Notes under the pieces: generated by a model
What the model was told of the DNA's origin: nothing
Databases searched by the model: none
The model's input: only the letters and a program-made list of their open reading frames with translations
Shown: piece by piece, positions 1 to 64,000 of the stretch
How the letters are laid out: each line of letters starts with the position of its first letter
Numbering within the stretch: position 1 is the stretch's first letter
Assembly: GCF_988243305.1 (NCBI RefSeq)
Contig: NZ_OZ547136.1
Reading direction: 5' to 3' (one strand)
Length of the DNA stretch: 64,000 nucleotides
Made by a program: the position numbers and the translations under genes

Positions 1-10300: not shown

Positions 10301-10776
10301 GATGCTGGGTCCTTATAAACACTCGCCGGGCGACGGTGGTTAGCTTCCATCGCTTTCTCAACTTCTGGCGGCGTATAGTTTTCATCATGTTTCGCCAGCA
10401 CTTCTTTCGCGAGGATATGATTGCCTTTTTCCAGCTCGCCCTGCACTACAACGCCCTGCCCTTCACGGAACAGATCCGGCAAAATGCCTTCGTAAGAAAC
10501 ATCCACTGAGCCTTCAGCATCGTAAATGGTGAAGGTCACTTTCAGCGAATTGGGATCGCGCTGCACGCTACCCGGCATCACCATCCCGCCAACGCGCAGA
10601 CGCTGACCGACTTCCGGCATCTGCTGAGTTTCACGCTTGCCGTAGAGAATTTCCCCCGGCGTATAAAAGAGATCGATATTCGAGCGCAGCGCATACAGCA
10701 CCAGACCGATGGTCAGCGCCAAACCTGCCAACACAGCACAGGCAATCCACAAGCGGTTTTTACGGCGAATATTCAT
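10297..10776 (-). CDS. ccmE: Heme chaperone CcmE
   Basis: 159-aa ORF, N-terminal membrane anchor, 4-nt overlap with neighbours. Confidence 0.93.
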
Positions 10777-10982
10777 GCAGCCTCCTGCTGTTGCGCAGCA
10801 CGTAAACGCGCCTCACGCGCCCGCTGTTGCGCCACACCACGCAGAATTGCGCGATGCTGCATCACCGAGTGCACGACCAAAACCACCAGCGGAATAATGG
10901 TCATCACCACCGCCAGCCAGACAAAAAAGGCGTAACCGCCCATTGCGAAAAATTCATTCCAGGAAGCAAATGCAGGGGTCAT
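10773..10982 (-). CDS. ccmD: Heme exporter protein CcmD
   Basis: 69-aa small membrane protein ORF between ccmE and ccmC. Confidence 0.9.
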
Positions 10983-11716
10983 TTACGGCCTCTTTTCAGT
11001 ATCAGTTCACTCACCCACGGACGGCGTTTTTCCATCAGCAAAATTAAATTACGCATCCGCATCAGCGTCAGCGTGGCAGACAGCAGCAAGAAGCCAAAAA
11101 TCGACCAGCGCAGCGGCGAACGCATCGCCGGATCGATACTTTGCTGCATTCGCGTTGATCCCTGATGCAGGGTGTTCCACCACTCCACGGAGTAATGAAT
11201 AATCGGCAGATTCACCACGCCAATCAGCACCAGGATACCTGCCGCACGGCCCGCCAGACGGCGGTCGTCGAAGGCGTGCCACAGGGCAATTACACCAACA
11301 TACAGAAACAGCAGCACCAGTTCAGAAGTCAGGCGTGCGTCCCATACCCACCAAGTGCCCCACATCGGTTTTCCCCATGCAGAGCCGGTAACCAGGGCAA
11401 TAAAGGTAAACACGGCACCAATGGGGGCCATCGCCGCCACCGCCAGGTTGGCCATTTTCATCTGCCAGACAAGGCCAATAAACGCCGCCACCGCCATTGA
11501 TGCATAAATGCCCATCGACCAGATCGCCGCAGGCACATGCAGGTAGATAATGCGGTAGCTATTTCCCTGCTGATAATCAGCCGGAGCAAAGCCGAATCCC
11601 CAGATCCAGCCAACGGTAAGCACGACCACACTGGCAATTGCCAGCCACGGTATAAACCAGCCACAGATTTGATACAGCCGTGGTGGGATCGCCAGTTGAT
11701 GCAGTGTTTTCCACAT
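10979..11716 (-). CDS. ccmC: Heme exporter protein CcmC
   Basis: 245-aa product starting MWKTLHQLAIPPRLYQICGW; the ORF track extends 8 codons further upstream (to 11740) and the start is chosen by recognition of CcmC. Confidence 0.9.
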   Translation of the reverse strand: MWKTLHQLAIPPRLYQICGWFIPWLAIASVVVLTVGWIWGFGFAPADYQQGNSYRIIYLHVPAAIWSMGIYASMAVAAFIGLVWQMKMANLAVAAMAPIGAVFTFIALVTGSAWGKPMWGTWWVWDARLTSELVLLFLYVGVIALWHAFDDRRLAGRAAGILVLIGVVNLPIIHYSVEWWNTLHQGSTRMQQSIDPAMRSPLRWSIFGFLLLSATLTLMRMRNLILLMEKRRPWVSELILKRGRK

Positions 11717-11757
11717 AGTTTCGATACCAGACTCGAACAAAAATCAGTAATCCAGCG

Positions 11758-12420
11758 TTATTGAATGCTGATTCGTAACGCTGCCGCCGTCGCAAAAGGA
11801 CTTAATGTCGCGGTGCCTGCCAGCAACGCGCCTAAAATTGCCAGATACCCGTCAACGGGCAAATGCATGGAAGCCGCGTCCATCGCGGCGGTGGCAAAGA
11901 TGAGTAATGGGATAGTCAGCGGTAACACCAGTATGCTGAGCAGCACACCACCGCGCTTAAGTCCCACTGTCAGCGCCACGCCCGGTGCACCGAGAAAGCC
12001 AAGCGTAGGCGTTCCCAGCAGCAGCGTCAGCGCCATCACTTGCCAGCCATAAACATCCATTCCCAGTAGCATTGCTACCAGTGGCGAAAGGACGAGTAAC
12101 GGCAGACCGGTTACCATCCAGTGCGCCATCACCTTCGCCAGCACAACGGCGGGCAAGGGTAACGGCAACAACATCAATTGTTCAAGACTGCCGTCCTGCA
12201 AATCGTCACGGAACAGACGCTCCAGTGCCAGCAAGGATGAAAGCAGCGCAGCAACCCAGATAACGCCCGGTGCAATACGCGCCAGCAGTTGCGGCTCCGG
12301 ACCGATACTGAGCGGAAAAAGGGTAATGACAATCAGGAAGAACCACAGCGGGTTGGCGATTTCGGCGCTGTGGCGAAACGCTACGCGCAGCTCAAGACGG
12401 AAAATGCGCCAGAACATCAT
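11758..12420 (-). CDS. ccmB: Heme exporter permease CcmB
   Basis: 220-aa hydrophobic ORF; overlaps ccmA by 4 nt. Confidence 0.92.
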
Positions 12421-13040
12421 GCGGCCCTCGTTTGCGTCAGTGAAATGCGGCGAATTTTACTTTCAGCAACGTTGAGCGGCTGGTGGGTAGTCAGAATCAC
12501 AATCCCCCCCTGCTCCGTATGCTGTGCCATACGCTGGGTCAGACGATCGACGCCGTTAACGTCAATCGCGGTAAAAGGCTCGTCGAGGATCCATAACGTG
12601 GCACGGGTCAGCCACAGACGCGCTAAAGCGACGCGGCGTTGTTGCCCGGCAGAAAGTTGATTTACAGGAATATCTTCGAATCCGGCAAGCCCGGCCTGCG
12701 CCAGGGCTTCCAGACATTGTGCGGTATCGCCATCGCGATGATAAAAGTGCAGATTTTCTAACGCCGTCAGCCGGGTTTTGATCCCCGGCTGATGGCCTAT
12801 CCATAACAGGTTTTGATGGTAGCTGTCGCGTACCTGATGCAAGGGCTGCCCTTGCCAGAGAACCTCGCCTGCGTCAGGGCGAGACAACCCCGTCAGCAAA
12901 CGGAGAAGCGTTGTCTTCCCCGCGCCGTTGCTACCGGTGATTTGTACCCATTCTCCTGCGTTCAGCGTAAATGATAAACCACTAAATAAGGTTCGTTCAT
13001 CCCGCTCACAAAGTAACTCTCTGGCTTCAAGCATACCCAC
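12417..13040 (-). CDS. ccmA: Heme exporter ATP-binding protein CcmA
   Basis: 207-aa ORF with Walker [10 protein letters not shown] and ABC signature LSAGQQRR. Confidence 0.93.
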
Positions 13041-13052
13041 GCAATAACCCTG

Positions 13053-13655
13053 TTAAAAACCTGGCTCGACTTCGCGCATATCGGGCAGCTTGTGCGCTAT
13101 CCCTTTATGGCAATCAATACAGGTTTGCCCATCTTTCACCGCCTGGTCATGCATCTTCGCGGCAACCGATTTCTGGGCGGTTGTATCCATATACTCGAAG
13201 TTGTGACAGTTACGGCACTCCTGCGAGTTATTGTCCTTCATGCGCCGCCACTCATTCTGTGCCATCGTCAGGCGATGAGCTTCAAATTTCTGCGGCGTGT
13301 CAATAACGCCAAAAATTTTACCATACAGCTCTTTACTTGCTTTGAGCTTGCGTATCATCTTCGGCACAAACTCGTGCGGAACGTGACAATCCGGACAGGT
13401 CGCACGAACGCCGCTACGGTTGTTGTAGTGCACGGAATCCATGTATTCCTGATACACCGTGTTACGCATTTCGTGGCAGCTAATGCAGAACTCTTCGGTA
13501 TTGGCTTTTTCCATCCCGGTGTTAAAGCCGCCCCAGAAGACGATGCCACCGACAAAACCGATCAACAGCAGCGTCCCCAGCGCCAGACGGCTGGGGGTAC
13601 GCCACCATTTCCACAGGCGCTTAATCAGACCAGGCTTACGGTCAGAATTTCCCAT
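13053..13655 (-). CDS. napC: Periplasmic nitrate reductase tetraheme cytochrome c NapC
   Basis: 200-aa ORF with N-terminal anchor and four CxxCH heme motifs. Confidence 0.93.
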   Translation of the reverse strand: MGNSDRKPGLIKRLWKWWRTPSRLALGTLLLIGFVGGIVFWGGFNTGMEKANTEEFCISCHEMRNTVYQEYMDSVHYNNRSGVRATCPDCHVPHEFVPKMIRKLKASKELYGKIFGVIDTPQKFEAHRLTMAQNEWRRMKDNNSQECRNCHNFEYMDTTAQKSVAAKMHDQAVKDGQTCIDCHKGIAHKLPDMREVEPGF

Positions 13656-13664
13656 AATAACCTC

Positions 13665-14114
13665 TTATTTCCCGTAACCTTTTGATGGGGTAAAGGTATT
13701 CCCCACGATTGGCGCGGTATCGGCCTGCGGTACGTGACATTGCAGACAGAAATAACGACGCGGAGCCACTTCCGCGCCCACTTTGCCGTCGCTGTCCATA
13801 AAGTGAGTAGGACTGATGCGCGGTGCGCCAGTGGTGCGATAGCTTTCGACACCGTGGCACTGCAAGCAGCGGTTGGTATTGGTCGTTACCTGATAACCTT
13901 CAACGCTATGCGGGATCATTGGCGGCTGATTCACATAGTTCAGCGGCATCCGTTCCTGCTCTTTTGGCATCCGAATGGCCCCTTCCTGCGTCCCGGATAC
14001 TTCCGGCGACTGGCTAAAATCGACGCCATTAGCCGCCCAAACCGCGCCGCTCACCACCAGGGCCAGCATCGCCGTCCATTGACACAGCGCTTTCTTCAGG
14101 TCATGGCTTTTCAT
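13665..14114 (-). CDS. napB: Periplasmic nitrate reductase diheme cytochrome c NapB
   Basis: 149-aa product starting [13 protein letters not shown] with signal peptide and CxxCH motifs; start chosen to give the ATGA overlap with napH. Confidence 0.9.
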   Translation of the reverse strand: MKSHDLKKALCQWTAMLALVVSGAVWAANGVDFSQSPEVSGTQEGAIRMPKEQERMPLNYVNQPPMIPHSVEGYQVTTNTNRCLQCHGVESYRTTGAPRISPTHFMDSDGKVGAEVAPRRYFCLQCHVPQADTAPIVGNTFTPSKGYGK

Positions 14115-14974
14115 GATTTCGCTCCCGAACTCCATCGTGTAGTTATTGTAAATACATCCTCAGAACAGACATCCACGCAGCGACCGCACGTCATGCAATC
14201 GCGGCTGGTGACCTGCACCGGGCTTTGTTCATCCAGCACCGGGGCACGTAGCACATGCGGTTCCGGGCAAACATGAAAACAATCCATACAGCGGTTACAT
14301 TTCTGCCGATCGGTGGCCGCAACGGTAATGACACCTTTGCTACCCAGCACGCCATACAGCGCGCCAACCGGACAAATGTGCCCGCACCAGCCGTGTTCAA
14401 CGACCAGTAGATCAAATAAAAACAGCGCGAGAATAAGCAGCGCGCCGCTGCCGAATCCCATTACCAGACTGCGCCCCATCAGGGAAACGGGGTTGATCCA
14501 TTCCCAGATGAGCGTGCCGGTTAAGGCCGATCCCAGCAGAATGACTACCAACAGCACGTAGCGAATGTGGCGTGGGATCGTCGCAGACTGATTGAGGTCA
14601 AAGCGCCTGCGTAACCAGTTCGCTAAGTCGGTAATCGGGTTCAGCGGGCAGACCCAGCTGCAAAATAATCGCTTTCCTGCCAGGGCGTAGAGCACGGTGA
14701 TAATTACCGCACCGGTCAACGCCACCGTGGCAGGCAGATGACCGCTGGCAAGACTTTGCAGCGTCATCAGCGGATCGGTCAGCGGAACGGTGTCGAATAA
14801 CAGGCTACTGCTGTAGTTGCCGTGCAAGATCCACACACCAAACCACGGACCGCTCAAAAACATCCCCAGCACGAAGAACTGACAAAGGCGACGTAACACC
14901 AGCCAACGGTGGCTGCGCCACCAGCCTTTTTTCTCCAGCGCCTCGCGCCCGGCGTCACGTTTACGATTTGCCAT
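14111..14974 (-). CDS. napH: Ferredoxin-type membrane protein NapH
   Basis: 287-aa ORF with transmembrane segments and C-terminal 4Fe-4S cysteine clusters. Confidence 0.92.
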
Positions 14975-15656
14975 TGTTCCCCTCCAGCCAGCCGAAGCGG
15001 TAATGGTGACCTAACTCCCCTTTCGCCAGTGACAGCGGTAACACCTTGATTGCCGGTTGTTCCAGCACGCACACTTTTTCGCACTTACCGCAGCCGGTAC
15101 AGGCGTCGCTGTGAACCGTCGGCAGAAAGCGGGCGTGCTTACCGGTACGCGTGTTGCGCTCCAGCTCCAGGGTGATTGCCTCATCAATTTTCGGGCATTC
15201 GCGATAACAAACATCGCAGCGCAGCCCCTGAAAGTTGAGACAGTTTTCCTGGTCCACCAGTACCGCCAGCCCCATCCGCGCGTCGTCGATCGATTCGATC
15301 TCACGATCCAGCGCACCGCTCGGGCACACTTTGGCGCACGGAATGTCCTCACACATTTCGCAAGGAATATCCCGTGCGACAAAATATGGCGTGCCCGCCG
15401 ACAGGCCAGAAGCCAGCGTCGCCAGTTTTAAGGTGTCATAAGGGCAAGCCTGAACACACTGACCGCAACGCACACAGGCACTGGCAAAGGCGTTCTCGTT
15501 TATGGCTCCGGGCGGGCGCAACCGCACGCCAGATGCGCGTGCGGTTTGCTGTTGTAACCCCAGCGCCACACCCACGGCAGCCAGCCCGCCAGCTGTGCGA
15601 ACGACATCGCGCAGAAAGCGGCGGCGACCATTTTGAGGTTTCGCTGACCGGGACAT
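14961..15656 (-). CDS. napG: Ferredoxin-type protein NapG
   Basis: 231-aa ORF with Tat-like N-terminus ([14 protein letters not shown]) and multiple CxxCxxCxxxCP motifs. Confidence 0.92.
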
Positions 15657-15662
15657 AATGGC

Positions 15663-18149
15663 TTACACCTTCTCCAGTTTGACCGCGCACTTCTTGAAGT
15701 CCGTCTCTTTCGAGAGCGGATCGGTCGCATCCAGCGTCAGTTTGTTAACCAGCTGTGCGGCGTCGAAGAACGGCATGTACACCAGGCCCTGCGGCGGACG
15801 GTTACGACCGCGCGTTTCGACAATCGAGATCACTTCGCCACGGCGAGAAACCACTTTCACTTTGTCGCCACGGCGCAGATCGCGCGCTTTCGCATCCAGC
15901 GGGTGAATAAACAGGACCGCTTCCGGGAAGGCGCGGTGCAGTTCCGGCACACGGCGAGTCATACTGCCGGTGTGCCAGTGCTCCAGGACGCGTCCGGTAG
16001 AGAGCCACAGGTCGTACTCTTCATCCGGTGCCTCCGCCGCCGGTTCGAACGGCAGCGCGAAGATCACCGCTTTGCCATCCGGTTTACCGTAGAACTTGTA
16101 GCCTTCGCCCGCTTTCACGTACGGGTCGTTACCTTCGCTGTAACGCCACTGCGTTTCTTTACCGTTCACCACCGGCCAGCGCAGACCGCGCGCTTTGTGG
16201 TAGTCATCGAACGGTGCCAGATCGTGACCGTGACCGCGACCAAACCATGCGTACTCTTCGAACAGCCCTTTTTGCAGATAGAAGCCCAGCTCGCGGGATT
16301 CATCGTTCAGCTGATCTTCCGCCAGTTCGGATACCGGGAATTTGCTCACTTCCGGGGTGGCATACAGAACTTCGTACAGCGTTTTGCCACGCAGTTCCGG
16401 TTTCTTCGCCAGCAGATCTTCCGGCCATACTTCTTCAGTTTTGAAGCGGCGGGAGAACTGGACTAACTGCCAGAGATCCGATTTCGCTTCGCCCGGTGCC
16501 TGTACCTGCTGACGCCAGAACTGAGTACGGCGTTCGGCGTTACCGTAAGCACCCTCTTTTTCTACCCACATTGCGGTCGGCAGGATCAAGTCGGCGGCCA
16601 GCGCACTGACTGTCGGATACGGATCGGAGACGATGATGAAGTTGCGCGGATCGCGCCAGCCCGGCATACGCTCTTCATTGATGTTCGGCCCGGCCTGCAT
16701 GTTGTTGGTACACATGGTCCAGTAAACATTCAGCTTGCCGTCTTTCAGCGCACGGTCTTGTGCTACCGCATGCAGACCGATTTTCGCCGGAATGGTGCCG
16801 CTCGGGATATTCCACTTCTTCTCGCAGATATCACGATGTTTCTCGTTAGTTACCACCATGTCCGCAGGCAGACGGTGAGCAAAGGTGCCCACTTCACGCG
16901 CAGTACCACACGCGGAAGGCTGCCCGGTCAGGGAGAACGGACCGCAACCCGGCTTGGAAATTTTGCCGGTCAGCAGGTGCAGGTTGTAGACCAGGTTGTT
17001 GGCCCATACACCACGGGTATGCTGGTTGAAGCCCATCGTCCAGTAGGAGATGACTTTCTTGTTCGGATCGGCATACAGCTGCGCCAGTTGTTCTAACTGG
17101 TCTTTCGGCACGCCGGTCATTTCGGCAGTTTTTTCCAGCGTATACTCAGCAACGAAGGCTTTGTAATCTTCAAAGCTCATCGGTTCGGAGGCGTCAGAAC
17201 CCGGATTCTTCGCTGCTTTTTCCAGCGGATGGGTCGGACGTAAACCGTAGCCGATGTCCGTCGCCCCTTTGCGCAGGTTAACGTGCTTGCTGAAGAAGTC
17301 CTGATTTATCGCATTGTTTTGAATGATATAGTTGGCGATGTAGTTCAGGATCACCAGGTCAGATTGCGGCGTAAAGATGATGCCGTTATCCGCCAGCTCG
17401 AAGCTACGATGCTGGTAGGTAGAAAGCACCGCCACGGTGACGTTCTGGTTAGAGAGACGACGGTTAGTGATGCGCGACCAGAGGATCGGGTGCATCTCCG
17501 CCATGTTTGCGCCCCACAGCACAAACGCGTCAGCCTGCTCGATGTCGTCATAGCAGCCCATCGGCTCATCCATACCAAAGGTACGCATAAAGCCAACTAC
17601 CGCCGACGCCATACAGTGACGCGCGTTCGGGTCGATGTTGTTCGAACGGAATCCCGCTTTAAACAGCTTGGACGCGGCATAACCTTCCCAGATAGTCCAC
17701 TGACCAGAACCGAACATACCGATCGATTCCGGCCCTTTTTCTTTCAGGGCGGTTTTGAATTTCTCTTCCATCACATCGAAGGCTTGATCCCAGGTGATTG
17801 GGGTAAATTCGCCTTCTTTGTCATATTTACCGTTTTTCATACGCAGAAGCGGCTGCGTCAAACGGTCTTTACCGTACATGATTTTGGGCAGGAAATAGCC
17901 CTTAATGCAGTTCAGACCACGGTTAACCGGTGCGTCCGGGTCGCCCTGACAGGCCACCACACGCCCCTGCTGCGTTCCGACCAGAACGCCGCAACCCGTA
18001 CCGCAGAAACGGCACGGCGCTTTATCCCATTTAATGGCTTCCTGCTGACCAACAACGGCGCGGGCAACGCCCGGCACGCTGAGACCGGCAGCCGCCGCAG
18101 CGGCCGCAACGGCGTTAGCTTTCATAAAGCTACGACGACTGAGTTTCAT
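15663..18149 (-). CDS. napA: Periplasmic nitrate reductase catalytic subunit NapA (molybdoenzyme)
   Basis: 828-aa ORF with twin-arginine signal [31 protein letters not shown] and N-terminal Fe-S cysteine motif. Confidence 0.95.
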
Positions 18150-18409
18150 GGTGTTTCCTCACCTTGCTCTTCCTGCTGGTGATAAACCAGCGACACCGCC
18201 AGCACGCCCTCTACGTTGCGTACTGACTCAATGGTTTGAATCAGCGTTTCGCTGTCTTCTGCTTCCACCACCACAATCAACTGACCGCTCGGCGCGTCGC
18301 TGACAGCAACTTCACAGCCGGGAAAGGCGTTCAGTTGGGTGCTGATGTCTGAAATTCGTTCGCTTTTGGCCTGCACGACCAGGCTGCAAACTTGCCAGTT
18401 AGTGTGCAT
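18146..18409 (-). CDS. napD: NapA chaperone NapD
   Basis: 87-aa ORF overlapping napA start by 4 nt. Confidence 0.9.
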
Positions 18410-18893
18410 GGAGATACTCCGCAGTTATGGCTGATACCGGACAGCTGGCTGCACATGCTCCACATCCGTTGCAAAGTTGGCTATTAAGTTGCGGCTGGTA
18501 GATCCCGGAGAGCGTCGGGCGAAAGATAATTGCCATTGGCTCACAGCTATCCTGACAGCGGCGGCATTCAACTGACTGATACGCCAGGCACGCCTCCCCG
18601 ATGGTGAACAGCAAATCCCAGGCCCTGGTGTGGCGCGGAGAAAATAGCGATTCGGGGCAAGCCTGCGCGCAGGCGTAACAGAAGCTGCACTCGTTATTTT
18701 TGAAATTAACGCTCGGATAGCCACCCGCGCCGCGTTGCAGAATGTTGTTTTCACAAGCATTAATACAGGCGTCGCAGCGAGTGCAATGGGTCAGAAAATG
18801 AGATTCATCACCGGACCAGGGCGGACGGATACCGTTACTGGCTTTGCGCCAGCGACCAGTGAGTATGCCCCGACGGGATGCATCAATCTTCAC
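18399..18893 (-). CDS. napF: Ferredoxin-type protein NapF
   Basis: 164-aa ORF with several 4Fe-4S cysteine motifs; first gene of napFDAGHBC. Confidence 0.92.
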   Translation of the reverse strand: MKIDASRRGILTGRWRKASNGIRPPWSGDESHFLTHCTRCDACINACENNILQRGAGGYPSVNFKNNECSFCYACAQACPESLFSPRHTRAWDLLFTIGEACLAYQSVECRRCQDSCEPMAIIFRPTLSGIYQPQLNSQLCNGCGACAASCPVSAITAEYLHAH

Positions 18894-19006
18894 ATTGACC
18901 TTCCATCATTAACGCGCTCTGAAAATTGAGAGCGACCAAATAAACCGCATAATTAATAAGCCATTTTTATAGCCGCTAAGATATTAAAGGATGTGTCAAA
19001 GATGCA

Positions 19007-19022
19007 TACCCCGATCGGGGTA
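19007..19022 (-). promoter_or_regulatory. NarL/NarP 7-2-7 heptamer pair in the napF promoter region
   Basis: Perfect 16-bp palindrome TACCCCGATCGGGGTA about 115 bp upstream of the napF start codon; matches the NarL/NarP inverted-heptamer architecture. An imperfect FNR-like half-site (..GGATCAA, near 19037-19041) lies just upstream. Confidence 0.7.
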
Positions 19023-19300
19023 AAACCTGTAGCAGGATCAAAAGAGTGGCGGGAAGCGTGGCAAAAACGGGCTTTTGCTCACATTTCAAATGGTTATAAA
19101 CATATTTATATAGCGATTAATTCACCAGAGATATTTATGTCGGTTTGTTCTCTCACCAGAATTTAACACTAAAAGAGCAGGTAAAATTGTCTGAATGTTC
19201 TTTAAGTTATTCATAAAGCAAATTAATAAATCTGATGAATATGTTAACCTTCAGCGACATCATCGGTGAAAACCTATAAATGAAGAAGGAAAGCAAAAAA

Positions 19301-19789
19301 ATGAAGACCATTCTACCTGCAGTATTGTTTGCCGCTTTCGCCACCACTTCCGCCTGGGCGGCAGAAAGCGTCCAGCCACTGGAAAAAATCGCGCCTTATC
19401 CACAAGCTGAAAAAGGCATGAAGCGTCAGGTGATTCAGTTAACCCCGCAAGAAGATGAATCTACCCTGAAAGTAGAACTGTTAATCGGCCAGACGCTGGA
19501 AGTCGATTGCAATTTGCATCGTCTCGGCGGGAAGCTGGAAAGCAAAACGCTGGAAGGCTGGGGCTATGATTATTACGTCTTTGATAAAGTTAGCTCGCCG
19601 GTTTCCACGATGATGGCCTGCCCGGATGGCAAGAAAGAGAAGAAATTTGTCACCGCGTATCTGGGCGATGCCGGAATGCTGCGTTATAACAGCAAGCTGC
19701 CGATCGTGGTGTATACGCCAGACAATGTGGATGTGAAGTACCGCATCTGGAAGGCGGAAGAGAAAATTGACAACGCGGTAGTCCGCTAA
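19301..19789 (+). CDS. eco: Ecotin, periplasmic serine protease inhibitor
   Basis: 162-aa product [44 protein letters not shown]; the ORF track starts 7 codons earlier at 19280. Confidence 0.92.
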
Positions 19790-19823
19790 ACTGCCGTGAA
19801 GTGCTCCACCCCGTAGGTCGGAT

Positions 19824-19932
19824 AAGGCGGTCACGCCGCATCCGACATCCAACGCCCGAGCCGGTTGCCTGATGCGACGCTGACGCGTCTTATCTGCATA
19901 CGCCACATCCGGCATACCATGCCGGATGTGGC
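19824..19932. repeat. REP (repetitive extragenic palindromic) cluster between convergent eco and mqo
   Basis: Three REP-like palindromic units (GTAGGTCGGATAAGGCGGTCACGCCGCATCCGACATC; GCCTGATGCGACGCTGACGCGTCTTATCTGCATAC; GCCACATCCGGCATACCATGCCGGATGTGGC). The last has perfect 14-nt arms and abuts the mqo stop. Confidence 0.8.
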
Positions 19933-19938
19933 ACATCA

Positions 19939-21597
<1,659 letters not shown>

Positions 21598-21802
21598 TTA
21601 CTTTTAGTCGCTTTATTGCAGGTGAGATTTGCGCGGCATCAACGGTAACACTTAAGTAACAACATTTAAATAATGTTTATAAATTATATTCTAATTTTAG
21701 AAACATTATAATTTCGTTGATTAATTATAGGGTTATTAGAAATGAAGGGATTTTTAGCATATTGACCTGGCGGCAGCAGTCCGCCAGGTCAGCGTCGTAA
21801 TA

Positions 21803-23446
21803 TTATGCCGTCCGGGCAACGGCATCACGCGAAGCAGCATCGCGCTCTTCGCCTGTCAGCTCGCTAAGTAGCCCGTTGCGCATTTCCAGCAGGCGGTCAG
21901 CGTGGATAAAGTAATGATCATCATGACTGATGGCGAAAATCGTTTTACCCATCTCCTGCATCAGCGGCAGCAGCACCTGATAAAACTCACGACGGAAGTG
22001 TGGGTCCTGATCCGCCGCCCATTCATCCAGCAGGATAATATCGCGTTCTTCTGCCAGCGCCAGCAACAGCGCCACGCGTTTTTTCTGCCCTTTTGATAAC
22101 TTCAGGTTAACAATACGCCCGTTGCTTAACTCAAGCTTATGAGCCATTTTCAGTTGCGCCAGCCACTTCTTAATCAGTTGCGGGTTAGCGGGTTGACCCT
22201 CCGGCCCCAGCAGTTGATCGAACAGCCAGACATCGGTAAACACTGCCGAAAACAGTTTGCGATAATCTTCCGGTTGTTCGCCGCTGACAGGTTTGCCATC
22301 CAGCAAGATTTCGCCGCTTTGTGGCTGATACAAGCCCGTCAGCAACATCGCCAGCGTCGATTTTCCACTACCGTTACCACCAATCAGAAACAGCAGTTCG
22401 CCACGTTTGATGGTGAGGTTAATCGGCCCAACGGAAAACGCGTTATCCTGATAAGCAAACGTCACGTTACGCAGCTCCAGCGTTTGCCAGTTGGGAAACG
22501 CCTGCGGGCGCGGAAACTCTGCTTTGAAAGGCGCGAGCGCGAATTTGTTCAGCTTGTTAAACGCCACCTGCGCCGTCAGCAGCGTCGGTAATGCGCCAAC
22601 CGCCGAAAGCAGCGGCGTACGCAGGAATAACAGCGTCAACGAATAGGTCGCGGCAACGTTGGTATCAGCCCAACCGAGACTGTTCGCCATCCAGAACACC
22701 AGGCCGATTGCGCCCAGCATCATGATGTTTGACCAGTTCACGGCACTAAGATGGAAGGTGTCTGCGCGGATAATATGATGGCGATACTCTTGCGCATCAG
22801 GAATGTAGAGGTTGTTAAACACATACTCGGCGCGTTCCCGGTTCAGAGTCAGCTCTTTGCGCCCTTCGAGTACGGTTTGAAAATCCGTGTACAGCTTGTC
22901 TTCGGTTTCACGCAGGGTCGCCATATGTTTGTACACCCGCGCCACCAGCACAAAACCGCCCCAGATGGTGACTGCCATCCAGATAGCCGTTACCAGCAAC
23001 ATTTTGCCCGACAGCATCCACAAGTACGCCGCGGAACCGATAGTGAGGATGATCCCCTGCACCAGTTCCGGCAGACGCACAAAAGCAATGGTGATATTGC
23101 GCACATCGCTGGTTAACCCCGCCAACAACGAGGCGCTACCAAGTTGTTCAATGCGCTCAACATGGGTATCCAGAATCCGCTTGATAAATTCGCTACGCAG
23201 TCGGTAAACGAAGTGATGTCCTAAAGTGGTGAGCGCCAGTTGCGATCCGAGAGTGACTGCCATCAACAGCAGCAATAATCCCAGAAACTCCGGCAACACC
23301 AGCAGACTGGTATCCGCCGTTTCGATAAGGCGCTGATTGATAAAAGCAATTAAGCCAATGCCTAAAGCCGCACTGGCGAGGCTTAGCGCCATCACACTGA
23401 TAAATGGCCAGCGATACTGCCGCCAGACAAGTACAAGAAGTTCCAT
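21803..23446 (-). CDS. yojI: ABC transporter (fused permease/ATPase) YojI, microcin J25 efflux
   Basis: 547-aa ORF with N-terminal transmembrane domain and C-terminal Walker A (GGNGSGKST) ABC domain. Confidence 0.9.
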
Positions 23447-23521
23447 GCAGAAAACCCGGACAATGAATTACAGCCCGCAGTTTAAACATCTTCGCGCGCA
23501 CAGCAATAATAATTCTTATTT

Positions 23522-24172
23522 TTATTCTTTTTTACCTGCCTGACGGAATGTCAGGTTGTAGCGGCAGTCGGTGGTGAGTGGATGAAACCCCGCTTTCAAC
23601 GGTTGAATACCGTGATAAAACAGCCGCGATTCACCGCCCCATACCACCACATCGCCATGTTCCAACAACAAACGTTTTAGCGGATCATTTCGTTTCAGGC
23701 CGCCAAATTGAAAAATCGCGGGTAAGCCCAGAGAAACAGAAACAATCGGCGCGCGCAGATCCGGTTCGTCTTTATCCTGATGCAGCGACAGTTTCGCGCC
23801 AGGAGCGTAGCGGTTGATAAGACAAGCATCTGGCTGGAAATCTGGATAGCCCGCCGCCGTAGCCGCACGTTGACATAAATCATGAAAGCTTTGTGGCATG
23901 GCGGGCCACGGTTTATTTGTTTGCGGATCAATGGGCGAATAGAGATAACCTTGCCGATGGGTCGTCCAGCCCAGATGCCCACAGTTGGTCATCGCCACCG
24001 ACATAGTATATCCCCCGGGGGTGACCATCTGGCGAAACGGCGACTGGCTGGCAACGTCATTAATATCGCGGATCAGTTGCTCCGCAGCATTAAAAGCAAA
24101 ACGCCGTAAAATTACCGCACCAGCCGCCAGTGGCTCTTGCCACGGTTCAGCATCGGCAAACAGATCCAACAT
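23522..24172 (-). CDS. alkB: Alpha-ketoglutarate/Fe(II)-dependent DNA dealkylase AlkB
   Basis: 216-aa ORF immediately downstream of ada with a 1-nt start/stop overlap (ada-alkB operon). Confidence 0.93.
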   Translation of the reverse strand: MLDLFADAEPWQEPLAAGAVILRRFAFNAAEQLIRDINDVASQSPFRQMVTPGGYTMSVAMTNCGHLGWTTHRQGYLYSPIDPQTNKPWPAMPQSFHDLCQRAATAAGYPDFQPDACLINRYAPGAKLSLHQDKDEPDLRAPIVSVSLGLPAIFQFGGLKRNDPLKRLLLEHGDVVVWGGESRLFYHGIQPLKAGFHPLTTDCRYNLTFRQAGKKE

Positions 24173-25236
24173 TACCTCTCCTCATTCTCAGCTTCGCGGC
24201 GCAGCAGTTGCGCTTTACGCGACACGCCCCAGCGGTAACCGGAAAGTGTGCCATCACCACGGACCACCCGATGACAGGGTATTATGATAGCCAGCTTGTT
24301 GGCGGCACAGGCGCTGGCAACGGCCCGTACCGCTTTCGGTTTGCCGATGGCGTTAGCCAGTTGCTGATAACTGACGGTTTCACCGCAAGGTATCGTGCGC
24401 AGTGCCTGCCAGACTTGTTGCTGAAAAGCAGTGCCGCGAATGTCCAGCGGTAACGTCAGCGGCGTATCGCGTTGATTGAGGCTGGCGATCACTTCACGCA
24501 CATGTTGTTGAAACGTCAAATCGGCAGGCGCGTTGTCGGCAGCGGGAAACATCTGCTGCAACTCGCTGATTAATGTCGCGTCATCATCGCCCAGCAATAT
24601 CGCGCAAATCCCCCGCTCGCTTTCTGCCACCAGGCAACGGCCCAGCTCACAATCAGCCAGCGCGTAACGCACCGCCAGATTTTCGCCACCGTGACGGAAT
24701 TGTTTAGCCGTCATGCCCAGCGTTTCGTCAGCTTTGCGGTAGTAACTGTTGCTGTCGGGGAATCCGGCGTTAAGAATAGACGTCGTCACGCTCTCCCCTT
24801 TCGCCAGCGATTCACGCAAACGGCGAGCGCGCCAGGCCTGTTGCCAGGCTTTAGGCGTCATTCCGGTAGTCGCTTTAAACAACCGATGCAGTTGGAACGG
24901 GCTCATCGCCACCTGGTCGGCTAAGGTTTCCAGCGTTACAGGCGTTTCCTGTTCCAGCAGTCGACACGCGTGGGTGATTTTATCCAACCGATGTTGCTGG
25001 GCATTGGCTTTATCGGGTTGGCAGCGTTTGCAGGGGCGAAATCCGGCGGTGAGTGCCTCACTGGCATTTGCGTAGAAGGAGACGTTTTCCCGCAAAGCAT
25101 GTCTGGCGCGGCAAGACGGACGGCAAAAGATGCCTGTGGTGCGCACGGCGAAAACGAATTCGCCGTCGGCATTCGGGTCGCGGGCTAAGACAGATTGCCA
25201 GCGTTGATCGTCAGTTAAGCATGTGGCGTTTTTCAT
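24172..25236 (-). CDS. ada: Bifunctional transcriptional regulator / O6-methylguanine-DNA methyltransferase Ada
   Basis: 354-aa ORF with N-terminal Cys-rich methylphosphotriester domain, AraC-type HTH and C-terminal PCHRV active site. Confidence 0.93.
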   Translation of the reverse strand: MKNATCLTDDQRWQSVLARDPNADGEFVFAVRTTGIFCRPSCRARHALRENVSFYANASEALTAGFRPCKRCQPDKANAQQHRLDKITHACRLLEQETPVTLETLADQVAMSPFQLHRLFKATTGMTPKAWQQAWRARRLRESLAKGESVTTSILNAGFPDSNSYYRKADETLGMTAKQFRHGGENLAVRYALADCELGRCLVAESERGICAILLGDDDATLISELQQMFPAADNAPADLTFQQHVREVIASLNQRDTPLTLPLDIRGTAFQQQVWQALRTIPCGETVSYQQLANAIGKPKAVRAVASACAANKLAIIIPCHRVVRGDGTLSGYRWGVSRKAQLLRREAENEER

Positions 25237-25295
25237 AATCAGCTCCCTGGTTAAGGATAGCCTTTAGTCTGCCCGGTCACCATCGCGCAAAAACC

Positions 25296-25312
25296 AACAA
25301 TCTTGCGCTTTA
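25296..25312 (-). promoter_or_regulatory. Ada box of the ada promoter (AAATTAAAGCGCA on the minus strand)
   Basis: Minus strand reads GAAAAAAATTAAAGCGCAAGATTGTTGG, containing the Ada-box core AAAGCGCA; the box overlaps the apbE stop codon (25310-25312). Confidence 0.65.
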
Positions 25313-26365
25313 ATTTTTTTCGCTGATAAGGAAGCTTTTAAACTGTGGCGACATCCAGGTTTTAAAACTATCGTCTTCTTTGGTGATCATATAAACCGCC
25401 AGCCCTTCCCGACGAACAACCTCTTTGGCTTTCTCCGGCCCCAGTACCATCAAGCCAGTATCCCAGGCATCGGCTTCCAGCGCCGTCGGAGCAATCACCG
25501 TCACGGATACCAGATTGTGTTCGATGGGACGCCCGGTTTGCGGATCGATAACATGAGAAAGACGTTTGCCGTCCAGTTCGTAATAGTTACGGTAGCTGCC
25601 AGAGGTACTAATCCCATGACCGTTGATATCCACCACGGCCTGAACCGCGTTTTCTTTATCGGTTGGTTTTTGAATCGCTACCCGCCACGGCTGGCCTGCA
25701 CCGTTCATACCACGGCTGTTCAGCGCGCCGCCCACCGACACCAGATAGCGGGAAATCCCTTCCTGCTCCATCAAGCGTGCCAGGTGATCCGCCGCATAAC
25801 CTTCACCGACGGTAGAGAGATCGACATATAAATCCGGCAGGTCTTTTTGCAGATATTGCTGGTGGGACTGATTAATCACCGTCAGGTGCTGTAAGCCGGT
25901 TTTGGCTTTCATCGCATCGATCTGTTCCTGGCTCGGAATTTGAACCGGCTGTTGTTCCGGGCCAAAGCCCCACAGATTCACCAGCGGCCCGACGGTTATA
26001 TCCATCGCACCATCGGTCTTCGCGCCAATGCGTAGCGAGGTGGTGACGATATCGGCCATCGCTTCACTTACTGGCCACGGCGACAAACTTTGCGAGTCGT
26101 TAAAGCGCATCAGCGCGGAATCTTTTTTATAGGTCGAAAGCAGCTGATCGTCGGCGTCCAGCTGGGTCTGAATCTTTTCTTTAAGTTCGGCACTGCGTTT
26201 GGCGTCAATGCCCGGGATGCTGGCACGCCAGAAGGTACCCATGGTTTTGCCTTCAAGAACGGTAACTTCAGTAGCGTGGGTTTTGGCGGGTTGTGGTTTT
26301 TGATCGCAACCAACAAAGAAGAGCGCGGCAGCCAGCAGTGCCACGCGGGTAAAGCTTATTTCCAT
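25310..26365 (-). CDS. apbE: FAD:protein FMN transferase ApbE/Ftp (lipoprotein)
   Basis: 351-aa ORF with lipoprotein signal (LFFVGC). Confidence 0.9.
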   Translation of the reverse strand: MEISFTRVALLAAALFFVGCDQKPQPAKTHATEVTVLEGKTMGTFWRASIPGIDAKRSAELKEKIQTQLDADDQLLSTYKKDSALMRFNDSQSLSPWPVSEAMADIVTTSLRIGAKTDGAMDITVGPLVNLWGFGPEQQPVQIPSQEQIDAMKAKTGLQHLTVINQSHQQYLQKDLPDLYVDLSTVGEGYAADHLARLMEQEGISRYLVSVGGALNSRGMNGAGQPWRVAIQKPTDKENAVQAVVDINGHGISTSGSYRNYYELDGKRLSHVIDPQTGRPIEHNLVSVTVIAPTALEADAWDTGLMVLGPEKAKEVVRREGLAVYMITKEDDSFKTWMSPQFKSFLISEKN

Positions 26366-26433
26366 ACGTGATTATCCTCATGCGAACGGTCGCAAGAGTA
26401 CACCAAAAAACTGAGTTTGTACGCTGAAAACAA

Positions 26434-26458
26434 TGAAAAAAGGGCCCGCAGGCCCTTT
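26434..26458 (-). terminator. Rho-independent terminator of ompC
   Basis: Stem AGGGCC/GGCCCT with 4-nt loop; on the minus strand it is followed by TTTTTTCATTG. Confidence 0.8.
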
Positions 26459-26476
26459 GTTCGATATCAATCGAGA

Positions 26477-27619
<1,143 letters not shown>

Positions 27620-27719
27620 TTATATGCCTTTATTTGCTTTTTTATGCCACTGCATACTGATTAACCCTCATTAATCAGTCGGCAAGTCCATTCTCCCCAA
27701 AAATGCAGAATAATCCAAC

Positions 27720-27790
27720 ACGAATATGATACTAAAACTTTTAAGATGTTTCATTTATCGCTATAGATGTTTCAAAATGTAAATGCAAGG
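27720..27790 (-). promoter_or_regulatory. OmpR-binding region of the ompC promoter (C1-like site TTTACATTTTGAAACATCTATAG on the minus strand)
   Basis: Minus-strand sequence of 27761-27786 is GCATTTACATTTTGAAACATCTATAG; a second similar motif (..AAATGAAACATCTTAA) is adjacent. Confidence 0.7.
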
Positions 27791-27938
27791 GAACTTTTTA
27801 AGATTATTGTGGAATGGCGAAATAAGCACCTAACATCAAGCAATAATAATTCAAGGTTAAAATCAATAACTTATTCTTAAGTATTTGACAGCACTGAATG
27901 TCAAAACAAAACCTTCACTCGCAACTAGAATAACTCCC

Positions 27939-28031
27939 GCTATCATCATTAACTTTATTTATTACCGTCATTCATTTCTGAATGTCTGTTTACCCCTATT
28001 TCAACCGGATGCCTCGCATCCGGTTTTTTTT
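27939..28031 (+). ncRNA. micF: MicF antisense small RNA (regulator of ompF), divergent from ompC
   Basis: GCTATCATCATTAACTTTATTTATTACCGTCATTCATTTCTGAATGTCTGTTTACCCC... ending in hairpin CCGGATGCCTCGCATCCGG plus T8; recognised as micF. Putative -10 TAGAAT at 27926-27931. Confidence 0.88.
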
Positions 28032-28342
28032 ACCCTTCTTTACACACTTTTCATTATTCTGTGCTACCACAGAAAAACTATAACGCTTGTTAACTATTTC
28101 ACAAATAATTAACATCAGCATAATTTCCAGCAATCTTCGTTTATTTGCAATTAATTTCTTTGGGCTTTTTGTAGGTTATTTGTACAGCAAAATGGCGCTT
28201 GTACATCTATTTCCCCCAATGCAGGATGATAAATATCACGGGAGAATAGAGAATCATCAATCAGGTAAGAGTCTGGAATTTCACACTGTACCCTTTATAC
28301 TGCCCTATCACTTCGCGAAGTTTTAACAGGTCATAAACACGA

Positions 28343-31015
28343 ATGCGTCAGAAAGAGACAACGGCCACGACCCGCTTTTCACTCCTACCGGGGAGCATTA
28401 CCCGCTTCTTTTTACTGTTGATCATTGTGTTACTGGTGACGATGGGGGTAATGGTACAAAGCGCCGTTAACGCCTGGCTGAAAGATAAAAGTTACCAGAT
28501 TGTCGACATTACCCACGCTATCCAAAAGCGCGTCGATACCTGGCGTTACGTGACCTGGCAGATCTACGACAACATTGCCGCGACGACCTCCCCCTCCTCC
28601 GGCGAAGGTTTACAAGAGACGCGCCTGAAACAGGATGTCTACTATCTGGAAAAACCACGCCGCAAAACGGAAGCGTTAATCTTTGGCTCTCACGACAACT
28701 CAACGCTTGAGATGACTCAACGGATGTCCACCTATCTGGACACATTGTGGGGCGCAGAAAATGTACCGTGGTCGATGTATTACCTGAATGGTCAGGATAA
28801 CAGTCTGGTGCTGATCTCAACCCTGCCCCTCAAAGATCTCACCTCCGGATTTAAAGAATCGACCGTCAGCGACATTGTTGATTCACGTCGTGCAGAGATG
28901 TTGCAACAGGCCAACGCCCTCGATGAACGCGAAAGCTTTTCTAACATGCGCCGCCTGGCCTGGCAGAACGGTCATTACTTTACCTTGCGTACCACCTTTA
29001 ACCAGCCGGGACATCTGGCAACGGTTGTGGCTTTTGATCTGCCGATTAATGATTTGATCCCACCGGGTATGCCGCTGGACAGTTTCCGCCTTGAGCCAGA
29101 CGCGACGGCAACGGGAAACAATGATAATGAGAAAGAAGGGACGGATAGCGTCAGTATCCACTTTAACAGTACGAAGATTGAAATCTCCTCGGCACTCAAC
29201 TCTACCGATATGCGCCTGGTCTGGCAGGTTCCTTATGGCACCTTATTGCTGGATACGTTGCAAAACATTCTGCTGCCACTGCTGCTGAATATCGGTTTGC
29301 TGGCGCTGGCGTTATTTGGCTATACCACATTCCGCCATTTCTCCAGCCGCAGTACAGAAAACGTCCCCAGCTCGGCGGTCAATAATGAATTGCGCATTTT
29401 ACGGGCAATCAATGAAGAGATAGTCTCACTGCTGCCGCTTGGCCTGCTGGTTCACGATCAGGAATCGAACCGCACTGTCATAAGTAACAAAATTGCCGAT
29501 CATTTGCTGCCGCATTTGAATCTGCAAAACATCACCACCATGGCGGAACAGCATCAGGGGATTATTCAGGCGACGATCAATAACGAGCTGTATGAGATCC
29601 GCATGTTCCGCAGCCAGGTCGCGCCGCGCACACAAATTTTCATTATTCGCGATCAGGATCGCGAAGTGCTGGTAAACAAGAAACTCAAGCAGGCGCAGCG
29701 TCTGTATGAGAAAAACCAGCAGGGGCGGATGACCTTTATGAAAAACATTGGCGATGCGCTGAAAGAACCTGCACAGTCCCTGGCGGAGAGCGCGGCTAAA
29801 CTCAACGCCCCGGAAAGCAAACAACTGGCGAATCAGGCAGATGTGCTGGTGCGGCTGGTCGATGAAATACAGTTAGCGAACATGCTTGCGGACGATAGCT
29901 GGAAAAGTGAGACGGTGCTGTTCTCTGTGCAGGATTTAATTGATGAAGTTGTGCCTTCAGTGTTGCCTGCCATCAAGCGTAAAGGTCTGCAACTGCTGAT
30001 TAACAATCATCTGAAAGCACACGATATGCGCCGCGGCGATCGCGATGCCTTACGACGTATTTTGCTGCTACTGATGCAATATGCCGTGACCTCAACGCAA
30101 TTGGGAAAAATCACCCTTGAGGTTGATCAGGATGAGTCCTCCGAAGACCGCCTGACGTTCCGCATTCTGGACACCGGAGAAGGCGTAAGCATTCATGAAA
30201 TGGATAATTTGCACTTCCCGTTTATCAACCAGACCCAAAACGATCGCTATGGCAAGGCGGACCCGCTGGCATTCTGGCTGAGCGATCAACTGGCGCGTAA
30301 ACTGGGCGGTCATTTAAACATCAAAACGCGGGATGGGCTTGGTACACGCTACTCTGTGCATATCAAAATGCTCGCAGCTGACCCGGAAGTTGAAGAGGAA
30401 GAAGAGCGTTTACTGGATGATGTCTGCGTAATGGTGGATGTTACTTCGGCAGAAATTCGGAATATTGTCACTCGCCAGTTAGAAAATTGGGGTGCAACCT
30501 GTATCACACCCGATGAAAGATTAATTAGTCAAGATTATGATATCTTTTTAACGGATAATCCGTCTAATCTTACTGCCTCTGGCTTGCTTTTAAGCGATGA
30601 TGAGTCTGGCGTACGGGAAATTGGGCCTGGTCAATTGTGCGTCAACTTCAATATGAGCAACGCTATGCAGGAAGCGGTCTTACAATTAATTGAAGTGCAA
30701 CTGGCGCAGGAAGAGGTGACAGAATCGCCTCTGGGCGGAGATGAAAATGCGCAACTCCATGCCAGCGGCTATTATGCGCTCTTTGTAGACACAGTACCGG
30801 ATGATGTTAAGAGGCTGTATACTGAAGCAGCAACCAGTGACTTTGCTGCGTTAGCCCAAACGGCTCATCGTCTTAAAGGCGTATTTGCCATGCTAAATCT
30901 GGTACCCGGCAAGCAGTTATGTGAAACGCTGGAACATCTGATTCGTGAGAAGGATGTTCCAGGAATAGAAAAATACATCAGCGACATTGACAGTTATGTC
31001 AAGAGCTTGCTGTAG
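28343..31015 (+). CDS. rcsD: Phosphotransfer intermediate protein RcsD (YojN) of the Rcs phosphorelay
   Basis: 890-aa ORF with N-terminal membrane/periplasmic domain, degenerate kinase-like domain and C-terminal HPt domain; followed by rcsB. Confidence 0.92.
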   Translation: MRQKETTATTRFSLLPGSITRFFLLLIIVLLVTMGVMVQSAVNAWLKDKSYQIVDITHAIQKRVDTWRYVTWQIYDNIAATTSPSSGEGLQETRLKQDVYYLEKPRRKTEALIFGSHDNSTLEMTQRMSTYLDTLWGAENVPWSMYYLNGQDNSLVLISTLPLKDLTSGFKESTVSDIVDSRRAEMLQQANALDERESFSNMRRLAWQNGHYFTLRTTFNQPGHLATVVAFDLPINDLIPPGMPLDSFRLEPDATATGNNDNEKEGTDSVSIHFNSTKIEISSALNSTDMRLVWQVPYGTLLLDTLQNILLPLLLNIGLLALALFGYTTFRHFSSRSTENVPSSAVNNELRILRAINEEIVSLLPLGLLVHDQESNRTVISNKIADHLLPHLNLQNITTMAEQHQGIIQATINNELYEIRMFRSQVAPRTQIFIIRDQDREVLVNKKLKQAQRLYEKNQQGRMTFMKNIGDALKEPAQSLAESAAKLNAPESKQLANQADVLVRLVDEIQLANMLADDSWKSETVLFSVQDLIDEVVPSVLPAIKRKGLQLLINNHLKAHDMRRGDRDALRRILLLLMQYAVTSTQLGKITLEVDQDESSEDRLTFRILDTGEGVSIHEMDNLHFPFINQTQNDRYGKADPLAFWLSDQLARKLGGHLNIKTRDGLGTRYSVHIKMLAADPEVEEEEERLLDDVCVMVDVTSAEIRNIVTRQLENWGATCITPDERLISQDYDIFLTDNPSNLTASGLLLSDDESGVREIGPGQLCVNFNMSNAMQEAVLQLIEVQLAQEEVTESPLGGDENAQLHASGYYALFVDTVPDDVKRLYTEAATSDFAALAQTAHRLKGVFAMLNLVPGKQLCETLEHLIREKDVPGIEKYISDIDSYVKSLL

Positions 31016-31031
31016 CAAGGTAGCCTATTAC

Positions 31032-31682
31032 ATGAACAATATGAACGTAATTATTGCCGATGACCATCCGATAGTCTTGTTCGGTATTCGCAAATCACTT
31101 GAGCAAATTGAGTGGGTGAATGTTGTCGGCGAATTTGAAGACTCTACAGCACTGATCAACAACCTGCCGAAACTGGATGCGCATGTGTTGATTACCGATC
31201 TCTCCATGCCTGGCGATAAGTACGGCGATGGCATTACCTTAATCAAGTACATCAAGCGCCATTTCCCAAGCCTGTCGATCATTGTTCTGACTATGAACAA
31301 CAACCCGGCGATTCTTAGTGCGGTATTGGATCTGGATATCGAAGGGATCGTGCTGAAACAAGGTGCACCGACCGATCTGCCGAAAGCTCTCGCCGCGCTG
31401 CAGAAAGGGAAGAAATTTACCCCGGAAAGCGTTTCTCGCCTGTTGGAAAAAATCAGTGCTGGTGGTTACGGTGACAAGCGTCTCTCGCCAAAAGAGAGTG
31501 AAGTGCTGCGCCTGTTTGCGGAAGGCTTCCTGGTGACCGAGATCGCTAAAAAGCTGAACCGCAGTATTAAAACCATCAGTAGCCAGAAGAAATCTGCGAT
31601 GATGAAGCTGGGTGTCGAGAACGATATCGCCCTGCTGAATTATCTGTCTTCTGTAACCTTAAGTCCGGCAGATAAAGACTAA
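31032..31682 (+). CDS. rcsB: Response regulator RcsB (LuxR/FixJ family)
   Basis: 216-aa product MNNMNVIIADDHPIVLFGIRKSLEQ; the ORF track extends 15 codons upstream and the start is chosen by recognition. Confidence 0.93.
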   Translation: MNNMNVIIADDHPIVLFGIRKSLEQIEWVNVVGEFEDSTALINNLPKLDAHVLITDLSMPGDKYGDGITLIKYIKRHFPSLSIIVLTMNNNPAILSAVLDLDIEGIVLKQGAPTDLPKALAALQKGKKFTPESVSRLLEKISAGGYGDKRLSPKESEVLRLFAEGFLVTEIAKKLNRSIKTISSQKKSAMMKLGVENDIALLNYLSSVTLSPADKD

Positions 31683-31684
31683 TC

Positions 31685-31848
<164 letters not shown>

Positions 31849-31859
<11 letters not shown>

Positions 31860-34698
31860 GCGATTTCCTGACCCTCTCGGCATATACCGTCAGCGTCTGT
31901 TTTATCACATCCAGCGTTACCGGCTTCGACAGGCAGCTGTCCATACCGGACTCCAGACACCGCTGCTTCTCTTCAGCCAACGCATTAGCAGTTACTCCGA
32001 TTACCGGCAACGTCAGTCCCAACTGACGAATGCGTTGCGTCAAGCGGTAACCATCCATATTTGGCATGTTGACGTCGCTAAGCACGATATCAATATGATT
32101 CTTGCTAAGTACATTAAGCGCATCGACGCCATCATTCGCGGTTTTACATTGATAGCCCAACGATCCCAACTGATCTGCCAGAAGACGCCGGTTAATCGGA
32201 TGATCATCCACGACCAGAATCATCATATCGTCGTTATCGCTGACCGCTTTGTCCGTCGACGGCAGAGCGTTAGCAGGATCATCGCTCTCCATCTCGATCA
32301 AATAAATACGCGCCAACAATGCCGGTAGCTCATGCGGGGCAGCCACACTGTGTACCCACTCCCCTGGCGCTTTCTCCAGCGGAATACCAATATGGCGACG
32401 ACAGAAGGTCACTACCGCTCTACCCTGCCATTTTTGGCTCACTACCTCGTCAGTGATTAACACATCTTCGGGAGTCGGTTCCTGCCCTTCGTATGTTGTG
32501 ACGACGATGCCGCTGCGCTGCAAACTGGTTTCCAGGAACTGACAGAGCGACGCATTGCGGACCGCCAGCCAGCAGCGTTTACCACTCAACCCTTCCACGC
32601 CTTTTTTCTGCGGGTACTGAGCGCCGTACAACGGAATACGCACGGTAAACTGGCTGCCCATTCCCGGTTCTGAATCTACCGAGATGTCGCCGTCCATCAT
32701 GCTGATCAGTTTTTCACAAATCGCCAGCCCCAGACCGGTCCCCTGGAAGTTACGCTGTACGCCCGTTCCGACCTGGAAGAAGGGATCAAACAAGCGCACC
32801 ACTTCTTTCGCTGGAATACCCACGCCGGTATCGCGAACGCGGATAGAGAGATAATCGCCATCAGCGCGAACATGCAGAACTATACAGCCGGTATCGGTGA
32901 ATTTTATGGCATTACTCAACAGGTTGGAGATGACCTGCTGTAAACGCATTGGGTCGCCATTTAAGGCCACTGGCACATCCGGTTCAATAAAGCAGTACAA
33001 GCCTAGCTGCTTGCGTACCACCAGCGGCAAATAGTTGGCGGTGATGTGGTTCATCACTTCACGCGGTGAAAACTCACGCGGTTCGATCTTCAACTGTTCC
33101 GATTCAATCTTCGAGAAATCGAGAATATCGCTGATAATTTTCAACAACAGGCTGGAAGAGTTGTTCATTGCCGTCACCAGACGATCGACGCCTTTCGGTA
33201 ACTCTTTGGTTTGCAACAGATCCAGGTTACCGATAATGCCATACAGCGGCGTTCGCAGCTCATGACTGACGGTGGCAAGGAACATCGATTTTGACTGGCT
33301 CGCCTGTTCCGCTGCTTGTGCCATCTCCTGCAACGACTCTTCCATCTTCACGCGCGAAGAAACATCCACCAGCACACAAATGGCCACGTTTTCATTACGA
33401 TAGCGCGAATGGACGAAGCTGATTTGCAGATTGGTATTGTTGCTGGTCAGGACATCAACAAAATTGACCTGCTGCCCACAGATAATTTGCGTCAGTCGTT
33501 GGCGATCCTCATGCGTAAGCATATTGAGATAGGTATGCGCCAGTTCGTTACTTAAAATATTGACGCCATCAGCGGTACGTAAAATGCAGATACCTACTGG
33601 CGCGGAGGCGACAATCTTGCGATTAAACTGCTCATGTTCTTCCAGCCGCAGGGCATCGCTTTCCGCCGGAATGAAAATACGTCGCTCGTACATCCGCGCG
33701 AGAGTAAACAATGCAGCTCCGGCAAGCACATTCAGCAAAATTGCGTTAAGGATCAACATGCGAATGCGTTCCAGCACCTTATCAACTGGCACCGAATAAA
33801 CGATGCTTAGCGATGAGGGTGGCAGATTTTTCTTCAGCACCAGCTCCCGGAACCCTTCCGTATAGCCAAACCAGGAGCGTTCCTGCATCCAGCGAGGATC
33901 GCCCTTAATTTTGCTTTCTGGTCCGGTAAGCGAAATCAGGGTATGACCATTTTCATCAAGAATGGTAACCCCCATCGGCAACGTACCAGGTAAGAAAAAG
34001 TTCTCCATCCGGATAGTCTGCTCGACACCCAAAAGCGCCTGCAACCGGTTCGCCAGATAAACTGGCGTCAACGCGTAAAAATACCCGACGCCAGGGCGCG
34101 GACCTTCGCTAATCCAGTAGAGGTTACTGCCGCTATCATCTTGTGGTGCATTTCGATATTTATTGATGCGTTCATGCAACGCTTTCAACGCGGTATCGCG
34201 TTCCACTGGCATATCACGCAGACCGAAATTGGCCATGCAGAGGTTATCGCTGCCGATTAAAAATACCCGGTTGAGATCGTAAGCCGCAGAAAAATTATCG
34301 CGCCAGTAGCGCATAAACCACGCCAATGACTCCAGAGAACCTCGCCAGGTGTTACTCATTGCGGAACAATCGGAGTCGGCAAACAGCGGTTCAAACGCAG
34401 GCACATCCGCCTGCGTTTCTCGACCACGCGGGGAAAGCACACCGTTTTCTGCCGATAAGCGATTTTCGGCGATGTACTTCAGCTCTTTCATCACATCAGA
34501 GGTGCGTTGAATAAAGCGCTGAGCCTGATCGGAACTCAGATTAAATTCCTGACGAATTTCCGATTCTCGCTGATGTAACGCATTCACGATGTAAAAAACG
34601 GATGAAAAAGCAATCAACAGCCAGAGCACTAACGCCAATGCTCTGAACATGTAGCGCGAGGCTTTCAGGGTTGTACGAAAAGAAGCAAGGTATTTCAA
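31849..34698 (-). CDS. rcsC: Hybrid sensor histidine kinase RcsC
   Basis: 949-aa ORF with N-terminal transmembrane/periplasmic region, HisKA/HATPase domains and C-terminal receiver domain. Confidence 0.93.
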
Positions 34699-34864
34699 AG
34701 GGGCGAAGCTCCGCCTCAGGTGACCGATGGAGTGTGGTTAAGGTAGCGGTAAAAGTGTGTTACCGCAATGTTCTCTCTTCTCTGGAATATGATACACCGC
34801 CGAGAAATCATCACCTTAACCTCTGATAATCGTCATATACCGGACAAGACTAGTGGATTTCAGC

Positions 34865-36691
34865 ATGCATTATATGAAGTGGATTTATCCACGCCGCTTA
34901 CGCAATCAAATGATCCTGATGGCAATCCTGATGGTCATTGTCCCAACGCTTACTATTGGTTATATCGTAGAAACGGAAGGACGTTCAGCAGTCTTATCTG
35001 AAAAAGAGAAAAAACTTTCTGCCGTGGTCAACCTGCTTAATCAGGCACTAGGCGATCGCTATGATCTCTACATCGACTTACCACGTGAGGAGCGTATCCG
35101 CGCATTAAATGCAGAACTTGCCCCCATTACCGAAAATATCACTCACGCCTTCCCTGGCATCGGCGCTGGTTATTACAACAAAACGCTGGATGCGATAATC
35201 ACCTACGCGCCTTCAGCGCTATATCAGAATAATGTCGGCGTTACCATTGCCGCAGATCACCCTGGTCGCGAAGTCATGCGTACAAATACCCCTTTGGTTT
35301 ATTCAGGCAGGCAAGTGCGCGGCGATATTTTGAATTCAATGATCCCCATTGAGCGTAATGGTGAAATCCTCGGCTATATCTGGGCCAATGAATTAACCGA
35401 AGATATTCGCCGCCAGGCCTGGAAAATGGATGTGAGGATTATCATTGTGCTCACCGCCGGTTTGCTGATAAGCCTGCTGTTGATTGTCCTTTTCTCCCGT
35501 CGCCTGAGCGCCAATATTGATATCATCACCGATGGCCTCTCGACTCTGGCGCAAAATATTCCCACTCGATTACCACAATTGCCCGGTGAAATGGGGCAAA
35601 TCAGTCAGAGTGTTAACAACCTCGCCCAGGCACTGCGTGAAACGCGGACACTTAACGATCTGATTATTGAAAACGCTGCCGATGGCGTCATTGCCATTGA
35701 CCGCCAGGGTGATGTAACCACCATGAACCCGGCAGCAGAAGTCATCACTGGCTATCAACGTCATGAACTGGTAGGGCAGCCTTACTCCATGTTGTTCGAC
35801 CATACTCAGTTCTACAGTCCAGTACTGGATACGCTGGAACATGGCACCGAACATGTGGCGCTGGAGATCAGTTTTCCAGGCCGTGACCGCACCATTGAAC
35901 TCAGTGTCACTACCAGTCGTATTCATAACACGCATGGTGAAATGATAGGTGCTTTGGTGATTTTCTCTGATCTAACTGCCCGCAAAGAAACCCAGCGCCG
36001 CATGGCGCAAGCAGAACGCCTCGCCACACTGGGTGAGCTGATGGCTGGCGTCGCGCATGAAGTACGTAATCCGCTAACGGCTATTCGTGGTTATGTACAG
36101 ATCTTGCGCCAACAAACCGGTGACCCAATACATCAGGAATATCTGTCCGTAGTACTCAAAGAAATCGATTCAATTAACAAAGTTATTCAGCAATTGCTCG
36201 AATTTTCACGTCCACGCCACAGTCAATGGCAACAAGTCAGTCTCAATGCATTGGTTGAAGAAACTCTGGTACTGGTACAAACCGCCGGCGTACAAGCTCG
36301 GGTCGACTTCATAAGCGAACTGGATAATGAATTAAACCCGATTAACGCCGATCGTGAACTGCTCAAACAGGTACTACTGAATATCCTGATCAATGCCGTC
36401 CAGGCTATCAGCGCACGAGGGAAAATTCGCATTCAAACCTGGCAATACAGCGACTCACAACAGGCCATTTCGATAGAGGACAACGGCTGTGGCATTGATC
36501 TCTCGCTGCAAAAAAAGATCTTCGATCCCTTTTTCACCACCAAAGCCTCAGGAACCGGGCTTGGTCTGGCGTTAAGTCAACGCATCATTAATGCCCATCA
36601 GGGTGATATTCGCGTCGCCAGTTTGCCGGGCTACGGCGCAACCTTCACGCTTATTTTACCGATCAACCCGCAGGGAAATCAGACTGTATGA
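34865..36691 (+). CDS. atoS: Sensor histidine kinase AtoS
   Basis: 608-aa product MHYMKWIYPRRLRNQMILMAI with PAS domain, H-box (AHEVRNPLTAIRG) and ATPase domain; 4-nt overlap with atoC. Confidence 0.92.
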   Translation: MHYMKWIYPRRLRNQMILMAILMVIVPTLTIGYIVETEGRSAVLSEKEKKLSAVVNLLNQALGDRYDLYIDLPREERIRALNAELAPITENITHAFPGIGAGYYNKTLDAIITYAPSALYQNNVGVTIAADHPGREVMRTNTPLVYSGRQVRGDILNSMIPIERNGEILGYIWANELTEDIRRQAWKMDVRIIIVLTAGLLISLLLIVLFSRRLSANIDIITDGLSTLAQNIPTRLPQLPGEMGQISQSVNNLAQALRETRTLNDLIIENAADGVIAIDRQGDVTTMNPAAEVITGYQRHELVGQPYSMLFDHTQFYSPVLDTLEHGTEHVALEISFPGRDRTIELSVTTSRIHNTHGEMIGALVIFSDLTARKETQRRMAQAERLATLGELMAGVAHEVRNPLTAIRGYVQILRQQTGDPIHQEYLSVVLKEIDSINKVIQQLLEFSRPRHSQWQQVSLNALVEETLVLVQTAGVQARVDFISELDNELNPINADRELLKQVLLNILINAVQAISARGKIRIQTWQYSDSQQAISIEDNGCGIDLSLQKKIFDPFFTTKASGTGLGLALSQRIINAHQGDIRVASLPGYGATFTLILPINPQGNQTV

Positions 36692-38073
36692 CTGCTATTA
36701 ATCGCATCCTTATTGTGGATGATGAAGATAATGTTCGCCGTATGCTGAGCACCGCTTTTGCACTACAAGGATTCGAAACACATTGTGCGAACAACGGACG
36801 CACAGCATTACACCTGTTTGTCGATATTCACCCTGACGTGGTGTTGATGGATATCCGCATGCCAGAGATGGACGGCATCAAGGCACTCAAGGAGATGCGC
36901 AGCCATGAGACACGGACCCCCGTTATTCTGATGACGGCCTATGCTGAAGTGGAAACCGCCGTCGAAGCGCTACGCTGCGGGGCCTTCGACTATGTTATTA
37001 AACCGTTTGATCTCGATGAGTTGAATTTAATCGTTCAGCGCGCTTTACAACTCCAGTCAATGAAAAAAGAGATCCGTCATCTGCACCAGGCACTGAGCAC
37101 CAGCTGGCAATGGGGGCACATTCTCACCAACAGCCCGGCGATGATGGATATCTGCAAAAACACCGCCAAAATTGCCCTTTCTCAGGCCAGCGTCTTGATT
37201 AGCGGTGAAAGCGGCACCGGGAAAGAGTTGATTGCCAGAGCGATTCACTACAATTCGCGGCGGGCAAAGGGGCCGTTCATTAAAGTCAACTGCGCGGCGC
37301 TGCCGGAATCGTTGCTCGAAAGTGAACTGTTTGGTCATGAAAAAGGTGCATTTACTGGTGCACAAACCTTGCGTCAGGGATTATTTGAACGTGCCAACGA
37401 AGGTACTCTTCTCCTCGACGAAATTGGCGAAATGCCGCTCGTACTGCAAGCCAAATTACTACGCATTCTGCAGGAACGGGAATTTGAACGGATTGGCGGC
37501 CATCAGACCATAAAAGTTGATATCCGCATCATTGCTGCCACCAACCGTGACTTGCAGGCAATGGTAAAAGAAGGCACCTTCCGTGAAGATCTCTTTTATC
37601 GCCTTAACGTTATTCATTTAATACTGCCGCCTCTGCGCGATCGCCGGGAAGATATTTCCCTGTTAGCTAATCACTTTTTGCAAAAATTCAGTAGTGAGAA
37701 TCAGCGCGATATTATCGACATCGATCCGATGGCAATGTCACTGCTTACCGCCTGGTCATGGCCGGGAAATATTCGAGAGCTTTCCAACGTTATTGAACGC
37801 GCCGTCGTGATGAACTCAGGCCCGATCATTTTTTCTGAGGATCTTCCGCCGCAGATTCGTCAGCCAGTCTGTAATGCTGGCGAGGTAAAAACAGCCCCTG
37901 TCGGAGAGCGTAATTTAAAAGAGGAAATTAAACGCGTCGAAAAACGCATCATTATGGAAGTGCTGGAACAACAAGAAGGAAACCGAACCCGCACTGCTTT
38001 AATGCTGGGCATCAGTCGCCGTGCATTGATGTATAAACTCCAGGAATACGGTATCGATCCGGCGGATGTATAA
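36688..38073 (+). CDS. atoC: Sigma-54-dependent response regulator AtoC (NtrC family)
   Basis: 461-aa ORF with receiver domain, AAA+ sigma-54 activation domain (GESGTGKE, GAFTGA) and C-terminal HTH. Confidence 0.93.
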   Translation: MTAINRILIVDDEDNVRRMLSTAFALQGFETHCANNGRTALHLFVDIHPDVVLMDIRMPEMDGIKALKEMRSHETRTPVILMTAYAEVETAVEALRCGAFDYVIKPFDLDELNLIVQRALQLQSMKKEIRHLHQALSTSWQWGHILTNSPAMMDICKNTAKIALSQASVLISGESGTGKELIARAIHYNSRRAKGPFIKVNCAALPESLLESELFGHEKGAFTGAQTLRQGLFERANEGTLLLDEIGEMPLVLQAKLLRILQEREFERIGGHQTIKVDIRIIAATNRDLQAMVKEGTFREDLFYRLNVIHLILPPLRDRREDISLLANHFLQKFSSENQRDIIDIDPMAMSLLTAWSWPGNIRELSNVIERAVVMNSGPIIFSEDLPPQIRQPVCNAGEVKTAPVGERNLKEEIKRVEKRIIMEVLEQQEGNRTRTALMLGISRRALMYKLQEYGIDPADV

Positions 38074-38084
38074 CGCCAAAACTT

Positions 38085-38125
38085 GCTATGCAGAAATTTG
38101 CACAGTGCGCAATTTTCTGCATAGC
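38085..38125 (+). promoter_or_regulatory. AtoC-binding inverted repeat upstream of atoDAEB
   Basis: GCTATGCAGAAATTTGCACAGTGCGCAATTTTCTGCATAGC: 12-bp perfect arms (GCTATGCAGAAA/TTTCTGCATAGC) within a 41-bp palindromic element about 85 bp upstream of the sigma-54 promoter. Confidence 0.8.
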
Positions 38126-38207
38126 CGCTCATTCTCCTTATAAATCCCCATCCAATTTATCCCTTCATATTCAATTAGTTAAATAACAAAATCCAATAAT
38201 CTCATTC

Positions 38208-38223
38208 TGGCACTCCCCTTGCT
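38208..38223 (+). promoter_or_regulatory. Sigma-54 (-24/-12) promoter of atoDAEB
   Basis: TGGCAC-N5-TTGCT matches the RpoN consensus TGGCAC-N5-TTGCW; about 45 bp upstream of the atoD ATG. Confidence 0.8.
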
Positions 38224-38268
38224 ATTCCCTGACTGTACCCACAACGGTGTATGCAAGAGGGATAAAAA

Positions 38269-38931
38269 ATGAAAACAAAATTGATGACATTACAAGATGC
38301 CACCGGCTTCTTTCGTGACGGCATGACCATCATGGTGGGCGGATTTATGGGGATTGGCACTCCATCCCGCCTGGTTGAAGCATTACTGGAATCTGGTGTT
38401 CGCGACCTGACATTGATAGCCAATGATACCGCGTTTGTTGATACTGGCATCGGTCCGCTCATCGTCAATGGTCGAGTCCGCAAAGTGATTGCTTCACATA
38501 TCGGCACCAACCCGGAAACAGGTCGGCGCATGATATCTGGTGAGATGGACGTCGTTCTGGTGCCGCAAGGTACGCTAATCGAGCAAATTCGCTGTGGTGG
38601 AGCTGGACTTGGTGGTTTTCTCACCCCAACGGGTGTCGGCACCGTCGTAGAGGAAGGCAAACAGACACTGACACTCGACGGTAAAATCTGGCTGCTCGAA
38701 CGCCCACTGCGCGCCGACCTGGCGCTAATTCGCGCTCATCGTTGCGACACACTTGGCAACCTGACCTATCAACTTAGCGCCCGCAACTTTAACCCCCTGA
38801 TAGCCCTTGCGGCTGATATCACGCTGGTAGAGCCAGATGAACTGGTCGAAACCGGCGAGCTGCAACCTGACCATATTGTCACCCCTGGTGCCGTTATCGA
38901 CCACATCATCGTTTCACAGGAGAGCAAATAA
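38269..38931 (+). CDS. atoD: Acetate CoA-transferase alpha subunit AtoD
   Basis: 220-aa ORF, first gene of atoDAEB; 1-nt overlap with atoA. Confidence 0.93.
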
Positions 38932-39581
38932 TGGATGCGAAACAACGTATTGCGCGCCGTGTGGCGCAAGAGCTTCGTGATGGTGACATCGTTAACTTAG
39001 GGATCGGTTTACCCACAATGGTCGCCAATTATTTACCGGAGGGTATTCATATCACTCTGCAATCGGAAAACGGCTTCCTCGGTTTAGGCCCGGTCACGAC
39101 AGCGCATCCAGATCTGGTGAACGCTGGCGGACAACCGTGCGGTGTTTTACCCGGTGCGGCCATGTTTGATAGCGCCATGTCATTTGCGCTAATCCGCGGC
39201 GGTCATATTGATGCCTGCGTGCTCGGCGGTTTGCAAGTAGACGAAGAAGCAAACCTCGCGAACTGGGTAGTGCCTGGGAAAATGGTGCCCGGTATGGGTG
39301 GCGCGATGGATCTGGTGACCGGGTCGCGCAAAGTGATCATCGCCATGGAACATTGTGCCAAAGATGGTTCAGCAAAAATTTTGCGCCGCTGCACCATGCC
39401 ACTCACTGCGCAACATGCGGTGCATATGCTGGTTACTGAACTGGCTGTCTTTCGTTTTATTGACGGCAAAATGTGGCTCACCGAAATTGCCGACGGGTGT
39501 GATTTAGCCACCGTGTGTGCCAAAACAGAAGCTCGGTTTGAAGTTGCCGCCGATCTGAATACGCAACGGGGTGATTTATGA
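38931..39581 (+). CDS. atoA: Acetate CoA-transferase beta subunit AtoA
   Basis: 216-aa ORF following atoD. Confidence 0.93.
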   Translation: MDAKQRIARRVAQELRDGDIVNLGIGLPTMVANYLPEGIHITLQSENGFLGLGPVTTAHPDLVNAGGQPCGVLPGAAMFDSAMSFALIRGGHIDACVLGGLQVDEEANLANWVVPGKMVPGMGGAMDLVTGSRKVIIAMEHCAKDGSAKILRRCTMPLTAQHAVHMLVTELAVFRFIDGKMWLTEIADGCDLATVCAKTEARFEVAADLNTQRGDL

Positions 39582-40900
39582 TTGGTCGCATATCGCGTTT
39601 TATGACGCGTTTTGTCAGCCGGTGGCTTCCCGATCCACTGATCTTTGCCATGTTGCTGACATTGCTAACTTTCGTGATCGCGCTTTGGTTAACACCACAA
39701 ACGCCGATCAGCATGGTGAAAATGTGGGGTGACGGTTTCTGGAACTTGCTGGCGTTTGGTATGCAGATGGCGCTTATCATCGTTACCGGTCATGCCCTTG
39801 CCAGCTCTGCTCCGGTAAAAAGTTTGCTGCGTACTGCCGCCTCCGCCGCAAAGACGCCCGTACAGGGCGTCATGCTGGTTACTTTCTTCGGTTCAGTCGC
39901 TTGTGTCATCAACTGGGGATTTGGTTTGGTTGTCGGCGCAATGTTTGCCCGTGAAGTCGCACGCCGAGTTCCCGGTTCTGATTATCCGTTGCTCATTGCC
40001 TGCGCCTACATTGGTTTTCTCACCTGGGGTGGCGGTTTCTCTGGCTCAATGCCTCTGTTGGCTGCAACACCGGGCAACCCGGTTGAGCATATCGCCGGGC
40101 TGATCCCGGTGGGCGATACTCTGTTCAGTGGTTTTAACATTTTCATCACTGTGGCGTTGATTGTGGTGATGCCATTTATCACCCGCATGATGATGCCAAA
40201 ACCGTCTGACGTGGTGAGTATCGATCCGAAACTACTCATGGAAGAGGCTGATTTCCAAAAGCAGCTACCGAAAGATGCCCCACCATCCGAGCGACTGGAA
40301 GAAAGCCGCATTCTGACGTTGATCATCGGCGCACTCGGTATCGCTTACCTTGCGATGTACTTCAGCGAACATGGCTTCAACATCACCATCAATACCGTCA
40401 ACCTGATGTTTATGATTGCGGGTCTGCTGCTACATAAAACGCCAATGGCTTATATGCGTGCTATCAGCGCGGCAGCACGCAGTACTGCCGGTATTCTGGT
40501 GCAATTCCCCTTCTACGCTGGGATCCAACTGATGATGGAGCATTCCGGTCTGGGCGGACTCATTACCGAATTCTTCATCAATGTTGCGAACAAAGACACC
40601 TTCCCGGTAATGACCTTTTTTAGTTCTGCACTGATTAACTTCGCCGTTCCGTCTGGCGGCGGTCACTGGGTTATTCAGGGACCTTTCGTGATACCCGCAG
40701 CCCAGGCGCTGGGCGCTGATCTCGGTAAATCGGTAATGGCGATCGCCTACGGCGAGCAATGGATGAACATGGCACAACCATTCTGGGCGCTGCCAGCACT
40801 GGCAATCGCCGGACTCGGTGTCCGCGACATCATGGGCTATTGCATCACTGCCCTGCTCTTCTCCGGCGTCATTTTCGTCATTGGTTTAACGCTGTTCTGA
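39578..40900 (+). CDS. atoE: Short-chain fatty acid transporter AtoE
   Basis: 440-aa polytopic membrane ORF; 4-nt overlap with atoA. Confidence 0.92.
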   Translation: MIGRISRFMTRFVSRWLPDPLIFAMLLTLLTFVIALWLTPQTPISMVKMWGDGFWNLLAFGMQMALIIVTGHALASSAPVKSLLRTAASAAKTPVQGVMLVTFFGSVACVINWGFGLVVGAMFAREVARRVPGSDYPLLIACAYIGFLTWGGGFSGSMPLLAATPGNPVEHIAGLIPVGDTLFSGFNIFITVALIVVMPFITRMMMPKPSDVVSIDPKLLMEEADFQKQLPKDAPPSERLEESRILTLIIGALGIAYLAMYFSEHGFNITINTVNLMFMIAGLLLHKTPMAYMRAISAAARSTAGILVQFPFYAGIQLMMEHSGLGGLITEFFINVANKDTFPVMTFFSSALINFAVPSGGGHWVIQGPFVIPAAQALGADLGKSVMAIAYGEQWMNMAQPFWALPALAIAGLGVRDIMGYCITALLFSGVIFVIGLTLF

Positions 40901-40930
40901 CGGCAACCCTACAGACAGAAGGAATAAAAA

Positions 40931-42115
40931 ATGAAAAATTGTGTCATCGTCAGTGCGGTACGTACTGCTATCGGTAGTTTTAACGGTTCACTCGCTTCCA
41001 CCAGCGCCATCGACCTGGGGGCGACAGTAATTAAAGCCGCCATTGAACGTGCAAAAATCGATTCACTACACATTGATGAAGTGATTATGGGTAACGTGTT
41101 GCAAGCCGGGTTGGGGCAAAATCCGGCACGTCAGGCACTGTTAAAAAGCGGGCTGGCAGAAACGGTGTGCGGATTCACGGTCAATAAAGTGTGTGGTTCG
41201 GGTCTTAAAAGTGTGGCGCTTGCCGCCCAGGCAATTCAGGCAGGTCAGGCGCAAAGCATTGTGGCGGGGGGTATGGAAAATATGAGTTTAGCGCCCTACT
41301 TACTCGATGCAAAAGCACGCTCTGGTTATCGTCTTGGAGACGGACTGGTTTATGACGTAATCCTGCGCGATGGTCTGATGTGCGCCACCCATGGTTATCA
41401 TATGGGGATTACCGCCGAGAACGTGGCCAAAGAGTACGGAATTACCCGAGAAATGCAGGATGAACTGGCGCTACATTCACAGCGTAAAGCGGCAGCCGCA
41501 ATTGAGTCCGGTGCTTTTACAGCCGAAATCGTCCCGGTAAATGTTGTCACTCGGAAGAAAACCTTCGTCTTCAGTCAAGACGAATTCCCGAAAGCGGATT
41601 CTACGACTGAAGCGTTAGGCGCATTGCGCCCGGCCTTCGATAAAGCAGGAACAGTCACCGCCGGGAACGCGTCTGGTATTAACGACGGTGCTGCCGCTCT
41701 GGTGATTATGGAAGAATCTGCGGCGCTGGCAGCAGGCCTTACCCCCCTGGCTCGCATTAAAAGTTATGCCAGCGGTGGCGTGCCCCCCGCATTGATGGGT
41801 ATGGGGCCAGTACCTGCCACGCAAAAAGCGTTACAACTGGCGGGGCTGCAACTGGCGGATATTGATCTCATTGAGGCTAATGAAGCATTTGCCGCGCAGT
41901 TCCTTGCCGTTGGGAAAACCCTGGGCTTTGATTCTGAGAAAGTGAATGTCAACGGCGGGGCCATCGCGCTCGGGCATCCTATCGGTGCCAGTGGTGCTCG
42001 TATTCTGGTCACACTATTACATGCCATGCAGGCACGCGATAAAACGCTGGGGCTGGCAACACTGTGCATTGGTGGCGGCCAGGGAATTGCGATGGTGATT
42101 GAACGGTTGAATTAA
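40931..42115 (+). CDS. atoB: Acetyl-CoA acetyltransferase (thiolase II) AtoB
   Basis: 394-aa thiolase ORF with characteristic active-site cysteine regions (NKVCGSG ... [14 protein letters not shown]). Confidence 0.94.
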
Positions 42116-42120
42116 TCAAT

Positions 42121-42158
42121 AAAAACACCCGATAGCGAAAGTTATCGGGCGTTTTCTT
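42121..42158. terminator. Bidirectional rho-independent terminator between convergent atoB and yfaP
   Basis: A-run, stem CCCGATA/TATCGGG (42128-42149), then T-run TTTTCTT. Confidence 0.75.
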
Positions 42159-42188
42159 GAACATCGACGGCGAAGGTAACCCCATTAA

Positions 42189-42965
42189 TCACCAGTCAAA
42201 ACTTTTCACCAGCGTCAGCTCGCCAGCATTACGCATCGGTACAATAAATGTTTCCTGTTTCTCATTGACCGATCCTTCATCGGTGATCAGCGTCAGTTGG
42301 GCGGTCGTCAATTCCGTTTCGCTGCGTCCGCCATAGTAGTTGATATACACCTGATAACGTCCGTGAATCGGCGCTGGCATGGCGAAAATCTCGGGGCCGT
42401 ACCCCGTCGTGACATCCATATCCAGTGCACCACTGTTTTTCAGCACGGTGTTACCGTACCAAGCGTGTTCGCCATCAGGTGTAACAACGTGAAGGTCGAG
42501 GTCGGTATTGTCCGTATCCCAGGAGAGAACCAGCCGTAAACGCGCGCGGATCACTCCAGCGCCCGGCGTTGAGTAAAACTGCATTTTTTGTCGGCTTTGC
42601 CCATCCGGGCTGATGACCTGCACGCTGTTGCTGCCTTCAGTGAAAATATAAGGGCGTGCAAATGAACCATCGGATTCAATTCTCTGCGGCATACTGGCAC
42701 CGTTGACCACCAGCCGGCCCTGCTGAACTTTACCCGCCGCAGCATAATTCTTTATTTTGCCGCGGATCTGCGCTGAGATATTTTGATCATCTGCCATGTT
42801 GACGGACGACGCCGGGTAATTGATCGATTGTGAAAAACTGGCATCTTCGCCCTCTGCCGGATGCCAGCCAGAGAGTGGTGCATCAATCTCGACTTCCTGC
42901 ACACCTTCGCCATGGGCAACAGGCGAAAGCGCCACCAGTAACAACGGAAGAAAAATCTTTCGCAT
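42189..42965 (-). CDS. yfaP: Secreted protein of unknown function YfaP (alpha-2-macroglobulin-associated cluster)
   Basis: 258-aa ORF with signal peptide MRKIFLPLLLVALSPVAHG; last gene of the yfaA-T-S-Q-P cluster. Confidence 0.85.
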   Translation of the reverse strand: MRKIFLPLLLVALSPVAHGEGVQEVEIDAPLSGWHPAEGEDASFSQSINYPASSVNMADDQNISAQIRGKIKNYAAAGKVQQGRLVVNGASMPQRIESDGSFARPYIFTEGSNSVQVISPDGQSRQKMQFYSTPGAGVIRARLRLVLSWDTDNTDLDLHVVTPDGEHAWYGNTVLKNSGALDMDVTTGYGPEIFAMPAPIHGRYQVYINYYGGRSETELTTAQLTLITDEGSVNEKQETFIVPMRNAGELTLVKSFDW

Positions 42966-42969
42966 AGCA

Positions 42970-44619
42970 TTAGTCCATTAATAATTGTCGAGTCAGCGTT
43001 TCGATATAGTTCTCATCAAGCCCGGTGGGATAACCATCAAAGGCCAGGTGCAGATACTCATGGGTTAAATCCAGCCGATCCTGAAGCGTAAAGAAGTTAC
43101 GAATAAACAGCCGTTTCTGCTGCCGATCGGTATAGGGGAAACCTGAGACTAAACGACAGACCGCAAACACGTCTGGTTCGTTGTACCCCGTCTCACCTTG
43201 TAATATACGCCGCCACTGCGGCATTTTTTTCGCCAGCCAGGCTTTCGCTTTGGGTAATAACTGGCAGGTTGAGCGTGGCGCTCCCCAGCGGCTAAGGCTG
43301 TTGTCGGGATAAGCAAACGCGAGTATCTGGTCGTAACGCTCCCCCTGCCCCGCCTGGGCCATGGATTGCCGCCAGGAAAGCGTCCCTTCGGTAGCGCGAC
43401 TGCCGTGATAATGAACCGGATCGCCCGCATAGATGAGATCCTGCGTCCAGGCGGTCATCGTTCGCGCCCCCGTGGTCGCTGGCGAAGCAGAAACACGCTG
43501 CGTGGCGCTGCTGTCGGGGATGGTCAGGCAATCGCCTTCCCGATTGGCGTTTTGCTGTAAAAAAGTGCGAATCGCCACGGTCATGGCTTTCGCTGCCTCA
43601 GGGGGCGTACTTTTCGCCTCGCGATCCAGAACTCTGGCAACGTACTCTTCACGATCGAGATGCGACTGCAATTTCAGTTTGCCCTTTTCGGTCAGTAAGG
43701 TCGTCTCACCGTGGCTGACAAACGTAATGTGGTTACCATTGGCGAACGTCACACGATAGCGCCCATTAAGTACGCCGGGTTTTACTGCCGTCGTACTCTT
43801 TTCCGCTGTGATTTTCTTCAGCGGATAGCGGGCAAACAGCTCCACCTCTACACATTGCCCACTGGCAACCTGCGTCGGCACTGGCAAAACCCGATTAAGC
43901 ACCGTCGCATAACGGGTTAGTACCGTTTTGCTGGTGCCACTGCCAGTAACCCACAGCGGTGAACCATCGGTTAACCAGCCGGCAAAACCACCCTGACGGA
44001 TTTCCTGTTTATCATCGGCAAACCAGCTCCAGGTTTTCACCCGTACCCGACTACCGAGCATGGATGCGACACCGATTTTCGCCTCGTCCAGCACCACATC
44101 CAGTAAGACTTCCTGAGCTTTGTTTTGCGCGGGTAACGTCGCTAATGAATCAAGCAGTGATTTAACCGTTACCGAGGTTTCTGGCTTCAGCGTAGTAAGA
44201 GACGCTAACCACGCAGGTGCCTGACGCTGTTGCCAGTATTGCCCCCACACATCTGCGCTAATATGCAACCGCTGCGGCGCAAAATAGAGCCCACAGGAAC
44301 GTACCAGCGCGGTATCGCGCGTTATGCTCTCCCCAGCCTGACAACAATAAACCTCTTCCGGGGAGTTTCCACGACACTGGTAGGGCTGCTCCGGTTGATG
44401 GGTATCCTCCAGCCAGGCGTAAACATACAGTTTCCACAAACTCCCTAACGGCGTGGTGAGAGTGTCAGGTAATGCTGAGACTTTGGTCACGCCTGATGAC
44501 GACAGCTGATACAGTTGATCGTGCTGCGCACCGCGCAGCACCAGTTGTAACGGCGTCTCCTCCGCAAGCGTTGGCAGAGTAACCAACGCCAATAGCCAGA
44601 CGATTCTGCGCCAGTTCAC
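42970..44619 (-). CDS. yfaQ: Secreted protein of unknown function YfaQ
   Basis: 549-aa ORF with signal peptide; its start codon directly abuts the yfaS stop codon. Confidence 0.85.
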   Translation of the reverse strand: MNWRRIVWLLALVTLPTLAEETPLQLVLRGAQHDQLYQLSSSGVTKVSALPDTLTTPLGSLWKLYVYAWLEDTHQPEQPYQCRGNSPEEVYCCQAGESITRDTALVRSCGLYFAPQRLHISADVWGQYWQQRQAPAWLASLTTLKPETSVTVKSLLDSLATLPAQNKAQEVLLDVVLDEAKIGVASMLGSRVRVKTWSWFADDKQEIRQGGFAGWLTDGSPLWVTGSGTSKTVLTRYATVLNRVLPVPTQVASGQCVEVELFARYPLKKITAEKSTTAVKPGVLNGRYRVTFANGNHITFVSHGETTLLTEKGKLKLQSHLDREEYVARVLDREAKSTPPEAAKAMTVAIRTFLQQNANREGDCLTIPDSSATQRVSASPATTGARTMTAWTQDLIYAGDPVHYHGSRATEGTLSWRQSMAQAGQGERYDQILAFAYPDNSLSRWGAPRSTCQLLPKAKAWLAKKMPQWRRILQGETGYNEPDVFAVCRLVSGFPYTDRQQKRLFIRNFFTLQDRLDLTHEYLHLAFDGYPTGLDENYIETLTRQLLMD

Positions 44620-51508
<6,889 letters not shown>

Positions 51509-51578
51509 AGCAAAACTTTACCGCGCCCTAATACGACAAAAGCCCAGACTTTGCAGCCTGGACTTTTCAATTCAAACA

Positions 51579-51596
51579 AGGGAGATAGCTCCCTTT
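51579..51596 (-). terminator. Putative terminator hairpin downstream of gyrA
   Basis: Stem AAGGGAG/CTCCCTT with 4-nt loop, 19 bp after the gyrA stop; downstream T-run is weak. Confidence 0.5.
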
Positions 51597-51614
51597 TGGC
51601 ATGAAGAAGTAAAA

Positions 51615-54242
51615 TTATTCTTCTTCTGGCTCGTCGTCAACGTCCACTTCCGGAGCGATTTCATCGTCCCCTTCCGCGGCACTGCCGTCGATGGTATCCA
51701 GATCTTCCTCGTCAACCGGTTCAGCAACACGTTGCAGACCCACTACGTTTTCATCTTCCGCAGTACGGATGAGGATCACGCCCTGGGTGTTACGGCCCAC
51801 GATGCTGATTTCCGAAACGCGAGTACGTACCAGCGTACCGGCATCGGTGATCATCATGATCTGGTCGCAGTCATCTACCTGCACCGCGCCAACCACTAAA
51901 CCGTTACGTTCGGTAACCTTGATGGAGATAACCCCTTTCGTCGCACGCGACTTAGTCGGGTATTCCGCCACTGCGGTACGTTTACCATAACCGTTCTGCG
52001 TTGCGGTGAGGATTGCGCCATCGCCACGAGGCACGATCAGAGAGACGACTTTATCGCCTTCGCCTAAACGAATACCGCGAACACCGGTGGTGTTGCAGCC
52101 CATCGCACGGACAGAAGACTCTTTAAAGCGCACCACTTTACCTTCGGCGGAGAACAGCATTACTTCGTCTTCGCCGCTGGTCAGGTCAACGCCGATCAGC
52201 TCATCGCCTTCAACAAGTTTGATCGCCACTTTACCGGCGGTACGCAGACGGTTGAACTCGGTGAGGACAGTTTTCTTCACGGTACCGTTAGCGGTCGCCA
52301 TGAAGACTTTCACGCCCTCTTCAAACTCGGTCACCGGCAGGATGGCAGTGATTCGTTCGTCCTGCTCCAGCGGCAGCAGGTTGACGATCGGACGACCGCG
52401 CGCGCCACGAGTGGCTTCCGGCAACTGATAGACTTTCATCGAATAGACGCGACCACGGCTGGAGAAGCACAGAATATGGTCGTGGGTGTTCGCCACCAGC
52501 AGTCGGTCGATAAAGTCTTCTTCTTTAATACGTGCGGCAGATTTACCTTTCCCGCCACGACGCTGCGCTTCGTATTCAGAAAGCGGCTGATACTTCACGT
52601 AGCCCTGGTGAGAGAGCGTCACGACCACATCTTCCTGAGTGATCAGATCTTCCAGGTTGATGTCGGCGCTGTTGGCGGTGATTTCAGTGCGACGTTTGTC
52701 ACCGAACTGTTCACGAACCAGTTCCAGCTCTTCGCGGATCACTTCCATCAGACGATCGGCACTGCCAAGAATACGCAGCAGTTCTGCGATCTGATCCAGC
52801 AGCTCTTTGTATTCGTCGAGCAGTTTTTCATGCTCAAGGCCGGTCAGTTTCTGCAAACGCAGATCCAGAATCGCCTGAGCTTGCTGTTCGGTCAGGTAGT
52901 ACAGACCATCACGCACACCGAACTCTGGCTCCAGCCATTCCGGACGCGCAGCATCGTCGCCCGCACGTTCCAGCATGGCGGCAACGTTGCCCAGCTGCCA
53001 CGGATTAGCAACCAGCGCAGTTTTCGCTTCTGCAGGCGTCGGCGCATGACGGATCAGTTCGATGATCGGGTCGATGTTCGCCAGCGCCACGGCTAATGCT
53101 TCAAGGATATGAGCACGATCGCGAGCTTTACGCAGTTCGAAAATAGTACGACGGGTCACCACTTCACGGCGGTGACGAACAAACGCCGCGATGATGTCTT
53201 TCAGGTTCATGATCTTCGGCTGACCATGGTGCAATGCCACCATGTTGATACCGAAAGAAACCTGCAACTGGGTCTGGGAGTAGAGGTTGTTAAGCACAAC
53301 TTCACCGACCGCGTCGCGTTTCACTTCAATCACGATGCGCATACCGTCTTTGTCAGACTCGTCACGCAGCGCGCTGATGCCTTCCACGCGTTTTTCTTTT
53401 ACCAGTTCCGCAATCTTCTCGATCAGGCGCGCTTTGTTTACCTGATACGGAATTTCGTGGACGATAATGGTTTCACGTCCGGTTTTTGCGTCAACTTCCA
53501 CTTCGGCACGGGCGCGGATATATACCTTGCCACGACCGGTACGGTAAGCTTCTTCAATACCGCGACGACCGTTAATGATTGCCGCCGTCGGGAAGTCCGG
53601 CCCCGGGATGTGTTCCATCAGCCCTTCAATGCTGATGTCTTCATCATCGATATACGCCAGACAACCGTTGATGACTTCCGTCAGGTTGTGCGGCGGGATG
53701 TTGGTTGCCATACCTACGGCGATACCGGAAGAACCGTTCACCAGCAGGTTAGGAATTTTGGTTGGCATGACGTCGGGAATTTTTTCCGTGCCGTCATAGT
53801 TATCAACGAAATCGACCGTCTCTTTTTCGAGATCGGCCATCAGTTCATGGGCAATTTTCGCCAGACGGATTTCCGTATAACGCATTGCCGCCGCAGAGTC
53901 GCCGTCGATGGAACCGAAGTTACCCTGACCGTCTACCAGCATGTAACGCAGCGAGAATGGCTGCGCCATACGGACGATCGTGTCATAAACCGCCAAGTCA
54001 CCATGGGGATGGTATTTACCGATTACGTCACCAACGACACGGGCAGATTTTTTATAGGCTTTGTTCCAGTCATTGCCTAGTACGTTCATGGCGTAAAGTA
54101 CGCGACGGTGTACCGGCTTCAGGCCATCTCGGACATCCGGCAGCGCACGGCCAACAATGACCGACATCGCATAATCCAGATAGGAGCTCTTCAGCTCTTC
54201 CTCAATGTTGACCGGTGTAATTTCTCTCGCAAGGTCGCTCAT
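51615..54242 (-). CDS. gyrA: DNA gyrase subunit A, carrying S83L in the quinolone resistance-determining region
   Basis: 875-aa [55 protein letters not shown]; QRDR reads [13 protein letters not shown] (codon 83 = TTG). Confidence 0.97.
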
Positions 54243-54284
54243 CTAACCGCTATCCCTCTACTGTATCCCGGATTCAAAGGTCGC

Positions 54285-54293
54285 AAATTATAA
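54285..54293 (-). promoter_or_regulatory. gyrA promoter extended -10 element (TGTTATAAT on the minus strand)
   Basis: Minus-strand TGnTATAAT about 43 bp upstream of the gyrA ATG. Confidence 0.6.
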
Positions 54294-54388
54294 CACAGCC
54301 GCGCAGATTGAGGTAAACCTATACGCTTTATTCACCTCCAATGCCTGATATACTCGTTTGTCTTGCCAATTACGGAGTAGAAGTGCCA

Positions 54389-55111
54389 ATGAATGCCGAA
54401 AAATCGCCGGTAAACCATAACGTAGACCACGAAGAGATCGCTAAATTTGAAGCTGTCGCCTCCCGCTGGTGGGATCTTGAAGGTGAGTTCAAACCGCTGC
54501 ACCGCATTAACCCGCTGCGTCTGGGCTATATTGCCGAGCGTGCTGGCGGTTTATTTGGCAAAAAGGTACTCGATGTCGGTTGTGGCGGCGGCATTCTGGC
54601 CGAGAGTATGGCGCGCGAAGGCGCGACGGTGACCGGTCTGGATATGGGCTTTGAGCCATTGCAGGTGGCAAAGCTGCACGCGCTGGAAAGCGGCATTCAG
54701 GTGGATTACGTGCAGGAAACCGTGGAAGAGCACGCGGCAAAACATGCCGGGCAGTATGATGTGGTGACCTGCATGGAGATGCTGGAGCACGTGCCCGATC
54801 CGCAGTCAGTGGTCAGAGCCTGTGCGCAACTGGTGAAACCGGGCGGCGATGTCTTTTTCTCGACGCTTAACCGCAACGGCAAGTCATGGCTGATGGCGGT
54901 GGTTGGCGCGGAATATATTTTGCGCATGGTGCCCAAAGGCACGCACGACGTGAAGAAATTTATAAAACCGGCAGAACTGCTTGGCTGGGTAGATCAGACA
55001 AGCCTTAAAGAGCGACATATAACCGGGTTACATTACAACCCGATCACTAATACTTTTAAACTCGGCCCCGGCGTCGATGTGAACTATATGCTGCACACGC
55101 AGAATAAATAA
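54389..55111 (+). CDS. ubiG: Ubiquinone biosynthesis O-methyltransferase UbiG
   Basis: 240-aa product [38 protein letters not shown] with SAM-binding motif (VLDVGCGGG); the ORF track starts 16 codons earlier. Confidence 0.93.
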
Positions 55112-55119
55112 AATTGTTA

Positions 55120-55149
55120 GCCGGATAAGGTGCTCGCACCACATCCGGC
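55120..55149. repeat. REP element between convergent ubiG and yfaL
   Basis: GCCGGATAAGGTGCTCGCACCACATCCGGC, a typical REP palindrome. Confidence 0.75.
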
Positions 55150-55171
55150 TACAATGCCGGGCGCAAAGCAG

Positions 55172-58100
55172 CTACCATTTCACCGTCATCGACAAAAACC
55201 CTGCCGTCTGGGCAAAATCATCACTCCCTTTCTGCCACGCCACGTTACCACGCAGGGACACTCGCTGACTGATATTGCCCGTGACTCCCACTTTTATTTC
55301 ACCCCGTTGCTTCACCGCATCGTCACTGATAGTGCTGCCATCTTCTTCAATTTTCGTCGCATGGGGATCGTGATAATAATTCAGATCTAATGTTGGTATG
55401 ACATGAACAGAGGTACGCCATTCGCTGTGTAAACCCAGCCGCGTTTGAATATCATCACCCTGCGATTGTGACACGCGCGCATGGTTAGCGGCGGTAAAAT
55501 CATCCTGCTGCACGCCCTGATAAATCACCTGCGCCTGCGGTTCAACCACCACACCACGCCCCGGTAACCACTGATACCCCGCTTCCAGCGAGGCGATAAT
55601 CCCCGACGAATGGTAATGATCTGTGCCATCGTCTTGTTCGGAAACATCATTGTTAAACCACGCGTATTGCAGCCAGCTATCCAGCCAGGCCCCCTGCTTC
55701 TGATTACCGTGCTGAAACCAGCTTGAGGTCAGACCAACGGCATAACCGTGGTTCTGGTTATCGGCGCGAGTTCCGGTCATATTCGAGCGGCTGTCGCCCT
55801 GGTTATCACTGTAGCCACCAACCGCCCCAAGCATCCACTCGCCATCCGCGCCCCAGCGCCCGCTAAACAAGTCGCCGCTAAGCTGCACCGTAGAAGTGTC
55901 TTCATGCTGAGCCAGTTGCCCCGCTGCTGTGTAATGATAATTTCCGCCGATAACACGTAAATTCAGCGTCTGACCATCGCCACCAGCGTGATCGTGTCGC
56001 TCCATCACAAACGCCTGATTTGCCGCCCGCAGGTTATTAAAATATCCACCAACTTTGGCATTCAACACCGGCTGGTAGGCAGGCGTAGGTTCCGGGTCGG
56101 GTGTTGGATCAGGAGTCGGGTCTGGATCAGGTGGCGATGGTGGCGTTGCTTCTTGCGATCGCAGATACCAGTCGTTGTTATCTTCCACCAGCGTGTAGTC
56201 ATACGCTCCCATATTGACGTAGCCGCTGCCCGCCAGACTGAACTGCGCATTGTTTTGAAATTGCGTTGGATCGGCTGCGAAATCAACCACTTTAATGCCT
56301 GTAGATGTCGGCTCACCAATACCCGTAATGGGATTAATTACCACGGTCGTGTTGCCAGCAGTATTACCGTTCAACACCAGTTGGTCACTTGCCGAGTCAT
56401 CGCCGTTTAATTCGCTATCGAGCAGTAGCGTACCACCGCCGGTATAATCACCGTTTACCGTCAGCGTGTCGCCGGCGACGCCATTTTGCAGGCTGACCGC
56501 ACCGGACGTATTGGTCAGATTGCCATTAACTGTTACGTCGGAAAGATAAGTCAGGCTGTCAGTTTCAAGGTTGGTGTTAAGCTCGCCTGTCAACGTCACG
56601 CCATCGGTGGCATTCACCAGCGTCCCATCGCCGTTAAACAGTGAGGCATTAAGGGCGACGGAAGTATCCTGCCCGGTCAGGCGCAAAACCGTACCATCGC
56701 TGATGTCGATAGTGCCGCTGGAAGTAACATCAATTGACTGAATATCCTGATCCGCGCCAGTCTTGAACGTTGCCCCGCCACCGACCCACAGCGACGAAGC
56801 ATAAGGGAAGATATCCGCAACATCGCCTTGCAGCGTGCCTTCTTCGACACGTACCGCCGACTGCGTCGTACCGCTGGCGGTCAGTTCCAGCGTACCCGCC
56901 CCCGTTTTCGTCAATGTGCTACCCTCATCCTGATGCTGCCCGCTGCTGTCAGCCATCAGTGCGCCCCACTGCGTGTCTACCCCCGCATCAACTGCCACTT
57001 CACCGTCGGCGCGCATTTCAATATCACGCCCATGCTCAGTCGTTGTAGAGCGAGTATCGACATTTGCAGTAATCTCCATCACGCTTTCTTGTTGATTATC
57101 GGTAAAGATAACCTGGCGGTTGTAATGGGTATCTCCAAGCTGCGAGTTGTCGCTCACCACCAGCGTACCGGAAGCGATTTGCGTGGTGCCCAGGTAACTA
57201 TTATTGTTTGCCAGGCTAATCAGCCCGTCGCCCGCATCGACCACCACGTAGACGCCATCTTTCCCGTCGCCGCCGATATGCAAATTGTCGCCACCTGCGA
57301 GATCCACCACATCCTGACTGCCGATAACCGTACCGCCGCTGCCGCTGACTGCAAGGCCATCGTTGTATGATGTGCCGCTCTGCCAGGTGGCGAAATCAGA
57401 GAGATCAAGCACACCGCCGTTTAACACGATCGACTGCGGATCGTCCTGGAGAGCGGCAAGATCTGCCGCGTCGCCTTCCAGCGAAAGCACCGCACCATCA
57501 TCAACGACTATATCGCCAGTTAGCGCCATCGACTGTGCCCCTGCCAGCACGTAGCTGCCGTTTTGCGCAATGGTGAGCTGACCAGCACCTTCGATGGTGC
57601 CAGCAAAACTGCCCTGATTAACAGTAACGTTGCCACCAGCATCGATATTTAAAGTGCCATTCTGAAAGCCCGTCAATGCGTGCACAAAAGTTTGTTGGGT
57701 CGAGCCAACGTTTAGCTCAGCCTGATTCTGATACTGATCAATACTCCCTATCGTCAGACCGTAGCAGTCTTGCGTATCGTCCTGGCAATGCGTATCGCCG
57801 ACATTCATCAGGGAGTTGCTGCGGCCCAGGGTAACTTCACCGTTTTCAATCTGCATCTCGCCAGTAAAGTCATTGTTATCTGCATTAAGTACCAGATCGC
57901 CGGAACCTGTTTTGGTGATTAACCCGGTACCAGCAATAGAGTCAACAGCTCCGTCATTCTCTGTATTGCCGATAACCAGCGTTTTTCCGTCGGCAATATC
58001 AAAGGTAACGTCACTTAAGCCGAGATACATAAAGCCACCCGCCGCAGTGGAAGGACCATCTCCATAGCCTGCTGCGCTATTGTTCTCATCCACTAAAACA

Positions 58101-58900
58101 CCGTTGTTCTGGCTGTAGCTGTCATCAACTGAAATATCAATAAGATAGGGAGCCGTCACGCTATTGGTATAAATCGCCCCGCCATATCCCTCAGCAGAGT
58201 TATTTGTAAATGCGGTGTTATTTATTATTGTGAAACCTGACGGATGCGTGATATCGCTATTATTATCGGTGACATCGATTGCCCCTCCATCGCCATCACT
58301 GTAACTTGTTGATGTATATGCCTGGTTATTGTCAAAAATAACTTCATTTAAATAGACGTCATTGTTGATGGTATAAATTGCACCACCTTTGCCGTCATTA
58401 GCGATGTTATTGCGAAACACGGCGTTAGTGACACGTAAATCGACGACACCGGTATCGTTAGTACCAGAAGAATAGATTGCGCCACCATAGCCACCTGCAA
58501 CGTTACCGGAAAAAATAACATTAGTAAGATTCAGCGTTGAGTTTTCTTTAGCAAATATTGCCCCGCCGTTATTATATTCTCCTGAGACAGTATTATTGGC
58601 AAACAGAGTCATTCCAGTTTCATTTTCTGGCGATAGAGAAAACTCCGCTCCTTGTTGCAAAAATACGGCCCCACCGCTGGCGTTATTAGTCATATCCGAA
58701 AAAACCAGCCATTGCCCATCGGCGATGCTCCAGTCCTGCGTAATGCCTGAAAGGCTTTGCCTGCTGGCGTGACAACTCGCTTTGATATCATATCCCTGAC
58801 ATGAATCAATGACCGCCGCGACACCGTTAGCAGAGAAAAGAGATGCAATCATTGACGGGAGTAAAGATAAATACTCCTTGCGTAGAAAAATAATCCGCAT
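55172..58900 (-). CDS. yfaL: Autotransporter adhesin YfaL (EhaC-like), 1242 codons
   Basis: Large ORF with signal peptide, repetitive Gly/Thr/Asn/Asp-rich passenger domain, Pro-rich linker (PPSPPDPDPTPDPTPDPEPTP) and C-terminal beta-barrel ending ..LSMTVKW. Confidence 0.9.
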   Translation of the reverse strand: MRIIFLRKEYLSLLPSMIASLFSANGVAAVIDSCQGYDIKASCHASRQSLSGITQDWSIADGQWLVFSDMTNNASGGAVFLQQGAEFSLSPENETGMTLFANNTVSGEYNNGGAIFAKENSTLNLTNVIFSGNVAGGYGGAIYSSGTNDTGVVDLRVTNAVFRNNIANDGKGGAIYTINNDVYLNEVIFDNNQAYTSTSYSDGDGGAIDVTDNNSDITHPSGFTIINNTAFTNNSAEGYGGAIYTNSVTAPYLIDISVDDSYSQNNGVLVDENNSAAGYGDGPSTAAGGFMYLGLSDVTFDIADGKTLVIGNTENDGAVDSIAGTGLITKTGSGDLVLNADNNDFTGEMQIENGEVTLGRSNSLMNVGDTHCQDDTQDCYGLTIGSIDQYQNQAELNVGSTQQTFVHALTGFQNGTLNIDAGGNVTVNQGSFAGTIEGAGQLTIAQNGSYVLAGAQSMALTGDIVVDDGAVLSLEGDAADLAALQDDPQSIVLNGGVLDLSDFATWQSGTSYNDGLAVSGSGGTVIGSQDVVDLAGGDNLHIGGDGKDGVYVVVDAGDGLISLANNNSYLGTTQIASGTLVVSDNSQLGDTHYNRQVIFTDNQQESVMEITANVDTRSTTTEHGRDIEMRADGEVAVDAGVDTQWGALMADSSGQHQDEGSTLTKTGAGTLELTASGTTQSAVRVEEGTLQGDVADIFPYASSLWVGGGATFKTGADQDIQSIDVTSSGTIDISDGTVLRLTGQDTSVALNASLFNGDGTLVNATDGVTLTGELNTNLETDSLTYLSDVTVNGNLTNTSGAVSLQNGVAGDTLTVNGDYTGGGTLLLDSELNGDDSASDQLVLNGNTAGNTTVVINPITGIGEPTSTGIKVVDFAADPTQFQNNAQFSLAGSGYVNMGAYDYTLVEDNNDWYLRSQEATPPSPPDPDPTPDPTPDPEPTPAYQPVLNAKVGGYFNNLRAANQAFVMERHDHAGGDGQTLNLRVIGGNYHYTAAGQLAQHEDTSTVQLSGDLFSGRWGADGEWMLGAVGGYSDNQGDSRSNMTGTRADNQNHGYAVGLTSSWFQHGNQKQGAWLDSWLQYAWFNNDVSEQDDGTDHYHSSGIIASLEAGYQWLPGRGVVVEPQAQVIYQGVQQDDFTAANHARVSQSQGDDIQTRLGLHSEWRTSVHVIPTLDLNYYHDPHATKIEEDGSTISDDAVKQRGEIKVGVTGNISQRVSLRGNVAWQKGSDDFAQTAGFLSMTVKW

Positions 58901-59433
58901 ATTAATCTGACCATCATTTTCTATAAGACGGCATATTTAATCGCATTATACGATATGGGTTATTTTTCTTTTGTAAATTGTTCAACCCGGTGCAATGGCT
59001 ATTTTGTTATTATTTCATGAATAATATCAGTGCGTCATAATTCAAGTTAATCACCTTAAGGGATATTAGTTATATTTAAACTGAATTAAAGTAATGAATA
59101 ATTTTCTTATAATATAAGGTAAATTAACAAAATGGCTTCGCATTTAACAATAACCGAAGAGAAAACAACCATTTCGATATCAACAATCGCTTACATTCGC
59201 TTATATATTGACCAGAACTGATACATCAGATTATGTGATGACTCGTGCTTAGATCAATTTTTGCAATCATTAGCCAAAAGATTAATAAACCATCTATATC
59301 AATTTATCTAACCTATTCTTCCGTTCAAGAAATCGCCGAACAGTTATTTTTAACAAATTTTTCTCTTCCCATTGACTTTCCCGGACACCTTGTCTGACCT
59401 AAGGTGCGCGAAAGCCACTTTTTCCTTCCTGAG

Positions 59434-59454
59434 TTATCCACAAAGTTATGCACT
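59434..59454 (+). promoter_or_regulatory. Tandem DnaA boxes upstream of the nrdA promoter
   Basis: TTATCCACA (59434-59442, perfect consensus) and TTATGCACT (59446-59454, 8/9). Confidence 0.8.
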
Positions 59455-59520
59455 TGCAAGAGGGCCATTTTCACACTATCTTGCAGTGAATCCCAAACAT
59501 ACCCCCTATATATAGTGTTC
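59454..59520 (+). promoter_or_regulatory. nrdAB promoter (-35 TTGCAA at 59454-59459, -10 TATCTT at 59477-59482) with putative NrdR boxes
   Basis: Hexamers with 17-bp spacing; partially palindromic elements CACACTATCTTGCAGTG (59473-59489) and CCTATATATAGTGTT (59504-59519) resemble NrdR boxes. Confidence 0.5.
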
Positions 59521-59595
59521 TAAGCAGCTTCCCTCACTACAGGTAGTCTGCATGAAACTATTGCGGAAAGAATTCCAAAAACAGGTACGACATAC

Positions 59596-61881
59596 ATGAA
59601 TCAGAATCTGCTGGTGACAAAGCGCGACGGTAGCACAGAGCGCATCAATCTCGACAAAATCCATCGCGTTCTGGATTGGGCGGCAGAAGGACTGCATAAC
59701 GTTTCGATTTCCCAGGTCGAACTGCGCTCCCACATTCAGTTTTATGACGGTATCAAGACCTCTGACATCCACGAAACCATTATCAAGGCTGCCGCAGACC
59801 TGATCTCCCGTGATGCGCCGGATTATCAGTATCTCGCCGCGCGCCTGGCAATCTTCCACCTGCGTAAAAAAGCCTACGGCCAGTTTGAGCCGCCTGCGCT
59901 GTACGACCACGTGGTGAAAATGGTCGAGATGGGCAAATACGATAATCATCTGCTGGAAGACTACACGGAAGAAGAGTTCAAGCAGATGGACACGTTTATC
60001 GATCACGACCGTGATATGACCTTCTCTTATGCTGCCGTTAAGCAGCTGGAAGGCAAATATCTGGTACAGAACCGCGTGACCGGCGAAATCTACGAAAGCG
60101 CCCAGTTCCTTTATATTCTGGTTGCCGCGTGCCTGTTCTCGAACTACCCGCGTGAAACGCGCCTGCAATACGTGAAGCGTTTTTACGACGCGGTTTCCAC
60201 ATTTAAAATTTCGCTGCCGACGCCAATCATGTCCGGCGTGCGTACCCCGACTCGTCAGTTCAGCTCCTGCGTACTGATCGAGTGCGGTGACAGCCTGGAT
60301 TCCATTAACGCCACCTCCAGCGCGATTGTTAAATACGTTTCCCAGCGTGCCGGGATCGGCATCAATGCCGGGCGTATTCGTGCGCTGGGTAGCCCGATTC
60401 GCGGTGGCGAAGCGTTCCATACCGGTTGTATTCCGTTCTATAAGCATTTCCAGACAGCGGTGAAATCCTGCTCTCAGGGCGGTGTGCGTGGCGGTGCGGC
60501 TACGCTGTTCTACCCGATGTGGCATCTGGAAGTGGAAAGCCTGCTGGTGTTGAAAAACAACCGTGGGGTGGAAGGCAACCGCGTGCGTCACATGGACTAC
60601 GGGGTACAAATCAACAAACTGATGTATACCCGTCTGCTGAAAGGTGAAGATATCACTCTGTTCAGCCCGTCCGACGTACCGGGGTTGTACGACGCGTTCT
60701 TCGCCGATCAGGAAGAGTTTGAACGCCTGTACACCAAATATGAGAAAGACGACAGCATCCGCAAGCAGCGTGTGAAAGCCGTTGAGCTGTTCTCGCTGAT
60801 GATGCAGGAACGTGCGTCTACCGGTCGTATCTATATTCAGAACGTTGACCACTGCAATACCCATAGCCCGTTTGATCCGGCCATCGCGCCAGTGCGCCAG
60901 TCTAACCTGTGCCTGGAAATCGCCCTGCCGACCAAACCGCTGAATGATGTCAACGACGAGAACGGTGAAATCGCGCTGTGTACGCTGTCTGCTTTCAACC
61001 TGGGCGCAATTAATAGCCTGGATGAACTGGAAGAGCTGGCGATTCTGGCGGTACGCGCACTCGACGCGCTGCTGGACTATCAGGATTACCCGATCCCGGC
61101 CGCCAAACGTGGAGCGATGGGTCGTCGTACGCTGGGTATTGGTGTGATCAACTTCGCTTACTACCTGGCGAAGCACGGTAAACGCTACTCCGACGGCAGC
61201 GCCAACAACCTGACGCATAAAACCTTCGAAGCCATTCAGTATTACCTGCTGAAAGCCTCTAATGAGCTGGCGAAAGAGCAAGGCGCGTGCCCGTGGTTTA
61301 ACGAAACCACTTACGCGAAAGGGATCCTGCCGATCGATACCTATAAGAAAGATCTGGATGCCATCGCTAATGAGCCGCTGCATTACGACTGGGAAGCACT
61401 GCGTGAGTCAATCAAAACGCACGGCCTGCGTAACTCCACGCTTTCTGCCCTGATGCCGTCCGAGACCTCTTCGCAGATCTCTAACGCCACTAACGGTATT
61501 GAACCGCCGCGCGGTTACGTCAGCATCAAAGCGTCGAAAGACGGTATTCTCCGCCAGGTGGTGCCTGACTACGAGCATCTGCACGACGCCTATGAGCTGC
61601 TGTGGGAAATGCCGGGTAACGATGGCTACCTGCAACTGGTGGGTATCATGCAGAAATTTATCGATCAGTCGATCTCTGCTAACACCAACTACGATCCGTC
61701 ACGCTTCCCGTCAGGAAAAGTGCCGATGCAGCAACTGCTGAAAGACCTGCTCACCGCCTACAAATTCGGGGTCAAAACGCTGTATTATCAGAACACCCGT
61801 GACGGTGCTGAAGACGCACAAGACGATCTGGTGCCGTCAATCCAGGACGATGGCTGCGAAAGCGGCGCATGCAAGATCTGA
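59596..61881 (+). CDS. nrdA: Class Ia ribonucleoside-diphosphate reductase alpha subunit NrdA
   Basis: 761-aa ORF MNQNLLVTKRDGSTERINLDKIHRVLDWAAEGL with ATP-cone and catalytic cysteines. Confidence 0.97.
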   Translation: MNQNLLVTKRDGSTERINLDKIHRVLDWAAEGLHNVSISQVELRSHIQFYDGIKTSDIHETIIKAAADLISRDAPDYQYLAARLAIFHLRKKAYGQFEPPALYDHVVKMVEMGKYDNHLLEDYTEEEFKQMDTFIDHDRDMTFSYAAVKQLEGKYLVQNRVTGEIYESAQFLYILVAACLFSNYPRETRLQYVKRFYDAVSTFKISLPTPIMSGVRTPTRQFSSCVLIECGDSLDSINATSSAIVKYVSQRAGIGINAGRIRALGSPIRGGEAFHTGCIPFYKHFQTAVKSCSQGGVRGGAATLFYPMWHLEVESLLVLKNNRGVEGNRVRHMDYGVQINKLMYTRLLKGEDITLFSPSDVPGLYDAFFADQEEFERLYTKYEKDDSIRKQRVKAVELFSLMMQERASTGRIYIQNVDHCNTHSPFDPAIAPVRQSNLCLEIALPTKPLNDVNDENGEIALCTLSAFNLGAINSLDELEELAILAVRALDALLDYQDYPIPAAKRGAMGRRTLGIGVINFAYYLAKHGKRYSDGSANNLTHKTFEAIQYYLLKASNELAKEQGACPWFNETTYAKGILPIDTYKKDLDAIANEPLHYDWEALRESIKTHGLRNSTLSALMPSETSSQISNATNGIEPPRGYVSIKASKDGILRQVVPDYEHLHDAYELLWEMPGNDGYLQLVGIMQKFIDQSISANTNYDPSRFPSGKVPMQQLLKDLLTAYKFGVKTLYYQNTRDGAEDAQDDLVPSIQDDGCESGACKI

Positions 61882-61910
61882 TAATCCCCCAGCCTTTGCA
61901 CCAAACCGTC

Positions 61911-61933
61911 CCCTCTCCCCTTGCGGGAGAGGG
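61911..61933 (+). other. GC-rich stem-loop in the nrdA-nrdB intercistronic spacer
   Basis: 9-bp perfect stem CCCTCTCCC/GGGAGAGGG with loop CTTGC; no downstream T-run, so not a canonical terminator. Confidence 0.6.
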
Positions 61934-61969
61934 TTAGGGTGAGGGGTAATAAAACCACAGGACACATTC

Positions 61970-63100
61970 ATGGCATATACCACCTTTTCACAGACGAAAA
62001 ATGATCAGCTCAAAGAACCGATGTTCTTTGGTCAGCCGGTCAACGTGGCTCGCTACGATCAGCAAAAATATGACATCTTCGAAAAGCTGATCGAAAAGCA
62101 GCTCTCTTTCTTCTGGCGTCCGGAAGAAGTTGACGTTTCTCGTGACCGTATCGATTACCAGGCACTGCCTGAACACGAAAAACACATCTTTATCAGCAAC
62201 CTGAAATATCAGACGCTGCTGGACTCCATTCAGGGTCGCAGCCCGAACGTGGCACTGCTGCCGCTGATCTCGATCCCTGAACTGGAAACCTGGGTCGAAA
62301 CCTGGGCGTTCTCAGAAACCATTCACTCTCGTTCTTATACCCATATCATTCGTAATATCGTTAACGATCCGTCCGTTGTGTTTGATGATATCGTCACCAA
62401 CGAGCAGATCCAGAAACGTGCGGAAGGGATCTCCAGTTATTACGATGAGCTGATCGAAATGACCAGCTACTGGCATCTGCTGGGCGAAGGTACCCACACC
62501 GTTAACGGTAAAACCGTAACCGTTAGCCTGCGCGAGCTGAAGAAAAAACTGTATCTCTGCCTGATGAGCGTTAACGCGCTGGAAGCGATCCGCTTCTACG
62601 TCAGCTTTGCTTGTTCCTTTGCCTTTGCAGAACGCGAACTGATGGAAGGTAACGCCAAAATTATTCGCCTGATTGCCCGCGACGAAGCCCTGCACCTGAC
62701 CGGTACTCAGCATATGCTGAATCTGCTGCGCAGCGGTGCGGATGATCCGGAGATGGCGGAAATTGCCGAAGAATGTAAGCAGGAGTGCTATGACCTGTTT
62801 GTCCAGGCGGCACAGCAAGAGAAAGACTGGGCGGATTATCTGTTCCGCGACGGTTCGATGATTGGTCTGAATAAAGACATTCTCTGCCAGTACGTTGAAT
62901 ACATCACCAATATCCGCATGCAGGCAGTCGGTTTGGATCTGCCGTTCCAGACGCGCTCCAACCCGATCCCGTGGATCAATACCTGGCTGGTGTCTGATAA
63001 CGTGCAGGTTGCTCCGCAGGAAGTGGAAGTCAGTTCTTATCTGGTCGGGCAGATTGACTCGGAAGTGGACACCGACGATTTGAGTAACTTCCAGCTCTGA
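61970..63100 (+). CDS. nrdB: Class Ia ribonucleotide reductase beta subunit NrdB
   Basis: 376-aa [58 protein letters not shown]. Confidence 0.97.
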
Positions 63101-63354
63101 TGGCTCGCGTTACCCTGCGCATCACTGGCACACAACTGCTGTGCCAGGATGAACACCCTTCCCTTCTGGCGGCGCTGGAATCCCACAATGTGGCGGTTGA
63201 GTACCAGTGCCGCGAAGGTTACTGCGGTTCCTGTCGCACGCGCCTTGTTGCAGGCCAGGTGGACTGGATTGCCGAACCGTTAGCCTTTATTCAGCCGGGG
63301 GAAATTTTGCCTTGTTGTTGCCGGGCAAAAGGCGATATTGAAATCGAGTTGTGA
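63100..63354 (+). CDS. yfaE: 2Fe-2S ferredoxin YfaE (NrdB maintenance)
   Basis: 84-aa ORF with ferredoxin cysteine pattern (CREGYCGSC ... CCC); 1-nt overlap with the nrdB stop. Confidence 0.92.
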   Translation: MARVTLRITGTQLLCQDEHPSLLAALESHNVAVEYQCREGYCGSCRTRLVAGQVDWIAEPLAFIQPGEILPCCCRAKGDIEIEL

Positions 63355-63366
63355 TCGGGTACTAGC

Positions 63367-63398
63367 GCCAGATACGACGCTTACGCGTATTATCTGGC
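63367..63398. repeat. REP-like palindrome / putative bidirectional terminator between yfaE and inaA
   Basis: GCCAGATA ... TATCTGGC inverted repeat (8-bp arms, 16-nt loop). Confidence 0.5.
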
Positions 63399-63407
63399 CT
63401 ACAACGA

Positions 63408-64000
63408 TTACATGGCGTAGTAATACGCTTTCACCTGCTCCCAGTCCGCTTTGGGGATCGGCTCCAGATATTTTTCCAGCTGGCGGAAGTCATGATTAAT
63501 CGCTTTATCGCGACGCAAGCGGCGACGACTTTTCTCCAGATCAAGAAATCCAGCTTCTGCCTTACCTTCTGTTTTCACATAGATATGGCGAACATAGCAA
63601 CAGCCATGCTGACGATTAACGCTATGCATTTTCTTAAACGCCAGCGCCACTGCTTTCAACATGGCTTGCCGTACTTCGTCAGAATAGGGCGTTACTGCAT
63701 GCCGGGCATACCAGTCAGCAATGCTGATGAACCCCGCCATATCTTCAGTCACCAGCAACGCGCGCCATTCCCCCTCAATTTTCACCGCTTCACCAAAAAC
63801 AATCTTCGGCACGATGACACCAGCCCGTTCCAGTTCTTTAATTACCGCAACCTCACGGACAATCGTTGGTCGGCCGAACGGATAACGTACGGAATGAAAC
63901 AGATGATGCGTCATGCGCTTTACATATAGCTTTTTGCCGTTGCGCTCGACGCATTGCACCCCGCTCATACCATTACGGCGATAGTTAGGCTCTTCAACCC
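63408..64000 (-). CDS. inaA: Acid-inducible putative lipopolysaccharide kinase InaA; N-terminus lies beyond window end
   Basis: Minus-strand ORF open to the window edge; visible portion ..MSGVQCVERNGKKLYVKRMTHHLFHSVRYPFGRPTIVREV ... KAYYYAM recognised as InaA. Confidence 0.88.
   Translation of the reverse strand, partial: VEEPNYRRNGMSGVQCVERNGKKLYVKRMTHHLFHSVRYPFGRPTIVREVAVIKELERAGVIVPKIVFGEAVKIEGEWRALLVTEDMAGFISIADWYARHAVTPYSDEVRQAMLKAVALAFKKMHSVNRQHGCCYVRHIYVKTEGKAEAGFLDLEKSRRRLRRDKAINHDFRQLEKYLEPIPKADWEQVKAYYYAM

Follow-up and report, generated by a model that had tools for sequence, protein, structure and literature searches.

Background

The nirB, nrfA, narG and fdnG promoters resemble napF in combining both regulator classes, FNR and NarL/NarP, and in responding to the same signals. 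At these four promoters, the FNR site is located at about -41.5 and the Nar sites lie further upstream. The napF promoter has the opposite order, its FNR site being distal and its NarP site proximal. Sites of the 7-2-7 type have also been reported at nirB, nrfA and fdnG, with napF among the four genes for which such sites are described (PMC2718512).

With respect to the position of the 7-2-7 site, napF can be compared with yeaR and ogt, where 7-2-7 sequences at -43.5 and -44.5, respectively, serve as activator sites (PMC10853779). All three promoters have a lone 7-2-7 site abutting the -35 position, from which a regulator dimer acts at about -44. They differ in the regulators employed. NarL activates yeaR and ogt without FNR, whereas napF is activated by NarP and depends on FNR at -64.5, and NarL acts there mostly as an antagonist.

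In E. coli K-12, transcription of napF requires FNR and NarP-P, and NarL-P antagonises activation from the same site; a napF fragment spanning -85 to +19 remains NarP-dependent (PMC9262595). The title of Stewart et al. 2003, as cited in that paper, refers to "dual overlapping promoters" of napF. The 7-2-7 site of napF has been placed at -40 to -49 (PMC4549865). Here we describe the corresponding region in a 64-kb stretch of DNA (64,000 nucleotides, hereafter the window) and compare it with K-12, with other E. coli genomes and with related genera.

Genomic context of the napF-eco intergenic region

Positions 18894-19300 correspond exactly to the 407-bp gap between two divergent genes. On the minus strand, napF (18399-18893) starts with a GTG at 18893 and is the first gene of napFDAGHBC-ccmABCDEFGH, whose nap genes are those of the periplasmic nitrate reductase. 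On the plus strand, its neighbour eco, which encodes ecotin (19301-19789), starts at the K-12-annotated ATG at 19301. These two starts bear out the napF-eco divergent control region named in the original prediction.

MG1655 (NC_000913.3) coordinates are obtained by adding 2,284,604 to window coordinates, with no indel across the napF-eco region. The window matches MG1655 base for base from 18880 to 19100. This identity with the K-12 napF (aeg-46.5) control region extends over the napF start codon, the leader, both -10 hexamers and the 7-2-7, then over the FNR site and the CRP-like block, and it ends within the ModE site, whose proximal half is included. The gene order is also that of K-12, napFDAGHBC-ccmABCDEFGH with narP downstream. 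Upstream of 19100 the two sequences diverge, at the ModE spacer base 19101 (G in the window, A in MG1655) and at eight bases within 19119-19157, a patch for which the allele of the window is rare.

When queried with 801 nt surrounding the site, 5421 of the 5426 complete E. coli genomes gave a match, with napF, eco and either yojO or a "hypothetical protein" annotated beneath it. We are therefore nearly certain that the stretch is the control region of the E. coli napF operon; the original reading is supported as correct, and the region is one already known.

The nap-ccm unit downstream of this region comprises 15 co-oriented genes (seven nap and eight ccm) on the minus strand, at 6754-18893. 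All 15 ORF lengths equal those of the MG1655 annotation. The unit is thus intact, as had been proposed, with 15 genes in place of the roughly 19 first counted. The 4-nt overlaps, originally said to run throughout, occur at eight of the 14 junctions (napD/A, napH/B, ccmA/B, ccmC/D, D/E, E/F, F/G and G/H); of the other six, two have longer overlaps (11 nt and 14 nt) and four have gaps, measuring 6, 9, 12 and 41 nt.

Three further differences from MG1655 were observed in the surroundings. The yejO gene (3161-5752) is an intact 863-aa ORF in the window and is interrupted by IS5 in MG1655. The narP-ccmH gap (6720-6753) measures 34 bp in the window versus 210 bp in MG1655, and the eco-mqo gap (19790-19938) measures 149 bp versus 714 bp. 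The longer eco-mqo gap of MG1655 is explained by extra 113-bp tandem units (repeated TGTGAAGTGC..CACC, 2400-2980 of the extracted MG1655 locus).

A NarP/NarL-type 7-2-7 palindrome at -44.5

Centred at 19014.5 on the minus strand, the sequence TACCCCG-AT-CGGGGTA (TACCCCGATCGGGGTA, 19007-19022) forms a perfect 16-bp palindrome, in which two inverted heptamers are separated by a spacer of exactly 2 bp. It is present as a single copy in the 64-kb window, even when three mismatches are allowed. The heptamer consensus of NarL and NarP, derived from the work of the Stewart and Busby laboratories, is TACYYMT. Both arms of the palindrome, TACCCCG, fit this consensus at six of seven positions and depart from it at position 7, which is G. 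The description "perfect", given to this heptamer pair in the original prediction, therefore holds for the palindrome and its position, but not for the fit to the consensus. Because of the G at position 7 on both arms, a generic scan with TACYNMT-NN-AKNRGTA, allowing at most one mismatch, missed the napF 7-2-7.

Loose consensus matching is at chance level on its own and not significant: 7-2-7 sites with at most one mismatch per heptamer numbered two in the window, against 3.8 expected from shuffles. Perfect 16-bp palindromes were found four times, against 1.05 expected. For a perfect palindrome whose two arms each lie within one mismatch of the heptamer, the calculated expectation is about 0.008 per 64 kb; the one found stands before a nitrate reductase operon and is conserved across genera.

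The position of the palindrome agrees with the literature. Its centre lies 31.5-36.5 bp upstream of the invariant -10 bases, corresponding to -44.5 from the P1 start, in agreement with the -40 to -49 of PMC4549865 and with the placement originally expected for nitrate/nitrite control of nap. Together, the sequence and its position support the identification of the palindrome at 19007-19022 as the napF NarL/NarP site of the literature, with protein binding predicted for this DNA. On the identical K-12 sequence, binding of both phospho-NarP and phospho-NarL is said to have been found by Darwin and Stewart in 1995 and by Darwin and colleagues in 1998 (both cited in PMC9262595).

An engineered high-affinity NarL site, TACCCCTAAAGGGGTA (PMC4549865), has the same heptamer positions 1-6 as napF on both arms. 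It differs from napF in its central four bases (TAAA versus GATC) and at position 7, where it carries the consensus T in place of G.

The dyad centre of the palindrome is a GATC sequence (19013-19016), a Dam methylation site. In Citrobacter and Leclercia this GATC is replaced by AATT, GATT or CATT, and it is thus not conserved. An interaction between Dam methylation and NarP/NarL occupancy, which could make nap expression replication-linked or heterogeneous, is a very speculative idea, to which we give little credence.

A second 7-2-7-like sequence, TACATAAAATGGGGTA, was noted at 5981-5996, 76 bp upstream of the narP ATG (6072). With three mismatches in total it does not stand out from chance (28 sites of this kind against 44 expected). 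It falls inside the narP leader, for which a length of 150 nt has been reported (PMC9262595).

Promoter elements and the napF leader

The published location of the 7-2-7 at -40 to -49 (PMC4549865) provides the anchor for the transcription start of P1, which we therefore place at an A at position 18970 on the minus strand (19014.5 minus 44.5), giving a 77-nt leader to the napF GTG. The corresponding P1 -10 hexamer, TATCTT (18978-18983, minus strand; -13 to -8), matches at four of six positions and is invariant in all nine sequences aligned. A minor, overlapping hexamer assigned to P2, TAATAT (18981-18986, minus strand), lies 3 nt upstream of that of P1. The distinction between P1 and P2, the existence of P2 and the 3-nt separation of their starts reportedly go back to Stewart et al. 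2003 (cited in PMC9262595 and PMC10845959). In E. coli MFDS1006657 the P2 hexamer reads TTATAT, and in Citrobacter and Leclercia it reads AAATAT. Among these sequences P2 is not conserved, which would fit with reports that P2 has no known role.

A consensus promoter scan of the region did not call P1, as expected for an activator-dependent promoter. The scan returned one promoter-like match on the plus strand, at 18926-18953, and one chance-level terminator-like hairpin in the leader. P1 has no usable -35 element at the standard spacing of 16-18 bp. A TTGACA at 18999-18994 was considered as a -35 element and rejected, given its spacing of 7 or 10 bp to the -10 hexamers and the fact that the hexamer is not conserved. 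Within its neighbourhood only ACACATCC is conserved, a block occupying 18989-18996 on the minus strand (-26 to -19) in the P1 spacer.

Another conserved block, TGCGGTTT(A/T)TTT.GTCG, is located in the napF leader (18925-18950, minus strand; about +22 to +40). An interaction of ArcZ with napF mRNA has been mentioned from RIL-seq (PMC8139620), and this interaction might involve the leader. A search of the region against Rfam identified no family; the best hit, to a miRNA model with E = 0.84, is meaningless. The predicted fold of the leader is likewise ordinary (z = -0.85).

The FNR site

The FNR site TTGATCCTGCTACA, read in the napF sense, occupies 19028-19041 on the minus strand. Its centre at 19034.5 corresponds to -64.5 and lies 20 bp upstream of the 7-2-7 centre. 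Compared with the FNR consensus TTGAT-N4-ATCAA (PMC10845959), the site matches at seven of ten positions, with a perfect upstream half, TTGAT, and two of five matches in the other half. Motif quality of this kind is common and does not by itself set the site apart from chance: with up to three mismatches allowed, the consensus matched 339 times in the window.

An FNR ChIP-seq peak with its centre at 2301675 (v2 coordinates) has been assigned to napF (PMC3688515). In our alignment, TTGATC and its distances to the 7-2-7 and to the -10 hexamer are invariant in all nine sequences from Escherichia, Citrobacter and Leclercia. Assuming a v2-to-v3 offset of about 1976, the peak lies about 13 bp from the centre of TTGATCCTGCTACA. 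From the conservation and the reported ChIP-seq, not from the motif alone, we conclude that the ATCAA half-site is most probably part of the real napF FNR site. The original prediction had listed the ATCAA at 19037-19041 as a weak FNR candidate; its position, and that wording as a judgement from sequence alone, were sound, but the invariant TTGAT, the fixed spacing and the reported peak indicate that the site was undersold.

A nominally better FNR match, TTGAGAGCGACCAA (18926-18939, two mismatches), was rejected. It lies at +32 to +45 in the leader and is not conserved.

ModE operator, CRP-like block and the upstream allele

Further upstream, a ModE-type operator, ATCGCTATATA-AATATG-TTTATAACCAT, was identified at 19090-19117 on the minus strand, with its centre at 19103.5 (-133.5). 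ModE operators are palindromes of the type CGnTATATA-N6-TATATAnCG. A search with CGNTATATA-N6-TATATANCG, allowing up to three mismatches, had the napF palindrome as its sole match in the window (two mismatches; 0.07 expected). The ModE search had been proposed together with the original prediction, in which this palindrome had gone unnoticed. It is kept in Escherichia and Citrobacter and missing in Leclercia. ModE has been reported to activate napF and IscR to repress it (PMC8139620).

The P1 start at 18970 bears on all of these elements. The positions -64.5 and -133.5 are reportedly those of the FNR site in Stewart et al. 2003 and of the ModE site in McNicholas & Gunsalus 2002, respectively. 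A single anchor thus puts three separate elements, namely the -10 hexamer and the FNR and ModE sites, on their reported positions, which we regard as strong internal corroboration.

Between the FNR and ModE sites, the block GAAATGTGAGCAAAAGC (19068-19083, minus strand) is a candidate CRP site centred at about -105.5. Compared with TGTGA-N6-TCACA, one half is perfect (TGTGA, 19083-19079) and the other has three mismatches, a match at chance level. Escherichia and Citrobacter show little or no variation in the block, and it is missing in Leclercia. For napF, Stewart et al. 2009 (cited in PMC3688515) reportedly described a CRP site farther upstream than the FNR site. Based on the conservation and on this report, GAAATGTGAGCAAAAGC is probably a CRP site.

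The allele of the window at 19100-19180 is identical in seven of 5420 E. coli genomes, and 5077 genomes have 90-95% identity to it, whereas equally long flanking segments are identical in about 4800-4950 genomes. The differences cluster at about 19135-19160, and several lineages each have their own sequence in the same stretch of about 25 nt. Relaxed constraint or recombination could be the cause of this rare upstream allele. An effect of the 19135-19160 allele on ModE-dependent or eco-side regulation is conceivable, although we rate it as a decidedly long shot.

Conservation and alternative readings of the palindrome

Within E. coli, 4948 of 5421 genomes show 100% identity over the 81-nt core at 18965-19045, which contains the -10 hexamers, the 7-2-7 and the FNR site. 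The intergenic region of E. coli MFDS1006657 is strongly diverged, with a NapF protein identical to that of K-12. This genome retains the 7-2-7, TTGAT and TATCTT, and its proximal FNR half is changed from CTACA to CAACA.

For comparison across genera, a NapF-based search was run with one genome per species; among the matches listed, only Escherichia, Citrobacter and Leclercia provided orthologues, and Salmonella, Klebsiella, Yersinia and others fell outside this sample. We aligned the 320 nt upstream of napF from nine sequences: the window, MG1655, MFDS1006657, E. albertii, four Citrobacter and Leclercia. In this alignment, the invariant columns amount to six of six in the P1 -10 hexamer, 13 of 16 (81%) in the 7-2-7, 64% in the FNR site and 61% in -36 to -14. 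The corresponding values are 13% in -94 to -72 and 8% far upstream, in -230 to -148. No indels were found between the FNR site and the -10 hexamer. Across genera, heptamer positions 1-6 read TACCYC and position 7 is G, A or C, while the central four bases are GATC, AATT, GATT or CATT. The Leclercia adecarboxylata MAG contains the FNR site, the 7-2-7 and the -10 hexamer and lacks the ModE and CRP-like blocks. In this genome a tRNA 3' end (GGTTCGAATCC...CCA) adjoins the napF upstream region (1194-1250 of the extracted locus).

The intergenic region is common to napF and eco, and the same sites might also, or instead, control eco or a plus-strand yojO transcript. The promoter-like match recovered by the consensus scan, TTGAGA-16-CATAAT (18926-18953, plus strand), is directed toward yojO and eco. 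However, matches of this kind are at chance level (one found versus 1.6 expected), 287 bp separate the 7-2-7 from the eco ATG downstream of it, and our literature search did not find nitrate control of eco reported. Furthermore, the fixed geometry of the sites is relative to the napF -10 hexamer. We consider such control very unlikely.

Alternatively, the palindrome could be conserved not for regulator binding but as the code for residues 3-7 (TPIGV) of YojO. The yojO small ORF (54 aa; 19002-19166, plus strand), which is annotated over the 7-2-7 in K-12 and in many other genomes, spans the NarP, FNR, CRP-like and ModE sites, and its N-terminal HTPIGV is kept in every sequence examined. Nevertheless, E. 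coli MFDS1006657 and the four Citrobacter sequences have an ORF of just 16-17 codons, and its ATG is changed to GTG or GAG in Citrobacter, with the 7-2-7 retained in each case. Between the window and K-12, 5 of the last 21 YojO residues differ. Conservation follows the heptamer positions and their fixed spacing to TTGAT and the -10 hexamer, not the yojO codons. The coding explanation is accordingly highly improbable, and these sequence comparisons suggest that yojO is probably not a real conserved gene.

That the inverted repeat at 19007-19022 arose by chance, or is a hairpin or terminator operating without a regulatory protein, has next to no likelihood: even though perfect palindromes are in excess in the window and loose 7-2-7 matches occur at chance frequency, this palindrome has no loop or T-run and is not terminator-like, it sits at the published napF site position (PMC4549865), the changes across genera are asymmetric and break the palindrome (TACCTC...GGGGTA in E. 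albertii, central GATT or CATT elsewhere) while the TACCYC/GGGGTA heptamer cores survive, and the Rfam result and the unremarkable leader fold speak against a structural element.

Discussion

The reading we retain is that the palindrome is the NarP/NarL site of the napF promoter. The scheme that follows combines the elements, spacing, K-12 identity and conservation found in this DNA with bound proteins and effects that are taken from the literature.

Under anaerobiosis, an FNR dimer would occupy the half-consensus site at -64.5. In the presence of nitrate or nitrite, a phospho-NarP dimer would bind the 7-2-7 at -44.5, just upstream of the -35 position, and FNR and phospho-NarP would jointly recruit RNA polymerase to P1 with its -10 hexamer TATCTT. 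Phospho-NarL, dominant at high nitrate, would bind the same palindrome as a poor activator, competing with NarP and damping expression. This competition would therefore make nap a low-nitrate system. ModE-molybdate at the -133.5 site may add a molybdenum input, and the CRP site near -105 would probably add a carbon-source input.

The napF promoter is among the best-characterised anaerobic promoters of E. coli, and the locus serves here as a positive control: as the case of the original prediction shows, a mapped regulator site can be recovered from raw sequence. Strong constraint acts on the 7-2-7, the TTGAT half-site, the P1 -10 hexamer and the spacing between them, as seen among E. coli genomes and also when Escherichia, Citrobacter and Leclercia are compared.

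Follow-up and report, generated by a model that had tools for sequence, protein, structure and literature searches.

The perfect palindrome that follows the mqo stop codon (positions 19902-19932 of the window, by which we mean the whole 64-kb stretch of DNA that was analyzed) is real, and the K-12 transcript ends listed in a published supplementary table support it as functional. Published mapping in K-12 already catalogues it as the point at which the converging transcripts of eco and mqo both end, so that it is known both in kind and in data; its import beyond the locus is small. We consider it likely that the hairpin, which is built from two halves of REP sequences, is a shared and overlapping 3'-end determinant of both transcripts, acting through the release of polymerases by pausing and collision and through protection of the 3' ends.

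The eco-mqo junction

The window comes from an E. coli strain other than K-12; the closest complete genome is that of Z1323HEC0462, which matches at 99.8% over 401 nt. The genes lie in the order napA-napD-napF-yojO-eco, followed by mqo and yojI. The eco gene (plus strand, ending at 19789) and the mqo gene (minus strand) are convergent, and the spacer between them is 149 nt long. The features of the junction are as follows.

19301..19789, plus strand: eco, ecotin, annotated 162-aa frame, convergent with mqo
19813..19847, plus strand: Y-type REP, 35 nt, starting with GTAG, GTAGGTCGGATAAGGCGGTCACGCCGCATCCGACA
19848..19865: tail-to-tail linker of the BIME unit, 18 nt
19866..19901, minus strand: inverted Z2-type REP, TGCCTGATGCGACGCTGACGCGTCTTATCTGCATAC, with a degenerate head (ATAC for CTAC, one base missing)
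19893..19939: predicted overlapping bidirectional transcript-end region, transferred by coordinate offset from K-12 2305063-2305108
19902..19915: arm of the palindrome on the side away from the mqo stop, GCCACATCCGGCAT; holds the E. coli polymorphisms (T>A at 19915 and the CC insertion)
19916..19918: loop of three bases, ACC in the eco sense and GGU in the mqo sense
19919..19932: palindrome arm adjoining the mqo stop, ATGCCGGATGTGGC; its homolog in E. whittamii and E. albertii is the orphan REP tail half after the stop
19936..19941, minus strand: tandem in-frame stops of mqo, TGA at 19941-19939, then TGA at 19938-19936
19939..21585, minus strand: mqo, malate:quinone oxidoreductase, 548 aa

Reading of the sequence, repeat finding, and a pattern search placed the palindrome at the same position, GCCACATCCGGCAT (19902-19915), ACC (19916-19918), and ATGCCGGATGTGGC (19919-19932). 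The arms are 100% complementary, with 14 of 14 bases paired, which bears out an earlier note on this DNA that had described a perfect palindrome with 14-nt arms 3' of the mqo stop. The distance of 7 bp to the stop codon given in that note holds as a difference between coordinates, but the bases between the palindrome and the TGA number six (19933-19938). The tandem mqo stops directly before the hairpin are TGA TGA here, and TAA TGA in K-12 and other Escherichia.

Shuffling the window 100 times with dinucleotides preserved gave no match to the palindrome, even when three mismatches were allowed, and a scan of the whole 64-kb window found no other perfect short-loop inverted repeat with arms of at least 14 nt. 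As RNA, the palindrome folds at -27.8 kcal/mol on either strand. It is the strongest local structure and exceeds the neighboring REP units in stability; the K-12 hairpin folds at -33.6 and -34.0 kcal/mol, and the adjacent REPs overall at -14 to -22 (those in the window at -14 to -20). The hairpin persists on both strands when its 161-nt context is folded (z = -5.6 and -6.1). A search of the palindrome hairpin against Rfam returned no family, the match to mir-1791 at E = 1.9 being noise.

Positions 19813-19901 are a single BIME unit consisting of the Y REP, the linker, and the degenerate inverted Z2 REP. This neighbor is of the BIME-2 type, with inverse Y and Z2 REPs, linkers, and tandem copies that vary in number. 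Between eco and mqo there is one BIME unit here and one, five, or six in other E. coli; there are three in Escherichia sp. E1V33, about 2.5 in E. whittamii, and seven in E. albertii. In K-12, the spacer is 714 nt long and contains six Z2-Y units. The palindrome (or its precursor) is the constant piece at the mqo edge, and the REP array beside it varies. The array resembles REP325/naRNA4 (yjdM-yjdN) in that K-12 has six Z2-Y units as in REP325, and in that the neighboring unit matches the model, although the Rfam naRNA4/REP325 match to 19816-19898 scored 55 bits, under the gathering score of 59.5. REP325 is a terminator and stabilizer in a 3'UTR, a comparison that fits the eco-mqo array and not the palindrome.

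The coding end of mqo (19942-19962, minus strand), GTGGCGGATATTGCG, resembles the head half of a Y REP, GTAGGCCGGATAAGGCG, at 13 of 17 positions with two gaps, and occupies the place expected for the head that the stop-proximal REP half lacks. A REP origin of the mqo C-terminus was rejected: Citrobacter and Enterobacter, which are without the REP-half arrangement, conserve both the VADIAL C-terminus and the DNA encoding it. Because of this conservation, the mqo coding end predates the REPs, and its resemblance to the Y head may be a coincidence or a recombination target.

Relation of the palindrome to REP units

In PMC8266576, the REPs of E. coli are described as imperfect palindromes of 29-37 nt with GTAG in front, a conserved AA/GC bulge, and hundreds of copies, which are dispersed over intergenic regions. 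GTAG is absent in front of the palindrome stem on both strands; the plus strand has CATAC and the minus strand GATGT, and the ATAC found at 19898-19901 belongs to the neighboring Z2 unit as its decayed CTAC. The AA/GC bulge is also absent from the middle of the stem, and matched GT/AC is found at the bulge position. An exact search for the 31-mer gave a single copy in each of 3168 genomes. A relaxed blastn search gave a median of two places per genome (maximum four), where two are most simply both strands of one locus. With one copy per genome, the candidate of a dispersed repeat family was rejected.

Homology to the REP consensus is found in the arms: 13 of the 14 positions of CGCCACATCCGGCA agree with the Y tail half CGCCGCATCCGGCA; the matching stretch is the GCCACATCCGGCAT arm plus the preceding C (19901). 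The polarity is inverted, and the GCCGGAT end, which is the base of a normal REP stem, lies at the loop. Given this inverted polarity, we regard the palindrome as a REP-derived composite and not a REP unit, in which two Y-type tail halves are joined tail-to-tail with a 3-nt spacer. In effect, it is the tip of a BIME/REPIN hairpin that has lost its outer halves. A scan for tail-to-tail half-REPs, which covered about 0.8 Mb of sequence and one 50-kb K-12 segment, found the pattern neither in that unrelated K-12 segment nor elsewhere in the window.

The palindrome had earlier been called the last unit of the eco-mqo REP cluster. One part of this description stands, in that the palindrome abuts the array and is REP-derived. 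Like the E. coli REPs (Y, Z1, Z2), it has the Y tail half in its arms; it also borders a Y-Z2 BIME array, and the corresponding arm in E. whittamii is part of a complete Y REP. The other part does not stand: the palindrome is inverted, has neither GTAG nor bulge, is present in a single copy, and falls outside the annotated REP161 save for 9 nt. A better label should be 'REP-derived half-unit palindrome abutting the REP array'.

The REP transposase TnpA-REP needs GTAG and the bulge, and mutations to a regular stem are reported to have abolished its activity on E. coli REPs (PMC8266576). Given these requirements, the palindrome is predicted not to be a substrate of TnpA-REP. The same features make it very unlikely that the palindrome acts at the DNA level, as a cruciform, a site for gyrase or another protein, or a TnpA-REP substrate. 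It is a perfect DNA palindrome beside a BIME-2-type array, and DNA-level roles have been assigned to REP/BIME elements (PMC8266576); however, both GTAG and the AA/GC bulge are missing, the single copy per genome speaks against mobility, and no promoter-like site was found near the palindrome.

Transcript ends mapped in K-12

The overlapping bidirectional TTS that SEnd-seq defined on NC_000913.3 are listed in Supplementary Table 16 of bioRxiv 10.64898/2026.03.23.713779, a modified version of Supplementary Table 4 in Ju et al. (Nature Microbiology 2019). For eco:mqo, row 365 of this table gives an overlap at 2305063-2305108, UCAGCAUACGCCACAUCCGGCAUACCAUGCCGGAUGUGGCGUAUCAU, in a gap region and in log phase only. 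The row further gives -33.4 kcal/mol, a stem of 18, a loop of 3, and a stem of 18, with two A in the 5' flank and two U in the 3' flank (bioRxiv 10.64898/2026.03.23.713779). Comparison with the K-12 locus identified the row 365 sequence as the K-12 copy of the palindrome. The annotated REP161 overlaps this 46-nt K-12 TTS region by 9 nt only, and these 9 nt would be UCAGCAUAC, with which the last Z2 unit ends.

We read the start of the overlap in row 365 as the 3' end of mqo and its end as the 3' end of eco. The row spans the K-12 palindrome; therefore, on that reading, both transcripts end 3-5 nt beyond the base of the stem, and the eco transcripts of K-12 cross all twelve REPs before ending at the palindrome. 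By transfer of coordinates, the 3' ends in the window strain would lie near 19893-19894 for mqo (minus strand) and near 19939 for eco (plus strand), the source of the transfer being K-12 with an 18-bp stem and six BIME units, and its target a strain with a 14-bp stem and one unit. Row 365, with both transcripts ending just past the hairpin, supports the earlier proposal that the palindrome is the 3' stabilizer or terminator of the mqo transcript and the end point of eco transcription; SEnd-seq does not distinguish a genuine termination event from RNA trimmed to a hairpin that protects it. The supplements of Adams 2021, TERMITe 2025, and RepRanger 2025 contained no entry or coordinates for mqo, and full-text searches for mqo together with REP, terminator, or bicyclomycin gave nothing relevant.

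The palindrome is located in a convergent gap and forms a hairpin on both strands, as is expected of a bidirectional terminator. It shares these two properties with the bidirectional terminators of Ju et al. (2019), among which its K-12 copy is listed, and also the lack of A and U tracts; the K-12 copy further shares the overlapping 3' ends. It differs from them in being built of REP halves and, in its K-12 copy, in being among the most stable listed (-33.4 kcal/mol).

How the ends may arise

Transcription of either strand would produce the same hairpin, of 14 bp in the window strain and of 18 bp in K-12. Each polymerase would pass through the palindrome, and the hairpin would form in the nascent RNA. 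In the route that we favor, release would follow through hairpin-induced pausing and through head-on and rear-end collisions of the polymerases. Any read-through RNA would be trimmed by 3' exonucleases back to the hairpin, both mRNAs would then be protected, and the steady-state 3' ends would come to lie a few nt beyond the hairpin base. That the same ends form in the window strain, and how the ends arise, we infer. The class of bidirectional terminators is described as differing from intrinsic terminators and as Rho-independent; the hairpin traps the polymerases, and head-on and then rear-end collisions release them (bioRxiv 10.1101/2022.10.23.513370). In the collision model (Wang et al.), the mechanism and the Rho-independence are stated for the class, and they are carried to the palindrome by analogy.

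A T run is absent after the stem on both strands, where the tails read ACAUCAUC in the eco sense and GUAUGCAG in the mqo sense. With no U tract, classical intrinsic (Rho-independent) termination is scarcely credible, even though the stem is GC-rich and perfect and the loop is only 3 nt long. The U-rich tract of 7-8 nt that typifies such terminators is missing, a terminator scan of 19200-20300 did not call the palindrome, and at the orthologous site Enterobacter and its relatives show what the real form looks like, AAAAAAGCCGGG...CCCGGCTTTTTT.

The missing U tract also bears on a second possibility, that of a pure processing site, which we rate below the combined pausing, collision, and protection role but still take seriously. 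Transcription of mqo and eco would then end downstream, either by Rho or diffusely, PNPase and RNase II would trim the RNA, and the hairpin would only protect it. Hairpins without a U tract mark ends that are trimmed by exonuclease after Rho termination, and they protect the mRNA (PMC6061677). The eco-mqo stem, with no U tract on either side (two A and two U in the flanks in row 365), matches this behavior of Rho-dependent transcripts, and REP325 acts partly via Rho and as a stabilizer. The protective stem-loops of Dar and Sorek (2018) are likewise stable, free of a U tract, and directly upstream of the steady-state 3' end; for eco and mqo, however, the Rho dependence and trimming that go with them are suppositions. 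On the other hand, the class of bidirectional terminators is reported to be Rho-independent, and REP161 is, among the matches listed, found only in the bidirectional-terminator table and not in the in vitro Rho-binding screen, which is a weak negative. Processing is moreover largely compatible with the main explanation and does not exclude it.

REP arrays, REP325 included, are known as partly Rho-dependent terminators and stabilizers, and REPs between convergent genes have been discussed as bidirectional terminators and as blocks to degradation. The collision, the trimming and protection, and the REP-array frames are mutually compatible, and we favor a combined role in which collision or pausing acts together with a protective stem-loop.

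REPs less than 16 nt from a stop codon have been reported to stall terminating ribosomes and to lower translation (Liang, Rudd, Deutscher 2015, via PMC12306157). The palindrome is within this distance, at 6 nt after the stop in the window and 2 nt in K-12, although it is REP-derived and not a canonical REP, and its stem is stronger than that of a normal REP. The terminating ribosome of mqo might thus have to melt the hairpin, and stalled termination would lower the output of Mqo. We think such a translation brake improbable: a compact convergent spacer gives close spacing too, and the intrinsic terminators of other genera are equally close. It would also be an additional effect, and no alternative to the role at the 3' ends.

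Alleles among E. coli genomes

The allele survey comprised 5426 complete E. coli genomes. The locus-specific palindrome element was present in 5415 of these (99.8%), and three alleles jointly accounted for 99.1% of the genomes.

Exact palindrome: 3168 genomes (58%), predicted -27.8 kcal/mol
T>A at the top of one arm (13 bp, 5-nt loop): 1293 genomes (24%), predicted -27.2 / -28.1 kcal/mol
CC insertion in the same arm as T>A (bulge): 916 genomes (17%), predicted -22.6 kcal/mol

Each of the three keeps -22.6 kcal/mol or better. One-sided changes break the perfection of the palindrome in 41% of the genomes, so the perfect stem is not under strict constraint. Since the major alleles are stable yet often one-sided, a strong hairpin is retained in E. 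coli and perfection is not. Variation is also found at the base of the stem: GGCACAT gives 14 bp, GGCGCAT gives 15 bp (550 genomes), and GGCGTAT, in the K-12 lineage, gives 18 bp (356 genomes, nearly all laboratory K-12). In strain G8, one arm was lost between GCATAC direct repeats, leaving a predicted -8 to -9.5 kcal/mol, and the hairpin is absent from strain SCPM-O-B-8794. The hairpin is dispensable in that these rare strains have lost an arm or the whole element. Together, the three common alleles and the rare losses are a natural series in which the strength of the hairpin can be set against the 3' ends of eco and mqo, mRNA stability, and possibly Mqo translation.

Origin in Escherichia

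Beyond the mqo stop, E. albertii has an orphan tail half, then the BIME linker at its full 20 nt, and then an inverted Y REP that is complete. In E. whittamii this linker measures 5 nt, and the orphan half pairs with the first half of the complete inverted Y REP; this pairing is imperfect, with 12 Watson-Crick pairs out of 14, one G-T pair, and one mismatch. The E. coli and E1V33 forms equal the albertii and whittamii forms minus a 45-nt block, which is bounded by GCGGCGTA direct repeats. Relative to a whittamii-like form, both imperfect pairs are repaired in E. coli and E1V33, and an A-T pair stands in place of one G-C pair through changes on both sides; between E. coli and E. whittamii there is only one compensatory pair change. 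The direction of change suggested by these sequences is that the other Escherichia species keep less derived forms, in which one arm is still within a complete REP.

Template switching at quasipalindromes perfects inverted repeats in E. coli (PMC7202029, PMC5941160). It could explain both the perfection of the stem and the compensatory change without selection. An origin of the 18-bp K-12 stem by a single multi-base template switch was unsupported; the intermediate GGCGCAT exists in 550 genomes, so single steps suffice.

The palindrome might accordingly be regarded as neutral debris of REP/BIME turnover, that is, a by-product of deletion at the edge of the array that was perfected by template switching, with the 3' ends being incidental and any stable hairpin serving equally well. 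Its derivation from whittamii- or albertii-like forms by direct-repeat deletion would fit, as would the variation of the array from 1 to 7 units, the one-sided alleles at 24% and 17%, the existence of loss variants, and the perfecting effect of template switching. We nevertheless hold this to be unlikely. The element is kept at the locus in 99.8% of the genomes with a strong hairpin in every major allele, and every genus examined has a hairpin at the corresponding place, albeit of differing sequence families. Because the hairpin is kept across alleles and genera, debris is disfavored, and a required function can be argued.

The mqo 3' end in other genera

For comparison, 37 loci from other Enterobacteriaceae were found through Mqo. 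A hairpin follows shortly after the mqo stop in all 37, and in nearly all of them it does so within 10 nt. Classical bidirectional terminators with an A tract, a hairpin, and a T tract are present in Enterobacter, Lelliottia, Leclercia, Pseudenterobacter, and two Citrobacter, and canonical REP hairpins follow mqo in most Citrobacter. The intrinsic terminators of Enterobacter, Lelliottia, and Leclercia occupy the same site after the mqo stop and are common to eco. They have A and T tracts, a short GC hairpin, and an unrelated sequence, whereas Escherichia has the REP array and the palindrome. The transcript-end signal thus stays in place while its sequence family turns over: Enterobacter and relatives have an intrinsic terminator there, Citrobacter a REP, and Escherichia the palindrome of REP halves. 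The locus also illustrates that curated REP annotation can miss REP-derived hairpins that do the actual work at the 3' end.

At yfbR-yfbS of K-12 (NC_000913.3, about 2409481-2409503), there is another hairpin made of tail-to-tail REP halves, CGTCGCATCAGGCA-ATAAGC-GCCGGATGCGACA, with a 6-nt linker and no GTAG-bearing heads. The pair yfbR/yfbS is given as row 366 among the overlapping bidirectional TTS, with a REP168 overlap of 18 nt (bioRxiv 10.64898/2026.03.23.713779). This row hints at a small recurrent class. As a speculation that we regard as doubtful, tail-to-tail pairs of REP half-units might form a small, recurrent, and unrecognized class that was exapted as bidirectional terminators without U tracts at convergent junctions; such REPIN tips, being without GTAG and the bulge, would no longer be mobilizable. 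At eco-mqo, such a pair would have taken the place of an intrinsic terminator present in the ancestor, with template switching making its stem perfect.

Additional observations

The sole other REP pair in the window, at 31705-31786, consists of a canonical Y-type GCCGGATGCGGCG...CGCCTTATCCGGC followed by a GCCAGATAAGACG-type head. At 19007-19022, about 115 nt upstream of the napF start, lies TACCCCGATCGGGGTA, a perfect palindrome of 16 bp that looks like the NarP/NarL 7-2-7 site of the napF promoter.

Downstream of mqo in two Pseudomonas species (locus positions 5641-5665), there is a hairpin GTTTGCATCCGGCAG-GGCGA-CTGTCGGATGCAAAC, which has the core CATCCGGCA...TGTCGGATG in common with the Escherichia palindrome; this likeness is probably a coincidence. 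Seven Enterobacter loci contain a second conserved palindromic element, CTCCCTCTCCC-GGTG-GGAGAGGGTTGGGGTGAGGGC, about 40-90 nt after the mqo stop and beyond the intrinsic terminator, which is apparently another intergenic repeat family. In Citrobacter sp. NCU1 (locus positions 5654-5675), an 18-nt imperfect copy of the mqo 3' end (GCAGATATCTTGCTGTAA) lies after the stop and before a classical bidirectional terminator. Two Mqo entries in the database, at 92-93% identity, are E. coli Mqo in which about 45-50 internal residues are read out of frame; they probably reflect compensated frameshifts or errors of assembly, and not sequences from other species.

Follow-up and report, generated by a model that had tools for sequence, protein, structure and literature searches.

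Systems close to the one described here include NtrC-glnAp2, NorR-norV, ZraR-zraP and PspF-pspA, which share with the atoDAEB operon of Escherichia coli a dyad-symmetric UAS lying ~100 bp from a GG-N10-GC promoter. Activators of the NtrC-glnAp2 type likewise comprise a receiver, an AAA+ domain with its GAFTGA loop and a Fis-type HTH, and the intervening DNA in those systems is also A/T-rich and IHF-like. The ato system differs in having a single 41-bp composite palindrome where the others have two or three separate dimer sites, in a half-site consensus specific to AtoC orthologs (GCTATGCAGAA(A/T)TTTGC(A/G)CA, taken over the 18 half-sites aligned below), and in its signal, which is acetoacetate received via AtoS.

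For the K-12 sequence, AtoC binds two half-sites, at -184 to -165 (plus strand) and -163 to -144 (minus strand) from the atoD start, both of them ChIP-positive targets (PMC3118216 Table 5). The half-sites are needed for acetoacetate induction, and the palindrome has been termed a high-affinity, gel-shift-verified site controlling acetoacetate inducibility (PMC3118216). The K-12 promoter is occupied by sigma-54: ChIP-seq peak OS21 upstream of atoD, with the 17-mer CTGGCACTCCCCTTGCT as its motif, has a FAT of 5 and is marked in EcoCyc as a promoter confirmed by experiment (PMC4591121). In vitro, a gSELEX peak for reconstituted RpoN holoenzyme falls in the atoC-atoD spacer (PMC8743547).

The window, by which we mean the whole 64-kb stretch of DNA analysed, carries the same locus as K-12, with the same gene order, 41-bp palindrome, IHF-like site and -24/-12 17-mer, and with equal distances to the atoD ATG (palindrome at -184 to -144, predicted transcription start 35 nt upstream). 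Alignment of a 231-nt region to K-12 MG1655 gave only three differences, at 38075 (G in the window, A in K-12), 38188 (A, T) and 38227 (C, G), and all three fall outside the palindrome, the -24/-12 element and the IHF-like site. The region is almost certainly the control region of atoSC-atoDAEB in E. coli, consisting of an NtrC-type enhancer and a sigma-54 promoter. The element is already known and well studied, and with its working parts unchanged base for base from K-12 it is an ordinary example. As for the three spacer SNPs, position 38227 lies 4 nt after the -12 element and is C in six of eight other genera and A in the other two; the window thus has the cross-genus consensus base, and the K-12 G appears derived.

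The genes are also collinear with K-12, in the order atoS-atoC-atoD-atoA-atoE-atoB between rcsC and yfaP, all on the plus strand. atoS, for the sensor histidine kinase (34865–36691), encodes 608 aa counted from the K-12 ATG, the mechanical ORF beginning earlier at GTG 34853, and matched the NCBIfam equivalog NF008468 at 994 bits (cut-off 646). atoC (36688–38073), for the 461-aa sigma-54-dependent response regulator, matched NF008469 at 1000.7 bits (cut-off 714). Next come atoD and atoA, for the acetate CoA-transferase alpha subunit (38269–38931; NCBIfam NF007394, 442.6 bits, cut-off 315) and beta subunit (38931–39581; TIGR02428, 304.6 bits), then atoE for the short-chain fatty acid transporter (39578–40900; TIGR00366, 749 bits) and atoB for acetyl-CoA acetyltransferase (40931–42115; TIGR01930, 491.6 bits, cut-off 240.55). 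All six have exactly their K-12 lengths and no internal stops; the products differ from K-12 at five residues in AtoS, two in AtoC, one each in AtoD and AtoA, none in AtoE and six in AtoB. The AtoC translation keeps VLMDIRM with D55, the Walker A motif GESGTGKE, the GAFTGA loop and a C-terminal HTH, and AtoC orthologs are annotated with Pfam Response_reg, Sigma54_activat and HTH_8. By BLAST, strain Z1323HEC0462 is 98.4–99.7% identical to the window outside the ato region, with indels upstream of the locus.

A first-pass annotation of the window, made from its letters, had judged the module to look functional and had named disrupting mutations in atoS or atoC as what would speak against this. 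Both genes are full length and stop-free, with the five and two residue changes given above, and with six genes and the control sites intact the judgement holds at the level of sequence integrity. Its author could not see that one of the two AtoC changes from K-12, A45V and D158N, is rare. Codon 158 lies at window position 37159, and D158 was invariant in the nine AtoC orthologs sampled (K-12 and eight other genera, down to 65% identity). Among complete E. coli genomes, a 31-mer at this codon was found in the A form (N158) in 8 and in the G form (D158) in 3,904. A 31-mer also covering a nearby synonymous site matched exactly in only one genome, against the eight with N158, so N158 occurs on at least two haplotypes.

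The control region could therefore be intact and the module nonetheless functionally altered, if D158N brought a loss of AtoC activity or partial constitutivity. The invariance of the residue in the orthologs sampled and the 8-to-3,904 count favour this reading, as do the absence of the 99.9%-identical ST2747 genomes from the eight N158 matches and the location of residue 158, at the start of the AAA+ domain and 15 residues before Walker A. Against it, the exchange of D for N is isosteric and conservative; the aligned position is variable across the wider bEBP family, being K in Aquifex NtrC4; the allele turns up in several natural isolates that are unrelated to one another, food and clinical strains among them; and the downstream ato genes show no decay. 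D158N is probably tolerated, judging from these comparisons, and we regard a functionally altered module as unlikely. We give the same low odds to a change in activator behaviour as such, for example toward a partly signal-independent AtoC. If true, this would be a naturally occurring variant in how short-chain fatty acid catabolism is regulated. D158N is the sole strain-specific point here worth a bench test.

The enhancer and promoter lie in the 195-nt spacer between atoC and atoD (38074–38268). The palindrome GCTATGCAGAAATTTGCACAGTGCGCAATTTTCTGCATAGC occupies 38085–38125, starting 11 nt 3' of the atoC stop codon, which is exactly where a 41-bp palindrome with perfect 12-bp arms had been described by the first reading. 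It is a near-palindrome of the form 20+1+20, in which the outer 12-nt arms are perfectly complementary and 18 of the 20 positions of the full arms are symmetric (90% complementary). No other inverted repeat with 20-nt arms and at least 18 of 20 matches was present in the 64-kb window, and none of 200 dinucleotide-preserving shuffles yielded a comparable one.

We converted the published AtoC offsets to window coordinates, which gave 38085–38104 and 38106–38125. The plus-strand half-site GCTATGCAGAAATTTGCACA at 38085–38104 is the published ChIP-positive site and is the same in K-12; the second, GCTATGCAGAAAATTGCGCA as read on the minus strand, at 38106–38125, is likewise the published one. Both 20-mers are letter-identical to the AtoC sites of PMC3118216 and lie at equal distances from the atoD ATG, so the comparison with the published binding site that had been proposed for this region came out in its favour. 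Other sequences in the window that resemble a half-site, among them one at 30662 with a single mismatch, occur at chance frequency.

Within the species, a 61-bp query containing the palindrome matched all 3,923 ato-positive E. coli genomes, with identity over the aligned part of at least 99% in 3,504 of them and 95–99% in 419. Matta et al., in 2007, are said to have placed the palindrome at -146 to -107 from a mapped start and to have found IHF involved. E. coli E69 (L029 4485–4525) has the right half-site GCTATGCAGAAATTTGCGCA, which makes its palindrome symmetric at 19 of 20 positions instead of 18.

The promoter core TGGCACTCCCCTTGCT, at 38208–38223 on the plus strand, matches TGGCAC-N5-TTGCT without mismatch and is oriented toward atoD. 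It lies 82 nt 3' of the palindrome, in agreement with the ~80 bp given previously, and 61 nt 5' of the atoD ATG (38269); it ends together with the -12 element at 38223, the position at which the first-pass annotation had also ended the region. With the preceding C it forms the sigma-54 promoter CTGGCAC-N5-TTGCT, CTGGCACTCCCCTTGCT, at 38207–38223, in which the GG (38209–38210) and GC (38221–38222) doublets are exactly 10 nt apart; the GG is 104 bp from the palindrome centre, within the ~80–150 bp looked for in an NtrC-type enhancer. This is the only exact TGGCAC-N5-TTGCW in the window, where 0.13 were expected. Of the 3,923 ato-positive E. coli genomes, 3,841 (98%) carry the 31-mer surrounding it in essentially invariant form.

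A promoter scan of 37950–38350 found no sigma-70-like promoters, with 0.8 expected. The sigma-54 pattern with one mismatch is at chance frequency in the window (2 found, 3.7 expected); one such match, of chance-level stringency, is GGGCACGCGCCTTGCT at 61277–61292 on the minus strand. The published rule sets the predicted start 19 nt past the centre of the motif, which is 35 nt upstream of the gene (PMC4591121 Table 1), and the transcription start is accordingly predicted at 38234 on the plus strand. A ribosome-binding site, GAGGGA, is read in the sequence at 38257–38262 on the plus strand, and its AGGGA is kept across genera.

Between enhancer and promoter, at 38169–38181 on the plus strand, the spacer holds an IHF-like site, ATTCAATTAGTTA, with one mismatch to the consensus WATCAANNNNTTR. 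Taken alone this match is not above chance, as the window contains 58 such one-mismatch sites against 49 expected. The site is a conserved island in eight other genera, however, with an identity of 0.78 against 0.45–0.49 for the flanking spacer, and we infer that IHF may act here. The description of a complete control region stands as to its elements and was missing this conserved site. A literature search for a link between IHF and atoDAEB returned nothing usable.

Other candidates in the spacer were rejected. The inverted repeat TTTATCCCT/AGGGATAAA (38156–38164 and 38258–38266) was taken as a chance match, because its first arm is upstream of the transcription start and in non-conserved spacer. 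A structured RNA within the 5' UTR was dismissed at z = +0.87, and no Rfam family was found in the atoC-atoD spacer. Within the 5' UTR, the block GTACCCACAACGGTGTAT (38235–38252) has a cross-genus identity of ~0.75, above that of spacer DNA, and is without a significant fold.

To look for the enhancer in other species, we searched 100,044 species representatives with its core, ATGCAGAAA-N17-TTTCTGCAT. Only the E. coli representative matched with an AtoC palindrome, so orthologous loci were instead gathered through AtoC homologs. These came from Escherichia sp. (88% identity), Klebsiella (85%), Citrobacter freundii (83%), Enterobacter (82%), Edwardsiella (82%), Atlantibacter (71%), Pragia (67%) and Morganella (65%). 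The order atoC-atoD-atoA-atoE is kept in all eight loci and rcsC-atoS lies upstream in most; no atoS gene was called at the Morganella locus.

The other 78 loci found by the core scan were set aside as unrelated hairpins, many of them copies of one multi-copy Lachnospiraceae palindromic element. That element has the form ATGCAGAAAGCCTGCC-NNN-GGCAGGCTTTCTGCAT, in many cases with ATACCATCGT / ACGATGGTAT on its flanks; it was found on eight contigs of one MAG and in three copies in Schaedlerella arabinosiphila (L004, L005, L013, L014, L028, L039–L046, L079–L081 and others). It is unrelated to AtoC and came up through shared outer 9-mers.

Nine spacers were aligned, and identity to the window was taken over the seven closest sequences. 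The three palindrome segments stood out at 0.89, 0.92 and 0.80 and the -24/-12 block at 0.89, with the IHF-like site at the 0.78 given above; the two intervening spacer stretches were at 0.45 and 0.49. In every genus examined the palindrome lies directly behind atoC, and in every species aligned TGGCAY-N5-TTGCW lies 56–64 nt before the ATG. Besides the atoC-atoD arrangement and this promoter, the other Enterobacterales ato loci share the inner core TTGCACA-N-TGYGCAA; their outer arms diverge with distance, and the Morganella palindrome is symmetric at only 10 of 20 positions.

The distance from palindrome centre to GG was 104–107 bp in the six sequences where the core was located, the window included (E. 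coli, Escherichia sp., Klebsiella, Citrobacter, Edwardsiella and Atlantibacter). In Pragia and Morganella it was 137–139.5 bp, the enhancer lying ~32 bp further upstream than in E. coli. A shift of ~32 bp is about three helical turns and would fit looping that depends on the face of the helix. The palindrome contains four TGCR submotifs spaced ~10 bp apart, an arrangement that would put a pair of AtoC dimers on the same face of the helix. What these comparisons add to the known system is a modest refinement: the half-site consensus, the conserved IHF-like island and the spacing change of about three helical turns.

The palindrome might also, or instead, act as RNA, forming a hairpin at the 3' end of the atoSC transcript. 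Such a hairpin could end transcription or shield the mRNA, and could insulate atoDAEB from read-through. As RNA it folds at -23.3 kcal/mol (z = -5.55), and none of 200 shuffles was as stable; its position, 11 nt past the stop codon of atoC and directly behind that gene in all genera examined, is one in which such a hairpin would be placed. The half-sites moreover co-vary, with GAAATTT/GAAAATT in E. coli and GAATTTT in both Klebsiella arms, but symmetric co-variation is equally expected for the site of a dimeric DNA-binding protein. An inner-stem A.C mismatch (CACA against CGCA) is kept in all six spacers sampled from Escherichia, Klebsiella, Citrobacter, Enterobacter and Edwardsiella, and in E. 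coli E69; such a conserved mismatch is more readily explained by protein recognition than by selection on a stem. There is no U-tract after the hairpin, and the terminator scan made no call; an intrinsic terminator at this site was therefore rejected, the hairpin being stable but lacking a T-run. AtoC binding and the need for it in induction are, in addition, documented by experiment (PMC3118216). We consider an RNA role improbable, and a palindrome doubling as an mRNA 3' hairpin of atoSC a smaller possibility than an altered D158N activator.

A reading in which both the palindrome and the -24/-12 match arose by chance and regulate nothing could appeal to the chance frequency of one-mismatch sigma-54 and IHF patterns in the window, but has practically no chance of being correct and is excluded by the uniqueness of both the exact sigma-54 match and the palindrome (0.13 expected and 0 of 200 shuffles), by the conservation of both elements across genera where the flanking spacer is not conserved, and by their experimental verification in K-12.

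The reading that we prefer is therefore that of the atoSC-atoDAEB control region, and the enhancer/promoter architecture expected of an NtrC-type activator, as the first-pass annotation had put it, is here made up of verified AtoC half-sites and a sigma-54 site bound in vivo and in vitro. By this reading, AtoS would sense acetoacetate and phosphorylate AtoC on D55, and phospho-AtoC would bind the 20+1+20 palindrome at 38085–38125 and oligomerise into its active AAA+ form. DNA bending at the IHF-like site (38169–38181) would bring AtoC to an RNA polymerase-sigma-54 closed complex waiting on CTGGCAC-N5-TTGCT at 38207–38223. ATP hydrolysis by AtoC would then open the promoter, and transcription of atoDAEB would start near 38234. 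Activity of the module also requires rpoN and, by this reading, ihfAB, both of which are outside the window. The value of the finding is that of annotation: all that acetoacetate-inducible short-chain fatty acid catabolism needs in cis appears, as far as sequence can tell, to be present, which sets this strain apart from E. coli genomes without the locus and from lineages with a split atoC. Such catabolism bears on gut colonisation and on metabolic engineering.

Presence of the locus is not universal in E. coli. Of 5,426 complete genomes, 3,923 contain the spacer and 3,898 contain 80% or more of the 7.5-kb ato locus. About 28% (~1,500) of complete genomes are missing the locus, with only ~75 nt beside rcsC left there; HUSEC2011 (O104:H4; L003 3999–4274), for example, has rcsC followed directly by yfaP. 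Degenerate forms were also found. In a common lineage atoC is split into a receiver ORF of 165 or 135 aa and a 310-aa AAA+/HTH ORF (P0083), the latter found on 295 contigs (examples are L091 2565–3933 and L092 2549–3933), and atoS and atoDAEB look intact. Strain N3 (L002 22872–26803) keeps ato with a frameshifted atoB and is missing yfaP-yfaA, so that atoB adjoins gyrA. Some other genomes have IS insertions or IS-associated deletions in ato. An earlier statement that the locus is absent or degenerate in some lineages is borne out by these losses, split genes, frameshifts and IS events.

Elsewhere in the window, gyrA (51615–54242, minus strand) encodes S83L, a classic quinolone-resistance substitution, with D87 unchanged. 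Matches at the Rfam gathering level were obtained for the MicF sRNA upstream of ompC (27938–28031, plus strand), for naRNA4 (CssrE) just downstream of rcsC (31773–31849, minus strand) and for a tRNA (2983–3056, plus strand) that is annotated as tRNA-Pro in the closest genome.

Follow-up and report, generated by a model that had tools for sequence, protein, structure and literature searches.

The DNA analysed here is a 64-kb stretch (hereafter the window) of the Escherichia coli chromosome, in which the gene for DNA gyrase subunit A (gyrA) encodes leucine instead of serine at codon 83. This S83L substitution is real and correctly read, and it is a textbook case of quinolone resistance. Its best explanation, to which we give a probability of about 0.86, is a single C-to-T change (TCG to TTG) that most likely took place in the lineage to which the strain belongs and has been retained because the strain, or a recent ancestor, was exposed to quinolones. 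Assemblies of the same lineage with the resistant and with the susceptible codon are one base apart over long stretches around the gene, and the 11.1-kb tract in which gyrA lies, different in ancestry from its flanks, is found in both.

Identification of gyrA

The following open reading frame was taken from the ORF list of the window.

51615..54242, minus strand: gyrA CDS, DNA gyrase subunit A, ATG start, 875 codons plus stop

This ORF is gyrA. Its product matched the NCBIfam equivalog TIGR01063 over residues 8-840 with 1307.9 bits (cut-off 877), whereas its score against parC_Gneg, 579.1 bits, was under the cut-off of 628.9. The catalytic Tyr122 (E. coli numbering) is kept in the translation SAAAM-R121-Y122-TEIRL, and the gene order yfaA-gyrA-ubiG is that of K-12, DG341-1, PK8275 and Ecol_545. 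The gene was matched in 5,425 of the 5,426 complete E. coli genomes, and the matches are annotated as gyrA in RefSeq.

Codon 83 and other differences from K-12

The gene was compared codon by codon with gyrA of K-12 MG1655 (b2231); both are 2628 nt long and align without gaps. A sequence-only reading had counted codon 83 from an ATG at 54242, had excluded a frame miscount, and had reported TTG in place of TCG beside wild-type Asp82, Ala84 and Asp87. The comparison bore this out in every respect. The start agrees with the ORF list and places the first base of codon 83 at 53996 (54242 minus 246), the equal and ungapped lengths exclude a shift of frame, and the codon alignment gave the changed and the unchanged codons as they had been read. 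The features of the gene and of its upstream region are as follows.

53996..53994, minus strand: codon 83, TTG (Leu), TCG (Ser) in K-12; a C-to-T change on the coding strand at 53995
53982..53984, minus strand: codon 87, GAC (Asp), wild type in the codon comparison with K-12
53925..54044, minus strand: QRDR, codons 67-106, protein identical to K-12 except at residue 83
52211..52209, minus strand: codon 678, GAA (Glu), GAC (Asp) in K-12; D678E, outside the QRDR
54243..54340, minus strand: gyrA upstream region, two base differences from K-12, at 54336 and 54307

The coding-strand sequence around codon 83 is cat ccc cat ggt gac TTG gcg gtt tat gac acg atc gtc, and the adjacent K-12 codons, GAC for Asp82 and GCG for Ala84, are kept. 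Codons 67-106 are the established QRDR limits of E. coli gyrA. No second gyrA change was found at Asp87 in the comparison with K-12, and the gyrA of the window is thus a single (first-step) mutant. Over the whole gene, 50 nucleotides differ from K-12 (98.1% identity), and of the codons concerned 48 are synonymous and two, S83L and D678E, are non-synonymous. Judged from this ratio, purifying selection on gyrA is strong.

The second amino-acid difference, D678E, is a lineage polymorphism, useful as a marker and without a role in resistance. It is also present in the susceptible form of the allele, carried by at least 60 complete genomes, and in a susceptible sibling of the strain (GCA_029483465.1). 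It is known from ST405, ST38, ST448 and ST1193 isolates, including one ST38 isolate without a QRDR mutation (PMC10638923).

Upstream of the gene, the TATAAT hexamer at 54292..54287 is the same as in K-12. The differences at 54336 and 54307 are common to the susceptible D-type genome DG341-1 (L002) and to the susceptible siblings GCA_958430705.1 and GCA_033742755.1. Since both occur in susceptible genomes they are unlinked to resistance, and the upstream changes were dismissed as candidates for a resistance-related effect.

Mechanism and expected phenotype

The mechanism proposed for this allele is taken from published work. The two anchors of the bridge are Ser83 and Asp87, and even with 500 uM ciprofloxacin, purified E. 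coli gyrase with GyrA-S83L gives only about half as much drug-induced cleavage as the wild type (PMC9917921). An alanine at this position (S83A) does not confer resistance, so that leucine works mainly via steric hindrance (PMC9917921). In the strain studied here, the bulky Leu83 would accordingly be expected to break the Ser83 contact of the bridge and to leave far fewer drug-stabilised cleavage complexes; the second anchor, Asp87, is intact.

The phenotype to be expected from published work is nalidixic-acid resistance with low-level fluoroquinolone resistance, at a ciprofloxacin MIC of about 0.25-0.5 mg/L. In an isogenic MG1655 background, the ciprofloxacin MIC was 0.38 mg/L with S83L and 0.016 mg/L without it (a 24-fold rise), the mutant having a relative fitness of 1.01, and the high level of 32 mg/L required S83L together with D87N and parC S80I (PMC2714960). 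The substitution is described as a first step that gives low-level fluoroquinolone resistance and that is revealed by nalidixic acid (PMC10376670), and under ciprofloxacin it beats other gyrA alleles (PMC5400412). Its description in the sequence-only reading as the commonest first-step mutation agrees with this literature (PMC5400412, PMC10376670, PMC2714960).

The window allele is like that of LM378, the isogenic gyrA S83L strain of Marcusson et al. 2009 (PMC2714960), in that the same TCG-to-TTG change is the sole amino-acid change of the QRDR and Asp87 is intact. The two differ in their background, which is that of K-12 in LM378, whereas the window allele has 48 synonymous codon differences from it and D678E.

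For annotation purposes, the genotype supports describing the strain as resistant to nalidixic acid and less susceptible to fluoroquinolones, and places it one or two mutations short of clinical ciprofloxacin resistance. The usual path leads from gyrA S83L to parC S80I and then to gyrA D87N. The actual fluoroquinolone resistance level of the strain could be much higher, as the window does not include parC, parE, marR, acrR, soxR or any plasmid genes. Within the window no other quinolone-resistance determinant was found, and it follows the chromosomal backbone of Ecol_545 with no inserted island. The case leaves the understanding of gyrase and of quinolone resistance unchanged.

Resistant and susceptible members of the same lineage

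Draft assemblies of the lineage were recovered by exact-protein look-up with the YfaL and YfaQ proteins of the window. The assembly collection lists the exact YfaL protein in 171 blocks. YfaQ, whose gene straddles the left boundary of the 11.1-kb tract around gyrA (44260-55353, see below), was discarded as a lineage-specific probe since it was unspecific (303 blocks, including D-type genomes); the loci that it recovered were still of use. The assemblies that bear on codon 83 are the following.

L006, GCA_012474415.1: codon 83 TTG, no difference from the window over 45172-64000
L009, GCA_042520255.1: codon 83 TTG, no difference from the window over 32970-54619
L007, GCA_029483465.1: codon 83 TCG, identical to the window over 45172-64000 (18.8 kb) save 53995
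L008, GCA_958430705.1: codon 83 TCG, identical to the window over 44260-54619 save 53995; two more differences in the left flank (11.3 kb compared)
L012, GCA_033742755.1: codon 83 TCG, three differences from the window in the tract

The TTG and TCG isolates thus form an unusually clean natural isogenic pair, with one base between them over about 19-22 kb, and this pair documents that the mutation arose on the allele which the lineage already had. The complete TTG allele of the window is 100% identical to gyrA of 29 complete genomes. When reverted to TCG, it is 100% identical to gyrA in at least 60 complete genomes, one of them labelled ST69. A single base thus separates the resistant allele from a common susceptible one. 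The most probable course of events would be a single C-to-T transition at 53995 on the susceptible allele of the lineage itself, after which TTG would have been retained through quinolone selection in the strain or in a recent ancestor.

Three queries with flanking sequence against the 5,426 complete RefSeq E. coli genomes gave no match above 99.0-99.2%, and the source lineage is sampled as drafts, none of the complete genomes in the collection being close to it.

Another draft of the lineage, GCA_017598645.1 (L011), follows the window in the left flank and departs from it there at one site in 11.3 kb. Between 53229 and at least 54583 it carries another haplotype, with wild-type TCG and with 14 differences from the window besides 53995. 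The switched region takes in the 5' third of gyrA, where the QRDR lies, as well as the promoter and ubiG. None of the compared genomes matches this donor haplotype, the nearest being Ecol_545 with 8 differences. This switch marks a second breakpoint of recombination in the lineage of the window, and it falls inside gyrA.

A mosaic tract around gyrA and possible import of the allele

The tract from 44260 to 55353 (11,094 bp) contains the 5' part of yfaQ, the alpha-2-macroglobulin gene, yfaT, yfaA, gyrA, ubiG and the 3' end of yfaL. Over its length the window differs at only two positions, 49375 and 53995, from the susceptible genome DG341-1, and at eight from PK8275 (L003), which carries S83L; six of the eight lie in 45232-45469 and another at 48658. 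DG341-1 and PK8275 differ from each other at eight sites inside the tract, and PK8275-type genomes equal the window at every base from 49376 to 55353, TTG included. The flanks differ from the phylogroup-D-type genomes by 1.0% on the left and 1.5% on the right. Were the tract as divergent as the flanks, it would show about 130 differences (Poisson P about 3e-53). Ecol_545 differs from the window by 2.4% within the tract, so that the near-identity with D-type genomes is not plain conservation. By these comparisons, the tract is a mosaic produced by homologous recombination, and a window haplotype 2 differences from DG341-1 and 8 from PK8275 suggests import into the lineage of the window.

Across the species, the yfaQ-gyrA region as a whole is a patchwork in which breakpoints are numerous. 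Five other loci that share YfaQ with the window (L010 and L013-L016, compared over 32970-54619) differ from it by 0.2-0.35% in the left flank and depart from it inside the tract at about 44542, 45679, 47499 and 50159. The alpha-2-macroglobulin gene yfaS (44620-49239, minus strand) is an intact ORF of 1539 codons in the window, and the copy of K-12 MG1655 (b4500) is annotated as a pseudogene.

The position of gyrA in this tract raises an alternative, namely that the S83L allele was brought in by homologous recombination from a phylogroup-D-type donor which already carried it, as in ST1193. We regard this as unlikely. It would fit the near-identity with D-type genomes between flanks that are 1.0-1.5% different, the presence of the exact TTG allele in 29 complete genomes, and the mosaic structure of the region in many genomes, with a breakpoint within gyrA in L011. 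There is also a documented precedent in ST1193, which acquired gyrA and parC alleles by recombination (PMC13127887). However, the tract is present with TCG in the susceptible siblings L007, L008 and L012, which are one to three differences from the window including 53995, and it must therefore have been there before the lineage became resistant. A tract of foreign ancestry that delivered resistance would be missing from the susceptible members of the recipient lineage, and all three have it. The window tract is also nearest to susceptible haplotypes, with bit scores of 19486 for the susceptible M7424 and DG341-1 against 19453 for the S83L-carrying 118UI and PK8275. The six sites in 45232-45469 and the one at 48658 separate it from PK8275, and 53995 comes without a linked donor SNP. 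The tract was therefore rejected as the carrier of S83L, since susceptible members of the same lineage have it and its closest haplotypes are susceptible.

Import could also have taken the form of a short replacement from a D-type donor, which would be traceless because the earlier 11-kb exchange had made the two base-identical. We consider this improbable as well. If it were true, an older recombination tract would have served as a landing pad on which a resistance allele could later pass from one lineage to another without leaving a trace.

The comparison with ST1193 holds in so far as gyrA of the window is enclosed in a tract that does not share the ancestry of the flanks. It fails in that the window tract is also found in susceptible siblings, hence was not the deliverer of resistance, and in that ST1193 has a triple genotype whereas the window has one gyrA change. 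The D-type genomes with S83L (118UI, NMBU-W13E19, PK8275 and others, 29 genomes) have a 2628-nt gyrA 100% identical to that of the window, TTG included. They are 1.0-1.5% from the window outside 44260-55353 and differ from it at 8 sites inside. They are therefore a different lineage with the same allele, in which S83L most likely had an independent origin.

Frequency of S83L and selection

Mutation within the lineage remains the preferred reading, and the frequency of the substitution in the species bears on its second part, the retention by quinolone exposure. Exact 30-mers around codon 83 were counted among the 5,426 complete E. coli genomes. The TTG 30-mer was found in 2,294 genomes (42%) and the TCG 30-mer in 2,767 (51%). 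Leu83 with Asp87 occurs on at least two synonymous backgrounds, with codon 85 either GTT (n = 412) or GTC (n = 72). At least 484 genomes therefore have a single mutant gyrA like that of the window; they make up about 9% of the total and 21% of the Leu83 carriers. The recurrence of Leu83 on several backgrounds, together with its very recent appearance in the lineage, argues for repeated positive selection and not for drift.

The sequence-only reading had concluded that the strain had probably been under quinolone selection. Selection itself is upheld, and its restriction to this strain is not. A recent ancestor is equally meant, because the allele occurs with its flanks in other assemblies of the lineage and has no measurable fitness cost. 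Being cost-free, S83L can persist after exposure, and selection may thus have acted on an ancestor.

It is very unlikely that Leu83 is a neutral natural polymorphism unrelated to drug exposure. Drift is possible in principle for a substitution without a measurable fitness cost, and D678E is such a polymorphism in the same gene, but gyrA is subject to strong purifying selection, S83L recurs on differing synonymous backgrounds, the two states in the lineage are one base apart, which points to a very recent change, and S83L wins ciprofloxacin competition experiments (PMC5400412). The last doubt, raised by the sequence-only reading itself, was that the T at 53995 (coding strand) might be a sequencing or assembly error; only one base is concerned, but this can practically be dismissed, as the same base is present in the independent lineage assemblies GCA_012474415.1 and GCA_042520255.1, 29 complete genomes have exactly this allele over its full length, and it would be remarkable for an error to fall by chance on the single most selected base of gyrA.

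One record labelled as a plasmid in the E. coli genome collection contains a full-length gyrA with the TTG (Leu83) 30-mer, and the remaining copies are all chromosomal. This record may be a mislabelled or misassembled replicon.

Other features of the window

The 64-kb window spans yejK to inaA and is collinear with Ecol_545 throughout. It contains no MLST genes, and scans with Rfam and for tRNAs detected only MicF, a REP-type naRNA and tRNA-Pro. The segment 24001-28000 (ada, apbE and ompC) differs from Ecol_545 by 5.3-6.7% (106 and 133 differences per 2 kb), and elsewhere on the left the difference is ~0.5-1.5%. The OmpC protein of the window has 375 aa, and the MicF RNA lies just upstream of its gene, at 27938-28031. 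The ompC gene is known to be hypervariable, which fits the divergence of 24001-28000.

Two spacers differ in length between genomes. In the nrdA-nrdB spacer (61883-61957) an unaligned stretch measures ~74 bp in the window versus ~219 bp in DG341-1, and the rcsB/rcsC spacer has an indel at 31684-31689 which adjoins a match to the REP-type naRNA4 at 31773-31849. Both length differences are probably due to the gain or loss of REP elements.

Follow-up and report, generated by a model that had tools for sequence, protein, structure and literature searches.

The window analysed here is a stretch of 64,000 nucleotides of NZ_OZ547136.1 (assembly GCF_988243305.1), to which all positions refer. It contains the divergent intergenic region of 695 bp that separates yfaL from nrdA, and the interval studied comprises positions 58901-59433 of this region. 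On the left, yfaL is transcribed away from nrdA, and its product was classified as an autotransporter by both Pfam and RefSeq, in agreement with the original prediction, which had placed a divergent adhesin gene there. On the right, the interval was predicted to be limited by the DnaA boxes of nrdA, and box TTATCCACA does indeed begin at position 59434. Over the 900 bp tested (58801-59700), the window was 100% identical to E. coli strain 118UI, and 5,423 out of 5,426 complete E. coli genomes matched this segment at a query cover of at least 80%. Identity to K-12 was 95.4% across the AT-rich part of the spacer. Features of the locus are compiled in Table 1.

Table 1. Genes, segments and candidate sites at the yfaL-nrdA locus (positions in the window).
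Feature	Position	Strand	Basis and remarks
yfaL/ehaC, AIDA-I-type autotransporter adhesin	55172..58900	-	ORF; RefSeq; Pfam Autotransporter, AC_1, PATR, PMP repeat
Escherichia-specific AT-rich segment (421 bp, 28.5% GC); holds leader and promoter region of yfaL and forms the core of the 'promoter island' of K-12	58901..59321		Homology comparison, GC content, promoter scan (seven sites)
Proximal promoter-like site TTTACA-16-TATCGT	58950..58977	-	Consensus scan; would give a leader of ~45 nt
Predicted Fis-like site, strict consensus, GCTTATATATTGACC	59199..59213		Pattern match; 1 observed vs 0.15 expected
Palindrome CTGATACATCAG, at predicted distal yfaL start site	59218..59229		Sequence; kept in E. 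coli lineages, deleted in other Escherichia species
Predicted σ70 promoter of yfaL, TTGATC-16-CATAAT	59230..59257	-	Consensus scan; would give a leader of ~320 nt
GATC (Dam) site, the only one in 58801-59600, within -35 element TTGATC	59252..59255		Motif search
H-NS-motif-like TAGATAAATT, one mismatch from TCGATAAATT	59301..59310	-	Motif scan
Ancestral control region upstream of nrdA, distal part; the region continues to 59595	59322..59433		Homology with other genera, from CGTTCAAGAAATC
ypaB, annotated 47-codon ORF across the nrdA promoter	59325..59468	-	RefSeq; overlaps the last 109 bp of the interval
Two T5 tracts 11 bp apart (59347, 59358), TTTTTAACAAATTTTT	59347..59362		A/T tract at the equivalent place in other genera
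HusR (YnfL) box CCGGACACCTTGTCTG	59381..59396		Exact match to published ypaB/nrdA spacer box (PMC12844172)
Second HusR (YnfL) box CACTTTTTCCTTCCTG	59416..59431		Exact match to published box (PMC12844172)
Two nrdA DnaA boxes, TTATCCACA and TTATGCACT	59434..59454	+	Motif search; directly right of the interval
nrdA	59596..61881	+	Flanks the interval on the right

The strong AT-richness that had been noted for these ~530 bp was borne out by the composition of the window. GC content of 58901-59433 was 31.7%, compared with 52.0% for the 64 kb as a whole. Only 0.2% of all 533-bp segments were as GC-poor, and every one of them overlapped the yfaL-nrdA locus; the minimum (0.296) was found in the segment starting at 58832. 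Within the locus, GC content was unevenly distributed, with 22-33% in 58901-59300, 37% in 59301-59400 and 44% in 59401-59500. The yfaL gene as a whole has a GC content of 51.6%, which is near the genome average. Since AT-rich DNA is limited to the upstream block and to ~600 bp at the start of the gene (43% GC), the 'foreign gene' signature of yfaL is only partial. The second GC-poorest spot of the window (32%) is the ompC-micF-rcsD intergenic region, which is likewise divergent and marked 'HNS' in the table of RpoD SELEX targets (PMC3946193). That region encodes the known sRNA micF, whereas the yfaL-nrdA interval is without a detectable RNA gene.

For a comparison of gene order, species-representative genomes were scanned once with a degenerate pattern derived from the 5' coding region of nrdA, and 120 loci were obtained. 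In 89 Enterobacterales species ubiG is the immediate upstream neighbour of nrdA and is transcribed in the same direction; the gap between the two genes has a median of 363 bp. Among the loci scanned, an intervening yfaL was restricted to E. coli-like, E. albertii and E. whittamii genomes and to enterobacterium RIT691, whose yfaL homologue is 54% identical. Three other species hold unrelated genes in the ubiG-nrdA gap.

The regions upstream of nrdA were then aligned by MAFFT for Escherichia and for Salmonella, Citrobacter, Klebsiella, Enterobacter, Trabulsiella, Atlantibacter, Leclercia and Shimwellia. Homology between Escherichia and the other genera starts at position 59322 with CGTTCAAGAAATC; from there it passes the A/T tract, ATTGAC and the promoter, followed by the NrdR boxes. 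To the left of 59322 this alignment revealed no counterpart outside Escherichia. The cross-genus homology was visible only by MAFFT, as a BLASTN search of the spacer against other genera gave no match at an E value of 1e-3. Inside Escherichia, BLASTN of 59322-59595 yielded 97% identity in L024 (strain SCPM-O-B-8794, a divergent 'E. coli' which is a separate species representative in GTDB) and 89% in E. whittamii; the AT-rich block gave no detectable match in either genome. Divergence inside Escherichia thus drops sharply at 59322, and this junction coincides with the start of the cross-genus homology. A search for target-site duplications or terminal repeats around the yfaL insertion found that the longest word common to both junctions comprises 6-7 nt, which is the chance level. 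It was also considered whether L024 had received an E. albertii-like yfaL plus upstream allele by recombination with a breakpoint at 59322. Such an event need not be invoked, because L024 represents a species of its own and purifying selection alone can explain the conservation on the nrdA side.

The interval 58901-59433 is best explained as non-coding control DNA composed of two pieces of different origin, a lineage-specific AT-rich block of 421 bp and the distal 112 bp of the ancestral nrdA control region, with the former mediating silencing of yfaL by H-NS. We consider this explanation as a whole to be quite probable. Its anatomical and evolutionary parts, i.e. the arrangement and origin of the two pieces, their conservation, and the absence of both conserved ORFs and RNA signals, were observed directly in the comparisons described here.

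The right-hand piece is highly conserved. Positions 59322-59433 are 98-100% identical among E. coli lineages, and identity between Escherichia lineages amounts to 86-97% over the longer BLAST matches that reach 59595. The two T5 tracts in this piece presumably correspond to the 'upstream AT-rich sequence' of Sun et al. 1994. Beyond this piece, the control region continues with the DnaA boxes, and further on with the -35 and -10 elements and the NrdR boxes of nrdA. The right 112 bp of the interval thereby belong to the nrd upstream region characterized by the Fuchs laboratory, with a Fis site, an AT-rich element and DnaA boxes, to which NrdR, H-NS and HusR were added later, while the left 421 bp, which lack homology with nrdA upstream DNA of other Enterobacteriaceae, lie outside this conserved region. 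Reported activators of nrdAB are Fis, DnaA and IciA, and H-NS is a reported repressor (PMC4009431); reviews add NrdR as a further repressor. In addition, an FNR ChIP peak that was assigned to nrdAB maps to approximately position 59294.

The original prediction had assigned upstream activation of nrdAB to the AT-rich stretch and had described it as curved DNA of the type bound by H-NS and Fis. Taken further, this would mean that the whole AT-rich block serves mainly as an upstream activator of nrdAB, with RNA polymerase being recruited or stabilised at the nrdA promoter through Fis sites and DNA bending. Consistent with this are the published role of Fis in nrdAB activation, the strict Fis-like match at 59199-59213, which lies in a stretch well conserved among E. 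coli lineages, the location of the FNR peak, and an AA/TT periodicity with its maximum at 10.75 bp. However, this periodicity, by which alone curvature was assessed, was not significant (p ~0.06), and clear phasing was seen only for the two T5 tracts (59347 and 59358), which lie outside the block in the ancestral nrdA part; curvature of the block is thus weakly supported. Moreover, 89 other species run nrdA with ~363 bp of upstream DNA and with ubiG in the place of the block, which therefore cannot be a general nrdAB activation module. Finally, identity of the block is as low as 56-58% between Escherichia lineages, as opposed to the high conservation of nrdA and its proximal region. An activating role for the bulk of the segment is thus improbable in our view. 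The block may nevertheless make an E. coli-specific contribution to nrdAB, for example via the predicted Fis-like site at 59199.

With respect to coding capacity, ORFs of at least 60 codons were absent from the interval, as had been predicted; the longest ORFs overlapping it comprise 50 amino acids (59245..59397, + strand, GTG start) and 49 amino acids (59325..59474, - strand). In calling the region untranslated, the original prediction had overlooked the annotated ypaB, although ypaB does not behave as a conserved gene. That the interval codes for at least one small protein, either YpaB or the product of the 50-codon GTG ORF, might be concluded from the annotation of ypaB in most E. coli genomes, from a HusR-dependent increase of 'ypaB' mRNA (PMC12844172), and from the finding that the 50-codon ORF is intact in four out of four E. 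coli lineages. Yet the ATG start codon of ypaB is changed to CTG in phylogroup B2, codon 18 is a stop in both E. albertii and E. whittamii, and in strain EC2001 the ORF carries an internal stop and is annotated as a pseudogene by RefSeq. No Pfam or NCBIfam family was found for ypaB. Conservation of its sequence can be attributed to the overlying DnaA boxes and -35 element, and its CRISPRi phenotype has been ascribed to a block of the nrdA promoter (bioRxiv 10.1101/308916). The 50-codon ORF straddles the junction at 59322, differs from its B2 counterpart in nine amino acids and, as read from the alignment, contains a stop at codon 11 in L024. Neither this ORF nor one of 29 codons gave a meaningful match to a protein family, and among the ORFs of at least 20 amino acids that lie wholly in 58901-59321 there is none that is intact in all four E. 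coli lineages. Hence, ypaB is probably an annotation artefact over the nrdA promoter and not a real gene, and we hold a protein-coding function of the interval to be extremely unlikely.

The prediction had also left room for short ORFs or an sRNA. Formally this stays valid, but neither a conserved ORF nor any of the RNA signals searched for was detected. An Rfam scan of 58000-60500 at E ≤ 10 returned two snoRNA matches that represent noise and nothing else, and scans for tRNA and tmRNA genes and for intrinsic terminators were negative. Fold z-scores of the block were -0.37 for the putative yfaL leader and -0.02 for the + strand, i.e. there is no stable fold. The only dispersed repeat is a 13-nt inverted repeat that brackets the yfaL start codon, and the only tandem repeat in the region is a 10-mer in 2.1 copies at 59183-59203. 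The stem that could form around the yfaL start codon was evaluated as a candidate structure and rejected: 84.6% of its positions are paired, with one compensatory pair, but shuffled sequences did equally well in 377 of 500 cases, and RNAalifold chose a different register. A functional RNA originating from the block, be it an sRNA or a ~320-nt yfaL leader that is subject to attenuation or Rho-dependent termination, would be in line with the leader length implied by the conserved distal promoter, with the inverted repeat and its compensatory change, and with the short transcripts reported for promoter islands. Against it stand the negative scans and z-scores, covariation that does not exceed that of shuffles, and the fact that the block sequence is saturated between Escherichia lineages. 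We rate this explanation as highly unlikely.

Promoter-like sites were identified with a simple σ70 consensus scan, which differs from the PlatProm algorithm. Seven sites were found in the 533 bp, which is the maximum in the 64-kb window (mean of 0.67 per kb), and four of them are oriented towards yfaL. Composition-matched shuffles of the interval contained 2.6 ± 1.6 such sites. In the corresponding sequences of other lineages (B2, four sites; L024, two; E. albertii, three; E. whittamii, one) there was no surplus over shuffles, so that the excess is confined to the window and K-12 sequences. Frequency of -10-like hexamers was no higher than predicted by composition, and 50 TpA steps were observed versus 53.7 expected. 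Because the excess is not conserved, and -10-like hexamers and TpA steps are at the level set by composition, we conclude that the density of promoter-like sites is largely a by-product of AT-richness, which argues against a selected trait.

Among the sites oriented towards yfaL, TTGATC-16-CATAAT is the sole one kept across the window, K-12 and B2. It falls in the stretch 59191-59290, which is 90-94% identical to B2. The same hexamers (TTGATC/CATAAT) were assigned to yfaL by genomic SELEX with RpoD, where the spacer carries the flag 'HNS' (PMC3946193). Of the proximal site, a TTGTAA block (+ strand) is invariant in six of six aligned Escherichia sequences, and the full site is lost in B2. The interval was also scanned for sequences resembling TCGATAAATT, reportedly the high-affinity motif for H-NS of Lang et al. 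2007. This revealed one match with a single mismatch (Table 1) and one with two mismatches.

The position of the interval relative to published K-12 data was determined from NC_000913.3, in which yfaL occupies 2340417-2344169 and nrdA starts at 2344865, and from an offset between MG1655 coordinates of versions 2 and 3 which we take to be ~1,977 bp. With this assumed offset, a HusR SELEX peak at 2,342,734 is placed at approximately 59443 in the window, beside the HusR boxes. The 'promoter island' 2342143_534 (2342143-2342676, 534 bp, yfaL(-)/ypaB(-)) described by Panyukov and Ozoline in 2013 (PMC3661553) likewise maps to approximately 58851-59384 and covers nearly the whole interval. In the K-12 summary table, this island is scored 'A', meaning that it was bound by H-NS in all ChIP-chip studies compared, and it is also scored as overlapping a predicted genomic island (PMC3661553). 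The locus in the window shares with the K-12 island its location, the dense promoter-like sites, H-NS occupancy as known from K-12, and a horizontally acquired neighbour gene; it differs in that the window is derived from another strain and in that the excess of promoter-like sites is a trait of the K-12-like lineage alone.

Promoter islands are defined by an exceptional density of predicted start points over at least 300 bp and by a horizontally acquired neighbour. Such a density was found here with the consensus scan, and acquisition of the neighbour is indicated by the ubiG-nrdA gap that is without yfaL in 89 species. Similarly, silencing targets of H-NS are characterized by several hundred bp of DNA whose AT content far exceeds the genome average, and the 28.5% GC over 421 bp agrees with this. 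Promoter islands are generally described as binding RNA polymerase and yielding little productive transcription. An RpoD SELEX peak is located at the yfaL spacer (PMC3946193). In laboratory strains yfaL is cryptic and is classed among the cryptic adhesins, and a biofilm phenotype of yfaL was seen only when a constitutive promoter had been inserted upstream (PMC3764049). GadE and GadX have been reported as regulators of yfaL. Occupancy by H-NS, binding of RNA polymerase, crypticity of yfaL and the links to HusR, FNR, GadE and GadX are thus known from the literature. The predicted binding of H-NS is thereby corroborated for K-12 (PMC3661553, PMC3946193), and the idea that yfaL is silenced agrees with the need for an inserted promoter (PMC3764049).

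A mechanism can be proposed on this basis, in which H-NS would bind to the block because of its AT-rich composition. The extreme AT content of the 421 bp would provide a platform for nucleation and spreading of H-NS, which would occlude or trap RNA polymerase and thus keep yfaL cryptic. The block would hold the leader and the promoter or promoters of yfaL, with TTGATC-16-CATAAT as the best candidate, and it might act as a sink for RNA polymerase, so that the yfaL promoters would not be productive before counter-silencing factors come into play. That H-NS bound to 58901-59321 is the cause of yfaL silencing is what we infer from these data.

Other cryptic adhesin loci listed in the same published table of islands (ycgV/ychF, fimB/fimE/fimA, yadN and yehD) also have an AT-rich, H-NS-bound intergenic block, located ahead of a surface adhesin gene that stays silent in cells cultured in the laboratory. 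Unlike these, the yfaL block lies in one intergenic region together with the promoter that drives the essential and highly conserved nrdAB operon, and a sharp junction at 59322 separates it from the nrdA control DNA. Together with ycgV, yfaL has been described as a homologue of Ag43, and it has been named among genes differentially methylated in biofilms. The regulatory region of this related autotransporter adhesin gene, agn43 (flu), contains a Dam/OxyR switch that depends on three clustered GATC sites within the OxyR operator. A phase-variation switch of this type was considered for yfaL and rejected, as only one GATC (59252) is present within 58801-59600.

The AT-rich block was detected in 5,425 of 5,426 E. 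coli genomes. In phylogroup B2 it is 85.6% identical to the window, versus 92.7% for the nrdA-proximal segment 59322-59595, where the difference is mostly due to one 13-bp deletion in the nrdA leader. Along the block, identity to B2 is lowest in 58941-59190 (74-86%) and rises in the stretch that contains the distal promoter. In the other Escherichia lineages, where global alignment gives the 56-58% identity mentioned above, GC content (26-29%) and length (420-431 bp) of the block are nevertheless maintained. The adjacent coding sequences served as a neutral benchmark: identity to L024 at four-fold degenerate sites is 0.84 for nrdA, 0.35-0.47 for the yfaL passenger domain (codons 1-750) and 0.61-0.79 for the translocator domain. 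As the values for the passenger domain are far below that of nrdA, the AT-rich block and the passenger domain can be regarded as one hypervariable unit.

In view of this variability, the block might lack any selected function and represent a decaying spacer beside an inserted gene, which is AT-rich by mutational bias and binds H-NS incidentally. Its very fast divergence, the unconserved excess of promoter-like sites, an IS5-family insertion inside the block that is tolerated in one strain, and the occurrence of yfaL as a pseudogene in some strains are all compatible with decay. It is difficult, however, to reconcile with the GC content and length that are held in all lineages despite saturation, with the contrast between 59191-59290 and 58941-59190 in identity to B2, and with retention of the block in nearly all E. 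coli genomes and of the distal promoter within E. coli. Absence of function is therefore quite unlikely in our judgement.

Within the preferred explanation of the block as H-NS-bound control DNA of yfaL, a more specific role can be put forward tentatively. The ~420 bp might be kept for composition and length and not for sequence and, lying between the silenced yfaL and the nrdAB promoter, serve as a buffer by taking up H-NS and RNA polymerase. Such a role would account for (i) the persistence of GC content and length at 56-58% identity; (ii) the drop of divergence at 59322; and (iii) the fact that the excess of promoter-like sites is itself unconserved. We see it as a conceivable but rather unlikely refinement.

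For K-12, the literature already describes this locus both as a promoter island bound by H-NS and as nrd control DNA. The feature is genuine but unremarkable, and the importance of the present analysis beyond annotation is slight. What the comparison adds is the junction at 59322 as a clean boundary between lineage-specific yfaL control DNA and ancestral nrdA control DNA, which can therefore serve as the cut point for reporter fusions to nrdA or yfaL. At this boundary, the hypervariable unit formed by the yfaL passenger domain and its upstream DNA adjoins one of the most conserved operons, nrdAB. If the block did act as a buffer, alleles of yfaL could be swapped or silenced without disturbing the control of nrdAB, and position 59322 would be the fixed boundary between the two.

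The autotransporter adhesin gene yfaL is a hypervariable surface-protein locus. When it was compared with comparison sequences L024 (the divergent strain SCPM-O-B-8794), L005 and L124, the passenger domain was found to be saturated at four-fold degenerate sites, with an identity to L024 of only 0.35-0.47; the corresponding values versus L024 were 0.61-0.79 for the translocator domain and 0.84 for the adjacent nrdA gene. In strain NH-21 (L126), yfaL is a truncated pseudogene. A REP-like hairpin (fold energy -27.8 kcal/mol, z-score -3.6) lies inside the 60-bp gap where ubiG and yfaL converge.

Several features were located in or beside the AT-rich block that precedes yfaL. One E. coli strain, EC2001, carries an IS5-family, ISKpn26-like element within it. 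A short tandem repeat is situated just upstream of the Fis-like match, in a stretch that is well conserved among E. coli lineages. Further, a 13-nt A/U-rich inverted repeat would allow the yfaL 5' UTR to pair with codons 2-6, thereby enclosing the start codon; comparison of four E. coli lineages showed one compensatory change, a result that cannot be told apart statistically from chance. Elsewhere in the window, the stretch with the second lowest GC content is the known micF locus between ompC and rcsD.

Alignment of upstream regions (comparison sequences L077, L110, L055, L052, L066, L022 and others) showed that the nrdA promoter of Escherichia is arranged unlike that of other genera. In Escherichia, two DnaA boxes are located immediately 5' of the -35 element, whereas in Salmonella, Citrobacter, Klebsiella, Enterobacter and others the nrdA leader carries an inverted pair, TTATCCACAG...CTGTGGATAA, 3' of the second NrdR box. 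Within the 5' leader, 13 bp are missing from phylogroup B2 strains (EC958 and other ST131), and 11 bp are missing at the same position in E. whittamii.

The nrdA upstream region has a counterpart in P1/P7-family phages, where it adjoins hot/upfO, and this copy is also present beside hot/upfO at more than 300 sites on E. coli plasmids. It contains (i) T-tracts; (ii) one HusR box; (iii) both DnaA boxes; (iv) the -35 element. Identity is 95% for P7 and SJ46 and approximately 83% for P1. In GenBank M95666 and NC_005856 the copy already bears the annotations 'nrdA-like promoter' and 'dnaA box'.

Features and their locations (window positions unless a comparison sequence is named)
Feature	Location	Remark
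ompC-rcsD intergenic region	~27629-28160	32% GC
REP-like hairpin	55113-55155	GCCGGATAAGG...CCACATCCGGC
yfaL	55172-58900	
Inverted repeat	58884-58896 + 58957-58969	
IS5-family insertion	L125 (EC2001) about 3238-4500	equivalent to window ~59138/59139
Tandem repeat	59183-59203	ACAATCGCTT x 2.1
nrdA-upstream copy	59343-59472; L128 (phage P1) 1201-1315; L003 3001-3115; L127 2501-2639	
nrdA promoter alignment	59434-59560	
Leader segment missing in B2	59564-59576	CGGAAAGAATTCC
ubiG-nrdA gap, Mixta (L049, L035)		5.7-6.4 kb; metabolic or transport genes
ubiG-nrdA gap, Erwinia oleae (L075)		2.4 kb low-GC DNA; two unknown ORFs
ubiG-nrdA gap, Enterobacteriaceae bacterium RIT691 (L032)		yfaL homologue, 54% identical

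In most Enterobacterales compared, ubiG is located directly upstream of nrdA, and in E. coli-like, E. albertii and E. whittamii genomes the gap between them harbors yfaL. As seen from the regions upstream of nrdA in Mixta, Erwinia oleae and strain RIT691, insertions into the ubiG-nrdA gap are recurrent.

Follow-up and report, generated by a model that had tools for sequence, protein, structure and literature searches.

The window analysed here is a stretch of 64,000 nucleotides from contig NZ_OZ547136.1 (RefSeq assembly GCF_988243305.1). Positions 59434–59520 lie in the yfaL/ypaB–nrdA intergenic region and constitute the E. coli nrdAB promoter. The operon that it regulates, nrdA-nrdB-yfaE (59596–63354), follows on the plus strand and comprises nrdA (59596–61881), nrdB (61970–63100) and yfaE (63100–63354), each identified from its open reading frame and from how RefSeq annotates E. 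coli records that are identical or nearly so. On the minus strand lie yfaL (55172–58900) and the annotated small open reading frame ypaB (59325–59468, 47 aa), which overlies the DnaA boxes and the −35 element on the strand opposite to them. The 800 bases around the site match E. coli strain 118UI at 100% identity and a K-12-like chromosome at 97%. Of 5426 complete E. coli genomes, 5423 contain them; a 126-bp core is present as a single chromosomal copy, with at least 95% identity, in 5425 of the 5426. The three downstream reading frames and the perfect match to an annotated E. coli chromosome bear out the assignment to the nrdAB locus made in a preliminary description of this DNA, which had been drawn up from the sequence alone.

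The best-studied counterpart of this region is K-12 nrdAp, which has the same elements at the same positions of the same locus; 59330–59600 aligns to it without gaps. The DnaA double box, the −35 and −10 hexamers and the NrdR boxes 0 and 1 are identical, and the two sequences differ by three substitutions in total: a C in the window for a T in K-12 at 59466, in the promoter spacer, and TC for GT at 59534–59535, which are positions 1–2, both non-key, of NrdR box 2. Across the Escherichia sequences compared, TC is the commoner state of these two positions, and the double box, the −35, the −10 and the core of box 2 are invariant within Escherichia and the metagenome-assembled genome L014. The K-12 literature from which we took the transcription start site (TSS), the DnaA occupancy and the NrdR affinities therefore concerns an identical or nearly identical sequence. 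Farther upstream, on the plus strand, is a conserved block, AAGAAATC...TTTTTC...ATTGAC...CCTTG (59329–59392), several sub-blocks of which are common to 80–99% of 77 enterobacterial nrdA upstream regions of both promoter types described below. Reported regulators of nrdAB include Fis, IciA and H-NS, and the block is probably a region of activator sites for Fis and other factors.

The core promoter is formed by a −35 hexamer, TTGCAA (59454–59459, plus strand), with four of six matches to TTGACA, and a −10 hexamer, TATCTT (59477–59482, plus strand), with four of six matches to TATAAT, separated by 17 bp. Both hexamers and a spacer within the 16–18 bp of sigma-70 promoters are thus present, and the total of 8/12 marks the promoter as weak. 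The genome-wide set of K-12 transcription start sites of Kim et al. (2012; PMC3415461, supplementary file 2) gives nrdA a 5' UTR of 107 nt. The nrdA promoter string published in the same study, CACAAAGTTATGCACTTGCAAGAGGGTCATTTTCACACTATCTTGCAGTGA, ends in ...CACTATCTTGCAGTGA, and its last base is the start. This 51-nt string is identical to the window save for the spacer base 59466, and placing its last base on the window puts +1 at A59489 on the plus strand. The −35 hexamer then spans −35 to −30 and the −10 hexamer −12 to −7, with the start 7 bp past TATCTT (within the range of 5–9 bp), in data that are from K-12 and from one high-throughput study. The TTGCAA/TATCTT promoter proposed beforehand is therefore found at its place, with both hexamers in register with the mapped start.

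With its score of 8/12, TTGCAA/TATCTT fell below the 9/12 cut-off of a simple promoter and terminator scan and was not called. Seven other promoter consensus matches, which the same scan returned in the AT-rich spacer region, were dropped, since the mapped start agrees with TTGCAA/TATCTT. The supplements of Cappable-seq work, consulted as a second source of start sites, held no matching nrdA coordinate. An S1 mapping of nrdA from 1986 reportedly gave a leader of about 110 nt rather than 107. An RNA element in the 5' UTR was considered and rejected, given that an Rfam search of the region returned no match at an E value of 1 or less and that the folding energy of the 107-nt leader is no better than that of shuffles (z = −0.04).

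Two DnaA boxes in the same orientation adjoin this promoter. Scored against the 9-mer consensus TTATNCACA, box 1 (TTATCCACA, 59434–59442, plus strand, −55 to −47) is perfect and box 2 (TTATGCACT, 59446–59454, plus strand, −43 to −35) matches at eight of nine positions; the gap between them is 3 bp, and the last T of box 2 is the first T of the −35 hexamer. Single sites of this kind are no more frequent in the 64-kb window than expected by chance, whether perfect (3 observed versus 1.9 expected) or with at most one mismatch (35 versus 47.8), and the two further perfect boxes, at 19396 and 46181, each lie within a gene with no second box beside them. The double box (at most one mismatch in total, gap of 2–3 bp) occurs once in the 64 kb, at nrdA, and was met in 2 of 500 shuffles, with a shuffle mean of 0.004. 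DnaA box 1 does not vary among E. coli, E. albertii, L014 and the copies carried by elements of the P1 family.

It has been demonstrated by ChIP-seq that DnaA binds 16 regions in K-12, nrdA among them with a 14-fold enrichment over control (PMC11317965). The nrdA double box reported in that study, gTTATCCACAaagTTATGCACTt, has DnaA box 1 as its upstream half and is identical to the 23 nt of window positions 59433–59455. The same work found that DnaA generally requires pairs of boxes 2–3 bp apart, and that mutation of either single nrdA site disrupts its binding. The tandem boxes described earlier from the sequence, one perfect and one 8/9, thus not only lie where they were placed, next to the −35, but coincide with a site occupied in vivo. 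The other double boxes bound in vivo (polA, purH, datA, the oriC R-boxes, DARS1/2 and mioC) resemble that of nrdA in being direct 9-mers 2–3 bp apart, of which one is the perfect TTATCCACA (PMC11317965). They differ from it in two respects: the perfect box is the upstream one at nrdA and the downstream one in most of the others listed, and the nrdA pair also touches the −35 hexamer.

Published accounts mention further elements. A review describes three nrdAB DnaA boxes, of which two are indifferent to the bound nucleotide and one is specific for DnaA-ATP. In the promoter spacer we found a DnaA-like 9-mer with two mismatches, ATTTTCACA (59467–59475, plus strand, −22 to −14); going by its sequence and position, we would guess that it might be the low-affinity DnaA-ATP site of the review. 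Sites of such quality occur about 8 times per kb, so this one is not significant by itself. A "45-bp inverted repeat" upstream of the DnaA boxes is mentioned in a paper that argues for repression by DnaA from array data; between 58900 and 59600 we found no convincing long inverted repeat, only short AT-rich ones.

Candidate NrdR boxes were scored as 16-mers on the six positions reported to be conserved (C4, A6, A8, T9, T11 and G13; bioRxiv 10.64898/2026.05.11.724285). Pairs scoring at least 11/12 at a linker of 15–16 bp occur only twice in the 64 kb, against a shuffle mean of 0.23, and both are at nrdAB; there are therefore three boxes in a row and not two. We follow the numbering of Rozman Grinberg et al. 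(2025; PMC12176259), who renamed the "NrdR box 1" of the older literature as box 0. Box 0 (TCACACTATCTTGCAG, 59471–59486) overlaps the −10 and has five of the six key positions, A6 being replaced by C; the 2026 preprint (bioRxiv 10.64898/2026.05.11.724285) likewise describes an upstream NrdR-like box covering the −10 and the start site. Box 1 (CCCCTATATATAGTGT, 59503–59518, +15 to +30) has all six, and box 2 (TCACTACAGGTAGTCT, 59534–59549, +46 to +61) has five of six, with a central AG, that is, G at position 9. None of the three is assigned a strand. Box 0 and box 1, starting at 59471 and 59503, form a pair with a 16-bp linker that scores 11/12, its sole miss being the A6-to-C change in box 0; box 1 and box 2, starting at 59503 and 59534, form the other, with a 15-bp linker (59519–59533) and the same score of 11/12. 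This second pair combines the key positions, the linker and the placement at the promoter of a ribonucleotide reductase operon that are expected of an NrdR operator, and a central AG or CG has been reported to be tolerated experimentally (bioRxiv 10.64898/2026.05.11.724285).

We then compared the nrdA upstream regions of 76 species-representative genomes and of Pectobacterium, Serratia and Brenneria, about 80 in total; the 76 genomes and the window form an alignment of 77 sequences. The outgroups sampled come from three families and comprise Serratia, Hafnia, Brenneria and Pectobacterium, with protein matches limited to the 120 best. All of the regions compared have the upstream block, box 0 (5/6, with C6), the 16-bp linker and box 1, except that the linker is 15 bp long in one Erwinia. 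No element is better conserved than box 1, whose identity to the window averages 0.90 over the 77 sequences. The arrangement of the promoter and of the DnaA boxes around this common part is of two types.

The first, which we call E-type, comprises the regions of E. coli, E. albertii, L014, Hafnia, Serratia and Brenneria: one or more DnaA boxes lie upstream of the −35 CACTTGCAA, conserved throughout this type, and box 0 contains the −10 TATCTT. Its exact form in the window is restricted, among the 80 upstream regions, to Escherichia and L014, and these are also the only ones with NrdR box 2 among the about 80 species compared. Serratia, Hafnia and Brenneria have a looser version, with DnaA-like 9-mers 13 bp apart and no box 2; the spacing is 10 bp shorter in Escherichia, L014 and the P1 copies, which results in the 3-bp gap of the double box. 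The second type, which we call S-type, accounts for 71 of the 77 aligned sequences and, with Pectobacterium, for 72 regions, from Salmonella, Citrobacter, Klebsiella, Enterobacter, Pantoea, Erwinia and Pectobacterium (Enterobacteriaceae, Erwiniaceae and Pectobacterium). It shares with E. coli the operon, the upstream block, box 0, the 16-bp linker, box 1 and a double DnaA box with a 3-bp gap, but differs in where these stand relative to the promoter. The S-type core promoter, TTGTnC, 16 bp, TAGAAT, ends directly before box 0 and is thus located about 8 bp further upstream, and the double DnaA box, TTATCCACAnnnTTAnnCACA, begins at the base after box 1, in what would be the transcribed leader if the S-type start is placed from this promoter. 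A third box, inverted, stands about 20 bp beyond the double box, and there is no NrdR box 2.

How DnaA acts on nrdAB is disputed in the literature, the array paper taking it for a repressor and others reporting positive regulation. According to the review, nrdAB is activated at low DnaA-ATP or with DnaA-ADP, and repressed at high DnaA-ATP. We suggest that RNA polymerase starts at A59489 from the intrinsically weak promoter TTGCAA, 17 bp, TATCTT, and that two DnaA molecules may bind the double box cooperatively at −55 to −35, adjoining the −35 hexamer, where activation would presumably involve a contact between DnaA and the polymerase. High DnaA-ATP would spread onto the weaker site or sites over the promoter, among which ATTTTCACA may belong, and lead to repression; such repression would make the synthesis of dNTPs track the initiation status of the chromosome.

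The alternative that survives best is that the double box is only negative, or serves to titrate DnaA, so that DnaA does not activate nrdAB and the apparent activation is indirect. Several observations speak for it: nrdAB mRNA rises in dnaA46 at the non-permissive temperature, from which the authors of the array paper inferred that DnaA is a repressor; DnaA variants deficient in ATP binding raise nrdAB expression, according to the review; in the 72 species with the S-type layout the double box lies past the start region, a position from which DnaA could plausibly only repress; and elements of the P1 family retain the boxes with no nrd gene at all. The reviews and the ChIP-seq study (PMC11317965) nevertheless give nrdA as positively regulated at low DnaA occupancy, mutations of the boxes have been reported to lower nrdAB expression, and a site adjoining the −35 of a weak promoter would be typical of an activator. 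We consider a purely negative role unlikely, though it keeps some weight, and prefer the switch between activation at low and repression at high DnaA-ATP.

For NrdR the choice is between the two pairs of boxes. The older model, whose placement of the boxes is also that of the preliminary description, has NrdR bound to box 0 and box 1 around the −10, occluding RNA polymerase directly, with box 2 irrelevant. This pair scores as high as box 1 with box 2, it is kept in all of the about 80 species examined, of which 72 lack box 2, and in Salmonella mutation of either box raises nrdAB expression. In microscale thermophoresis, however, E. coli NrdR bound box 1 with box 2 with a KD of about 113 nM, requiring ATP plus dATP, and box 0 with box 1 with a KD above 6000 nM (PMC12176259); the value of about 113 nM belongs to the K-12 sequence, and two non-key bases of box 2 are different in the window. 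Earlier gel shifts with a 185-bp fragment agree with these affinities in that mutation of box 0 had no effect and mutation of box 1 abolished the shift (PMC12176259). The weak binding of box 0 is explained by its C at position 6, as a C6A change increases the affinity about 10-fold (bioRxiv 10.64898/2026.05.11.724285). The expression data are confounded, as mutations in box 0 alter the −10 too. We therefore find the older model improbable, and take from the measured affinities and the C6 defect that the working operator is box 1 with box 2, at +15 to +61 (59503–59549), downstream of the start.

It follows that the NrdR reading of the preliminary description is partly supported, being right in kind and wrong in register. 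NrdR-like boxes do lie over and after the −10, and box 1 falls inside 59434–59520; the pair around the −10 is, however, the one with a KD above 6 µM versus 113 nM, and box 2 (59534–59549), a half of the working operator, is outside that interval. The annotation of nrdAB should accordingly use the 2025 assignment, with box 1 and box 2 as the operator instead of the pair straddling the −10. So assigned, the nrdAB operator resembles those of E. coli nrdHIEF and nrdDG, which consist of two 16-bp boxes with C4 and G13, an AT-rich centre and a 15-bp linker, and have similar affinities for NrdR (113–160 nM with ATP plus dATP; PMC12176259). We propose that an NrdR tetramer carrying ATP plus dATP would bind box 1 and box 2 just downstream of the start and lower transcription when dATP is plentiful; how NrdR at +15 to +61 blocks transcription is something that we infer. 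Box 0, over the −10, would be an NrdR-like sequence that does not pair productively with box 1 in vitro. The basis of the model with box 1 and box 2 is binding to short oligonucleotides in vitro, together with the older gel shifts, and the model does not explain why about 80 species, most of them lacking box 2, have retained box 0 and its C6.

That the motifs are chance matches, or are conserved on account of the small YpaB protein encoded on the opposite strand, would fit the chance-level frequency of single DnaA boxes in the window and the RefSeq annotation of ypaB at 59325–59468, but can be practically dismissed in view of the rarity of the double box in shuffles (2 of 500), the two NrdR pairs against a shuffle mean of 0.23, and the ChIP-seq (PMC11317965) and binding data (PMC12176259) on the K-12 sequences. 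Coding constraint in particular was rejected as the cause of the conservation, since the DnaA boxes are invariant even where ypaB is damaged, by a stop codon within the frame in E. albertii and by loss of the start codon in a divergent E. coli.

Taken with the sequences, spacing, statistical specificity and conservation observed here, these considerations make us highly confident in an explanation that combines a weak promoter, a switch at the DnaA double box and NrdR at box 1 and box 2. This is in line with the accepted view, also expressed in the preliminary description, that ribonucleotide reductase expression is coupled to replication initiation and to dNTP pools, through DnaA-ATP/ADP and through NrdR with ATP plus dATP. 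The nrdAB promoter features within 59434–59520 are all already known; their finding re-identifies a well-known regulatory region, and thus brings no new biology.

The comparison of the two promoter types is the sole part that may be new: we found no report of the split in the searchable literature, a search that key reviews lie outside. The 5' end of the E. coli nrdA coding sequence has an identity of 0.88–0.92 to Salmonella, Citrobacter and Klebsiella versus 0.76–0.83 to Serratia and Hafnia. It is therefore nearest to genera of the S-type, and the promoter type does not follow the species tree. Judged from these alignments, with three families of outgroups, the discordance suggests that a control region of about 200 bp was replaced horizontally, a reasonable reading although not a proven one. 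We put forward tentatively, as a real possibility somewhat short of an even case, that the layout in the window is a lineage-specific allele of the nrdAB control region acquired by such a replacement, and not the general enterobacterial one. A recent transfer of the promoter between L014 and E. coli was considered separately and rejected, because their identity upstream (0.82) is on a par with that of the coding sequence (0.83).

If this hypothesis is true, possible consequences are that DnaA moved from a downstream position as roadblock or repressor to an upstream switch position, the register of NrdR shifted from box 0 and box 1 to box 1 and box 2, and a shortening by 10 bp in Escherichia made the double box with its 3-bp gap. 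Across about 80 species nrdAB remains coupled to DnaA and NrdR, but the wiring is not conserved, and E. coli, the model organism for the control of nrdAB, has the minority layout. Promoters of the E-type and S-type could be used to address the dispute over DnaA as activator versus repressor, and also the role of box 0.

A replacement of this kind was possibly helped by transducing phages of the P1 family, which carry the E. coli version. We found the upstream block, the double DnaA box and the −35 in 318 plasmid and 15 phage records of this family. An "nrdA-like promoter" with a dnaA box is already annotated in GenBank M95666, and the P1 genome record notes the same; the P1 and P7 records that we compared were M95666, AF234172 and AF503408. 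Copies of the P7 type are 95.4% identical to the window over 59343–59472, upstream block included. A 29-nt block, GAGTTATCCACAAAGTTATGCACTTGCAA, is identical in four of five aligned P1-family copies (a plasmid, P7, P1 and EC19 p2), and the fifth, from pLAU-OXA1, differs in it at several positions. Unlike the chromosomal region, the P1-family copies are followed by no nrd gene and have neither NrdR box 1 nor box 2, the similarity stopping at about the −10 in most variants. In P1, the segment is antisense to small P1 open reading frames.

Comparison of the nrdAB control region across Enterobacterales (window 59400-59560 against loci L005-L087 from other genomes) revealed two discrete layouts. 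That of E. coli has the double DnaA box (59434-59442 and 59446-59454) located 5' of the -35 element (TTGCAA, 59454-59459), with NrdR box 2 (59534-59549) lying downstream. The great majority of the species compared (72 of 80) use another core promoter, and in these NrdR box 1 is bordered directly on its 3' side by the double DnaA box. Among all the species compared, the occurrence of the two layouts is discordant with the species tree. Of the species with the second, Salmonella/Klebsiella-like layout, only Enterobacter sp. Bisph1 (L032) has decayed DnaA boxes (TTCACCCATAAAGCTAAACACA) in the downstream position 5' of nrdA; it retains an intact core promoter and intact NrdR boxes 0 and 1.

The gene neighborhood of the promoter differs as well. 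In E. coli, ubiG and nrdA are separated by the autotransporter gene yfaL (55172-58900). The table of E. coli/Klebsiella orthologs lists nrdA (b2234) directly after ubiG (b2232), and in Pectobacterium a ubiG-like methyltransferase gene is found immediately 5' of nrdA. We therefore conclude that yfaL is an insertion beside the rewired nrdA promoter.

NrdR box 0 (59471-59486), which overlaps the -10 element, is kept in ~80 species, always with the same nonconsensus C at position 6, and the 16-bp linker separating it from box 1 (59503-59518) is likewise conserved across ~80 species. Despite the conservation of box 0, the pair formed by box 0 and box 1 is not bound in vitro by E. coli NrdR (PMC12176259). 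The control region of the window differs from that of K-12 by three substitutions. One of them (C for T at 59466) is in the promoter spacer, adjoining a weak DnaA-like 9-mer, and the other two (TC for GT at 59534-59535) are the first two bases of NrdR box 2. Most Escherichia sequences compared have TC there, and the GT of K-12 looks derived.

The nrdA upstream block, together with the double DnaA box and the -35 element (59343-59472), is also present in the P1 family, both on phages (15 records) and on phage-plasmids (318 plasmid records), with no nrd gene downstream. In the copies that we compared with the window (L002, L083, L084, L089, and L090), identity was 95.4% for the P7-type and between 78% and 90% for the remaining P1-family variants; a 29-nt block spanning both DnaA boxes and the -35 element was identical in most variants aligned. 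The P1 segment already carries the annotation "nrdA-like promoter," both in GenBank M95666 and in the P1 genome record. Two further perfect DnaA boxes (TTATCCACA) occur in the window, at 19396-19404 and 46181-46189, each within a long ORF, and no partner box was found 2-3 bp from either. This fits the published observation that DnaA leaves many isolated consensus boxes unbound.

The DnaA boxes and the -35 element are overlapped on the minus strand by ypaB, annotated as a 47-aa ORF (59325-59468). Its stretch LQVHNFVDNS is nothing more than the double DnaA box in reverse translation, and this peptide recurs in small ORFs predicted on P1 and P1 plasmids. Since E. albertii has a disrupted frame and one divergent E. 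coli has lost the start codon, ypaB is probably not a real gene. The K-12 table of transcription starts (PMC3415461) lists an antisense start within nrdA (~60108, minus strand, converted from the K-12 position), attributed there to ypaB, whose leader would be 640 nt long, and a further start 32 nt 5' of nrdB (~61938, plus strand, similarly converted).

Follow-up and report, generated by a model that had tools for sequence, protein, structure and literature searches.

BoxC elements, also known as PIT ('potential intrastrand triplex') or TM-ECO elements, are multi-copy intergenic repeats with a published unit length of 50-56 nt; their literature, as it is cited in PMC4666352, comprises Bergler 1992, Bachellier in the 1990s, and Hoyne and Maher 2000 and 2002. 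The second loop of the unit defines its type: TTA marks type A and CCG type B, and each has an 'mm' variant with one mismatched triplet (PMC4666352). Catalogued in K-12 are 23 copies, of which 13 are of type 'A mm' with a G.A mismatch (PMC4666352). Single-stranded DNA oligonucleotides of type A form an intrastrand purine-motif triplex in vitro, as followed by CD, NMR and melting, with a Tm of ~82 C; RNA does not adopt the purine-motif triplex (PMC4666352). TM-ECO showed no association with gene class or function, orientation, operon position or expression (PMC4666352).

The second described system that is close to the one analysed here is the REP/BIME array that K-12 carries between nrdA and nrdB. 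Liang, Rudd and Deutscher 2015 (Mol Cell 58:431) reportedly used nrdAB as their model, and the study is said to draw links to tmRNA and UV stress. As that work is summarised in PMC12306157, a ribosome that terminates less than 16 nt from a REP is stalled by it, with reduced translation as the outcome, and the K-12 nrdA-nrdB REP is reported, in the account given by PMC12306157, to down-regulate NrdA translation. REP stem-loops are also known as mRNA stabilisers and attenuators (PMC12306157, PMC2267715).

Here we describe the nrdA-nrdB spacer in a 64-kb stretch of Escherichia coli DNA (the window, by which we mean the whole stretch analysed). The hairpin of this spacer is very probably the Watson-Crick-paired portion of one BoxC/PIT/TM-ECO element, a perfect type-A copy that stands singly and is generic rather than dedicated. 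Like the REP/BIME array that occupies the same spacer in K-12, it is a dispersed extragenic palindromic repeat, and it is predicted to give the nrdAB mRNA a stable stem-loop.

The hairpin in the nrdA-nrdB spacer

Positions 61911-61933 of the window read CCCTCTCCC-CTTGC-GGGAGAGGG, which gives a perfect 9-bp stem (7 G-C and 2 T-A pairs) closed by a 5-nt loop, 29 nt from the nrdA stop and 36 nt from the nrdB ATG (Table 1). A previous sequence-only reading of this DNA had described the same G/C-rich stem around CTTGC, and the 30 and 37 bp that it gave for the two distances differ from ours by counting convention only. It had likewise noted that a T-run is missing, and the sequence 3' of the stem, TTAGGGTGAGGGGTAATAAAACC, agrees with that. 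Folded as RNA, the hairpin alone has a free energy of -17.6 kcal/mol. When the isolated spacer is folded, each pair of the stem has a probability of 0.96-1.0; with 40 nt of context on either side, eight of the nine pairs keep probabilities of 0.99-1.0 and only the outermost one is weakened, to 0.65. By these models, formation of the RNA hairpin in the nrdAB transcript is very likely. A match to the stem pattern with up to 2 mismatches is expected by chance 0.01 times per 64-kb window, and one was found in 1 of 100 shuffles. The entire 88-nt spacer shows a modest excess of folding over its shuffles (z = -1.84), modest because a spacer with one C-rich and one G-rich half folds well even when shuffled.

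Table 1. Features of the nrdA-nrdB region (positions of the window)
Feature	Position	Strand	Basis
nrdA CDS, class Ia ribonucleotide reductase alpha	59596..61881	+	ORF list; 100% match to annotated E. coli nrdA
nrdA stop TGA	61879-61881	+	ORF list
nrdA-nrdB spacer, 88 nt, 'BoxC allele'	61882..61969	+	sequence and ORF list
C-run TCCCCCAGCC	61886..61895	+	compared by eye with inverted BoxC pairs
Approximate full BoxC unit, ~54 nt, including left flank GCACCAAACCGTC	61897..61950	+	alignment with nine other E. coli copies
Block 1, pyrimidine arm CCCTCTCCC, 5' hairpin arm	61911..61919	+	
Loop 1, CTTGC, varies among copies	61920..61924	+	
Block 2, purine arm GGGAGAGGG, 3' hairpin arm	61925..61933	+	
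Loop 2, TTA, 'type A' TM-ECO marker	61934..61936	+	
Block 3, third arm GGGTGAGGG(G)	61937..61946	+	
Four G3 tracts with 3-nt loops, GGGAGAGGGTTAGGGTGAGGGG, canonical G-quadruplex motif	61925..61946	+	
Likely nrdB Shine-Dalgarno AGGA, 7 nt 5' of ATG	61959..61962	+	sequence
nrdB CDS, ATG at 61970	61970..63100	+	ORF list

The hairpin is not an intrinsic terminator, a role that the sequence-only reading had also thought less likely. A consensus scan of the nrdA-nrdB spacer found neither a terminator-like nor a promoter-like site, and the tail of the hairpin, TTAGGGTGA, is not the immediate U-tract that follows the G/C hairpin of an intrinsic terminator. These results agree with the absence of promoter and terminator activity reported for PIT elements (Hoyne and Maher 2002, as cited in PMC4666352). 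An Rfam scan of 59000-64000, with E values up to 10, returned no credible family in the spacer; one opposite-strand match (E = 9.5), to an antizyme frameshift element of eukaryotes, was discarded as not credible.

Another possible reading is a Rho-dependent partial attenuator, in which Rho would load on the C-rich and G-poor 61882-61920, with 21 C and 3 G in 39 untranslated nt, and the hairpin would serve as a pause. The attenuation described by Espeli et al. 2001 for BIMEs is said to be Rho-dependent. Attenuation of transcription by BIME elements is indeed reported from Espeli et al. 2001, as cited in PMC12306157 and PMC2267715, but the stretch in question is only ~39 nt long and a translated cistron follows it directly, and in the published assays PIT elements were without terminator activity (PMC4666352), so that we regard a Rho-dependent role as highly improbable.

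Identity and dispersal of the repeat

Immediately 3' of the stem come TTA and then, at 61937-61946, a third block, GGGTGAGGG(G), which the earlier reading had overlooked. The whole of 61911-61946 therefore reads CCCTCTCCC CTTGC GGGAGAGGG TTA GGGTGAGGG G, a three-block unit, and the hairpin is two thirds of a repeat. As a signature of BoxC we used CCCTC(T/G)CCC, a loop of 3-5 nt, GGGAGAGGG, a second loop of 3 nt and the third arm GGGTGAGGG. When the three blocks of the window are aligned with 21 further distinct copies, and with those in Table 1 of PMC4666352, they correspond in every column. Holder et al. 2015 list the identical 36-mer, CCCTCTCCCCTTGCGGGAGAGGGTTAGGGTGAGGGG, at least 12 times in their supplementary file, for example in E24377A and SE11 (PMC4666352), and one SE11 entry of that catalogue, 2592880-2592915, falls between nrdA (which ends at 2592850) and nrdB (which starts at 2592939). 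The element is also 90.9% identical over 44 nt to copy no. 7 of K-12, near fepB. Outside the blocks, the left flank GCACCAAACCGTC resembles the GCACGGACnGTC that is common to the aligned E. coli copies, and the right flank GGGG(T/A)AA is common as well; the boundaries of the unit are approximate.

Compared with the catalogued type A elements, the window copy has the same three blocks, the same spacing and the same TTA loop, is intergenic and belongs to a multi-copy family, and nothing essential differs. It is a perfect type A, in contrast to the 'A mm' copies that make up 13 of the 23 in K-12, it stands singly and not as a member of an inverted A+B pair, and it occupies a site that is empty of BoxC in K-12. 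Nothing contradicts the identification as BoxC. Since the exact copy at the nrdA-nrdB site has been catalogued and the family has been described since the 1990s, the element is already known, and as a finding it is minor, being one more copy of a known, catalogued repeat.

Although the purine arm and the third arm together also make up the only canonical G3N3G3N3G3N3G4 motif in the 64-kb window, and all four G tracts are kept across copies, an RNA G-quadruplex formed at 61925-61946, competing with the hairpin and modulating nrdB translation or mRNA decay, seems very improbable. The first two G tracts pair with the upstream C-arm with a probability of ~1.0, NMR of the DNA oligonucleotide showed a triplex and excluded a quadruplex (PMC4666352), and for roughly half of the genomic copies any transcription is in the C-rich orientation.

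The BoxC unit is widely dispersed. Matches to its 48-nt core (61903-61950) numbered 81,270 and were spread over 5409 of the 5426 complete E. coli genomes, the median genome having 17. An E. coli genome has ~15-25 members of the family in its intergenic regions. Ten places were fetched from different strains and represent nine distinct loci, as the nrdD-nrdG spacer was fetched from two strains. The other loci are the gabT-gabP, flgF-flgG, recA-recX and cstA-ybdD spacers, sites downstream of argE and of fepB, and the intervals between the convergent pairs ybcF/purK and tldD/aaeR. The element of the window and all nine of these loci are intergenic. No second BoxC copy was found in the 64-kb window, even with 2 mismatches allowed, and the repeat nature is therefore invisible from the window alone. 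This advises caution: enterobacterial intercistronic hairpins should be checked against REP/BIME, BoxC and ERIC before a locus-specific role is proposed for them.

Dispersed copies also allow a comparison of the stem across loci. The alignment, in which the loops were padded with N and the arms kept in register, comprised 22 distinct copies, drawn from E. coli and from six further genera. None of the pairs of the 9-bp stem was changed on both sides, pair 6 was broken in 6 of the 22 copies (five G.A and one U.U), and the covariation score in this set was not above shuffle or slide controls. The third arm GGGTGAGGG, which is unpaired in RNA, was invariant at its 9 core bases in 22 of 22 copies. 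The lack of covariation together with the invariant third arm indicates that the conserved thing is the three-block sequence and not an RNA helix, and gives no sign of selection on the stem at the RNA level. The sequence-only reading had proposed conservation of compensatory changes as a check on its hairpin, and a lack of covariation or conservation of the stem as the outcome that would speak against it; with no compensatory change in 22 copies and pair 6 broken in six, the latter is essentially what we find for this stem. A structured cis-regulatory RNA was likewise rejected, as there was neither covariation nor a credible Rfam match.

Alleles of the spacer in E. coli and other Enterobacterales

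A 651-nt region (61600-62250) that runs from the last part of nrdA through the spacer into the first part of nrdB is 100% identical to strain CFSAN061763 and is 95-100% identical to all but one of 5426 matching E. coli records. The 88-nt BoxC spacer itself, at a coverage of at least 80%, was recovered from 1683 (31%) of the 5426 complete E. coli genomes. In four other alleles that were read the spacer is of the REP/BIME kind, without a BoxC arm, and measures 233 nt in K-12, 226 in O157:H7, 189 in strain 401656 and 145 in strain N4220121. The spacer is highly polymorphic in E. coli, the lengths seen numbering five (88, 145, 189, 226 and 233 nt). The REP palindrome (of the GCCGGATG...CATCCGGC type) was not found in the window spacer, whereas the alleles of K-12, O157, N4220121 and 401656 had 3-7 motif hits each. 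BoxC and REP/BIME are mutually exclusive alleles that belong to unrelated sequence families. The BoxC allele (MFE of -30 kcal/mol) offers one 9-bp hairpin and the K-12 allele (-117) several REPs, and the K-12 REP helix begins 6 nt past the nrdA stop, compared with 29 nt for the BoxC stem. E. coli strains that carry the BoxC allele all have the same stem and differ in the second loop, where TTA is changed to TAA or GAC, the GAC loop extending the stem to 14 bp.

The allele at this site is incongruent with its flanks, a BIME being present in a strain with 99% identical flanks and BoxC being shared at 97% flank identity. Taken together with the five spacer lengths, this is also what might be expected from an effect at the level of DNA, in which the G-rich strand, when single-stranded in replication or transcription, would transiently fold into an intrastrand purine-motif triplex. 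Polymerase pausing and recombination would follow and turn the spacer into a hot spot of rearrangement, and consequences for the mRNA would be incidental. Such an effect would be consistent with the third arm being the most conserved part of the unit, with the melting temperature of the triplex in vitro, with the block to DNA polymerase that the triplex element imposes in vitro, and with the significantly higher inter-strain variability of TM-ECO loci relative to intergenic controls (PMC4666352). However, no stable triplex was detected by DMS footprinting in vivo and the in vivo tests of PIT were also negative (PMC4666352), and hot-spot behaviour is not specific to BoxC, given that the REP/BIME alleles vary between 145 and 233 nt without it. 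We therefore see a DNA-level effect as possible, if somewhat unlikely. The presence of BoxC here is best explained by turnover of repeats in a spacer where a stem-loop is either tolerated or advantageous.

To see how this spacer is occupied elsewhere, one genome per species was scanned for the nrdB start region, which yielded at least 120 loci, and the spacer was extracted from 111 of those. Our Enterobacterales set comprises 93 spacers, 92 among the matches listed and that of the window. By simple motif rules of our own, and in a species sample that is arbitrary among the matches listed, 41 of the 93 are REP/BIME-like, 13 (the window included) carry BoxC as single copies or inverted pairs in either orientation, 16 have a G/C hairpin followed by a T-run, and 23 are of other kinds; ~11 of the latter (Buttiauxella, Cedecea and two 'Enterobacter sp.' contigs) have a hairpin with the T-run partly in the stem.

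BoxC was found in this spacer, among the matches listed, in Enterobacter, Phytobacter, Pseudocitrobacter, Pluralibacter, Buttiauxella and Raoultella. Its arrivals in these six genera were apparently independent, which could reflect selection rather than insertion preference; a preference of the repeats for inserting at hairpin or terminator sites could also explain the occupancy without selection. In Enterobacter, Phytobacter and Pseudocitrobacter some of these spacers hold inverted BoxC pairs, which start with TAAATCCCCTCACCC. From this resemblance, the C-run at 61886-61895 of the window may be what is left of an inverted BoxC partner that has been lost, namely of its outer arm (CCCCTCACCC). 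In the isolated spacer the C-run (61886-61891) and the third arm form an outer helix with a probability of ~0.55, which falls to ~0.04 with 40 nt of context on either side. A structure placed by this helix 4 nt past the nrdA stop was dropped, since it vanishes with that context.

The hairpins with a T-run lie mostly in spacers of 42-60 nt, in Atlantibacter, Kosakonia, Cedecea, Buttiauxella, Serratia and Pantoea among the matches listed, and a similar hairpin with a T-run is present in the spacer of Rodentibacter (Pasteurellaceae). In these other Enterobacterales and in Rodentibacter the elements occupy the same gene interval as the BoxC of the window and have G/C-rich stems of 7-12 bp. They begin 2-8 nt past the stop codon, in contrast to the window BoxC, which begins at 29 nt, has no T-run and is a member of a repeat family. 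A terminator scan of two such spacers from other genera (L006 and L070) gave no call, and they are 'terminator-like' by our own rule only; the lack of a call is likely because the upstream A's extend the stem into the T-run.

In spite of this variety of elements, structure in the spacer is common. The median MFE z-score is -4.0, with 88 of 92 spacers (the 92 among the matches listed) below -2. In a set of 98 spacers, composed of the same 92 and six E. coli alleles including the window, a helix of at least 6 bp starts within 15 nt of the nrdA stop in 91, at a median of 7 nt. K-12 falls within this range at 6 nt, and the window allele, at 29 nt, is among the few outliers of the set.

Possible consequences for nrdAB expression

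The sequence-only reading had thought the hairpin more likely to be an mRNA stability or processing element, or a partial attenuator, modulating nrdA:nrdB stoichiometry; we considered it as a hairpin that is specific to nrd and evolved to set the ratio of the two products. A stable hairpin between two co-transcribed cistrons, with no U-tract, is what such an element would look like, stem-loops are near-universal in this spacer among the Enterobacterales spacers listed, and the stabilising and attenuating REP stem-loops (PMC12306157, PMC2267715) provide a precedent. Its sequence, however, recurs at ~17 unrelated loci per genome, it is missing from the spacer in 69% of E. coli, its covariation is zero, and the published surveys found no link to gene function, operon position or expression (PMC4666352). 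We consider an nrd-specific hairpin improbable. Dispersal, 31% occupancy and the lack of covariation leave a dedicated role in nrdA:nrdB stoichiometry unsupported, and what survives of the proposal is a generic one, which is plausible for a stem-loop at this position, given the strong stem-loops in nearly all of the Enterobacterales spacers listed and the reported regulatory role of the K-12 REP. For a BoxC copy of the kind proposed here, the element would be co-transcribed in the nrdAB mRNA, where the sense strand would form only the 9-bp G/C hairpin, a purine-motif triplex being impossible in RNA. The hairpin would then act at most as a generic stable stem-loop, that is, as a barrier to 3'-to-5' exonucleases and as a structured spacer.

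A generic element may still have consequences at this particular site. The K-12 nrdA-nrdB REP array, itself a published model of translational control by REPs, is replaced by BoxC in ~31% of E. coli, and since the K-12 REP at this site is reported to be regulatory, the replacement of REP by BoxC may not be neutral. The BoxC stem, at 29 nt, falls beyond the limit of 15 nt reported for ribosome stalling by a REP, within which the K-12 helix lies. A broader proposal, which we make tentatively and hold to be rather unlikely, is that a stem-loop at the nrdA stop is a selected feature of Enterobacterales, supplied by interchangeable, unrelated elements, and that the BoxC allele of E. coli is a natural variant of the REP-based control of NrdA. 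Were this true, the stem would have moved from ~6 to 29 nt, and about a third of E. coli would be without the brake on NrdA, or would have a weaker one, which would make this a widespread regulatory polymorphism in an operon essential for dNTP supply. If selection is at work, the natural alleles provide a ready test of the '15-nt rule' and of the balance of the ribonucleotide reductase subunits.

At the other end of the spacer, the AGGA of nrdB has probabilities of being unpaired of 0.65-0.96 in the isolated spacer and of 0.30-0.92 with 40 nt of context on either side, and in the model of the isolated spacer this likely Shine-Dalgarno sequence is predicted not to be sequestered by the BoxC element. 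Downstream of it, an 84-aa ORF, yfaE (63100-63354), overlaps the nrdB stop.

Stem-loops beside the nrdA stop codon

We compared 98 nrdA-nrdB spacers, comprising Enterobacterales loci L005-L124 and the E. coli alleles. Among the matches listed, 91 of the 98 carry a helix of at least 6 bp that starts no more than 15 nt past the nrdA stop (median 7 nt), and 92 of the spacers give a median MFE z-score of -4.0. At least nine unrelated sequences supply this helix among the same matches. This result suggests a positionally conserved stem-loop near the nrdA stop that may undergo turnover.

In many genera among the matches listed, the spacer is very short (42-60 nt) and consists of a G/C hairpin followed by a T-run, beginning 2-8 nt past the nrdA stop. 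This arrangement lies only about 20-30 nt ahead of the nrdB start. It occurs in Kosakonia, Atlantibacter, Cedecea, Buttiauxella, Serratia and Pantoea, and also in Rodentibacter. By our own motif rule, at least 16 of the listed spacers belong to this class, and in about 11 further ones the stem takes in part of the T-run. The short spacers look like an intra-operon terminator or attenuator, which transcription of nrdB would have to read through. A terminator scan of two of them (L006 and L070) called neither.

Three records in the collection (L105, L121 and L103) look mislabelled or contaminated. A 458-bp contig filed as 'Paenibacillus glycanilyticus' and a MAG contig filed as 'Pseudomonas sp. 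UBA4617' both have an nrdB start of enterobacterial type, and the spacer of 'Citrobacter freundii M-21' is one base off that of Atlantibacter hermannii, unlike other Citrobacter spacers.

Spacer alleles within E. coli

When positions 61600-62250 of the window were compared with E. coli genomes (matches H1-H14), the spacer allele was incongruent with flank similarity. A strain whose nrdA and nrdB flanks are 99% identical to the window carries a BIME (the REP-type spacer), and the BoxC allele is common to the window and to strains with only 97% identical flanks. Such incongruence would fit a nrdA-nrdB spacer that has recombined or been replaced more than once.

The BoxC allele itself varies. In E. 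coli Iso00225 (L135) and genome-search matches H59-H64, GAC replaces the TTA of the second loop, so that the 9-bp hairpin becomes one of 14 bp (CCGTCCCCTCTCCC/GGGAGAGGGGACGG). Genomes with this variant have just 2-4 BoxC-like places each, compared with the usual median of 17.

The spacer also bears on yoaM, annotated in K-12 as an antisense small ORF of 11 codons, whose start overlaps the nrdB ATG and whose end falls within the REP array. Since the same antisense ATG in the window opens a different, much longer frame that crosses the BoxC element, yoaM, judged by its reading frame, is not conserved across spacer alleles.

Repeat elements in the window and at other loci

Across both strands, the 64-kb window has a single canonical G-quadruplex motif, GGGAGAGGGTTAGGGTGAGGGG, which forms the G-rich half of the BoxC element. 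Just past the yfaE stop (63354) lies a weak match (28.9 bits, E = 0.03, under the gathering score) to naRNA4, an Rfam family of RNA derived from REP, and GCCAGATACGACGCTTACGCGTATTATCTGGCCTAC at this match looks like a diverged REP.

Coordinates and loci of the features (window positions unless a locus is named)
Feature	Position or locus	Strand or orientation
G-quadruplex motif	61925-61946	
naRNA4 match	63324-63399	
Antisense frame in the window	61837-61983	-
yoaM (K-12)	L001 451-486	antisense
Short hairpin and T-run spacers	L006, L025, L057, L069, L070, L094, L096, L116, L117 and others	
BoxC, nrdD-nrdG	L125, L127 (E. coli 23CRST013, THO-008)	antisense to transcription
BoxC, recA-recX	L133 (E. 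coli O145:H28 RM13514)	
BoxC, gabT-gabP	L126	
BoxC, flgF-flgG	L128	
BoxC, cstA-ybdD	L134	

In some strains a perfect type-A BoxC also lies between both cistrons of the anaerobic ribonucleotide reductase operon, nrdD-nrdG; a list of 23 K-12 BoxC copies has none there (PMC4666352). Its presence in both reductase operons is probably a coincidence. BoxC copies are often flanked by adjacent co-oriented genes, as at recA-recX, gabT-gabP, flgF-flgG and cstA-ybdD; such spacers are probably internal to operons, and their occupancy by BoxC differs from strain to strain.
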